Part shown: one piece after another, positions 1-64,000 of the stretch | How the letters are laid out: every line of letters starts with the position of its first letter | Numbering within the stretch: the stretch's first letter is position 1 | DNA from: Geosiphon pyriformis uo1 | Lineage: Eukaryota; Fungi; Glomeromycota | DNA length: 64,000 nt | Direction of reading: 5' to 3' | Assembly: GCA_016748015.1 (NCBI GenBank) | Contig: JAAOMT010000129.1 | Coordinates: 372,001-436,000, forward strand | Translations under genes and position numbers: made by a program | The notes under the pieces: generated by a model | Database searches by the model: none | Told to the model about the DNA's origin: nothing | Seen by the model: only the letters and a program-made list of their open reading frames with translations

Positions 1-1907
1 AAATACCAAAAAAAGTAAGTTTTTTAATATTTTTATTGGTTTTATATTATTAATATCAATTATAATATTTAATTTTATTTTGATTATAAATTATTATTTT
101 TTGTTTTAAATAATAATAAAAATAATAATAATAATAATATATAGTTAAATTTAATTTAAATTATATTAAATTTTTGAATAAGTAATCATAATATTATTGT
201 AAATATTAAATTAAGTTTGTGTTTCAGTTTTTATTAGTTATAAAAAAATATATATTAAGCTTTTTTTTAATATTTTTTTAATAATATTAAAAATGTTTTT
301 GGTATTTAAATAAAATTTGCTAATTTGTAATAATAAGTTGTTATTTATTTTAAAGTTTTTAAAAATGTTTTTGCTTGTTGGTTAATTTTGATAAAAATAA
401 TATTAAATTTTTTTTAATATTTAAAAAAAAATTATTTTATATTATAATATATTTAAAACCAAGTTAATTAATTTTTTTTTGACTGTATTGTTTTTAAAAT
501 TAGTAATTTGGTTTTTTAAAATAATAACTATACTTGTTTTATTTTTTTGGTTTTTTAATTACTAATAAAAATTTATTATTATTATTTTTAAATATAAAAA
601 TATTTTTAATATTATTATTTTTAAAATTAGTATTTTACAAAAAATTTTTAAGTATTAGTATTATTATAAATATTAAAGTTTAAATTATATGGTTTTTAAT
701 TATAAAACTGTTTTTTTGATTTGTTAAAACTTTTTTTAAGTTTTTTATTATATTTAAAATTTTTATAAATTAATTTATTATTTTAATATATTATATTAAG
801 ATTATTGTTTTTTATGTTAAATATTTTTAATTTTTTCAATATTATTATTAATAAAACATATAAATTTAAGTTAAAAATACTAAAAATTAAGTTGTAAATT
901 CTATTTAATTTGGTAAAATTTATGATTAAAAAAATTGGATTTTTGATAAACTTAATTATTTTTTTTAGCTATTAAAATAAATTTTGCTATAATATTAAGA
1001 CATTTTTTATTTTATTAAAAATTCAGATTTAACATATTTTTAAAATAATAATTGATTTGTTTAAAAGTTTTAATTAGTTTAAAATCAAATAAAAAACTTA
1101 TTTTATAAATTTTTATAATTTTGAAAATTAGGTTTAATTATTATTATTTATAATAAATTGTATTAAATATAAATTACAACAAAAAAAACAATGTTTTTAA
1201 AAAAATATGTAAATATGTGCATAATAAACAGATATTTGTAAATTATTTTGGTAAGATTTAAAATATTAAATGTTTTTAATTTAAAATATTTATTTATTAA
1301 TTTAAGTTTAAATAACTATTTATATACATAATTTATGTTTATAGTTATTTTATATAACTAATATAGTCGATAGAAAGATCATACTTTGTAAAAGCATAAA
1401 AAAAATAAAAATATATATTGTAAAAAATTATTGTAAATGCAAAAATAATAGAAAATAATTAAAAAGTTTTTTAAAAATTGCAAATTATTTAATTTATTAG
1501 AAATATATTTGTTTAATAATATGGTTTCTAAAATATAAATTATAATTCATTTAATATTTAATTATTATATAACTTTAATTTTAATTACAATTAAATTTAA
1601 TTAGTACAATAATAATTTTTAAAAAATTTTTTTTTTCAATTTTTATTAAGATTTTATTACAATAATTTTTTTAGTTTTGTAAAAATTTTTAATATTTATA
1701 AATGATTAAATAATAATTAAATAATAATTAAATAATAAAAAAGTTATTAATATATAAAAATTATAAATTAAATCATAATTAATTTTTATACTTAATTTAC
1801 AATTTTGAATTAAATTAATGGAAAGTGTCATTGGTTTTAAAAAAAATTTTATTATAACAAAATATTACAAATTTTGGGAAATAAAAATGAAACTATTTTT
1901 TCATTAT

Positions 1908-1968
1908 ATAAATAATAATAATAATAATAATGATAAAAATAATAACAATAACAATAACAACAATAATA
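1908..1968. repeat. (AAT/AAC)n trinucleotide microsatellite
   Basis: Run of aat/aac triplets; source of the poly-Asn ORF 1818-2063. Confidence 0.8.
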
Positions 1969-2631
1969 AGTCGGTTGTAAATTACCTTTTTTACAATTTT
2001 CAATATTGTTTAATAAAAATAAATATCTTTATTTCTATTTTTAGTCCAATAATTTATAAATAGTTATAAATATTAGATTAGTATTTATAAATTTAAAATT
2101 AAATAATAAACGTTAATATACCTATATAATAAATTTTTTTTTTATAAATTATCTTTTTTTAAGTATTTAACCCATAAAAAATGGTTCATCAAAAAACCCT
2201 AAAGTTTTCGTTTACTAAGCAAAAATCAAAGTTATATCAAATAAACTTTCATTTTTGAATAGCCAGCCAATATTATGTTAAAAATTTTGCCTTTTGACCA
2301 ACATGAATAAAAAATAAGATGTACTTTTTTCTATTGTTTATTCTACTTTTCGAGAAATTTCAGACTTTAAGTTAAAATTATATTAAATTAAATTATGAAC
2401 ATCCCTAAAAATTGATCGTATTTGATCATAAACATTCTGAATATCAAAGATTTCATTTTTTAACAATAGAAAATGATTAATCAAATTTGGAAACTCCATT
2501 TAGCCCGGAGATAATCATGATAAAAATTCAATATTCAAAAATTCCAAATCCGGAACCATTTGAAGATCCTATTAAAAATAAATCAAAAATCAAAAAATCG
2601 TATCTTCCAAAAAAAATCCAACTTGATCAAA

Positions 2632-4293
<1,662 letters not shown>

Positions 4294-4919
4294 CCTTTGA
4301 AGTTAATTAAATTTTCAATTGAACTAAACTTTAAGTGAACTTTTGTGTTTGTACTTTTATGCCATTTCACAATATCTGCTTGCTTAGCAGAATTATTGAT
4401 TTTCTATTCGATATTTGAGCAAAGTTTTTAAAATTGACTTACTGAATCCATTTCTTGAAAAGTATTCCCATCAATTATTGGAAAAGTATAAAAGAAAAAT
4501 GGCAATACTCAATTTAGGACTTTTCCTCCATACACATTGGAAGCATTTCATATAATCATAAATCATAAACCGCGGGTTATAATATTTAAAACTTTTGTTT
4601 GACAAAACCTTGCACAATCCAATTAAACTCAATATTGACCCAAAATTTTGTTAAAACTTCCTCATTACGTTTTATTAGTGTCCTGTCCTGAAACCCTGAG
4701 GCAATTTTCCAAACTTCTTTGTGAAAAATCCAAATCCTTTTAACTTTTACCACTTTTGCCATTTTTTTATCTTTTTTTAATTATGAAATTTAGAAATGTA
4801 GTAAATGCGGCAAAAAATTTTTTAAGTGTTTATAAGATATAATTTTAAAGGTGTGGAGTCTAAATGAAATTTCGGAAGTTTGACACTCTTATCAAGATAC
4901 AAGTTTTTTCTTGAAAAAA

Positions 4920-4938
4920 CCCCCCCCCCCCCCCCCCC
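4920..4938. repeat. C19 homopolymer (G19 on minus strand)
   Basis: 19 consecutive C in an otherwise AT-rich intergenic region. Confidence 0.9.
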
Positions 4939-5511
4939 TACCGCTAATCTCTTATCTAGTTTACGAGATCCTTGAATAATTTTATGAATTGGGCTTTGCA
5001 ATCTTTTTTTTTATTCTTGTAAAAAAAACTCCTATTGTTCTATAGTTTTTTTTTTAAAAAATATGTAGTTTAAACCCTGGCTCAAAGAAATTTTCAAAAA
5101 ACAACAGAGAAAACAAAAGGAGAAAAAAAAGAAACTTTGAGTAATTGGGATTCGATCAAAAAGAATGGAATGGTCAGGTCTGGTCTGGTTAATTCCAAAA
5201 TTTCTTATGACTCTAATTAGTGAACAAAAAAATATAACGTTTTCTTTTCTACAAATTTCAAATTAACCATTATTATCTTTATCTTTTTTTTTTGTGCAAA
5301 GATTCAAATTGATTTTTTAACAATATATATTTTTTTACTGGGTTGGTGTAACTGATTAATTATATTCAAATATTTCAGCCATTCAAAATTTCTATAGATA
5401 AAAATGTTCTACAATTAGGAAATGGAATTTTCGGAAACTATCAAAAATTGTATCACAATTAAATTTTCATTGTCAAGATTAAAATTATTATGATATTGCT
5501 AATTTCTTGGC

Positions 5512-6495
5512 TTAATCTTTCCAATAACCATTTAGTTTATGCCATTCCTCAATGGATAAATCTGGATACTCATCGAAAAGGTCAGCATTATTAGGCACTG
5601 ACGCCCAGTTCGCCTTATATTTTAACATTATACATATGGGTCGTTTAGCTGGTAGAAGAGGCGTATCAATGGCTGAGGCGAATGGGTAACACTTGAGAAA
5701 GATATAATAAATAAAGACGGGCGAATTAAGAAAATATATAAATAAAGATGCAAATATTAATGAGGAACTACAAACCCATTGAGGCCATAGTGGATGATAT
5801 GCCCATAGCATGGTAGAGCATTCACCACAGAAATGTCTACGATTCCCACTTTAATAAAGTTTATAATAAAATAAATAAATAAATAAATAAATTAGTAGTG
5901 TGTGTTTATTAAAAAATGCTAAATTTCATAAATTTTATTCACCATTCAACTTGTTCATCTTTTGGAACATCTTTATCCTTGATCCCACGGTATATTCTTA
6001 ATTATAGATATAAATTACAGATATATTTAAAAATTGTTCAAAACATCACAATATAAGAGCAATAGGGGAAAGCTTACTTGACAAATTCTGTGCCTTTAAC
6101 TTTCAATGTATCTTTCTGTATATAGTGGTCAATCAAAAGGATGAGTAATAATATAAGTGTCAATCTCAGAATTTGAGCATCAATAAGAAAGATTCACTAC
6201 CTGACCCATGATATTAATAGTATATCCACCACCGCCATTAACTTTTCGACAAATTGAACTGACAAAAGAAGAAAAAATTTATCAAGTTGAATTTTTACAA
6301 ATATTTATAAGAATAAGATCTATTGACCTTTCCCTTAAACCTACATACCAGTAACAATAAAGATATGGAACACTTGTATGAGATTTCACCTAAACATTAT
6401 CAAAATCTAAGGATATTTTCCAAAACTTTTGAATAAGTTCTCTCACATACCGTAAATTTCACTCTCTCGCAATGACACGAGCCTTCAAGTTCCAT
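5512..6495 (-). CDS. GFA/CENP-V (Mss4-like) zinc-binding protein, 7 exons
   Basis: Spliced translation MELEGSCHCERVKFT|VKSHTSVPYLYCYC|SICRKVNGGGGYTINIMGQ|KDTLKVKGTEFVK|IYRGIKDKDVPKDEQVEC|GNRRHFCGECSTMLWAYHPLWPQW|CYPFASAIDTPL...EEWHKLNGYWKD*. Shows the CxC, CxCxxC and FCxxC motifs of the GFA family; all introns GT-AG. Confidence 0.88.
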
Positions 6496-7315
6496 GCTAG
6501 TCGATATATATTAAAAAAACTAAAAATAATTATTTCGGATCATTCATCTTTATAATTAAACAAATTAACTAATAAACTTAATTTATGCAATATGAAAGAT
6601 TATCATCAAATAAAATGTTTGATGGATCTCGCAGTCACATCTAGAATTATACAAATTTTTCCTCGAAAAAAAATAATCAGACCAACCACTTTTATAATTA
6701 TTTTAGATCAATGATATTTACTCGCTCTCTCTGACTTTCCATCAATATCCAGTTATTGGTTCGTATTACATAAGAACAGGTTTAACATATTTTGTTACTT
6801 TGCAGGCTGCAGCAAACTAAAAATAAATGAATCTATTTGATGGAACTTCTCTGTATCAGGAGAAATGCACGACTCTCATTGTAACAACTTTTCAAATTAT
6901 AGTAATAGATCAAAGTTATAACAAGTTAAAAACAAGCCAAATTGCGCAAGATCCCTCGGTTTGTTTCTCCCCGAGAATTGGCTTTTATTGTAATGGAATT
7001 ACATAATGTTGAATTTGAATTTTTTTTCCAGAATTTGGAATTGCTTATAATGTATAAATGCCTTGACTTTATTTGAAAAGTCCAACCTTCCCCAGATTGA
7101 CTTCATCCCATCTTTCTTTTTTTTTTTAAATTCTTTTTCCTTTTCTTTTGTTTCCTTTTCTTTTCTTTTCTTTTCTTTCTAAACTCTCGAATTTAAAACA
7201 AAACACCAGATATCAGGGTAAAAAGTCCCTTGCGGAGATGAGTTTATCATTTTTTTTTTTGGAAAACCACCTAGCATACTAATCAAGCTCATTTAACTGA
7301 AACTTCTCTTGAAGA

Positions 7316-9523
7316 ATGCGTTTCAACCCTATTGAGCCTGAAAAGGTTAAACTCGAACTCAAGAAATTTACTTGGGAACAACTTGCTCAGCACAACAAAT
7401 CAGACGACGCTTTCATTGCAATTCGTGGTAAAGTGTATGACGTTACCAATTTTTTAAAACGTCATCCAGGCGGTGAGGACATTTTATTACTAATTGCTGG
7501 GAAAGATGCCACTCAGGTATGTTGAATTTCTTTCAATAATCAAATATCTGATTGTATAACGTTCTTCGACCCCTAAACGCGTTTGATTCACCAGCCCTTT
7601 GAGACGTATCATGAACTTGGAAAGATTGATGCTATACTTAAGTGGGCATTTAGTTTATGCTTTTTTTTATTATACATCACGGACGATAACGCGGATTCGC
7701 TAAATAATATTTTGATTAAGGAAATTTCACGTTGGAACCCTTATTACAACGGAATTACCAACATTTCCGGAAGTTAGTGATTTCTACCGAACTGTCAAAA
7801 AGGTACTAAATTTAACGCGTTTTTATTACCGTTACTTCTATTGCTCTATTCAATTTTTCTTGTTTATACAACAGAGGGTCGAAAATTACTTTATAAAAAA
7901 TAAAATTGATCCAAAGGTAACTTGACCGATCTCTATTAATTTTGTCTTGAATCAAAATTTTTATTATTGATCACGCGTTTATTCTAAAGAACTCGATAGA
8001 CATATGGATCCGATATCTTTGGATTTTTGGATCTTTTCTAGCCTGTTACTATGCACAGCTTTTCGTTCCATATGTGTTGGAAAGAACTTGGCTTCAAGTT
8101 TTCTTCACAATAGGTTTGGGTTTCACTGCAGCTCAAATTGGCTTGAATCCTCTTCACGACGCGTCACATTTTTCTGGTGAGCTTATCATGCATTTCAACA
8201 TGGGTTCAATCAATTATCATTCACTGATTTCATAGCTGACATTATTAGTGACTCATAATCCCTGGATCTGGAAAATCTTGGGCGCTACACACGACTTTTT
8301 TAATGGGGCGTCTCATCTGGTTTGGCAGTATCAGCATGGTCTCGGTCATCACATTTACACAAATATTGCAGGTATAAAATTGCTTTTCATGAATTATCTG
8401 CGGAAAAGATTTTTAATGATCATCCTTTCTAATTCAAAGGTGCTGATCCTGATGTCATGACCGGTAAGAAGACGTGTCTCTTGAATTCCATACAACATGG
8501 AAATTTGGAACTAATTTCAAATTCCCAATTGACTTTTCAGGTGATCCTGATATCCGACGCGTTAAGCCGAGTCAACGATGGTATTCTCATTACTTGAACC
8601 AACATATATTTGTGCCCATTCTTTATGGCTTTTTGGCAGCCAAAGTTCGTATTCAAGATGTCAATATTATCTACCTATTGAAAACTAACGACCATATCAG
8701 AGTCAATCCATTAAATACCTGGCATACCACAATATTTTGGGGAGGAAAGGTGGGTTAATAATATCTTTATCGAAATAAATTTTGGATACTACGTCTATAA
8801 AAACGATTTTAATGAGACTTTCCATCATTAGGCCTTCTTTATCTTTTACCGAATAGTTATCCCTCTGTTCATTTTGCCTGTCAAGAAATTTATCATCTTA
8901 TTCATCATTGCCGATTTTGTCACTTCATATTGGCTGGCTTTAACATTTCAGGCGAATCATGTGGTTGAGGAGGTAGAGTGGTAAGTGATTAAATTTGATC
9001 AAGTCAATTTTATTTTTTCGATTGATTATTTGATCAATCATGGTATCATTATAGGCCTCTTCCAGATTCCACGGGTTTCATAAACAAAGATTGGGCAGAA
9101 ATGCAGGTAAATAGTCCAAAATCTTCAGATTGCAGAATTAAATTTATTCATTAATACTAAAAATGAACGATATTTAAAAGGTGGTCACAACACAAGACTA
9201 CGCTCACGATTCCCCATTATGGACCTCGATTGCTGGTTCGCTGAATTATCAAGCCGTCCATCATCTTTTTCCACAAATTTCCCAGCATCATTACCATAAT
9301 ATCGCCCCCATCGTCAGGGCAACTTGCAAAGAATTTGGTATCCGATTCTTTTATAAGGTATTGAATATCGATAAATCTAAATTTTCTCGCTTTGAAAATG
9401 ATAACTTAGAAATTAATCCTCACCTCAATAACATAGGATACATTTTGGGAAGCACTCTCATCACATATTGAGCATCTTCGACTATTGGGCTTAGAACCAA
9501 TCGATGAACAAAAGACGGAGTAA
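7316..9523 (+). CDS. Cytochrome b5-fused front-end fatty acid desaturase (delta-5 type), 12 exons
   Basis: HPGG cytochrome b5 motif; His boxes HDASH, QHGLGHH and QAVHHLFP. Long stretches ([54 protein letters not shown]) match my recollection of Mortierella delta-5 desaturase. Includes a 24-nt exon at 8440-8463. Confidence 0.93.
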
Positions 9524-10505
9524 AATATGACCTTTGCGAACAATTGTTAAAATGTACAGGTATATATAGACTAAGTACCGAATAGACTATTGTACGTGAA
9601 AAAATACATTTTTAGATCTCTTTTGTATAATACCACATACAACATAGGATTATAATCTATTTATTCTAGTAAAATTGAGTGATAATTTTTGGACGATTGT
9701 GAAACTTTCACAAACGTTTATGTTTAAGGGGTAGATCTATATACATTAGGAAGACAAAGCAGTGTGATCATTAATAATCAGTCAGATTTTCTGTACCATT
9801 ACTGATGTGATTGACGGCAAAACCGTTTCATAAATGATAAAACGACAGTAAATACCCGATTTTGAAGTAAATCAATAAATAAATTTAAGCCCCTATTTTG
9901 ATGAATCGGCTTTAGAATAATTATTGCATGCTTTTACCGAATGTAGCCTTACCCAAAAATACAATGAAATTGGTAATTTTCAGATTGACAAAATTATTAA
10001 ACTTAACAAAATATAAAATATTTAAATTAATTCATGTATCTTTTTTCAAATCATTTACTTTTGAAACTAAAATTGTTTTTATTGTCTTATAACAATTTTT
10101 TTGTTCAATATATATAAGTAAAATATATATATTAACAATTATATTATTTTTTGTTATACTTGTACTATTTTTTTACAGTTTCTACTTTTTCAAAATCTTT
10201 AATAATTGTAAATGTTTTTTAAATTTAAAATAATATATATATTTTAAATTGTTATGATAAAATAAGATCTTTTCATTATTTATTCTAAATATAACAAAAT
10301 ATTATTTATTGTAATTTTTTTTCATGTTATATTAAATTGGTTCTTTTGTTTTAAAAACTTTATTAGTTTAACAAGTAAGACTTATTTGCTATTTAGTACA
10401 ATACAATAACTAAGTGTTTTAAACTAAACATAAATCACACATTAATTACATATGATTATTTGGACTGATTAAGACAATACTATAAATCTATTATTATAGT
10501 AACTA

Positions 10506-11975
10506 CAGTGTGTTGCGAAAAAAATTGGACAAAAATACACATCACAAAACTTGATACAGTTTAACCAATTTTAATTAGTTTAAGTAGTTAAATTAAAAAA
10601 TAAATACTAAGATAAGTGGCTAAATATAATAAATTTTTTTTATGTATTTTATTAATAATTTTTTTAAATAATTTTTTTAAACAATAATACTTTTTAAGCA
10701 AAAAACACAGTGCCAAATCATATTATATTTTTGGAATAAAAAAATATAAGATACAATTAAAATAAAATAATAAACAAATATATTATATTTTATTATTTAT
10801 AATATTCTTAAAAACTCAAAAAAACAAGAATAGTAGAACATATAAATAAAAATAATCAGCCATAAAAAATTAAAAGAAATATATTATAAACATTAAAACA
10901 ATACTTTTATTGAGATTTTTTAATATCTTTAAGAACTTTGAAAATAAAATTAGCAATAATATAAATAATCTTGATTGGAAATTATTTTTCTAAGAAATTT
11001 AGTTGATAAATAATAGTTTTATTTAGTAAATAACACAAGTGAATTTTTTAATATTTTGAATTATAAAAATTCTATTTTCAATATTATTTCTAATTTTTTT
11101 TTAATTTAAAATTTTTTTTGGATATTTATTAAAAATAAAAACTAAAAAATAATTAAAATAAAAGATTAGAATCTAACAAAATTAAACTGTTGAATAAATT
11201 GTTGTTTTTTTTAATATTAAAGCTATTATATATATATATATTTGTTGTTCTATAAGAAAATACATTATAATATTTTTTTAATATTTTAATCTAGTATTTA
11301 CTACTATTACTAATTGGTATTTGTTATTATTACAAGTTAGTATTTGTTGCTATTACAAAATAGTGCTTGTTACTATGTTAATTATTATTTTTTTAATATT
11401 ATTATTGTGGTATATTATAATTTTTTTGTTAAATTTTTAAATTATAACAATAAGAAAAAAATAAGTTTATTTTATAATAGATATTAAAATTTTATATAGA
11501 AATTATTTATGAATATTTATTTAAGATAAAAAAAATATTAAAGAATAAGTAATAATTTTAATAAAACAATAACCCAAAATACACAAATTATTTAATTAAA
11601 GTCTTTTTTAAGAAAATATACTTAAAATTATAGCTTAATTATCTAATAGTTCTAACTTTAATTTTATTAAAAACTTATAGATTATTGTAAAAAAAATATA
11701 AAGAAATATATAATTAAAAATCAAGATAAATTAAAACAATTTATAAAAAAAGTAACAAAATATTTTTTAATCTATTTTAATTGAGTTAATAACATTAATA
11801 AAATATTATTATAAGATAATAATTGCAAATAAGAGAAAAAAATATTATAATAAATCTTTTTTAATAAAATCATGTATTTTTTAGTTTTTTTATAATATAT
11901 AATTTGTATTTTTTGGTGTATTAAATAAAACACAGTAATTAATTTTTTTTGTTCAATTTTTTTTACAATACACTA
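10506..11975 (+). mobile_element. Degenerate Tc1/mariner DNA transposon with TIRs and TA target duplication
   Basis: Left TIR TA|CAGTGTGTTGCGAAAAAAATTGGACAAAAA and right TIR TTTTTGTTCAATTTTTTTTACAATACACTA|TA differ only by C->T/G->A. Relic motifs NNNPKYT (=DNDPKHT, ~11565) and SNSSNFNFIKNL* (=SNSPDLNPIENLW, ~11640). Confidence 0.8.
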
Positions 11976-12650
11976 TATATTATAAATACCAAAATAAAAA
12001 AAACATAATAAATATGTTTTAAAAAATATACTAAATACTTTACAAACACTTAATAAATAGATAATATTAATTAATAATAAGATAAACAAACTACAAATTA
12101 TAAAAAAAAACAACTATTACTTATTAACATGTTATATTTTTCTAAAATTATTTTATAATTAAATTTAACCAACCAAATATTAATTTAATAACTTATAAAA
12201 CAAAATTTATCAGTTTATATATGTCAATTTTAAATTATTGATTTTTTATCTAACAAATTTTTAAATATGTTAACTAATTTATTATAATTAATTTTAATTA
12301 TTATACCAATAAAAACAACATTATTAATATAAGTTAAAAATAAATATTATTAAGTTTATTTACTTAAAATTAAATTAATAATAATGGTTTTTTTGATTCA
12401 GTTTTTTATTATATTATTTACACTAATTTTAATATAATATAATTTTAAAACCAGATTATTATTAATAATAAAATATTTAAAACTATTTTTTTAAATAAAT
12501 ATTTTAAAACATTATAAATTATTTAATTTTTGTTAATAATAAAATAGTTTATTAATTTAAAAACAATTAGTCAAATATTAGCATTAAAAACAAATTAAAA
12601 AGCATAAAGTTTTAAAATTTTATAATGTTTTTTGGTCTTTAATTATATTT

Positions 12651-13879
12651 GTCTATTTGAACAGTTAGGCTGCTTTGGATGCTTGCAAATCAGAATTAAG
12701 TTTAATTTATCCAGATTTTAGGAATCACTGTTGAGTTGAGTGTCAACACATTGTGAACATTATTAGAAAAAAGAATTTGAGTGTCAGTTAGCACAAAGTA
12801 CAGAACTATTTAGGTGTCATAGGCAATGAACATGCTGATGCACTTGCCGATGTAGCTTCTTTTTCTCCCTGGTATCTTATTCCGTGTGTGAATGAACATT
12901 ATATTTTGGCTGATGGGAATGTTGTTTTTGGTAATTCTAAACATTTTGTTTATGAGATCTTTCAGTCTATTCAACATGCACGTTGGGAGGTTGGTTTGGA
13001 TTCTAGGGTTTTGGATAGTAGTCTGCATTCGGATGTTGATTGGTTTAGGTTATCATTGGTGTGGCATTCAGACTTGTACATGGCTGCTGGCTTTATTAAC
13101 AGATTTACAGCTGGTGTTCACACATATTTCATGAAAGCCCTACACTATTGGTTGCCAGTTGCTGTTCAGAAGCAATTGTATAACAGATGCTATCCCAGTA
13201 TGCTGTGTTTGTATTGTGGTAAGATTAAGGTTTCTGACCATGCTTTTTCTTACGCAGTAGATAATTCTGCTCATTGTTGCTTGTTGGATGCTCATGCCAC
13301 TGCTTGGAGTCTTCTTTCTGGTTGTTTTATTTCTTCTTTAAGTGTTTCTTAACTTTTGTTTTTCTGTGCTTCAAATGTTGCAGTTTGCACAGCTCTTTGC
13401 AAGGACTTTGTTTTTAAGAATTGGCTTCAGAAAGCTGTGTCTGTCTTTGAAGATGCCAAAATAGCTGGTCAAAAGATTATAGAATTTGTGTGTAACTTGT
13501 GTCTTGTCTTTAGGGATGAGATTTGGTTGGTCCATGCTAAGCATTGTGTCTACATAAAGAAGAATGATATGATACCTAGTGACAGTTCGGCTGTAGTTTC
13601 AATTTCAGGACTGTCTGCATTGCTTTCTGTGAGTGTTGTTAAGTTGCTGGGTATTGCTGAGACAGTTGATGTTGGCTTTGATTTTTGTAAGTCTTGTTTG
13701 TTTTTCTCAGATATTGGAGACTCAATCTCAGTGCATATAAGTGTTTAGTGTGGTCCTGATTGGCCCAAGTGGCTGGTTGTGTGTAGAAAATGCATGATTT
13801 ACACCTAGTTTAGATCAATCAATTGATATATTGTACTAGGTAGTGTTTGGACTTCACTCATAAAATGTTAATAAAAAAA
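12651..13879 (+). mobile_element. 5'-truncated LINE (RNase H C-terminal half, C-terminal zinc finger, 3'UTR, A tail)
   Basis: Starts at the (D)SQAALDACKSE motif; CLYCG..SDH; conserved 3'UTR; A tail; near-perfect TSD AATTATAT(T/C)T at 12641-12650 and 13880-13889. Confidence 0.9.
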
Positions 13880-13935
13880 AATTATATCTAATAAAACAAT
13901 TTTAATACACAAATTATTATTAACTAAAATTTTTA

Positions 13936-14189
13936 ATGGTATGGTCAAGATGCTTAGTATTGTTGAGTCTTTTGCTGTTAGTTTTGGCTATTAAAGATCT
14001 TGTCTTTTTTATTTTGATTTGGGTGGTAATATTTGTGTTTATATAGGTGTATAGTATTGCTTTATTTGGTCTGAGTGATTAGCTACATGTAGTAAGTGCA
14101 TGAGTCATGTTTAGTTTGAACCACTTAGTTTGGCTCTATATACTAGATAACAGTTGGGTTTTATTTATTAAGCTTTAATAAAAATAAAA
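13936..14189 (+). mobile_element. Very short 5'-truncated LINE (ORF2 tail plus 3'UTR)
   Basis: Homologous to the 3' end of 31373-32113; TSD TAAAATTTTTA at 13925-13935 and 14190-14200. Confidence 0.85.
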
Positions 14190-14960
14190 TAAAATTTTTA
14201 CTTTAGTAGTTTTAGCCAAATTTAGATAAAACCAATAATATAACAAGTTAAAAAATTTAAATTAATTATTTAATTAAAATATCTTAATAATTTTTAAAAT
14301 TAAGAGTTTTAGTTTATATAATTAAAACAATTTTAAAATTTTAAAATTATTAAAACCACAAAATTAACTTTTTTTAAAATAATTTTAACATATTACATAT
14401 AATATTACATAAAAACAATTATATTAAGTCTAAATTTTTGGCATAAACAAAATAAATAAACAAATCAGATTTAATATTTATTTTAAATAAAAAAACATTC
14501 TTAAAATATGATTATTTTTTAATATTGTATCTTTAAAATTATATTATTATTTATTTTTATTGGTTTGTTTTCTTAATAATATTAATTTAATGTTTAAAAA
14601 ACCACTTAAACTTACAAACACAAAAACAATTTTGTAATTAAAATTGAAAAAATTATTTGTATTTATAATTATATAATTAATTATAATATTAGTTAATAAA
14701 ACAGAAACAAAAATATAATTAATTATTTTTTTAACTTTTTATTAAAATTTTTATTTAAAATAACAAATAAGTTCTTATTTATAGCTTTAGTAATAAGTAT
14801 ATTAATTAAATTAAATAAAAAAAAACTCTTTCTTTCTTTCGTCCAAAATTTCCAAAAAAGAGTTTAAAGTTTTTTCGAAAGAAGTTTTTTTACTATTCAG
14901 TATGATAAATCAAAACCATTTTTCGATTACGAGGCCACTGTTGGCTCTGTTATTGCTGTT

Positions 14961-16759
14961 ATAAAGAAGGCTACCAAAGTTTCTGATTCTGAGGGTGGTT
15001 TTAAGATAGTTGTATCGAAAAAGAAGAGAAAGGGTTGTGTATTGACAAAGAGTGTTGATAATAGTGAGGTTGCTGATAAAGCTCTTGGTAATTGTTCATG
15101 GGGTTCTGAGATGGGTGACACTACTAAATCTGAAAGTATTAACATGGAGGAGGAGTGCTTGGTTGAGAAAACTAGTGTTGACTATGGTAAGAATGGTGCT
15201 TTCAATAGAGGGGATCCTGATCAAACGCCTAAGAGTTTGCATGTAAAGACCAAGAAGATGTTAGGGAAGCCTCTGGGTGTGATTGATTATGGTACTATCA
15301 ATGTAGACAATGACGTGTTAGATGGTTCCTTTCTTTTCCCACCCTCTTTGCCTATCAAACCATCTGTTCAAGTGCCTGTTCACAAGTCCTTTGCTTTGGA
15401 TATTAATCTTGTGGCTGTTGCTGGGAAATCATCTTAGGAGAAATTGAACTTTGTCAGAAAAATTTTCTCAGGTGTAAATGGTTTTGGGGGGGCTTCTGGT
15501 CCCTCAAAATTTGGTGGAATCATCCAGGCATCTTTCACTTCTGAAAAGGCGATAATGACGGCTGCTTAATTGGCAAATGACCGTGGTGTTGTGGTAAACA
15601 CTGATCTTAAGCGCCCCATCAACAATCATACGAATTAGGCAATTGTGTTGAAAGAAATTCCTGTGAGAACTTCCATCGAGGCAGTGCATGCAGCCATTTC
15701 TGAATTTGGGCTTATTAAGTCGATCAAAATGCAGTTGGTGGGTCTATGGCAAAAGGCAATCATCGAATTAGAAGATCAAATTCAGGCTGATCTCTTGGCG
15801 GCTAAGTGGTTTGTTCTTATTGGAAAAGATGCAGTGCATGTGGCCAGGGCCAATGTTGACAAACAAACATGGGACGCCAGAGATGAGTTTAGGGCTTTGC
15901 TTTACACTCTCCCTATGGGTACCACCACTCATGATCTTTGGGACTTCATTGGTTTGGTTGGTGGAAAAACATGTGTTATTGAACGCAGCTCTGTCAGTTA
16001 TGTCTGGGCATGCTGTGCCACTGTGTGCTTCGATTCTGAGGGTAGTCTTATTCAGGCAATGGCAAACACTCCTGTTATAAATGGCGTTGGTCTCCATTGA
16101 TCTCGTTTGACCGCTGCACTGTGTTCAATTTGCAGAAATTCTGGTCATACTTCTCTTACTTGTCATACTGCTGGTGTGTCTTCAAGTCCTAGGAGCAAAA
16201 AAGCTCCTTTTTCAGCTCAGAATCAGCTCCGTTTGGCTAAGATATATGAAAGAAAATCTGTCCCGTTTCCTGTCCTTTGGCTTTCGGTGAAAAAACCTGG
16301 GCCTCCGTGGTTGGTAAACCACTTCCGCTAGCGTCATTTAGTGGTTCAGCTCAATCTGGTTCCGTATCTTATGGTAAACCTCTTCCGACTGTTAGTGGTA
16401 AATTGGAAGACTGTTTGAAGAATATTGAAAGCAGTCTTGTCAGCCTCGCAGGATAAATTGGTGAGTTGGCTAAGAGATTGAACTTATTCGTGCTGGCAGT
16501 TTCCCAGTCTAGCCCTGGATGTCAACTGCTGGTGACCCCTTCATCACAGAATCAAGAGGAGGATATAGTGATGGAAGTGGGTTCGGATGATGCTACTAGT
16601 AACAAGACTGCTGCCATTACAGGTTCAACTGCCTCACCTGAGATTGTAAAATTGGAAAACATGTTGGAAGATCTCTCTGCTTTGGTCATGAGTCTATCGG
16701 CACACTTGAATGGTTTGGCTTTGGCAGGTGGTGCTCTTCCTTTACCTCTTTCTCAATGA
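14961..16759 (+). pseudogene. LINE ORF1 (CCHC knuckle, C-terminal coiled coil), copy A
   Basis: Start ATG mutated to ATA; CSICRNSGHTSLTC knuckle; several in-frame stops at former CAA/CAG/TGG codons; stop overlaps the ORF2 start (ATGA). Confidence 0.88.
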
Positions 16760-19700
16760 GTGGTCTGGTGTAAAAATTTGCTACATGTAATGTTCGTGGG
16801 TTGAACAATCTTGCGAAGCAAGATGATGTCATTTGTTGGCATAGGAATATGGGCAATTTAGTTTCTATTTTCACTGAGTCAAAGCTTAAAGGGAAAGTTC
16901 GTCCATGGTTGGCCAACAAATTTGATGGTGTTCGGGTTTTTATTTCTGGTCTGAATTCTGGTTCTTCGGGTGCTGGGGTGTTAATTGTCATGAATTCTTC
17001 TTTAGCAAAGCACATCTGCAAGATTTCTGAGGTGTCTGGTCAGCTTCTATCTATCAAATTGTTGTTCAGAAATAAACTCTCAGTGTTTATTTTGGGAATC
17101 TATGCTGGTGCATCAGCAGTAACTCGGTTTTCTCAGGCTGGTGAGATCAACTCTCTTATTGCTAAAGCTGTTAATGAGTCCTCTTTTGTTATTCTTGGCA
17201 GTGATTTTAATGAGGATGGTTCACACAGATGTGCCAGTTTCAAGAAATATTCTGATTTGGGTTTGGTTAACTCTCTGGGGAGGAGCTCTTTTGTGAAAAC
17301 ACCTACTTGGTGCAATTCTCATGGTATTACTAAGACTATTGACTACGTGTTTGTTTTTGCTAATTTGGTTGGTGCGGTAATGGATCGTGGTGTGGATGGT
17401 GTTGAGAAATATTTTAATACTGATCACAAGGCTGTTTATGTTTCTATAGAACTGGATGGTCTGCTCAATGTTCAGCTGAACTCAATGCGCAAGCAGGCCA
17501 ATAGGGATTGTTGGAAGTATAATATCAAAAATGCCAATAAGATTAAGTGGTTGGAATTCAGGAATGCTACGGCTGCTAATGCTGTTATGTTCTTGGATGA
17601 GTTTGTTGCGGCTAACCAGTTTTCTGATCTGGATGCTATGTGAAACATTGTTCATAAGGTTGTGGTGCTTTCTGCTGGTGGGACATTCAAAAAAAAATGG
17701 TTCAAGGGTTACGATAGTGTTTTTAATAAGGTTTCATCCAGATTTCATCATCTGGAGCTGTTGGTGTCTAAGCTGGTTAGGAATTCTTGCTTGGTTTCTG
17801 GTGGGAATTTTGCTTCTTTGTTGGAGACATGGGATAAGCTTGATTCTTCTGGTGCATCAGAGGTGAAGTCTCTGTTCCTTTCAGGTTTTGGTTTTGATCA
17901 CATTCGTTCTGCACTGGCCAAAGCAAGAAAGTTGTACCATGCTTCTAAGTTGTTGGAGTCCAGACAAGCTGAGGAATCTTCAATCAAGTAAGCTATTGGT
18001 AAGAGGATGGAGAGTTTTGAACTGGACAAAGGTCACACCATTAGAAATGTTTTGGAGTGTCCCTTTCGCAAGGTGGCCTTAGATCATCTGGTTGTGGGAG
18101 ATGAGTTGGTTTTGGAGCCTGAATCTGTCAAATCAAAGGTAGATGAAATCATGAAAGATTGGACTAGGAAGCATCAGGTGATTAATGATGTCTCAGATGA
18201 TTGGTGCCTCCAATATCGGCTGCTGAAGTATGTTTTTGATGGAGCTTTTTCTGGTGTCATGTGTTCGATTGAGTATAATGAATTCCTTGGGATGGTTTCT
18301 GATCTTCCGGATGGTAAAACAGCTGGTTTGTCGGGTATTTCAAATGAGCTTTGGAAACATTGTGATAAGTCGGTTTTAGATTTGTTGTTGGTGCTCTTGA
18401 ACTCTTGTTTGTCTAGTGAATCAGTGCCCGGCCCTTGGAAGGAAGCATGGGTCTCAATGATTCCCAAACCTTATGAGTGGGAAGGTGTTTTGACAAACAC
18501 ATGTCCTATTGTCTTAATCAAAACGGCTCGTAAAATTCTCTCTAAGATCCTCTTTGACAGAATTTCTTTGGCATGCAGTACTTTTGACGTGCTTTAGGGG
18601 GACAATTTTTTGGTTCTTAAGAGCACATCAATCCAGTCTTCTATTTTTGCAGTTGGATCGGTGGTCGAGGATGCTTTGGAAAAAAACAGGAAGCTCTGGC
18701 TGGTTCTACAGAACATGCGAAAGACGTATAACTCAGTTGGCTGGGAGCATCTCAAAAAGAGTTTGGTTAGGGTTAAGATGTGTAACAAATTTATTTTGTT
18801 TTTTAGTGGTATTTATGGGGATTGTACTAACTGAGTTATGACTGATTTTGGATTGACTAGTGGTTATCATGTGCACGATGGTTTGAACCAGGGAGAGGTC
18901 TTTTCTCCTCTTCTCTGGCGCATATTTTATGATCCTCTTTTGTGTGAAGTCAAAAAACAGGAGAGTGTATGTGGGTATAGGTTGAATTCTCACTTTGTTT
19001 CCAAGAATAGTCGTTCCGAATTCCATGCTGGGTTTTCTTCTTTTTTTGCCACTAGTGCTTTTGTTGATGATACGATTTGGGTTGACAGCAGTCAGACAGC
19101 TACTCAACATATTTTCAATGTTGCTAGTAAATTTTTTCGTGTCAATAACATCTCTATTAATAATGACAAAACAGTAGCCATTCTTATCAATAACAGAGTT
19201 AGCAATCCCTCTCTTTCTATCAGCAGTTCGCCCATTTCTATTGCCAAAAAGGGAGAATCTCACCAATATCTGGACATTTTCATATTGACTGAAGGTCTTT
19301 TGAAGCCTAACTTGATTAAGGCACATTTGGATGTTTGCTTTTTCACCAATCTGATGTTGAGAAAGGTAGTCTCAGATAAGCAGTTCTTGTATTTGGTGTC
19401 AGCAGTTCTGTTTTCAATAGTCAGCTATAGAACTCAGTTCAGTTTTATTCCTGTTGGCATGTGCAACAAGTAGGATGCTCTGATTCGTAAAGGCTTAAAG
19501 CTCAAGTCTGGTTTGCCGCTTGATTTCTCTAATGATGTGATTTATCACCCTTCGTTTTATGGTTTAAAGTCATTTTTTCAGGTTTAATCTGAGAGCAAGA
19601 TTGCTTCCCTTATCGGTTTTGCAAACTCTGGTGGTATTTTGGGTCATTTGTTTTCCCACAGGTCTCATGACTTGCAAGTTCTGTGTTGGCGTCTTGTTTA

Positions 19701-21442
19701 TCCATTGAGTTCTCCTGTTTGTATTCATGTCAGTGCATCTAATAACTTTTTGACAGGCATGATTCGTGTTCTTCTCGATTGCAGTGTGTCTCTGGGTGGC
19801 TCTTTAGTTAGTTCCTTTCGATCTCATGGTGAAGTGCCTATGTCTGAAGTTCTGGGTGAGTCAAGGTTTCTCAGGTTTCTCCCTTCCCTTCAGTGGTATG
19901 GTATTGCCTTTGTGGATCAACTTTGTGACCGTCATGGTGCTGTCTTTAGTTGGTACACTTTCAAGAGGTGGAAGAGATTGGACCTCTGTAGTCCAGTTCC
20001 TGAGTGGTTTAAGCTTTCTGTTTTGTTTCTCAATAGTGTGGAACCTTCTTACACTCAGTCTTTAGTTTTGGGTAATAGTGAGCCTTTGAACATTCTTGAG
20101 TCTGGTGATTTTGTATCTGTTTGTGATCATCTCTTGACAACTGGTGCTAACAGCCTGTCAGTATATACGGATAGGTCCCTTAGTAATCTAGGCACGGTTG
20201 ACTGTAGAGCTGGTGCTGCTGTTTTTTTTGAGGACATTGGTTTGAGTTTGAGTGTTAGTGTGTTGGGTTTGATGTCGTCTACTTTGGCAGAATTGCAGGC
20301 CGTTGCCTTGGCTATGGAGTGTGTTTTCTTATCAAGCTCTGTTTGTTTGTTCTTGGATACAATTGGCTTTGGATGCTTGCAGGTCAGAGTTGAGTCTGGT
20401 GTATCCCAATTATCATAATTAGTGTTGGGTCAAACATTATCATATTGTCAACATAATTTGCAGTAAGAAGTTGAGAGTTAGCTTTCACAAGATAAAAGGT
20501 CATTCTGGTGTTTCGGAAAATGAGCGTACTGACGCGATTGCTGGTGCCGCTTCTCTCTCCAATTGGTATCTTCCCCCTCGCTTGAATGAGCATTTCTTGT
20601 CAGCTGATGGTAGTATTGTTTCTGGAAATTTGAGGCATTTTGTATGTAATATTTATCATTCTATTTGTCATGCACAATGGGAGGTTGGTTCTGATTCTGG
20701 GGTTTTGGTGGGCAGTTTGTCTTCTGAGGTTGATTGGCCCTGCTCATCATTGGTATGACATCCTGATTTGCACATGGCAGCAAGTTTCACCAGCAGGTCT
20801 ACGTCCAGTATGTGTACTTACTTTATGAAGTCTTTACACCATTAGCTGCCAGTTGCTGTTTGAAAATGCCTCTATGATAGACGTTATTCTAGCATGTTGT
20901 GCTTGTATTGTGGTGAGGTGGAGGTGTCGGATCATGTGTTCTCTTGCAAGGTTGATGGGTCTGTTAGATGTCAGTTGTTGGAGTCTTATGTAGGGTCCTG
21001 AAAGGTGATTTCTGGTTCCTCTCATTCTTCTTTGGGTATATTACAGCTGTTATCATCCAGTGTTTCTGATTCTTCTGTGTCCACAGCTCTTTTTAAGGGC
21101 TTTGTTTTCAATGGTTGGTTTTGTGAGGCTGTTTTCGTCTTTCATGACTTCAAGATTGCTGTTTTGGAGATTGTCAAGTTTGTGCACTCTCTTGGTCTTG
21201 CTTTCAGAGAGGAAGTCTGGTCAGTCTGTGCTAAGTATTGTACATATATGGAAAAGAATGGACTGATCCCACTAGATGGTTTGGCCGGTGTCTCAGTTCA
21301 TGGTTTGGCTTCGAGGTTCTCTGCAGGGATAGTTAGGTTACTTGGTGTCACTAATGCTTTAGGTATTCATTTTGGTTTTCACAAGTCTTGCTTGTTCTTT
21401 TCGGGTATAGGTGATTCGGTGTCAGTTCATATAGCTGTGTAG
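16756..21442 (+). pseudogene. LINE ORF2 (APE endonuclease, reverse transcriptase, RNase H, zinc finger), copy A
   Basis: ATCNVRG..FTESKL, (G)DFN, TIDYVF, TDHKAV; RT QGEVFSPLLWRIFYDPLL and AFVDD; RNase H VYTD, AELQAV, KGHSG..NERTD; CLYCGEVEVSDHVFSC. Multiple stops and a frameshift near 20360. Confidence 0.93.
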
Positions 21443-21932
21443 TGTTGTTCTGATCGGCCCGAGTGGCTGGTCATATGTAGATAGTGCATGATTCATGTCT
21501 AATTTAGATCGATTCCTTGATATATAGTGCTAGGTTGTGTTTAGACCTCACTCGTAAAATAAAATAAAATAAAAAAATTAAATTAATTTATGTATATTAT
21601 TAAAAAAATATCTATCTATAATTCTAAAATTAAAACCAAAAAATTGTTTTTAAATATCAATTTAACAAATAAAAAAAGCTTTACAATCTTATAAACTTTA
21701 AATATATATAAGCTAAATTAATATTTATAATAATTATAATATTAAAACTTATATAATTGGTTTTTAAATTAAAAATAAAATACATAACTTTTTAAATTTA
21801 TGTTTTAATTATAACCAAATTTTATTTTTTTTGTAATAATAAATAGCAGATTATTTGATTTATTATATTATTTAATAATATTTAATTATTTAATAAGATT
21901 GTTTATTTTTAAATATTATATATATATATATA

Positions 21933-24240
21933 TTTTATTTTTATAAGTACAGCCCAACTACTATTTAGTATACAAAAACAAAGTAAATGAATCAAACTAA
22001 ATGTGGTTCATGTGCTTACTACATGTGACTGGCTACTCAAATAAATCAAGATAATACTACACACCTATTAGAACTCTTATACTACTGTCCAAACCAGAAA
22101 AAAACAAACATGGCTTGTACAAACCAAAACTAACAGCAAAAAATTTGACTAGACCAAGTAAATGAGCCACTTCTTCTGACAGCAAACAGAATCTACTACA
22201 CAACAGATTAGGCACTACATCTATATTACACACCAAGCCAGATTTTTTCATCAGAGTCCTAAACTTAAATCTCAACAATTACAACTTATTACAATGCTTA
22301 TTAACAAAGTAATGAACAAAGTCTGCTATTACTTGAAGAGCTTTTTTTTTATTCTTAAAATGCAATACTATCTCCTTTACCCAATTTTTTAGAACAAAAT
22401 CTTTGCACAAGATTGTATAAACACTAATATTTAAAGTCTTAACAAAGAGAGTATAAAGCACTAAAGAAGAAGTTGGAGAGTAACTCTCAATTAAAGATTT
22501 TCACAAACCAATATAATCCAAAATAATTTCAGAGCATATAGAAACATTTTTTATGCAGATAAAAACATGATCAGACAGCTCCACATTACTACACATTAAG
22601 CATAAAACACCTGAATACTTTCTGTTATACAGTCTTTTATGGACAGTCACTAGCAATCTTTTATGAATGACTTTCATCAAATATGTTTGCAGTATAGCTG
22701 ACTTCTTGTTGGTGAAACCAGTCAACATATGAGAATTTGGATGCCAAATTGAAACAATACAATTCCAATTAATGTGTTGGATAAAGGAACTCTTCAAGAT
22801 ATCAACACTCAAATCTGCTTCTTATAATATCCAACAAACAGTTCAATAGACATTACAAACAAAATGACAGACATTGCCTAAAATCACCTGACCATTTACC
22901 ATAAGAACTTTTTTGTGAACTCCAAGAGGAAGAACCAAATGTGATCCAGCAGCTACACAGACAATAGCATCAGCCTAATCATTATCCATGTCTTTCGAAT
23001 GGCCTTTCACCTTCACTTATCTTACAGAAATGTTTTTTAACTTAATTAAATTGGCAATATGACATCTTTCTATTTAACACCTATTCCAAAAGTCAGATTA
23101 ACATCAACTATATTCTAATAAACATGCATCCAACTATCCATGTGTAAGACCACTAAACAAGATAAAAGAATACATTCTAGAGTTAAAGCAATTGCTTATA
23201 ATTCAGACAATGTTAAAGCCAACAAGTCACTTATTTAAACACTCACACCAATCCCAATATCAAAAAAATATGCTATTGCACCACTAAAAATCTGTAAAGT
23301 TCCCAAATTTTTTAATGACCCATTAGTGTAAACATTAATTGCTCTTCCTCATATCTTGTGCAATCATTCACATACTTCCAAAAATTCAGTAAAGAGCAGG
23401 AAGTTTGAACTGTCTAAATAAGCACCAACATTGGAGGACTCTACCAAAAGATTATTTATAAACATATATGCTTTTTTAAACTATAGAGAAATGAGACCCT
23501 TTAAACACAATCTCTTTTAATGTTAAAAAGTTCTCTAATTTATAACCAAACTATTTTTGTCCAGTAAAATATTCCCAAAAACAACATCAAATTGCTTCAA
23601 AGAATAGACTATATTAAAATAAAAAGCATGTTCCAATATTTTGGACATTGAATAGTGGTCAAGTGTACAAAATGCATTAGACAAATTATTAGCCAAGAAC
23701 ATCCTAGTGTCCAAAAAGATCTTCATAATGCCAGCCAAAAAGTTATTTCTCAGATTAACTTTTAACTTGGCAGGAAACTGCAAAGGATCCAGAGGTGCTT
23801 ACTCTAAAACCTGCAAATCTAAAGCATAGTACTCAAAAAACTGGCCAAGAATACTAAAAACATTAGAAAACTCAATAACTGAAGCTATTTTGGCTTTAGT
23901 CTGGATCTGTTTGAAAGATTTCAAATCATATAAAGAAGAGTAATGCAAAACTTTATTAGAAAAATCTTTTGACAAATTTGCTTTAAACTTGAGCTCTTTT
24001 TTTATCAAAATATCTTATTTGTAATATACACTCTTGGATACAAAGCTAAATTGCATACAATAACTAATAATAGATTGTAAAACTACCAAAACCAGATAAG
24101 AAAACTACTTATTTGACACTGCTTTCCTGAGAATTATATTCGAAAAAAACTTCATGTTTGAATGAATCTTGACAAGACTCAGATTAGATGGACTTTTCTT
24201 AGACAAAAAGATATTCAGATATCAGTGAAATTTCTCACAT
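21933..24240 (-). mobile_element. 5'-truncated LINE of a related subfamily, moderately eroded
   Basis: Reverse strand gives post-RT region, RNase H, CLMCSNVELSDHVFIC, ORF2 end (stop at 22057), 3'UTR and poly(T) on +. TATATATT-like flanks at both ends. Confidence 0.88.
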
Positions 24241-25411
24241 TATATATTACAAATTTTTGAATGTAATTAGTTATTAAAAAAGAGAAATATTTAATCTTAA
24301 AACCAATTTAAAACTGTTAACTTTTATTATTAGTTTTATTATAATTTTAGACAAATTTTTTATGTTTAACTTTAATTTAATAATATTTTAAAAACCCAAA
24401 AAACTACAAATTAAAACAATTTTATTGCTAATAATTATATTTAAACTCTTTTTTATTATTATATTATCTATTTAATCTTGTAATAAGAAAGTTATTAATA
24501 ACTTATATTTAAAACAAAGCTAAAAAACCATTAATATAAGTGTATTTAATTTTTTTACTAACTTGTTAACTTGTTTTACAAAGCCATAAAACTGTATTTT
24601 AAATTAACAAATCTTAAATCAATATTATTATAAATTTTGTAATCAAAAATGAATTAAAAGTTAAAAAAACACTAAAAAAAAGAAAAATAAAACACTATTA
24701 GTTATTTGGATTTATGTTTTATTACCAAAAAAACAAATTAAGAAATAAAAATTTGTTTTTAGCATAAATTCATATCAAGTACTGTTTATCTAAATTTAAT
24801 AAATTAACCAACAGATTTCTTATTAAATATACAAAATAATAATATATGACCAAAATAATTACAACCAGTATATTTTTGTATAAATAAATCTGTTTAGCAC
24901 AAACTAATATTCTTGAAAATTAGAATTGACCAAATAATAATAGCTTTGATCTTTTTAGCAATAATAATGCTTTTTTTAAGCAATACACATTTTTATGCAT
25001 ATTACTATTAATTATAATATATATATGAATATATAAATTATTTTAGTATTTAGAAAAGTAAAAGGAGTAATAAACTGATTGTTAAAACAAAAAGAAATAT
25101 TGTTATTATTATTTATTTTTTGGGTTTTATAAGAAGAGATAATCGAAGATTTATCTTAATTATTATTACAGTCAACTTTTTTTAAAAGCGCGTCGTCGGA
25201 ACCGAAAATGTGGATTTAAAAAATAGTTTTTTGAATACTAGATCACATAATTTGAGACTAGAAAAGAGCATGCATTTAAAGAGAAATTGCACTTATAAAG
25301 GTTGGATTTAGGAAGAGTTGAGTCTATTATTTAATATTTATCTAAATAGTAACATGTAATTCCATCTTTTCACGTGATTAAAGAGTAGATAAATTCCGAT
25401 CCCCAAGTAAA

Positions 25412-25417
25412 ACGCGT
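25412..25417. promoter_or_regulatory. MCB-like ACGCGT element upstream of RPA3 (CACGTG E-box at 25371-25376)
   Basis: ACGCGT ~40 bp upstream of the RPA3 ATG. MCB elements are typical of fungal DNA-replication gene promoters; function is inferred only. Confidence 0.4.
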
Positions 25418-25453
25418 CAAATGTTTTAACATACCACATTCAGATTCTTTGAT

Positions 25454-26029
25454 ATGGAAAACGTTCGCCCACGATTATCCGCTGCACAACTTTCGACCAA
25501 CCGAGGTCAATTAGTTACTATAGTTGGTCGTATAGTAGAAGTTTGTAACATTTTATTAATTTTTTGAGTTTTTACTACTCAATTGGTAAAGAAAAACTTT
25601 TTTCCCACTTAAGTTGAAATTTATGCACTTTTATAATAAACCAGTCAACTTCAGGTAAGGCTATATTGCAAGCGCATGACAAAGGGATAGTGAACATAAA
25701 AACAATACAGGTGAGGTAAAAGGGAGAGAAGCCTTTACGTCGGTTTTTCTTAATCAACTAGGTTCTTTGAACTTAAATTTTCTCCTCCGTTAACGTAGGA
25801 TCAAAACTTCCAGCAAGGGTTTGTGGAGGTTGTTGGTCGCGTTATGGATGATTTGACGGTTGAAGAACTCAACTCGATTAATCTCGGGGATAATTTTGGT
25901 AAGGAAGCGATTTTTCGCAAATTATGGTTTTTTTAATATTAAAATGTCCGGGCATCTTTCAAAGACATAGATCTTTATGCTGATGTGATAGAAATTTCAA
26001 AGAAATATCCAAGTCTGATGGGATTATAA
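25454..26029 (+). CDS. RPA3: Replication protein A 14 kDa subunit (OB fold), 4 exons
   Basis: Exons 25454-25540, 25645-25710, 25799-25898, 25965-26029: MENVRPRLSAAQLSTNRGQLVTIVGRIVE|STSGKAILQAHDKGIVNIKTIQ|DQNFQQGFVEVVGRVMDDLTVEELNSINLGDNF|DIDLYADVIEISKKYPSLMGL*. Absent from the ORF track. Confidence 0.88.
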
Positions 26030-26184
26030 GGAGCTATACCCTCTGCAGATCTTTCGCCATTTAAGAGAGGTAACCATCTAGAATTTTTAAATTTATAATT
26101 ATAATACATATATTTCGGTCTCTCGGAGCCGCCTTCGGTCGTTGTGTTGCGCTTTACAAGGAATGGAGTTTTCAAAGTGTCTAA

Positions 26185-29100
26185 TCATGTCTGCCTACCG
26201 GCTAACGAATTATACACAAAGCGGAATATTTCTTGGTGATAATGATGGAGAAGTTCTTCAATAGGTGCGTTCCCGAATCGTGCTTTAAATCACAAAGCAT
26301 CAGATTACCAAACTATGAATACAATCAAATTTAAAATCAGTTGAACCATTCAAACCTGGTAATATGCACTTCCCAAAAGCTTTACTCTTTGTCCGGTCTT
26401 TCTTTTCCCAGTAGGGATTACTTTGTGGTACAACATTGAATGTATGCTATAGAGTGATTATTATAACACATTATTACAGAACATTTGAAGAAATACATAA
26501 TTTTGACATTCATGAAAAGAAATATACCTACATCAAAATACCAATTGTGAAGATTCACACCACGGCCCACCTTTGGCATATCAACTTCATTTGCTATCAT
26601 GATAACTCCTGTTACTTTTTCAATCACCAATGGTTCTATAATAAAATTCTCAATGATATTAAGCTTGAACTATTGTCGATAAATTACTAGGAATAATAGC
26701 TCTGCTGACCTCTTTCTGTAATCAGATGAGCAATACTGGGACAACCAACTCCTGCTCCGAGCAAGAATACCTGCTTAGCTTGTGAATTTCTATATATATA
26801 GATATCCATGAAAAAGTTTGTGACAAGTAAATTCTCAAAGCGTTAAAACAATTTTTTCCACCGATTACTTACACAATTATGTTATCCCAAATATATAACA
26901 ATAACTCATTGAGATCGGGTCGCAGCCGTATATCACCCTAGGTAATTGTTATAAATGATTGTAAATAGTCCTTTAAAGAGAAAGTTAAATCATCAATATT
27001 TTCAATACCAGAAGAGGAGGTACATCAACGTCAATTAGAGCACAATCTTGCTTTGTAATTGTGTCTATGAATTTTTGTGAGGTATCAATCTGAGTAAAAG
27101 AAAACTTCCTCAATAAGAAATTCGCAAAAAGAGAAAAAGCTTCAAGTTAAAAAGTATCAAGACCCTACCCACCATATATGATTTCGTGATATTGATAGAA
27201 TTTGTCATAGCTTTGGTCTCCGCCCTATAAAAGGCCATCATAATAAGACATTGGGGACCTAAGATGGAATTATTAATGGGCCTGCGAAAAAATATTTGCT
27301 CTATGATATTACCTAAAATCAGCCCTAAAAATAAGGTAATATTAGGAGAAATTAGATAGGAAAAAAATCAATTCATCAAATGTGATTTTCTTCAAAAATC
27401 CGTTACTTACATGTCGTGGACGAATAAAAATAGAATGTTTTGCTGAAATAGATCTTGACTAAATTTAAAAAAATCATGTGTGTCATAGTTTCAATTATTA
27501 AGTTTATAACCAATCAATTTCCAAGGATACCTGCAAGTAACTTGGTTAAAAAACTTCGAATTTAGACGATCATTTGATATCGGGGCAGGAACCATTCTAA
27601 ATTTATCATAAAGATATCTTGCACGATATGCTTTTAACATTTCTAAGAGAAATTTAGAAATCAAGTGTGAAATGATATGATAGGGACGAATTGATTAAAC
27701 ATGTACTTGGTGGAAATTACCTGACATGTCAATAACAATCTTTCCAGGTGTTCTTTCTAAGAATTGGTGATTGGGATTAAGTTAATTAGTTTATAAAAAA
27801 TACTAAATTTGACTATCTTTAACTTACCTTCTCCAATATCAAGGAATTGTGGTGCTAAAGATTTCCAATAGCGTGACTGTGTATTGACAACATGATGAAT
27901 AGTTTCTACACAATCTTTACTTGGTCTGATGGAATCAAAACTAGCCGGAGATTCACCAAGCAAAACTTTAACGCAAGCTAAGGCAGATTGCGTAATTGAT
28001 TCAAGATTGTAACCACCCTGAATTTTGTCAAGACTGATTAGATTAACTGAAGTCAGTTACTGTACTATACGTGTCTCGTTATACCTCCAATGCCAAAACT
28101 AGTTTCCCCCCTGCTAAAGATTTTAATAAATGAGTCATGTGACCAAAGGCAGTTGGAGTGACGTGATTTTCCCCGATAGGATCCCCTAGATTTTCGAGAT
28201 GAGCAAAATGATAAGAAAAGAGGTTTATTAAAAGATTAATTAAAATTTTTACCTTCTGCTGCATCAAATCCCGCCGAGACAATTACTAAATTTGGGGCAA
28301 ATTCGTAGGCTATTGGCATTACAACTTTATTGAAAGCGTATATATAGTCACTGTCACACATCTCGGCGCGAGGCCATGGAATATTAATCGTCCTTTATGT
28401 TGGCAAGGAAAGAAAATGTAAAAGTCAGCTGGAAGTTTATAAAAAAAAAGTTTGTTAATAGAAATTCTATTATAACTTACTTGCCTTTAGCCACACCTTC
28501 ACCTACATTATTAAAATGTGCCGATTTATTTCCAGGATAAAATTCTCCATCTTCATATCGGTGGATCGAACAGTAAACAACATTAGGATCATCATAGAAA
28601 GCTTTCTGTGTACCATTGCCTGTACATTAAGCAAATATCGCTTTAATAAATAATTAAATCTGTTGGTGGCTAGAACCTCAAATAATAGGTAATCTACCAT
28701 GATGAATATCCCTATATATATATATATTAAAGGGGTATATCCGGAATATAATTAGCCGAAAGATATAATATATGAGTATAAAAACAAAATTTTATAGATA
28801 AAATATTGTTCTAGTTTTTCTCTTACCAATCTAGTATAAATATTCTCTCGACATTATGATAGTTTCTTAGGCATTTAGCTGCCACTGCGACATTATTGAA
28901 TAAGCAAAAACCCATGGCCTCATCGGGTTCGGCGTGATGTCCGGGTGGCCGGACATTTGCGAAACCATTTGATACTTTTCCTGAAATGACTGCTTTACAG
29001 AGTTCAATAACTCCTCCGCATGAAAGTCGAGCACAAAATGCGGTATCATTATTCAGATAAACGGAATTATATTCATCCTCAGCTGCGATTAAATCTTCAT

Positions 29101-29666
29101 CCGACATGTCTGGAAATTTAACGGGAACGTTGGATTGATTAATCGCGTCAAATCAGATCGCTTGTGCACCCATCGCATACATAAATGCGTCGATTTTTGG
29201 ATAAAAATTATATCAGGAAAATTAAAGGGAAATTCAGATCTTTACCTGCAGTTTTTTGTATGGTGTTCCAGTGTTCAGGAGTGTGTACCAAACATATCTC
29301 TTCTTTTGTTGCTTGTCGTGCTGATATCTTTACTAATTTATCCAAACACTTATATTTTTCTAAAATCTTTGTAATTCCGCTTATACGACCAGGATCCTCA
29401 GGGTGATGGTCATCTTCATGTATATTTCCGTGAAAACGCATACGAGGATCATAGACAAACCCGGTTACTCCCTCTTTCAACGGCTGCGGCTCAACCCTCG
29501 AATCAACGTCACCGTTTACCAAGGTTGACGTGTCTTGACCTGGTCGATGTAAGGTTTTATTGGAATTTTTGTTAGCGAGATTGAGCTTGGCGGGTTCGAT
29601 AAGCACATAGGGTTCTTGCTCGCCATTTTCGTCCACCTCCATCGCTAGGTCACAGTTATTCGACAT
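26185..29666 (-). CDS. HDA1: Class II histone deacetylase (Hda1/Clr3 type) with probable C-terminal Arb2-like domain, multi-exon
   Basis: [88 protein letters not shown]; terminal exon ...[24 protein letters not shown]. Convergent with RPA3. Confidence 0.93.
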
Positions 29667-29831
29667 TTCTATTTCGGGAAATAGGAACTTCCTTAGCTTA
29701 AAATAAAAATTTAAATAAATAAAAATGAAAGAGTCATAAGTTGAAAGTTATAAGTTATATGCTTGTGTATATATCTGTTATTGTTACACCAAGTCGCCTC
29801 CAGAGTTAGAATTTAAAGGGGGAAAAAAAGC

Positions 29832-29870
29832 ACCTTGGGACTACCTTGGGATTACCTTGAGACCTCGAGG
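29832..29870. repeat. Short tandem 11-bp repeat (ACCTTGGGA(C/T)T) upstream of HDA1
   Basis: accttgggact accttgggatt accttgag acctcgagg, ~170 bp upstream of the HDA1 ATG. Confidence 0.6.
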
Positions 29871-30452
29871 GATTTTTTACGGGGTGGATTATGTTTTCAA
29901 AAAAAAAATAAGTGACTACTTTGAAATTTTTTGTCTTTAAAATAACCACTTTTTTTTTAGAAAAAATATAAAAAATAAAAACAAAAAAGTTTCTTAAAAC
30001 TTTATCTTTTATTTTTGAAAAAGAACAATAATAATTTGCTCAAAAAATAAAATAGATAAAGCTGAGACAATGGAAAATGAAAATCTTAAAAATTTTCTAT
30101 CTGTTTTTAAATATTTCGAAAAAAAACTCTTCTGCTTGAGATTGTGAAGAATATTGAAAAATTGTAAAAAAAATAATAAAATAAAGTGTTTTAATTTGAG
30201 AAATAGAAATTTTCTGCAACAAATTCGATGGATATCATTTTATAAAGAATTTTTAAAAAAAGGTGTAAAAATTAAATATTAAAAGAATTATTGTAATCAC
30301 GTGAGAATATCAAAAAGTTCATAATTAACATTTTTTTATTTTAAACCGTGTAATTTAGTAATCAATTAATTAAGTATCTTGAAAAATTTTAAAAATTTAT
30401 TTATACAAAATTTATTTTTTAAAATATTAAAATGTAATATGAACAAGTCTTA

Positions 30453-30486
<34 letters not shown>

Positions 30487-31372
30487 TTATAATTTTTATA
30501 ATATTGTTTTTAACCCTTTTTCTAAATAATAATTTAACGAATAATATTATATTTAAAATATTTATTTTTAATTTTTAAAACATTATTCATTAAGTTTATA
30601 ATTTAATTTTTTATTTATTTTAGATTTATCAAAAAATCTTTAAATGTATATTAAAATTGTAAATTTATATTTTATTTATAATTTTATTTATAATTTTATA
30701 ATTCAAATAAAAATTAATTAATTTATAATCAATTATTATTATTTATTACATAATTATAATTACAAATCAAAATTACAAATTGTATTATTTTAAATTTTTA
30801 AAATTTTTAAAAAACAATATTTTTATGTTAAACTTTATGGATAATTAAAAAATTATGTATGTAATTATTAATAAATTATAATATACATATAAAATTAATT
30901 TAAAATATTATAATATATAATATATTGTAAATAATAATAATAATAATACTAATAATATAAGTAAAAAATAATTAATATTAATTGGTTAAAAAATAATCAA
31001 ATAAAAATAATATTAAATAATAAAATTACACTTTATTAAACAACAAAAAAAATTAAATAATTAAAAAACATTATAAATAAATAAATTTTATTTAATAAAT
31101 TTTTTTAATATTTAATAATTAAATTTTTTTAATACTTGTTTAAAAATAAACTAAATTTTTAAATAATTATTTGTTTTTTTGTTCATATAAACACGATTTA
31201 TTTGTTATTTATATATAAATATAAAAATTTAAATAATTATAATTTATGTACTTTTTTTGCTTTAACAAAATATAATTTTTTAATTATTTATTTTAACTAT
31301 ATATATAATAATTATAAACATAAATTTTGTATTTTTAACATATGACTAATCATTTAAATTTATATTAAAATA

Positions 31373-32113
31373 GTGCACAGAAGGTTGCTGGTGGCAGTAA
31401 GAAAGAGGTTGTATGATAAGTGCTACCCTAGTGTATTGTGTTTGTTTTGCAATGAGGTGGAGTTCTCTGATCATGCTTTTACTTGTGTTCATGAGTCTAG
31501 CGTCCGTGATGAGATTTTGGTGGAGGCTTCTGTCCATTGGTCAGCTTTGGCTGGTGGTTCCCCTGCTTCTGCTGTGTTGCGAGTTTTGTCTCGATGTTCC
31601 TTTGATGTTGGGCTGTACACTTTGATGTGCAAAGGGTTTGTGTTGGAGGAGTGGTATGAGGAGGCTTGCAGTGTTTTTGAGGATAAAAAAGTGGCCGTTG
31701 TTTGGATTGTTGATTTTGTCAGGTTTGTTGTTGGGTTACATCGCACTAAAGTATGGTTGGCTAGGGCCAGCCACCGGGTGGTGATGGAGAAGACTGGTCT
31801 GGTCTGTAACGTTGGTGTTGTTTCTGGGCTCTCCTGTAGTATGTCTTCGGTTTTATCTAATAATGTTGTGAGATTGCTTGGTGTGGCCAATTCCTTTGCT
31901 GTTAGCTTTGGTTGTCGGAAGCCTTATTGTTTCTTTTCTGGTCTGAGTAGCAATGTGTGGGTGATTATAGATGTATAGTGTTGCCTTGTCTGGCCTGAGT
32001 AGCTAGCCACATGTAGAAAGTGCATGAGTCATGTTTAGTTTGAGCCTCTTAGTTTGGTTCTATGTACTAGATAGCAATTGGGCTACACTCATTAAATGTG
32101 TTAATAAAAAAAA
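31373..32113 (+). mobile_element. 5'-truncated LINE (ORF2 C-terminus, 3'UTR, poly-A)
   Basis: ORF 31373-31978 with CLFCNEVEFSDHAFTC; conserved 3'UTR; TSD ATATTAAAATA at 31362-31372 and 32114-32124. Confidence 0.92.
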
Positions 32114-33841
32114 ATATTAAAATAATACTATATTAATTTAATTATGTTTTTAATAATTAGTTTAAAAATACATTTATTAATATATCATAAAATATTAATT
32201 AATTTTTATTTTATTTTATTTTTGAATAAATAAAATTTATTTATAACATAATTACAATTCAATATTATATATATTATAATTAATAATAATTATTGAATTC
32301 TTTTAATTAACAATTTATTTTTAACACATATTTTAATATTTTAATTATAATTATTAATATTATATACATATATATATATATATAATTTTGCTAATTAATA
32401 AAACCAAAAATTTATATATAACAAACTTTAATAAATTATAAATATAATAATTTTTTTGAATAAATAACAAATTATATTTTTATTTTATAAAAGTGTTATT
32501 AATTAAATAAGAATTTTTAATTATAAAATAAAAATTCAATTATTATTTATTTTATTTTATTTTATTGTTTTTATACATATATAAAGATTAGCTTTATTTT
32601 AAAGTATTTAGAATTTTATTTTATTTATAAATAAAATTATATCTAAGAAAAACATTATTAAATAATGCCAATATAATTAATTATTTGAATTTAACGTATA
32701 ATTATCAATATTTGATCATATTTTTTTAGGTTATCTTTATCTAAAATATTAGTTTTTAATTTAAATAATATTTTAGATTTTTAAATACAAGGTATATAAT
32801 TTTCAGGCTATTTTAACTGAAAAGTTCTTTTTCTGGTTTCATTTATATATAACTAAATTTAAAGATCCTTATTTTTATTTATAAAAAACAATTTAAATGA
32901 GCAAGATATTTTTTGATCAGATTTTATTTAAACAAATTAGAATTGTTTAAATGACAATTTCAATCGAAAAAATCGATCACGATACATTAAATAGCTGAAA
33001 ATTTTCTCCTTAGTTGAAATTTTAGTGAAAGGCCGTTTTTAATTAAAAATCATTCTCTTCTGAATTTGATATTTATCAAATGACATTAAAAAAAAAATTC
33101 AAAATATAAAGTAAAGACCAAAGTTGAAGGAATAAAATAATAAATAGCTAAAGAGAAAAGTTTCTTGAAGCAACCAGCCAATGTGAAAAGTACCTGTTAA
33201 CTTGTAACTGAATTCGAATAATTTAAAAAGTAAATAATGTCGCATTTGATCATGAATACAGGTTTTGATATGATTATGAACAACAAGGAACATTTTAATT
33301 TTTAATTTCAAATTCTAGGGATAAAAGGCGAAACTCCAATCCAGAGGGTTAAACTTCATGAGAACAATCCAGGAAAAAAAAATTAGCCGTTTTCGCTTAT
33401 GAAATTATTCAAGTGCTAAACTTTTTGGGCGAGTCATTCTAATTTGAGAATATACCTATAATCAAGTCGAACTTTGATATTCATGCCAGAAACTTGGCTG
33501 CTAGAAGGATTGGTAAAAGGGAAAATCTGTTCAAATTATTCCGTCAACGCTTACGCCCTGTGTAAATGCCCTTTGATTACCATGTTATTTTGTTAGTAGA
33601 TTCGCAAGGTCCCGAATTATCCTCGAAGACGATCTGAAGATTGCGATTGTAAATAGGAGATCAAAGGTCGCACCGCATAATAGGTGGGAGAAATTCTAAT
33701 AGAGCTAAATCTTTCAAAAACTTTTTTGGGAGTACCGATCCACTCGCAGAGAAAGGGGCCAATTTCTCTATATTAATAAACCTTCTTTTTTTACATATTG
33801 CCCCACGACCCATAATTTGATTTCTCGTCTATTTTCTCAAA

Positions 33842-35758
33842 ATGCCAGCTTCAAGTTCTAGGAGAAATCCAACTAAGAAGGAATTCTGGAGAAATTTAAG
33901 GCACCATAGAGGCTGGGGATGGCCTGATGTATTGCATTTCAGGGGTTCGGTAATAAAAACTTTTCCCACAAGTTGTGCTTCTTCGACTAAACTTGAGGAA
34001 GCAGTTAATAAAGGTTTTTCGCTTCTGGGGAAAAAATTGTTAGGTATTCCCAAATGTAATTCCTATTGTATTTAACACAGCTTTATGGACTGTTGGGGTT
34101 TGTTTTCTCTATATCGAATTGGGCAAAACAGCGATTGCTTTGCCAATGGAATTGGGCAAGTATTTGAGTATAATGTTTGTTGGAAATTTCCTGAACTTTA
34201 TTAATTGCATATAAAAACTAATATCTTCGAATAATTGTTGTCTCATCCGAAACAGTTGGCTCTGTTGCTGTAGTGGTTGGCTTATTACTAGCTTTCCGTA
34301 CAAACAATGCTTATGACCGATATTATGAAGGTCGCAAGCTATTTTCAGCCATGTGGTAAAGTGATAAAATTTTTTACACCATTTTATTGATTGATTGAAT
34401 AATTTAAATTAACTGATGATCTGATCACGTGAATATAGTCTAATCTGTTATCTTTATATTTAGCACTCAAGTCAGAAATTCTGCACGGATCTTATGGATC
34501 GGAGTTACTGAGTCCTCGGATCAGGATCATATTGAAAAACAAAGAACCATTAAACTCATGTTGGCCTATGTGGTGGCTGTTAAACATCATCTACGATTGG
34601 AATTCGGCACCCATTGGCCTGATTTGGAAGAGCTTCTTCCAACTGGCTTCCAATTAACCCCATTTGATGGTAATACTGATCAAGAAAGAGCTGATCTTGG
34701 TTCTGGGGGACCAGAGGATCCTACTCATCAATCTGATCAGGAACCAACTGTTGCTCAATCGGATTCTCATCTCGTATCGATAGATCCTGAGCCGATAGAA
34801 CCTCGAAGCTCGATCGAAAACACCATTCGTGGTATAACTGGTATTGGAACAGCGACCTATAGTTTATTACGCAATTCTGTTTACAGCAGGGAAGGCACCA
34901 TATATTACGATGAAGAGGAATGGGGTGGTAACGTGGATGCTAGTATGAGTTTACCCTTGGAAATAGTGATGCATTTAGGTTTATACTTTGACCAGAAATA
35001 CCGGGAAGGAAAAATGGACCCTGCTAGGTTTGGGTCCGCATCTGCCTTCTTGAATGCTTTAATTGAGAATCTTGGAAATTTGGAACGTATTGCAAACACG
35101 CCTATGCCATATGCCTACAACATTCATCTGTAAGTTCTCAACTGCTGAAATGATTCTTTACAGAAATGAATAATTTAATCCGAATTTATTTTAGAAAACA
35201 AGCCGTTACTTTGTATGTCTGGGCGCTTCCTTTGGCCCTTGTGGCTAAACTTTTCTGGCTAACTGTTCCCTGCGTCACTGTGGTTGCTTTCGTTTTATTC
35301 GGTGTTGAAGGAATTGGTGAGTGTAGTAAGATGGGAGATTTTGGCAGAAAATTATTTCAATTTTGAAATTTAATTATTTCGATTTTTCTTTGGTTAGGTG
35401 CTGAAATTGAGAATCCATTTGGTATGTCCATTTCTATAAAAATCAACCCTCTTGACGTTTTAGAAATTTGTCTCAAAAGTTTAAAACAATATATATATAT
35501 ATTTTCTTTCTCTAGGATATGACAAAAATGATCTCCCATTGGACCAGTATTGCAAGGTTCGTCTATATTAATATCTCTTCATTCATAAATCTTGGTTCGT
35601 TTTTGTGCTTGTATTTTTTTTTTCCGTATTTCGAACTCTCTTCCAATTTTGTTAAACAGGATTTGGAAGCTGAAGTCAAATATCTTCAACGTCACATTCC
35701 TCCAAGAAAACCAACCGCGTCATCCAATACTCCTGTCAGTTCCACTGCCCCACGCTAA
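33842..35758 (+). CDS. Bestrophin-family (UPF0187/YneE-like) ion channel, ~8 exons
   Basis: WPDVLHFRGS|VFPNVIPIV..., VGLLLAFRTNNAYDRYYEGRKL, VAVKHHLR, LERIANTPMPYAYNIHL, GVEGIGAEIENPFGYDKNDLPLD. Intron 2 (34156-34255) is GC-AG; 24-nt exon at 35398-35421. Confidence 0.9.
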
Positions 35759-36150
35759 GTTAAAATATGTTCGGAAACAAAGGTTTAAATTAAGGTGAAG
35801 TTACCCAAGCGATAATATTTGCCTTGGTTCCATAATTGATCTGATGGTTTTTTTTCAATTTTGGTCGCTATCAAATTTGTCTATTTTAGGTTTTTGAGAA
35901 ACCTCTTAAAAAGATATTTTTGTAATTATTTAAGCCAGAAGTTTAAATCTTGAGAAAAATGTGTAGAATAAATTTTTTTAATGGACATATCGATGATGAG
36001 AAAAATCATGATATAGGATGTTCATTTTTGGTATTACTAAATTCATTTTTTAATATGGCGAATGATCTACATGATTAAAAAGTCAAAGTGCTACTTCATA
36101 ATTGACAATTGTGAAAATTGTTAATAGCGTACTGTCATATGAAATTTAGA

Positions 36151-36262
36151 TGATAGACAAAAGGAATGCAGAAATCTGCATTGTTTATCAATAAGTGCTA
36201 ACCCTGGATGGATTGTAATATATCAATAATAAACAATGTTAAGCATTGGTACTATTTCCCAG
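36151..36262 (-). ncRNA. Candidate Fanzor omega-RNA scaffold / transposon right end
   Basis: Directly 3' of the Fanzor ORF. Imperfect 16-bp inverted repeat (36179-36194 / 36223-36238), hairpin AATGCAG-ATTT-CTGCATT (36165-36182), then ...TTTTGTCTATCA. Boundaries are inferred. Confidence 0.55.
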
Positions 36263-36267
36263 AGAGA

Positions 36268-37650
36268 ATCAAGGCTCCTGGAGAAAAATTCCACAATTTC
36301 GACATTTATATATCGCAGATCTTCCGATGTTTTGGATGTTTCCAAAGCAACTACAAATCTTGGGACGTATAAGCTTAATTTTGGATAATAACATGAATTC
36401 TTAATTCCTCTGTTTTGGCTATTAAACGTTGTCGAAATCGATAATGTGCCCAGCCGAAGCATTTTTCGTACTGATTTTGGTATAATTTTTCTTGTTTTTC
36501 CAATTCACCATGTTAGATAGCGTCGAGAATTAATGGGTAAAAAAAGCAATAACTTTTCTGTGAATTTCATTTTGCTGGTGTTTAATTTTTCGTTGTATAC
36601 ATGCTATTGCTTTATCAAATCTTTTAGCTTTCTTCTTTTTGAATTTAGAAGTTGATTGTATTAACTTATTTTTTTTTGATATAAAATTGTCCATGTAGAT
36701 ACAAATACAAATAATACTTCCAATATCTTGTTAACCAATTTTACCTATTCTTTTAGTAGGAGAATACCATGTAAAAGGTGTATGAATGCCAGGATCAATA
36801 GAGACTGCATGAATAAACCTATCCACTTGGGTTTCATGGACTTGTTTTTCTATCTCATAAACTCAAGCAAACTTCCACTCTTTAGTTTTCCGAAAATAAG
36901 TAAGTTTGGTATTACATGTAATTTTGTGTATAAAGGGCCATTTGTTGTTTTTGTAAAAGCCATAATGAATCTTTATTATTATTTGGGCTTGTGTCGATGT
37001 GGACATTCTTATATTTATGAAGTGTAAAGAAAAGTAAGAAAAAAGTGATTCCAAAAAAATTTATTAAAAATTTTGGTCACGAATCGTAATAGTTTGATGT
37101 AACTTCATTTTATGCATTCAGTGCTTGATCAATTTGCTTCATCTAAAAAACTTTGTAAAAGTATGTTCAACTTAACAACAGCTTTACAAAACTTTTGTTC
37201 GCCCCAAATAGCTAAATTATTATTGAAAAGAAGTTGTTTTTGTTGAAAAAATTATAGGTTTTAACCAACTTTTTTCAATATTATTTTCATTTTTTCTAAT
37301 TTAATGTTTTTTCTTCTATCTTATTACTGTATTAAAAGCAAATCTGGCCAATTCCATCCATTATTTTAAGAGTTGTTTTTAAAAATTATTTAAATATATT
37401 TTTTTTGTGCTTTTTAATTTTTATGTTTTTAATTGTTTATTATTTTTGCATTTTAAAATTGATGGTAAAAATATTTTTGGTCAATTCATATTTATTAAAA
37501 ATTAATTTGTTAATAAGAATTATAAATTTTACAAAATTAAAAAACAAAACATATTAAAAAAAGTTGAAATAACAGTATTAATTATAATAAATAACCAAAA
37601 TTTTCAAGATTATTTTACAACTTGTTTATTTTAATAAAGTTTTAAAAAGT
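36268..37650 (-). pseudogene. Fanzor2 / IS607-TnpB-like RuvC RNA-guided endonuclease relic
   Basis: Reverse strand across frameshifts: LK(P)Y(W)NKQV..(L)WL(P) N-terminal motif, KIY(P)NNF(Q)KQLLK(Q)WM(G)LARFAFN, RuvC-I ETQ..AVSIDPGIHTPFTWYSPTK..GKIG.QDIG, QRKIKHQQNEIHRKVIAF, SNMVN.KTRKI..KSVRKML.WAHYRFRQRLIAKTEEL.IHVIIQN(E)AYTS..CS..GNIQNIG.S.IYKCRNCG, then GIFL. The RuvC-III DRD segment is missing. Confidence 0.88.
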
Positions 37651-40221
37651 TGTTTTTATTGTTTGGTAATAGTAATAATAATTATAGTTAATTATATAAG
37701 TAAACAAATAAATAATCTAAAAATAAAACTATTTACATATAGCAAATATTATTTTATATTAACAATTATTATTAGTTTATATTATTTTATAATAACAAAA
37801 ATAATATATTATAATATATTTTTTTATAAAACTATAATTATGTATATATATATTAATTTTAATAATAATTTAACAATAATTAAAAAATTAATAAAAAAAT
37901 AATTTTTATAAAAACAAATTATTAATATATTTAATAAAATTTTTAAATAATAATTCTTAATTAAAGTTATTTACATTATTATTAATTAAGAATAAAAATT
38001 TACAGTTATATATTTTAAAAAATAGTATTATTATTATTTTGTATTTCTAAATAAAAATATTTTAAACAATTAAAATAATAATTTTAAAAAAAATTTTAAA
38101 ATAACAAATAAAAAATTAATTTAATTTTTAAAAGTTTTTTTATAGCAAATTAAAAATAAAAAATTACTTACAAAATATTAATATTAATAATTATTTTAAT
38201 AAAAAAACTATAAAAACTTATTTTATAATATTTAATTATTTTTTAAAATTGTAATAATTAATTGTTAAATAAAAAAAAATAATAACAAAAAATTTTATTT
38301 TTTTATTTAATAATACAATAATTAAGTGTTTTAAACTAAACATAAATTTATATACTTATTATATATAATTAACTATTCAGACTAATCAAAATAATATTAT
38401 GAATCTATTATTATTATAATTAAATTATTAGTTTTAAAATAAAAAAGACATAATAAATATATTTTAAATAATATTTTAAATACTTTATTAATACTTAATA
38501 AATAGATAATATTAACAAATAATAAAACAGATAAATTATATTAAAAATTTCAATTTTTTAATTAATTTAGCAAATAATTTTATATATTATATAAACATAT
38601 TATTAAGTAAAATATATTTTTTTTAATACTAATTAATAATAAAAACCAAAAAAATTATTATTTTAGCTAAATTATTAGTATATTTATTATTAAACACATT
38701 TAAATCACTTTAAATTTTTTTGAAAATAATATTTTTTATATATTGTTTTTTTAATCAATAGCAATTATAAAAGGTTGCTTTTTTTGGTTTTTTTTCAAAA
38801 ATATAAATATTTAAAACAATTTAACTGTTTAAATTAACTATTATTAAATACAAAAAAACCATATTTTAAAATTAATATAATTATCTGCAATTTTGCTATA
38901 GTTAAAAAAATTATACTCAATATTTTAACACTAATATTTAAGCCAAGACATAAAAAAAATATAATTATTTTACAAGTTATAATAAATATACTTAAAAATC
39001 TTAAAAAATTATTGATAAAAATCTCTATAATTATTATTTTAATATTTTTCAAATTAATAATAATAATAATAATAATAATAAAATTAATTAATTCACAAAT
39101 ATTTTCAAAATAAAAATAATATTCTAAAAATAAATAATTATTAATATAAATCTTTTTATTTAAAATTAAATAATACATTAAATTATTTAAGTACTAAATT
39201 TTTTAAATCTAGTTTTTTTAAACAACAGAAGTATTTTTAGTTAAAACATATCTTTTTTTATCCAAAAACTGTTTAATAAAAACAATTCTAAATCTTTTTA
39301 AAAAACAAACAATATTCAAAAAATCATAAACCTTAAAATAATTAATATTGGTATTCTTCTAATAAAATAAAATATATAAAACAAATTATTAATAAAAAAT
39401 ATATTAAATTTCAAAAAAATTAATATAATACTAGCTAAAAAACTATTTGTAAAATTAATATATAGTTTACAAAAGTAAAAAAATAAATATATTAATATTT
39501 AATTAAGTATTTATAAATTCAAGCTATAATAATTAAAAAGTTAATCTAAAATATTATTTGTATTTAAAAAACAAATCACAAATACTATTTTGTTCTTAAT
39601 TTGAATTTGTTTTAAAGTTTTTAAATTATAAAATAATAAATTGCTTTATTAAAAATTCTTTTAGATAAACTAGTTTTTAATTTTAGACTTTTTTTAATAA
39701 TATTGTTCTATTTATTATATATATTTTTTAAAATAAAACTAAATTGTATTTTGTACTTAATAATAAGCTAAAAAATCATAAAAACCAAATAAAAAACTGT
39801 TTATTTATTATAATTTTCTTCAATACTTTGTTTACAAAAAAATTTTATATTTATATATACTTTAATTAAACTAAATTTTAAAAAATTTATAATTAATAAA
39901 AAGAGTTTAATATATTTATGTAGCTTATTTTATTTAGCAATTAAGATTAGTAAATTATTAATATTTAAAAAAATAATTTGTATTTTTAATTAATAAAAAT
40001 AGTCATTATTATTAATAAAAATATTATTAATAAAAAAAAAACATTAATAATATTTAAAATATACTACATAATAACTTGGAAAAACTTCTTTCTTTTGTTC
40101 CTCCACAAATCCCAAAAAAGAGTCAAAAGTTTTTTGGAAGAAGTTTTTTACTATTCAGTATGATAAATCTAAACCATTTCTGCTTAATTACAAGGCCGTT
40201 GTTGGTCCTAGTATTGCTGTT

Positions 40222-42009
40222 ATGAAACAGACGGTTAAAAATTCTGGCTCTGAAGGTGGTTTCAAGGCTGTTCTGTCAAGGAAAAAGAGAAGAGGCGGTG
40301 TTTTTGAAGACAATGCTGGTGCTGAAGAGGGTTCTGCTAAGGTGCAAAGTGGTCGTTCATGGGGTTCGGAGACCGGTAATACCACAAAATCTGACAGTGT
40401 TGATATGGAAGAGAAGTGTCTTGTAGAGAAAACAAGTTTCGATTATGGTGAAGGTGGTGCGCTCGTTGGTGGAGATTTGAATCAAATGCCAAAAGGTTTG
40501 TGGGTAACAACTAGGAAGGCATTGGGAAAGCCTTTGGGAAAAATCGACTTCCTGGATGACAATGATAATAATGATGTTCTTTTGGATGCCCCTCTGGTGC
40601 TTCTCCCTCCTCTCAAGAACCTGGTCAATGTTTCTGTTAGAAAGTCATTTGCTTTAGATTTAGATCTGAAAGCGGTAGAGGGAAATTCGGCCCAGGAAAA
40701 GCTCAAAAAGATCAGGAGTTTATTTTCAGGAATCAATGGTTTTGGGGGGGCATCTACCCCTTCGAAGTTCTCAGAGATCATCAGAGCGACATTTACTTCC
40801 AAATTGGGTCTAATAAAAACCACTGCAAAAGCTACTGGTGCAAATATCATGGTAAACACCGATCTTAAGAGATCAGTTGGCTGTTCAGATTGGGCTGTGG
40901 TGTTAAAGGAAATTCCAGTTGGAACATCAGCTGAGGCTGTGCGCGCTGCGCTCTCTGAGTTTAGGATAATTAAGTCGATCAAGATGCAATTAGTGGGGCT
41001 GTGGCAGAAGGCTGTGGTTGAATTTGAGCAATCAGATCACACTGATTTGGTCGCGGCAAAGTGGTCAATCTTAATCGGGAAGGATGCTGTGAGGGTGGCT
41101 AGATCAGATTTGGACAAAGAATCATAGAATGTGAAGGACCAGCATAGGGTGCTGCTCTATACTCTGCCAATGGGAATGACTGCTCATAACATCTGGGATT
41201 TTATTGGTTCTGTGGGTGGGAAAACGTGTGTTATTGATCATCATCCAGTTACATATGCTAGGACTAGGTGTGCTGTCATCTGTTTTGATTCTGCTGAATC
41301 ATTGGATGCCATCGTGGGAACCACACCAGTGTTGAGGGGTGCCAATCTATGTTGGTCTTGTCTTGTTTCGGCCAAGTATGCCAAGTGTGGGAAATCAGGC
41401 CATATGTCATTGAGCTGTGCGATTGGTGGAAGGGTTTCTTCAGATTTGTCTTCGCGTAGAGTCCTGTTAGACACAGATAAAAGCAGATTGGCAGCCATTT
41501 ATGCCAAGCGTTTAGCTTCAGTTGCTCGTCCAGTCTCTTTCAGTGGTCTCTCTTGGGCAAAGGTTGCTAGTGGGTCTTCTTTTCCTTCTCTCTCTGGACG
41601 AAATGCTTCAGTAAAATCTGGTTCCTCTTTGGAGATGGTGCCATCCCTGCCGGTTTCGATGAAAGTCAATAATAGGTTTGCTGCTCTTGAGCACAGTCTC
41701 ACCAGCCTTGCGGAGCAGGTGGGTAAGCTGGCTAAGAGGCTGAATGCACTTGGGCCAATGGTTTCCCAGCTGAGCCCTGAATGTCAGCTATTGGTGACCC
41801 CTTTATCACAGAATCAAGAGGCAGATATAGTGATGAGTGAGGGTTCAGGTGCAGCCACTAGTGGTGAGATTGTTGCAGGAGCGGTGTCTTTCAATGTATC
41901 TTTAGTGTTCAAGTTGGAAGACAACATGAAGTGTCTGATGGAAACAGTTCTGGGACTTTCAGCCAAAGTGGACAGTTTTGGGGCGGATTCAAATTCCTTT
42001 TCTTCTTAA
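40222..42009 (+). pseudogene. LINE ORF1, copy B
   Basis: Homologous to copy A ORF1; one internal TAG (from TGG) at 41125-41127; degenerate (C)AKCGKSGHMSLSC knuckle. Confidence 0.9.
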
Positions 42010-45000
42010 TAAACAGTCTGGTTTAGAATATTGCTACTTGCAATGTCAGAGGTATGAACAATCTTGCAAAACAGAACGATGTCATTCGTTGGCATATGGA
42101 GAAGAACAATTTAGTTTCTATTTTTACAGAATCAAAGTTAAAAGGGAAAATTCACCCCTGGATTGTCAACAAATATGATAGTGTGTGGGTGTTTACCTCT
42201 GGTTTGGAATCTGGATATCTGGGTGCTGGTGTTGCAGTCATCATAAATTCTTCTTTGGCGAGACATGTGTGCAAAGTGTCAGAGGTGCCTGGTCGGCTCT
42301 TGTTCATTAAGTTACTTTTCAAAAATAAACTTTCGGTGTCTATTCTGGGTCTGTATGCTGGTGCTTCCTCAGCAGTTTGGTTCTCTCAGGCTGGTGAAGT
42401 CAACTCTCTCATTGCAAAAGCTGTTAATGAATCTTTCTTCATTGTTCTCGGTGGTGATTTCAATGAAAACAGTTCTTACAAGTGTGCAAGTTTTAAAAAG
42501 TGTCTGGATTTGGGTCTGGTTAATGCCTTGGGTGGGAGCTCCTGTGGGAAATTGCCGACTTGGTTCAATTCTCGGGACATTGCTAAGACAATTAATTTTA
42601 TGTTTGTTTCTTCAAATCTGGTCAATGTGGTAGTGGGTCGCGACGTGTTTGGTGTTGGGGAATACTTTGATACTGATCATCAGGCTGTCTCAGTGTTAGT
42701 GGGTTTGGGTGGTCTGCTCGATGTTCAGTTGAATTCTGTTCACAAACAAGCAAATAGAGATCACTGGAAGTATGATTGTAAAGGTGCGGATGATGTTAAA
42801 TGGGCCAAATTTAAAGAAGATATGACAGCAAATACTGCTATGTTTCATGATGATTTTCTTGCAGCCAGGGTCCGCTTGGACTTGGATTCGATGTGGGTTG
42901 CTCTCCATAAAGTAATGTGCCTGTCTGCCAAGGCAGTTTTCAAGAAAAAGTGGTTTAAAGGATATGATAAAAATTTTAGCAAGGATTCGTCCAAATTTCA
43001 CAAGCTAGAGCTCTTGGTGTCTAAGTTAGTTAAAACGTCTCATATGGATTCTGCTGAGGAGTTTACATCCTTGCTCGACAGGTGGGAAGGTTTGGATTTG
43101 GTCAATGCTTCTGCGGTGAAGTCTCTCTTCCTATTAGGTTTCCACTTCAATGCTATTCAGTCAGTTCTGTCTAAGGTCAAAAAGTCTTATTACGCATTCA
43201 AAATGTCGGAAGCAGAGCGAATTAGGGAATCTCAAATCAGGTCAGCGATAGATAAGAGAATGGAAAGTTTCAAATTGGACAAAGATCATATTATTAGGAG
43301 TGTATTGAAACGTCTTTTTTGCAAAGTAACTTTGGATCATCTGATTGTTGATGATGAGTTGGTTTTGGAGTCTGCTCTGGTTAAGGCCAAAGTAGATGCA
43401 GTCATGGAGGGGTGGACTAGGAAGCACAATGTAGTTTCTGATATTACTGGTGTCTGGGATCGCCAATATCAGCCTTTAGAGTATGTTTTTGATGATGCTT
43501 TTTCTGGTGTAATGAGCCTAATTGATTTTGATGAGATGTCTAGTGTCATTTCGAATCTGCCTGATGGGAAAGCAGCTGGTCTCTCTGGTATCTCGAATGA
43601 GTTGTGGAAACATTGCGACAAATCGGTTTTGGATATGCTTTTAGTGCTTTTGAATGTTTGCTTGAAGTGGGAATCTGTTTCTGGGCCTTGGAAGGAGGCT
43701 TGGGTGTCGATAATCCCCAAACCATATGAGTGGGAGGGCGTTTTCACGAATACCCGTCTTATTGCTTTGGTTGAGACGGCTCGCAAAATCCTTTCTAAAG
43801 TGCTTTCGGACAGAATTTCTTCGGCTTGTAGTGTTTTTGACGTTCTGAGGGGGAATAATTTTTCTGTTTTAAAAGGTACGACCATGCAGTCTCCTATTTT
43901 TGCTATTGGATTGGTCATTGAGGGTGCTTTGGAGAAGAACCGAGAGCTGTGGCTGGTCTTGCAAGACATATGAAAGGCTTATGATTCTGTTAGCTGAGAG
44001 CATCTGAGGAAGAGCTTGGTCAGAATAAAAATGTGTAACAAATTCATTCAGTTTTTTGGTAGTATCCACAATAATTGGGTCAACAGAGTTATGACAGATT
44101 TTGGGTTGACTGATAGATATCGGGTACATGATGGTTTGGATTAAGAGGAGGTGTTTTCTTCTCTTCTCTGGCGCATATTTTATAATCCCCTTTTGTGTAA
44201 AGTCAAGAGACAAGAAAGTGTATGTAGATACAGGTTAGACTCTCGTTTTGTTGCCAATACTGGTCACGCTGAATCTCAGACTGGTTTGACTTCTTTTCTT
44301 GCTGCTGGTGCTTTTGTCAATGACACAATTTGGATTGGTAGCAGCCAGGCTGCCACCCAACATGTTCTCAATGTTGCTAGTGAGTTTTTTCGAGTCAATG
44401 ACATTTCGATCAATAATGACAAAACAGTGGCTATTCCTATTAATTGCAGAGTTTTCAGCCCTCATTTGTTGATCAGTGATTTGCCTATTTTGATAGCCCA
44501 AAGGGAAGAGCCTCATTGGTACCTGGGTATCTTTCTGTTTACTGAAGGTTTGTCGAAGCCTAGCTTGGCTAAGGCACGCTTGGATGTCTGGTTTTTCACC
44601 AACCTTGTTCTGAGAAAGGCTATCTCTGATAAGCAGTTCTTGTATTTGGTGTTAGTGGTTCTTCACCCCATAATTGCCTACAGGACTCAGTTTAGTTTTG
44701 TTCCTATTAGTGTGTGTGCGAAATGGAACACTATGATTTATAAAGGTTTGAAGTCCAAATTTGGCCTGCTGCTCGACTTTCCTAATAATGCTATTCATCA
44801 TCCTTCTCTGTACAGGTTGAAATCTTTTGAACAGGTCCAGGCTGAGAGCAAGTCAGCTGCTGTTGTTTGTTTTGCCAATTCAGTAGGTATTTTGGGCCGC
44901 CTGTTTGCACATAGGTCTCATGATTTACAGGTTCTCAGCTGGCGCCCTCGTCATCTTCTGCTTTTCCTTTTTCATATTAATGTCAGTCCTTTGAATAATT

Positions 45001-46697
45001 TTTTGGCTGGTGTCATCCGGATTTTTTTGGGTTGTGATCTTTCTTTGGGTGGTCTTGTGACCAATGTTTTTCGTTTTCAGAAGGGGACCCCAATGTCTAT
45101 TGTTCTTGGCAAGTTTACTTTTTATAAATGTGTCTCTTCGCTTCAGCAATATGGAATTGTCTTTGTTGAGCAGCTTCACGATCGAACTGGTTCTGTTTTT
45201 GAATGGAGGACTTTCAAGTGGTGGAAGAGGCTAGACCCTCAGGGCCCAATTCCTGATTGGTTCAATGCTGCTGTTTACTTTTTGTCTGGTTCTGGGTCAT
45301 CTCCCATTTGTTCTCTTTTGCCACCGAATGTTGACTTGTTTGACGTACTTGAGTCTTGTGAATTTGATATTGTTTACAATCGCTTATTGGAGATTAATTC
45401 CGATTGCCTTTCTCTGTTTACGGATGGTTCTCTGTGTGGGCTGGATACTCTTAGCATGAAGGCTGGCGCAGCTGTTTTTTTTAAGGACATTGATTTGGGT
45501 TTGGGTGTGGAAGTTTCTGGTTTGGTTTCTTTTACCATGACGGAGCTGCAGGCCATTGCTTTGGCTCTCGAGTGTGTTCCTCCTTCTTGTTTGGTTAATC
45601 TGTTTTCGGACAGCCAGGCCGTTTTGAATGCATGCAAATCAGAGTTATTGTTGGAGCATTCAGATTTCAGGAATCAGTGTTGGGTCGAACGCTGCCATAT
45701 TTCTAATGTCATTCATCACAAAAATTTGGATGTTAATTGGATTAAAGTTAGAGGTCACTTTGGGGTCTTGGGCAATGAGTATGCTGACACTTTGGCTAGA
45801 GCTGCTGCATTTTCTGGTGTGCATCTTCCTCACAGGATTGATGAACATTTTTTTAAGACTGGCAGTACAGTGGTTTCTGGTAATTCTAGGTATTTTGTTC
45901 ATGGTGTTTTCTGCTCTATTCACTGTGCGCATTGGGAGATTGGTTCTGGTTCTCGGGTATTGGTGGAGAGCCTACGTGCTGATGTTGATTGGTTCAGATT
46001 ATGTTCGGTGTGGCATCCGGACTCTCATTTGGCCACTGGTTTCACTAGTGCTCGTACTGCTGGATCTCGGACATATTTTATGAAGGTGTTGCATCATCGT
46101 CTTCCTGTTGCTGTGCGAAAGCAACTTTATGATAAAAGATACCCCAGTGTGATGTGTTTGTTCTGCGGCAATGTTGAAATTTCAGATCATGTGTTTTCGT
46201 GCCCATTCGATGCTGGTGATCATGCTCAGTTGATGAACACTCATGCATCTGTTTGGAAAATGCACTCAGATTTATCTCACTCGACTTCATGTGTTTCACA
46301 GTTGCTTTCTACTTGCGCTTCCGATGCTGTTGTTAGTATGGCTATATGTAAGGGTTTTGTTTTCAATGAATGGTATCGTGAATCTCTTTCTGTTTTCAAG
46401 GACTCTAAAACAGCGGCTCAAAATATTGTGGCATTTGTTCACGAATTCTGTCTTGTATTCTGTGATGATATTTGGCTGGTGCGTGCGAAACACAGAGCTG
46501 TTATGGAGAAAGGTGGCTTGGTTCCGTGTGACGGCTCTATTCTTATCTTGGTTTTTGGTCTTCCTTTGGTGCTCTTATCTGGTGTGGTTAGATTGTTGGG
46601 TATTGCTAATGCACTTGGTATTAGTTTTGGGTTTCGTAACTTTGGTTTATTCTTTTCAGGTGTAGGTAATTTGGTCTTGGTGCATATAGGTGCTTAG
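42009..46697 (+). pseudogene. LINE ORF2 (APE, RT, RNase H, zinc finger), copy B
   Basis: Single frame with a few stops (near 42025, 43971, 43995, 44142); GDFN, TDH, AFV(D->N)D, FTDGS, ELQAI, DSQAV, CLFCGNVEISDHVFSC. Confidence 0.94.
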
Positions 46698-49037
46698 TGT
46701 TGTTCTGACTAGTCTGAATGGCTGGTCACGTGTAGAAAAAGCATGATTTATGCCTAGTTTAGATCACTAGTATGATGTATTGTACTATGTAGTGTTTGGA
46801 CTTCACTCGTTAAATAAATAAATAAATAAAAATAACTTGATTGTTATTAATTTAAACAATATTATTAACAAATGTTTTAATAATTAAATATAAAATTAAA
46901 CTAATTTGTATTTTAATTCTATTAATCTTAATAACAAATCTAAAATTGATTTTGTATTTATATAAATAATTATATTTCTTAATTTTACAAAAAAAAAATC
47001 ATAAAAAAATCTTTAAAAAAGTGGTAAAAAAAAACTTAATTTTAATTTAAATTATAAACAACATAATTATTAGTTAATATAACTATTAATTAATTATTAT
47101 TTTGTTAATTCAATTATTGTAAATATAATTAAAAAATCGAATAAATTTTTTATATGTTTTAATTTTAAATAAATTTGTATATAAATAATACTAATAAATA
47201 AATTATATGTTTTATAACACAATTTAAAATTTAAAATTTTTTTTCAAAATTTTTTTAATTACTAAATTAATAATAAAAATTAAATACTGAATTAAAGTAT
47301 TATATAAAACTAAAAAGTTGTTATTATAAAAAACATTAAATTTACTACAAATAATTAATATACATTAGATAAAATCTTAAAAAAAATTTTTTAACCAGTT
47401 TTAATTAAGACAATAAAATATTTATTAATTAATATTTTTTATTTATAAGACTTTAAAATCATAAAAACTCATGTTTAAATTTAAAAACTGAAAACACATT
47501 TATATATTAAACATAAATTTAATAAAACTAAAAGTATTTTTAAGATTAATTTACTATTATGTTTTTAAAATTTGTTAAAAATATCTAAAAAACTGGTTAT
47601 TTTTTTATTTAACAATTTTTAATCATATTAATTAACTTATTAAAACCAATTTTAATTATTATATTAATAAAAACATTATTATTAAAATATTTTAAAAATA
47701 TATATTAATAAATTCAAACATAATAAATTAAACTTGTAATTAATTTTTTTTGGTCTAATTTTTTATTATGTTATCTATATTAATTTTAATTTTATCTGGC
47801 TTTAAAATCAAAATATTATTTATTATAAAATGTTTTAAACCTATTTTCTTAAATAAATGTTTCAAAACATTGCAAATTATATAACTTTTATTAACAACAA
47901 AATTATTTATTTATTAAAAAACTAAATATTAATATTAAAAACAAATTAAGTAATATAATATTTTAAAAACCTGTAATATTTTTTGGTTTTGGCTATTACT
48001 AATTAATAATAATTAAATTTTTTATTTAACAGTCTAATTTATGTTAAAATAAGACTATTAATTAAGCAATTTAAAAAACTTAGTTTTATTACTTATATAT
48101 AAAGTTTTAATAATCTTAAAAATTAATAATTTTAGTTTATATAACTTGATAAACTTTTTGGTTTTAAAACCAACAAAATTTTAAACCCAAATTTTTTTGA
48201 AAACAGCATTTATAAAACATTATATAACATATATTATATTAAATTTATATATTAAATATAAATAAAATTATTAAAAAAACTTAATAAAACATTTATTTTA
48301 AACAAAAAAACATTTTTAAAATATGTTTATTTTATTGTATTTATGTCTTTAAAGTTGTATTTTTATCTGTTTTTATTGATTTACTTATATATTAATGTTT
48401 TAATAAAAAAAATTTTTTTGTTAAAATTTTTATTTAAAACAATAAATAAGCTTTTATTTACAGTTTTAGCTATAAAAAAAATTAACAATATTAGCTTAAT
48501 TAATATGTATTATTAGTATTATATTAATATAAAACTTAAAATTAAAACTAAAAAATTGTTTTTAAAAGCCAGCTTAACAGATAAAAAACATTTAACAATT
48601 TTAATAATTTTATATATATGTTTGATTAAATTAATATTAATAATAATTATAATATTAAAACTTATATAATTGGTTTTTAAATCAGAAATAAAAACACATA
48701 ATTTATTAAATTCGTTTTTTAATTAGAGCTTAACTTTATTTTTTAATTTTATCTTTATAATAATAAAAACCAAATTATTTAAATTATTATGTTATTTAAT
48801 AATATTTAATTGTTTTAAAAAATTAATTATTTTATATATATATTATATATTATAATTTTCTAAATAAAATTAAATATTAGAAAGAAAAATATTTAATTTT
48901 AAAACTAATTTAAAACTATTAACTTTAATTATTAGTTTTATTATAGTCTTAAACAAATTTTTTATGTTTAAGTTTAATCTTAATATTCTTAAAAATCCAA
49001 AAAATTACAATTTAAAGCAGTTTTATTATAAGTAAAT

Positions 49038-50070
49038 ACAAGCTAATAAAAAAAATAAATTTACTAAAATTGTATTTGATTTAACTTTTTTGGTAAGTTT
49101 TGGAATAATAAAAATGAAAACAAAATATTAAATAAGTAACTAAGCTTTAAAAACATTTTTTTATATATTAACTAATAATTTTTTTTTAAAACTTGTCTTT
49201 AAAATACCAATTTTAAAGCAAAAAATACAATAATAAATTGTATTATATTTTTAAAAGCAAAAAATACAAAAAACAAAAAAAATACAAAATAAAATAAATA
49301 TATATCTTTTTATAATCTATAATATTTTTAAAAAACTCAAAAAAAAAACAATAAAGCATATAAATAGTAATAATTAGCCAAAAAAATAATAAAAAATTTT
49401 TTAAAAGTATTAAGACAAATTATTTATAGAGATTTTTTAGTTTTATTTAGATATTTAGCAATAAAATTGGCTAAAAAAAAAATAAAAGTTTCTTATATTA
49501 TTATTTAAAAATATTTATTTAATTTTAATTATAAAAAAAGTTTTTTTAAACCAGTTTTTACTAATAAAACTTTTTTTTAACTTTTTTAAAACACAGTAAA
49601 ATATTAACATAAAAATTTTTAATCAATTTGTTTTATGTTTAAAAATTAAACAAAAATTTTTATGTGAAAAAAAAAGAGAAGTTTTTATAAAAAAAAACCA
49701 ATTTATTTTGTTTTATTTAAATAATAAATATTTAATTTTATATAAATATTTTTTGTAACTATTTAAAGCAATACTAAAAAATAATTAATAATACTAATAA
49801 AATAATAATTTCAAGTATATTAACAAACTTGCCAAAAAGTTTATTGTTAAAAATACAATTGATTTATTAAAATAGTTATCTAATAATCATAATTTAAATC
49901 CAATAAAAAATTTTTGAATTATTGTTAAAAAAAATATAAAAATAAAATATCTTAAAATTATAGTGAATTAAAAAAATTTATGAATAAAAAATAACAAATA
50001 TTTTTGAATCTATCTTAATTAATCTAACAAAATCAATAAGATAGTATTGTAAAATAATAATTAAAATAAA
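49038..50070 (+). mobile_element. Degenerate Tc1-family (DD34E) transposon relic
   Basis: Colinear with 10560-11850. Reverting transitions gives VFT(D)(E)T.F(Q)LF(R)NT (~49555), (QQ)DNDPKHTSKLAK (D at 49801) and WPSNSPDLNPIEN.W (E at 49906), with 34 codons between D and E. Confidence 0.8.
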
Positions 50071-50179
50071 TAATAAAAAAGTTATTAATAGTTTATATCT
50101 AAAACAAAACTAAAAAACAAATATATTTAACTTTTTTACTAATTTATTTACTTGTTTTATAAAATTAATAAAATTGTAT

Positions 50180-50920
50180 TATTACTTATAAAATAATAAA
50201 AAAACAATAATTATTAATTATAATATAAATTAATCAATTATATATTAAATATTAATAAATAACATAATATTAAAAATTCCAGAAATATCAAAAAAAATTT
50301 TAAAAATTTTAAGAATACCAGAAATTTTAACAATATTAACAAAAATTTTAAGAAATTTAAAAATGTCAAAATTTTAATAATAACTTAAAAAAATATAAAA
50401 AATATAAAAATTTTGTATTACAAAAATTTATATATATATAGCAATCGTTTTAAAAACCAAAAAAAAATTTTTTAACAATATTATTCAAATAAAAAAACCA
50501 ATTCAAAACTATTAAAAAAAATTTAATTAATATATAATAATATAAAAAAACAGAATAATACAAGATAATACAAAATAATGTAAAATAACTCAAAATAATA
50601 CAAGATAATATACAATAACATAAAATAATACAGAATAATTAATCATAATATAAGATAACTAATTAAATATAAAAAAACAAAACAATAACAAAAAATAGTA
50701 AGTAATAATTAATAATAACAAGCAATTAGAAACAATTTTATAAAATTAGAAATATATATAAAAATAAATAGTTTTAACAAAAAAAAAATAACAAATAGCA
50801 AACAAAAATTACTTTTTTTCTTATATCTTAATCTTATCTTAAATTAATTTTATTTTATATATATATTTGTAAATTAATTTAATAAAAGATTTTATTATTT
50901 AATTCACTTATATATAATTT
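50180..50920 (+). mobile_element. Ghost LTR of the GGAATTCC-repeat family
   Basis: Begins TATTACTTATAAAA..ATATAAATTAATCAATTA (cf. reverse complement of the solo LTR, TGTTACTCATAAAA..ATATAAATTAGCCAATCA); eroded AAATTCCAGAA repeats; 10-bp tandem array ~50550-50660. Right end uncertain. Confidence 0.55.
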
Positions 50921-51619
50921 TTATATTTTAAATAACAAAATCAAATTAATTGTCTCTTATATTCTTATGTCAAACCAAATATTATTAGCATAAACAGCTT
51001 TAAAACTCTAATAACTTGAACTAATTGCTTTTAATTATGACAATTAATGATATTAATTTTTTTTATTTTTATTTTATAAAGTAACAAGATTGGAAATCAA
51101 CTATTTAGAAATAGACTTTATAATAGCTTGGTAAAAAATAAAAGCTTTTCTTAATATTAAATATTAACTCTATTTTGTTAATTTACTAAAAAAGTAAAAA
51201 AATAATACCAAATTTTAATAATTATACTCATTAACTTAAAAAGCCATACAATTATAATAGCAATTAAAAAAATTAAAACTTTGTGTTTTATAACTTCAAA
51301 CAAAAATATTTTTAAAGACTAATAACTAATTTAGACAAAAAACTTATACATAAATACTTAATTAATTTTTATTACCAAATCATAAGTACCAAAAGTTATA
51401 ATACTATATTATTAAGTTAATTTATAATATTTGATGCTCTCTATAAGATTATAAAATCCATAAAAACAGAGTATTTTGAAAATTTACAATAAGTAGTAAC
51501 TATTAAAATTGTTAAAAAAAATTACTTATCTTTTAAAAAAGCATTATATTAACATTTTTAAAAAGATTTAGGAATTTCAGAGAAAATAGTTGTTGCTAAA
51601 AAGGATTTTTCTATTATAT

Positions 51620-52295
51620 TATTACAGTTAAAACTCATAGTTTTTATTAGTTATCACATGTATTAGCCATTGATGTCATATAATTAGCCACCTTATTTTT
51701 TTAATAGTAATCATTGACTTGATCAATGACCTGACCATTGACTTGATCATTGACCTGGTCATTGACTACTTTCAATAGATATATAAGTGATGAGTTTCTT
51801 AGTTATAGAAAAATATTAATATAAGGAATCAAGACAATCAAAGAAATAAAATAACAAACTTCTATCTTAAATATTTTCTTATTACTAATTTCCCTTTCCC
51901 TACCTTTAAGTATCTGAACATCTTTTGAATAAAAGATTACTTGTTGGCACTTTTCTGAAATGTGTATTTGCAGTATTTGAAGATTATTTGAATAAACGTA
52001 ACTGAAAAGCACAAGTTGATACCTAATATTGAATTTTAAGAGTGCCAACATAAGGCATAAAATTATACCAGCAGTTATCAATTGTTGACAGTACGGACTA
52101 TCCCTTTACCTTCAGATTCCCTTGTTACCTTTTGAAAAGAATAGTGACTGAGATATTTTATGAGACTGATCTCGCACATTGAATCCATACTCATTCAATT
52201 TGTTCATTGAAGTTGAATTCTCTTTGATTATTTCCATTATCTTACAATCCTGTTCTCCTTTGCTATTCATTAGCTTGTTACTCCAATTCGTAACA
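51620..52295 (+). repeat. 5' LTR of Gypsy element
   Basis: Direct repeat of 58627-59314; contains a 12-bp tandem array CATTGAC(C/T)TGAT. Confidence 0.95.
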
Positions 52296-52347
52296 TAAAA
52301 GTGGTGCTCCCTGTAAGGTTGTCAAAATTCACTTATTTTCTCATTGT

Positions 52348-55300
52348 ATGGGTGATTATTCATACTTGTCACAGCAATCAGAAGAACACTTTGCAGCACA
52401 CAATAGAAATAACCTAGAGTTTATTGAACTCAATTCTTTGCCCTCTTGCTTGATCTGTTTCCCTGTTGAAGAACAATCTAGTAGACAATTCCAAAACTTT
52501 TGGAACTGGTTCCTGAATGAGCATTCAGCTAAAACCTACACAGCTTATACCATCTATTACTTTGATCAAGCTTATTTTGAAGACAATTTTGAAGAAAGAA
52601 ATACCAGCATTAATCAGCTCTTATACTCCACAACCTTTAAACAACAGCCTCTTGATTTCGAATATCTGAATCACCAAATCCATATTTGGATTGCTGTTTA
52701 CCAATTAGCTAAAAACCCCTTTGAAACAGAAGAAGAAAGTTACCAAACTGCCCCTATTTTTGATATTTTCTCAAGTAAATCAGAGCACTCTACACAAACA
52801 GTAACTCCTGAACCAATGGCCCAAGATCTAATGCAAGCAACATCCTGGCTGCCCTCCAAAGTATACAAACTGTCTTGGGGCAAAGAAACAACACTCCACT
52901 ATTATTATTTAGAGGTAATACACAAGATCCAATTGAATGGTTAGATAACTTTGAAAGAGCTGCTACAACTAATCAATACGATGATGAGTACAAGTTTCAA
53001 ATTGTTGGTGGCTATCTTCAAGGCTCTTCTGCCACCTGGTTCTCACAGAAAACTGATGCCAATGCCCATCAAAGAATCATTAGATAGATGCCAGCAAATG
53101 CTGAAGAAAACAACACCTCTTTCACAACCTGGTTTGAAAACAAGTTCAGAACCCCAATCTTGATATCCAAGTGGTGCATGAAATTGGAAAGAAGAACTCA
53201 AGGTCCAGGAGAAGTAGTAACTGAATATGCCAAAGCAATCAAAAAGTTAATCAAATGAGTGGACTCTGGAAGAAACTAGACAGAAGAACAAAAGATTTAT
53301 TCTTTTACAAAAGAATTGAGAACTGACTTATCCTATGCTCTTTGGCCTCTCTTGGCTCTAAAAAATAATCCTACAATAAACATGGCCATTGAACTTGTTC
53401 AAAGAATTGAAGACAACCAAAGAATGCACTTGGGATCCATACTTCCAGTTTTTGTTTCTACTCCTGTTATGGCTTCTGCTTCCCAAATGGCTGCTACTTC
53501 TTTTGCTGCCCAAACTCAAGACCCAAATGAACAGTTGATAGATAGACTCACAGCAAATCTTGCTCAGCTATTAGAACCATTAGCCCAAACAGTCAGAAAT
53601 AACCAGCAATCCCAAAGACCCAAATTTGAGCCACATTTCAATCAGCCTCAGCAACCATCTTATCAAAGACAACAAAATCATGGCCCACCTGTGTGCTATC
53701 ACTGTGGATTAACTGGACATTTTTCAAGAGATTGCAACAATCTTCTCTTACCCCCTCTAGCTCCCAAAAACAATGATAACTAAAACAACAGAACCATTAA
53801 CAACAATATCCTCAATCAAAGACCTAATCATGCCAATATCAATTTCTTTGGAGAGGATCCTCTAGTTGAAGCCACTGTTTATCAGCCTTTAAACTGGTAG
53901 ACACACCTCCAAAGGATGAGAGTACAAGCCAACCAGAAAAAAACCTCTTTTATGCCTTTAACTTAACTGATAATGACCATGACATGGATGAACTAGCAAT
54001 TAACACCACAGAATCAACAAGAAAAAAGAAGAAAGCCAAGATTGATTTCGTTTTGGATCCAAACAAACCATTTACATCAACTGCTGATAATAATGAGCCA
54101 CCAAAGGCTAAAGTTTTTAAAAATCCTCCAAAGTTAAAACCCCCAAAAATAGTACAAAAATCTGGACTTTATTCTGTTGTTAAAAATCTTATAGAAACCC
54201 CAGCACATATTACTTTTGGCCAGCTAATGACTCATCCACAGTTTAGAAAAGATCTCCACAAATCTCTGATCCCTAAGAAGAAAATACCAAAAACCAAAAA
54301 ATGCTCTCGTCAAGCTGGACTTGCTGACAATAGCAACGTTATCTCTTTAATTTGCAAAGTCCAAGTGGCTGGTTATTTCATTGACTTGATCCTAGACAAT
54401 GAATCATCTGTGAGTGTTATTGCCAAACATTTTTTAGAAGCAATTGGCAGAAAAATTGACAAATCTTCTACCAGACTTATGACTAATGTACATGGCAATA
54501 AAAAGAAAGATCTTGGTATTGCTAAAGCTATTTTTGTCCACATCAATGGCATCAGCATTGAAACTGATATAGAGGTTTCTGAAGCAAAAGAATACACCAT
54601 TATTGTTGGCAATGAGTGGCTCAAGAAAGCAAAAGCCTTACTCGACTATGAACTGTGTGAATTAACCATCAAATATAATAAGAAGTCCATAGTAGTTAAA
54701 TGCCACCATTGGACAACTCCCCCAGCAAACAAACAGGATCAAGAAGAAGAACAATCAGATGAATTAGATGATGAAGAGAGTGATGAAGAAGAAAAACAAG
54801 AGGAATAAGAAAAAACTGCTGAACTTGCATACACTACCTTCACCAGCAATGGCAAGCCACTGAACAATGTCAAAGCTGACAAAAAAGAAATCATTGTGAA
54901 TGGCAAGCTGATCTGCTGGCCCTATTATGATATTCTTAAAAGAACCTTTGACCAAAAACTTGGCAAGAAAGCCAAGTACTGTTATTAGTGGCATGGTCCT
55001 TGTGTCTGGTGCTGGTGCAACCAACCCTTGTATTCTCCAAGTGATGAATGCAAATCATGCCTTATCTATTACAAAGATTGGGAACCAATCAGTTTGATAC
55101 CTAGAAAAGAATTGAAAGAAGTCCAAAAGTTTTTTGAAAATGAACCACCTGAGATCCAATCACTAGTTGTAGAACAAAGAAAACTCTTTCCAGAAGAAAA
55201 AAAAATAGACATTGAAAATTTGCTGGCTAGAAACAGCCCAGTTATCTCAAAAGAAGATGATACCCCTGGACGAATTCATGTGATACAACACACCATTACC

Positions 55301-57960
55301 ACCAGAAAAACTCACCCCATCTATCTAAAGCCATATCAATTCAATTGCTATAATGATGAGTTCATCAAGAAAGAAATAAAACAAATGAAAGATCTTGGAT
55401 TCATACAAGAGACCAAGAGTGAATAAGCTTTTCCAGTTGTAGTAATATCCAAGAAAGATGGAACTCTGTGCTTCTGTGTCGATTATTGCCAATTAAATGC
55501 CATTACTGAAAGAAACATGTACCCACTTCTCAAAATTGATGCAATGCTAGATCAATTCAAAAGTGCTGCTTTTTTCTTAACCATTGATCTAACTGCTGGA
55601 TTTTTGCAAGTAGAAATGGATTCAGAAAGTCAGAAGAAAACTGCCTTCATAACCAAGTATGGCACCTATGAATTCACAATCATGCCTTTTGGTCTCATCA
55701 ATGCTCCTCCCATCTTTCAATGCTTAATAAACAAAGTATTTGAATCAATGAAAGAAAATTTTGTTTTGGTTTATTTGGATGACATAATGGTGTACTCAAA
55801 AACCTGGAATGAACATCTTAAACATTTGCAAAAGGTTTTTGACCTTCTTAAAAATGCTGGCCTTAAAATAAATCCAATCAAATTTTTCTTTGGACAGCAA
55901 TCAACCCAATTTCTTGGCCATTTTATTACAAAGGATAGAATTTTTCCTGACCCAGCCAAGGTTGAAAAAGTCCAGAACATTAGACAACCAATGAATGTTT
56001 ATGAACTGTGCTCTTTCCTTGGTTTGGCTTCTTATTATCAGAAATTTGTCAAGAATTTTTCCAAAATCACCTCTTCACTTAATCAGCTACTTAGGAAAAA
56101 TGTTAATTATTATTGGAGCACACATCAGTAGAAAGCATTTGAAACCCTCAAAGAAAAATTGGTTACAGAACTTATTCTCAAGCAACCTGATCTGGATCAA
56201 CCTTTCATCCTTCACACTGATGCATCTGGCTATGGACTTGGTGCTGTTCTCTCACAAAAAGATGAAGATAGCAGAGAATATACAATAACCTATGTTAGTA
56301 GAACCCTTACACCAGCAGAAAAAAACTATTCAGTTACTGAGCAGGAATGCTTAGCAGTAGTTTGGACTACCAGCTATTGGGATAAGTATCTCCTTGGTGT
56401 AAAGTTTTTGGTGGTAACAGATTACCAAGCTTTGGTTTGGCTGTACAACAAGAAAAGACTAGAACATAAATGGATAGCCCACTGGATACTCCACTTAGAT
56501 GAATTCGACTATGATATTCAATACCATAAAAGAGTTAATCATCAAAATGCCAACACTCTCTCCAGACTTACCACCAAATAACAGTACAACTTCCCAAACC
56601 AAACCAACCTAATTATTAGTAATTTTTTTACAACCAAACACGATAATGGACTTAGACAACTATTCTGTCTTAATAGAATTTTTGGGTAAAGGATAATACC
56701 CACTGAAATACACTTGACAGCAAAGAGAACATTTGCACAAACAATCAAATTTTTATTTGATCCGCCAGAACCAATTATATAAAAGAAATAGAAAAGATCC
56801 TGACCACTCCCAGAGAGTCATAAGATTTGAAAAAAGAGAAATTGTGATCTACAATATGTACACTGATCCATTAGCTGGACACTTTGGAAAAACAAAAACA
56901 ATTCAGAAAACTCTAGCTTGCTATTATTAGTCTATCTTGGAAAAAAACATTGCTGAGTACATCAAAACCTGTGATACTTGCCAAAAAAGAAGAAAACCCA
57001 ATCACAAAGAAGACATCCATCCAATCTCTGTTGGTCAACCCTTTGACAGAATTGGTATAGATGTTGTTGAACCATTAACAGTAACTCCTGATGGCAACAG
57101 ATACATTATCACAGCTACTGACTATCTTACAAAGTGAGTAGAAGCAAGAGCCATTCCAGATTAAATAGCAGTTTCCATTGCTAATTTCATTTATGAAGAT
57201 ATTATTTGTTGTTATGGCTGCCCCAAAGAACTTTTATCTGATAGAAGAAGAGCTTTTCTCAGTACACTGGTTGAAGAACTTTGTAGAAAAATAGAAATAC
57301 ATCACAAACTTTCCTCCCCTTATTACCCCCAAACAAATGGCCTAGTAGAACATTTCAATAGAACACTGTGTGAAACCTTAGCCAAAACAAGTAAAGAAAC
57401 AAACTTATGGGACAAAGTACTGCCTTTAGCTTTGTTTGCTTATAGAACTGTAAAGCATGACATAACAAGTTATGAACCCTTTTACCTGCTCTATGGACAA
57501 ATGGCAATACTACCAATAGAAACTGATATTGAGACAATACTCTTTAAAGAAATCACAATAGAGAATTACAAAGACATTTTGCAAAGAAGACTTGGTACCA
57601 TTCTTGACTTATTGGTAGAGGCACAGATAATTGTCTTTGAAAAGATAAAACAGTTTCAAGAGAAGCTTAAGAAAAAGAAAACCTATAAAACACTTTCCTT
57701 AAGCATTAGTGATTTGGTTTTGGAATATTATTTAGACAAAAACAATGTCTATGGTGATAAATTCTCTAGCCAATGAAAAAAACTTTTTATAGTCAACAAA
57801 GTTCTGAACAATGGTTCTTATATTCTTCAAAATCAATCCAAAACAATTTTTAATGATTATCCTGTTCATGGCACACGACTCAAGAAATATTACAAATGAT
57901 CTGATTGGTTACTTGTTGTGGTAATACCAACCCAAATGATCAGCAAAAATCAGATATAAA
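52348..57960 (+). pseudogene. Gypsy gag-pol (capsid, CCHC knuckle, protease, RT, RNase H, integrase)
   Basis: QDPIEWLDNFERAA; CYHCGLTGHFSRDC; LILD(S->N)(G->E)SSVSVI; MPFGL.NAP, VYLDDI; LHTDASG; GHFG..CDTCQK, GIDVV, PQTNGLVE. Many stops and frameshifts. Confidence 0.93.
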
Positions 57961-58000
57961 TAAATGCACCACTCCCAAAACAGAGGTATCTTCAATCAAC

Positions 58001-58657
58001 ATGAACAATTATTTTCTGGATCAAAACATTTAAAATGCTTTCTATATTCTTTATGAGTATTGGATTAAAAACTATCTAAATGCTACTCTGACCATTGAAA
58101 AACAAACTACAATAACTGACAACAGTGGAACACATACTGTTATTAGACCAAATAAAACAACTACCAGAAGAGAAAAAATTGGTAGCAAAATAGATAAGTA
58201 TTTGCTGGAAAGTATAACAGCAGCAATACTTGTACCTTCCATTACAATTGGAAAAACAATTAAAGAAATCTTGCCCATAGACAAAAACTTGTCATATGGA
58301 AGACAACTAGAACTCTATGGTCGCCTTGGTGAAATTATAGAAGACATGAAGCTCATGAAGAAAACAACTTCTAAGATACAAGTGAAAATTTTGAATATTG
58401 TATGATTAGATGTCTCAAGAGTTTTGACCATTGCAAGAAAAGCCAAAACTTTTATACAAAAATTTGGTCTCTTGAACACAAAGCTCATTTTGCCTCAAGT
58501 TTTATATATCTTATCCACAAAAAACTTCAACAAACTAGTTAGTTTTGAGTTAGATAAAACCCTTCAAATAGAGTATCCCCTAAATAGTTTGATTTCACCA
58601 GAGCTCAATCTCTTTGGAGAGGATAATGTTATGGTTAAAACTCATAGTTTTTATTAG
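58001..58657 (+). pseudogene. Extra ORF3 of unknown function between integrase and the 3' LTR
   Basis: ATG at 58001; one frame of ~218 codons joining ORF-track pieces 58202-58405 and 58424-58657; two stops (TAA, TGA) explained by C->T; runs through the PPT into the LTR. Confidence 0.65.
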
Positions 58658-59314
58658 TTATCACATGTATTAGTCACTGATGTCATATAATTAGCCACCC
58701 TATTTTTTTAATAGTGATCATTAACCTGATCAATGACCTGACCATTGACCTAATTATTGATCTAATTATTAACCTGGTCATTGACCACTTTCAATAGATA
58801 TATAAGTGATAAGTCTTTTAGTTGTAGAAAAATATCAATGTAAGGAATCAAGACAATCAAAGAAATAAAATAACAAACTTTCATCTCAAACATTCTCTTA
58901 TTGCTAATTTCCTTTTCCCTACCTTCAAGTATCTGAACATTTTTTGGATAAAAAATTACTTGTTGGCACTTTCCTGAAACGTGTATTTGCAGTATTTGAA
59001 GATTATTTGAATAAACATGACTGAAAAACACAAGTTGATACCTAATATTGAATTCTAAGAGCACCAATGTAAGGCATAGAATTATACCAGCAGTTATCAA
59101 TTGTTAACAGTATGGATTATCCTTCTACCTTCAGATTCTTTTGTTACCTTTTGAAAAGAATAGTGACTGAGATATTTTATGAGACTGATCTCGCATATTG
59201 AATCCATACTCATTCAATTTGCTCATTGAAGTTGAATTCCCTTTGATTATTTCCATCACTCTACAATCCTGTTTTCCCTTGCTATCTGTTAGCTTATTAC
59301 TCTAACCTGTAACA
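58627..59314 (+). repeat. 3' LTR of Gypsy element
   Basis: TG...CA ends; 12 bp longer than the 5' LTR (one extra tandem unit). Confidence 0.95.
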
Positions 59315-59324
59315 ATATATACAT

Positions 59325-60327
59325 TGTTACAGGTAATTCTTTGGAGTGTTGAGTGAATAACAAACTTGTAACTTGGTGCTCAAGGTGATTGGGGATGATG
59401 ATAATTTGAAGGTTTTCCAATTAAGTTCTTTGTATAATAGACAGAGATTTAATGGTAACAGTTTATCAGTAGTTTCCTGGCACTGTAGTTTTGCCAATTG
59501 CTTGCTCAGCTTGATGGTTGATGATTTTTCTGGTACGATATCCTCCATAAGTGTATACCAGTGTGGTTTCCTGATGTCAGTTCCTCCATAAGTCCTCCAA
59601 GAGTAAGTGTTGTTTAAGCAAGTTTATTCCTCCATAAATCCTCCAAGAGTAAGTATTTTTAGTAAGCTTTATTTCTCTATAAGTCCTCCAAGAGTAAATC
59701 TTTTAATCAAGTTTAGTAGACAACAAAGAAAATAAAGAAAGATAAAAGAGAAAATAAGAAATAAGCCAAGGCAATTTGCAAGTTAGTATTCTGTCAATAG
59801 TCGTAATCAAGAGCTATTGTTTCAGTATAGTTAAGTATCAGTTACCATCAACATGAAGTGTTGATAGTAGAGAATGAATTTGATATAGTGAATAATTATT
59901 TATTTGAGGATTGTGGTAACTAAGCTAAAAATTCTTGGTGTTGATTCTCTTTTTTTTTTTTAATTTTAATAATTATGATTTTGCAAGTCTAATTAATTCT
60001 ATGAGTCTAATTGACTCTGCGAATCAATTGATTCTAAGTCCCATTGACTAATTTTTTAACTTCTGATACTACTGCTATATATATGTATTTGAGATTCCTC
60101 AATTCCTCAATTCTTCATGTCAGAAATCCTGAAATTCCTGGAATTCTGCAATTCCTTTAAGAGGAATTCTGGAATTCTGGAATCCTGGAATTCCTCGTGT
60201 GAGAATCCTGCAATTCCTGGAATTCTGCAATTCCTCTGAAAGAAATCCTGGAATTCCACATTTACTACATCTATCTATGATTGGCTAATTTATATGCTAA
60301 TATACTTCTTATATTTTATGAGTAACA
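59325..60327 (-). mobile_element. Solo LTR (GGAATTCC-repeat family)
   Basis: TGTTAC...GTAACA; exact 4-bp TSD ACAT at 59321-59324 and 60328-60331; homologous to LTR 61778-62654; internal ~46-bp triple repeat and GGAATTCC array. Confidence 0.92.
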
Positions 60328-60331
60328 ACAT

Positions 60332-61773
60332 TAAAGTCTACTATTATTTAGATAAAACAGCAAATATTAAAAAACTTAAAAAACAAATTTACTAAAACTT
60401 GCTATTATATTCAATTTTAATTATCAAAAGAGCAATTACAGAAACTTTTCTTCTTATTGACAAAGAAATTAAAATATATACACAAAATTGTTATTTACAG
60501 CTTAAAAAAATTACAGCATAAAAGTTTTTTTTAAGAAATTTATGTCAAATAAAGAAAGCAATATCTAATAATATTTTGTATAAGAAAAATTTCAACTTAT
60601 AACAAACAAAAAGTTAAGATTTTTTTTACCAATAATATTATCTTATTATTAGATTTCAAAAAGCAAAATTATACTAAATTAACTAAATAGCTCACAGCCA
60701 AAAACTCCAAAAACTCCTGAAAATTTTTATTTTTAAGATTTTAATCAAAATTTCTGAACCAAATTATTAAAAAAATATAAAATACTATTTGAAAATTTTA
60801 TTTCAGCAACAAATTCTGCTTTCCAAAATATTTTTTCTTGAAAACAACAAATGTTAAAATCACTAACCAAATTAATAACTATTTTATTAAAAAGAACATC
60901 AATATTTCAAATTATTATAACAATCAATAAAAAAAAACAACCAGTTATATGCTTAATAAAACAACTAAACATATTTTTTTAAATATATTTTTTTTTAATA
61001 AATAAATAACTCCTTATCATTTTAGTTATAACTTACAGAGATATTATTAAATTGGAAAAATTATTTGGTAAAAAAATACATATATATGAATTATAAAAAC
61101 AAAAAAAACAATTACAACCAATAATTAAAACAAAGCCAGAATAATTTAGGCCTTATATTTTTTTTAACTAAAATCACAAACTTATAGTAATAAAGTTTCA
61201 AGAAAAAACTGATTAACTTTATTATTTTTAAACTTGTTTTTTTACAATATTTTTGTAATTTAAATACACTTATCAGACTTCAAAATCAATTTAACATGAT
61301 AAAACAAAAAAATTACAAAACTATAATCATTTATTTTAAAAAAATCAATTAAACTCTCTGCCAAATTCAGATAATTAAAAGAGACTATTACACTCCAGAT
61401 TAAATTTTTAACCAATTTATTAAAAAACTAAAAAACAACATTTTTTAATTTATTAGATCTTAATATTTTGGTACTTTATAAAAAACAGTAATACTTGTCT
61501 ATAACTTTAAATTAATAAACCAAAAGCCAATTATATACAAGCTATTAATTTGGCCATAAATAGAGTCTTCAATATTAACATAAAACTTACCTAATTAAGT
61601 AAAAAGTTAACTCAGAAAATTAAAAAAATTTTTGCCAGAAATTTAAAAATATATTAGTCTTTATAACACCAAAAAAATATTAATACTACAAAATATCAAC
61701 AATAATACTGCCAATAATAATACTAATCTTGAAAACAAAACTCTTACAATTGTTATTATTATTAAAAACTTAA
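60332..61773 (+). pseudogene. Ghost Gypsy gag (host of the LTR insertions; probably continues from ~50950-51619)
   Basis: ITYRDIIKLEKLFG.., TITTNN(W)N.AR, FLQYFCNLNTLIRLQNQFNMIKQ, IFNQFIK(G)L: retrotransposon-gag pattern with transition damage. Confidence 0.7.
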
Positions 61774-61777
61774 ACAT

Positions 61778-64000
61778 TATTACAGATGATTATTTGAGGT
61801 CTTAAAGCAAATAACAAATCCGTAACTTGGTGCTTGATTGGTATTCTGGTGTTGATATCTGAAGGTTTAGTTAATCTGAAGATTTGTTTGTTCTGAAGGT
61901 TTTGGTATAGAGTTCTTTGTATAATGGACAAAGATTTAATAGTTGTTTCAGTAGCCTCCCAGAATCGCAATTCTGTCAAATTTTTTTCTCAGCATGATGG
62001 CCGGTAATCCTCCTAATAAGCTATTCTTAAATCTATGAGTGTTTTATCCTTGTTTCACAGGTTTTTTACCAGTCCCTATGATGTTTGTATCTCAGTGCTT
62101 AATTTTTAATCAACTTAGTAAAATCAAAAAATAACAAAAAGAAATAAAAGAAAAATAAAAGAAAATAAAAAAAATGAGTCAAAGCAATTACAAGTTAGTA
62201 TCCTATTAATAGTCATGATCAAGAGCTATTGTTCCAATATGATTAAGTATCAATTACTATCAACATGAAATATTAATAGTGAAGAGTGGATTGAGGTAGT
62301 GAATAATTATTTATTGATATTTGTGAATGAAAAGTTGTTTAGATCAGATCTAAACTAGAAGGTTTTTAACTAAAAGATTTTGCTTTTTCTACTTTTAATG
62401 CTACTGTTATATATACATAATTGAGATTCCTCAATTCCTCAATTCTTCATACCAGGAATTCCAGAATTCCTGGAATTCTGCAATTTTTTTTGAGAGGAAT
62501 TCTGGAATCCTGTGATTCTTTTGTATGAAAATCCTGAAATTCCTGAAATTCTGCAATTTCTCTTGAAAGGAATCCTAGAATTCCACTTTTATTATGACTA
62601 CTTCTAATTGGCTAATTTATATGCTAATATATTTCCTATATTTTATGAGTAATATTATCTCCTCCTTTAATATTGAGTTCCATCGAGATCTCCTAATTTT
62701 AATTCTCTGTCTTTGAGTATTTCTTGAATTTCTTTTTCAAAAATTACTTGAGTTATCTTGTTTTGTAATTTTTCAAATTGTGTGTTGATTATTTTTCTCA
62801 TTTGGTTAACTGTAATGGAGTCTATTTCTGGATTAAGTAAGATTTCCAGTCTGTCTTGAAATCCTGTATAGAGCCGATATATGGCTCTTGTCTGTGTAGT
62901 TACATTATTCTTTCTTACAAATTGTTCTAATTGTTGTAGTATTGTTGTGTCAAATAATTGTTTTGTTTTATCTGTATATAAGTTTTGAATGTTCAAGTGT
63001 CATCTCAAGTGGAAATAACAAAAGTTCTTTGGAAATTCATGTATCCACCATTTCCAAGTCTCTTTGGTTAGCTCTTGATATGTGGTAATACTTATTGGTT
63101 CTTTTATTGCTATTTTTATTTTCAAAATCATTTTGTTGATAGTGTTTTCTGTTTTTTTTTGACTTTTGTATTTGGGTTTCTTTCTGGTATCTTGATATCA
63201 AATGGTTTGTTGATTAATAGTAATTTCTATATCCTGTTGTTGAATCAGTTAGAAGAGTTGTTGTGCTAGTGAGTGGATATTGTTAGTAATTTCCATTTTT
63301 CTGGAGTCTTTTGTCATGTCTACTATGTCTTTATATATTCTTTTTATTGTTCAATTTTATGTGTTTGGTCCAATAATTATGATTGGTTTTAGATCTCATG
63401 GAATCTCATCTGGTTGGACTAGTATTCTCTGTACTCCTAATTGTGGAATATTACTGATAAATGGTAACACTATATAGTAATATGGTTTTAGTCGATCATC
63501 ATGTGCTGCTTTGGCTAAAATTTTGTTGTTCCATCTTAATTTATAAGCTCCATTTTCAAGAATTTTTTCTATGTGAAATGATCCATCCTATTTGGGGTCA
63601 AATTTTTCACTCCATTGTTTTTCTACTTTAATACGATGTAAAAATACTTTGTTTCCAATCTTGAATTCAACTGGTTTATCTGATAGTCAGTTATCATGTC
63701 TTTTTTTTTGTTTTTTCTGTGCTTTTTGAATGTTATTAGCTGCTCTTCGCCATTTGTTTTCAAGTGTTTCCATTAAGTCATATGTTCTTTTTAGCAATGT
63801 TTCTTGAAAATTGTCTTCAATTATTGGTTTTGCTAAATAAGTGTTGACTTCTATCTCAACTGGCAATGTTGCTGTTCTACTGTATACTAATTCAAATGGT
63901 GTTGTTTGTATAGTGTCTTGCTTCATTGTTCAATAAGCAAATAATACTGATAATATAATCAAATTCCATTCGTTCTGGTTTTCTTGGCTGACTTTGGCAA
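61778..64000 (-). mobile_element. Second Gypsy element, 3' part (integrase C-terminus, extra ORF, PPT, 3' LTR 61778-62654); runs off the window
   Basis: Reverse strand: VLFAY.TMKQDTIQTTPFELVYSRTATLP, KFDPK(W)DG(P)F, AHDDRLKPYY; PPT AAAGGAGGAGATAA at 62655-62668; LTR flanked by ACAT. Confidence 0.9.
62667..63318 (-). pseudogene. Extra ORF3 of unknown function in the second Gypsy
   Basis: MTKDSRKMEITNNIHSLAQQLF.LIQQQDIEITINQQTI... with one frameshift and three stops, joining ORF 62667-62996; ends at the PPT. Confidence 0.6.

Follow-up and report, generated by a model that had tools for sequence, protein, structure and literature searches.

Among IS607 TnpBs, that of ISXfa1 is the characterised one, and for TnpB in general RNA-guided cutting is thought to help the element persist. 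Fanzor1 nucleases have enlarged REC domains with kinked helices and other transposon partners. Fanzor2 nucleases are compact and TnpB-like in architecture, and there is interest in them as small genome-editing tools from eukaryotes. IS607 transposons typically have neither terminal inverted repeats nor target duplications and recombine at a fixed dinucleotide. A DPG motif together with a relocated Glu marks every Fanzor as well as the prokaryotic pro-Fanzors, and IS607 elements have a fixed right-flanking nucleotide (PMC10711439). Fanzor2 has already been reported as broadly present in fungi (PMC10432273).

We analysed a stretch of 64,000 nucleotides from Geosiphon pyriformis uo1 (contig JAAOMT010000129.1, positions 372,001 to 436,000 of the forward strand), called the window below, and we are highly confident that its minus strand carries, from 36206 to about 37716, a dead and hypermutated IS607-type DNA transposon with a Fanzor2 nuclease. 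The described system that best matches the Geosiphon family in both sequence and fold is ApmFz2 of Acanthamoeba polyphaga mimivirus (L79, ISvMimi; PDB 9B0L). Both have a DPG RuvC-I, a Glu six positions N-terminal to the zinc ribbon, a C4 ribbon and a DRD…NGA RuvC-III, as well as an N-terminal extension ahead of the helix-turn-helix and an association with IS607. They differ in that identity is ~21%, the Geosiphon host is a fungus and not a giant virus, the window copy is dead, and no sequence similarity is detectable between the N-terminal extension of its clade and the ApmFz2 N-terminal domain.

The prokaryotic pro-Fanzor IS607 TnpBs, mostly cyanobacterial, form the sister clade on our tree at 30-50% identity and share with the Geosiphon family the tnpA-then-nuclease order, the fixed right-flanking nucleotide and an out-of-frame overlap of nuclease and tnpA. 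They are bacterial and measure ~350-390 aa from the helix-turn-helix onward, whereas the Geosiphon family resides in a eukaryotic genome, has introns in one subfamily, and has a right end in …CC followed by G instead of a GG core. Mollusc Fanzor2 proteins (Dreissena polymorpha, Mercenaria mercenaria; "Fanzor2*") are homologous to the full-length relative P0021 (E 1e-14 to 1e-16), and have the same motifs; that of Dreissena forms a very long branch outside the Geosiphon clade. The transposons that carry these mollusc genes move by cut-and-paste and have TIRs and TSDs (PMC10711439). The Fanzor1 proteins SpuFz1 and GtFz1 (PDB 8GKH, 9CER) belong to the same superfamily and have the same active-site fingerprint, but their fold similarity is low (TM 0.23-0.32).

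A decayed IS607-type element in the window

Three-frame translation of the minus strand over window positions 36100-37800 recovered every motif that the original prediction had listed, in the same order and at the same places. We then compared a family profile (alignment A2, built from 40 full-length relatives) with all 2,593 stop-free pieces of the window; five collinear minus-strand pieces match (E 5e-13 to 5e-4), and nothing else among the 2,593 was significant. When the window copy is read through its stops, the match spans profile positions 171-440 (E 1.2e-42) with 10 stops inside. The original observation is confirmed, and the motif set and profile matches go far beyond what chance would give. 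Pfam and NCBIfam searches with single window pieces returned no match; such pieces are too short and too mutated for these libraries.

The relic had been described as a nuclease gene at 36268-37650. This was the right place, but the extent was too small. In a blastn comparison of the window with 46 family loci, many copies lose their likeness at window 36204-36208, and homology begins at 37664-37716. The relic therefore runs from 36206 to about 37716. Instead of a lone nuclease gene it comprises an entire IS607-type element, in which a tnpA relic and a defined right end can be recognised. Its 5′ limit can be given only roughly, since the homology peters out in a microsatellite and AT-rich sequence. 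A fungal bestrophin gene (PF25539, E 1.3e-13) adjoins it. The features, all on the minus strand, are as follows.

36206-37716, minus strand: whole recognisable IS607-type relic; 3′ (right) end exact, 5′ limit approximate
37660-37716, minus strand: (ATT/ACT/ACC)n microsatellite, from comparison of eight copies
37443-37655, minus strand: tnpA serine-recombinase relic, residues ~115-190 of intact TnpA, from DNA homology to copy L015
37319-37378, minus strand: nuclease N-terminal helix-turn-helix relic (KQLLK-stop-WMELARFAFNTVIR), by direct reading
36866-37060, minus strand: WED-domain relic (…NNKWPFIHKITCNTKLTYFRKTKEWKF), profile positions 216-245, E 5e-4
36734-36862, minus strand: WED strand and RuvC-I with DPG (SIDPGIHTPFTWYSP), profile positions 248-290, E 4.8e-13
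36533-36730, minus strand: long helical segment from RuvC-I to RuvC-II, profile positions 292-349, E 1e-12
36378-36512, minus strand: RuvC-II region relic (…WAHYRFRQRLIAKTEELRIHVIIQN), profile positions 370-408, E 9.5e-8
36272-36400, minus strand: zinc-ribbon remnant and truncated RuvC-III (…CSCFGNIQNIGRSAIYKCRNC, then GIFL), profile positions 414-440, E 3.2e-5
36375-36377, minus strand: TAA in place of the relocated catalytic Glu (Ealt), read in the window as QN-stop-AYTS
36225-36257, minus strand: conserved sub-terminal hairpin (AAATAGTA-CCAATG-loop-CATTG-TTTATTATT), which folds in most of 16 copies
36206-36224, minus strand: right-end terminus GATATATTACAATCCATCC, where 16 non-redundant copies end

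The DPG of RuvC-I lies at 36788-36796 within SIDPGIHTPFTWYSP, where the window reads SIDPG, and its D, P and G are invariant or nearly so in the 40 relatives. WAHYRFRQRL falls inside 36378-36512. The zinc-ribbon remnant reads CSCFGN...YKCRNCGIFL, with C-S-C…C-R-N-C kept across a frameshift, and has no Pfam match on its own. At the N-terminal side, WMELARFAFN is found at ~37319-37378; the corresponding block in full-length relatives is Pfam HTH_OrfB_IS605.

A large and degraded family in the Geosiphon genome

Compared with its own 128-Mb genome, the 1.4-kb stretch gave 66 DNA matches (67-93% identity). The A2 profile gave 100 matches among 726 first-look candidates, and Pfam PF07282 (TnpB/Cas12f zinc ribbon) gave 82, most of them with stops (68 of the 82 pass the cut-off); a search of the genome with PF01385 gave no match. 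The genome thus holds a Fanzor2 family, as had been predicted, with at least 100 matching fragments in two subfamilies. The accompanying hope of intact copies was not borne out, as no open frame exceeds 298 aa among the 90 scored candidates.

Subfamily A comprises the window copy and dozens of others. Subfamily B numbers about four copies (L021, L023, L038, and L024) and has a higher GC content. Two short AT-rich introns, one of 75 nt and one of 90 nt, interrupt its conserved blocks; their borders (GTAAGT/GTAAAA…TAG, i.e., GT…AG) are those of spliceosomal introns, which this subfamily has acquired. Even the best copy, L021, whose exons were searched separately and not as one joined spliced model, has an in-frame TAA where L023 has Gln, and its middle part is broken.

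The NCBI Geosiphon pyriformis protein G9A89_008819 aligns exon by exon with contig C621 at 96-98%, which identifies the host as this species or a closely similar strain. Two observations concern the assembly and its annotation. The gene model of G9A89_008819 (G000:C621:362148-364410; L048, L049) fuses a Fanzor relic with a methyltransferase gene of the ICMT/PEMT type (Pfam PF04140, PF04191, and PF07282) and is probably a chimeric annotation. A contig start (G000:C783:1500-3288) and a contig end (G000:C649:449070-450857) have 1,789 identical bases, which looks like an assembly overlap, with the two resolvase matches there being one locus.

tnpA relics tie the family to IS607

Relics of an IS607-type serine recombinase are found directly upstream, in the same orientation, in L053 (E 9e-34), L054, L030, L033, L027, and L015 (E 1e-11). 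Window positions 37143-37664 align with L015 DNA at 72-73%, and the stretch 1504-1701 of L015 matches intact TnpA (E 1e-11). Because the window DNA aligns with the tnpA-relic stretch of L015, the window holds a tnpA relic as well; tblastn of intact TnpA directly on the window was not significant. The catalytic-serine segment of tnpA is absent from the mainstream subfamily-A copies, which look like deletion derivatives that depended on less truncated ones such as L053. L056, L057, and intact metagenomic relatives encode an entire TnpA that has both a MerR and a Resolvase domain.

The microsatellite next to the tnpA relic is (ACC)n in less decayed copies, where it matches the Thr/Pro-rich linker of TnpA and of the nuclease extension; at this linker one frame of the intact relatives gives TTATSTTS and the other gives PPPQPPP. 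The length of this (ACC/ACT/ATT)n repeat varies by >200 bp between copies (window, L002, L008, L010, and L015).

In L015 (G000:C692:1468760-1472297) and L010 (G000:C787), the 5′ parts of two subfamily-A copies stand tail to tail and inverted. L010 has an inverted tnpA fragment ~500 bp upstream, and the two loci have >700 bp of upstream flank in common; a larger composite repeat is possible. Separately, the intact tnpA-Fanzor2 element of L057, a 26-kb Logan contig, has gene-dense surroundings that include an RNA ligase gene (PF09414), a setting that could be a giant virus or a prokaryote.

Lesions of the window copy

The original prediction described this copy as dead, and comparison with L022 bears out each lesion named, i.e., the TAA at the Glu codon (36375-36377), the frameshifts, and the loss of RuvC-III. 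Where the window has its stop before AYTS, L022, L007, L030, and other copies read QNEAYTSKTC. The catalytic Glu, at the sixth position N-terminal to the zinc ribbon, is lost from the window copy and present in family copies, its context being NEAYTSKTC in L022, L007, and L030 and SEAYTSKTC in L021. DNA alignment with L022, L004, L032, and L007 places a one-base insertion just after AYTS. Relative to L022 (…YKCRNC-KTVTDRDENGAW-GIFLRAL), the window copy has lost KTVTDRDENGAW through an in-frame deletion of 36 bp whose junction falls between 36293 and 36292. The lost segment includes the RuvC-III Asp (DRD-x-NGA), which is kept in L022, L021, L032, and L026. A further deletion of 11 bp lies near the 3′ end of the copy.

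The GGA microhomology proposed for the 36-bp deletion was not seen in the DNA alignment with L022, L004, L032, and L007; an origin through a TTG microhomology followed by one later substitution is at best possible from the aligned sequences. The region of the RuvC-III Asp has been deleted independently in several copies with different junctions (window 36292/36293; L038:1441-1731; L003, L002, and L014; alignment A3). The affected region is flanked by AAATTGT and GGAATTTTTCTCC and coincides with a GC-rich hairpin that is strongly predicted; the recurrence could reflect slippage at that predicted hairpin or chance.

Base composition has changed as well. GC content is 25% in the window copy vs. 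41-42% in the best subfamily-A copies, and the comparison with L053 gives 82 C>T or G>A changes, against 27 opposite ones. This C-to-T and G-to-A bias has driven the GC content of the window copy down to 25%. The nuclease is dead because of its ~10 stops, its frameshifts, the TAA at the catalytic Glu, and the missing RuvC-III Asp; the window tnpA is dead because its catalytic-serine segment is missing and it has many stops. The copy can therefore neither transpose nor cut DNA.

Right end and candidate omega-RNA

The 16 non-redundant copies that define the right end finish with …TTACAATCCATCC, followed by one fixed purine and then by unrelated DNA. The base after the right end is G in 12 of the 16 and A in the other 4; in the window it is A (36205). 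It is preceded by CC, unlike the GG core described for ISXfa1. The sub-terminal hairpin lies ~20 nt inside the right end, and its stem is kept by paired changes in L032 and L033; it is a candidate for either the last omega-RNA stem or a recombinase-binding site.

The 150-nt 3′ ends fold weakly better than shuffled sequences (z from -2.2 to +0.2), and the predicted folds have a recurrent long-range pairing of AAUUGUAA (the CRNC codons) with UUACAAU at the end. As evidence for a putative omega-RNA of the Geosiphon family these predicted structures are weak. Comparing copies in search of the left end, we found homology running into the microsatellite, and the upstream blocks were common to some copies alone.

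The N-terminal extension coincides with tnpA

A PYWN/LWLP N-terminus had been taken as a mark of Fanzor2. The block "PYWN…LWLP…SWFS" is indeed conserved among the long relatives (alignment A4), and so within the clade, but it has no detectable similarity to the N-terminal domain of a solved Fanzor2; the extension matched no solved structure, whether searched as a single sequence or as a profile. The DNA of PYWN…LWLP also encodes TnpA in another frame, the PYWN codons corresponding to G-L-x-T-L-L-E and the LWLP codons to E-I-V-V-T.

L056:2078-2815, L057:4039-4773, L058, and L060, and bacterial loci L062-L141: tnpA inside the 5′ extension of the Fanzor2/TnpB frame

In four intact metagenomic elements the 5′ portion of the long nuclease frame contains the whole of tnpA, and over tnpA the nuclease frame has 0 stops and the third frame 15-18. 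Of the 28 bacterial loci with a recognisable same-strand tnpA, 24 have a nuclease frame that shares at least 290 nt with it. Over 44 tnpA genes, loci that are related to one another and hence not independent, stops in the nuclease frame are 3.4-fold depleted (64 observed vs. 218 expected from synonymous-codon shuffles), whereas those in the other frame are not (443 vs. 495). It may be that throughout the clade, from bacterial pro-Fanzors to fungal Fanzor2, the nuclease frame is open across 100-280 tnpA codons (+1 frame) and the extension arises by dual coding or as a frameshift fusion, a tentative proposal on which our judgement is nearly balanced and leans slightly against. Our literature search found no paper describing an overlap of tnpA with a nuclease extension.

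Fanzor2 affinity and alternative explanations

The original prediction assigned the relic to Fanzor2 partly on its motifs. Because DPG and the relocated Glu mark all Fanzors and pro-Fanzors, these motifs do not decide the subtype; the assignment stands through the match to ApmFz2 in sequence and fold, the IS607 tnpA relics, and the tree, and the Fanzor2 subtype of the family is supported by these sequence comparisons and a predicted structure. By sequence, the solved structure closest to the full-length relative P0021 is mimivirus L79 (ApmFz2, 9b0l; E 3.5e-17; ISDra2 TnpB: 5e-9), which is also the best match of the L021 C-terminal piece (E 4.7e-9); TnpB and Cas12f follow. An AlphaFold model was made of the relative P0012, not of the dead window copy (pLDDT 79), and Foldseek again placed 9b0l first (E 1.8e-18, TM 0.60), with a TM of 0.66 by target length for ISDra2 TnpB. 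On a quick maximum-likelihood tree (SH-aLRT support, midpoint rooted, without labelled Fanzor1, and with Geosiphon rows read through with X at each break), Geosiphon subfamilies A and B form a clade (support 99) with sequences of Diversispora epigaea and Cetraspora pellucida and with unnamed metagenomic proteins, and this clade containing Glomeromycota is sister (support 97) to prokaryotic IS607 TnpBs of cyanobacteria, Chloroflexota, and others.

It is very unlikely that the relic is instead a Fanzor1 from a transposon of eukaryotic type, for example hAT, Mariner, or Helitron. Fanzor1 has DPG and the relocated Glu too (PMC10711439) and is common in early-diverging fungi (PMC10432273), and the left end of the element was not fixed by copy comparison. 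However, the sequence searches with the L021 piece and P0021 against solved structures gave no Fanzor1 chain even at E 10, and SpuFz1 (E 1e-5, TM 0.31/0.25) and GtFz1 (TM 0.28/0.23) rank only 37th to 48th in the Foldseek list of the P0012 model. Fanzor1 chains overall reach a TM of 0.23-0.32, against 0.60 for ApmFz2 and 0.66 for ISDra2 TnpB, and the upstream relics are IS607 serine recombinases.

In a different reading, a prokaryotic TnpB, not a eukaryotic Fanzor, reached the assembly by recent bacterial insertion or contamination, for example from a Nostoc endosymbiont. Geosiphon does house Nostoc, and many of the closest prokaryotic sequences come from cyanobacteria such as Moorena, Lyngbya, Microcoleus, and Oscillatoria. 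Yet the copies sit beside fungal genes in fungal chromosomes, are AT-hypermutated like other repeats here, and are old, being 67-93% alike; subfamily B has spliceosomal introns, and members from Diversispora and Cetraspora fall in the same clade, apart from the prokaryotic clade. We regard this origin as extremely unlikely. Those introns bear on another question, whether the gene is alive and its seeming stops and frameshifts are introns or assembly errors, given that Fanzor genes can hold introns (PMC10530073), as subfamily B does, and that indel errors occur in long-read assemblies. The stops, among them the TAA in place of the catalytic Glu, fall within conserved blocks, an in-frame deletion has removed the RuvC-III Asp, the breaks have no splice signals, and GC is 25% vs. 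41-42% in the best copies, all of which makes a living gene here vanishingly improbable.

Discussion

By analogy with ISXfa1 and ApmFz2, an active element of this family would have two genes on one strand, the first being tnpA, which would encode a serine recombinase with a MerR-type DNA-binding head. TnpA would excise the element as a double-stranded circle and insert it by crossover at a short fixed motif. Fanzor2 would bind an omega-RNA, transcribed across the 3′ end of the element into the flank, and would cut DNA matching this guide beside a short motif.

The dead transposon in the window belongs to an IS607/Fanzor2 family that is hereby documented in Glomeromycota. Our literature search found no paper pairing Fanzor with Geosiphon, and in the supplements examined from two Fanzor surveys we found no Glomeromycota entries. 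A bacterial-type element spread through this fungal genome to at least 100 fragments and, as far as the scored copies show, afterwards became wholly inactive; C-to-T hypermutation contributed to its inactivation. The overlap of tnpA with the nuclease frame, if real, bears on the origin of the Fanzor2 N-terminal domain. The genome offers no ready nuclease among the scored copies, and the usable nuclease leads are the intact metagenomic relatives (loci of P0155, P0157, P0159, and P0026).
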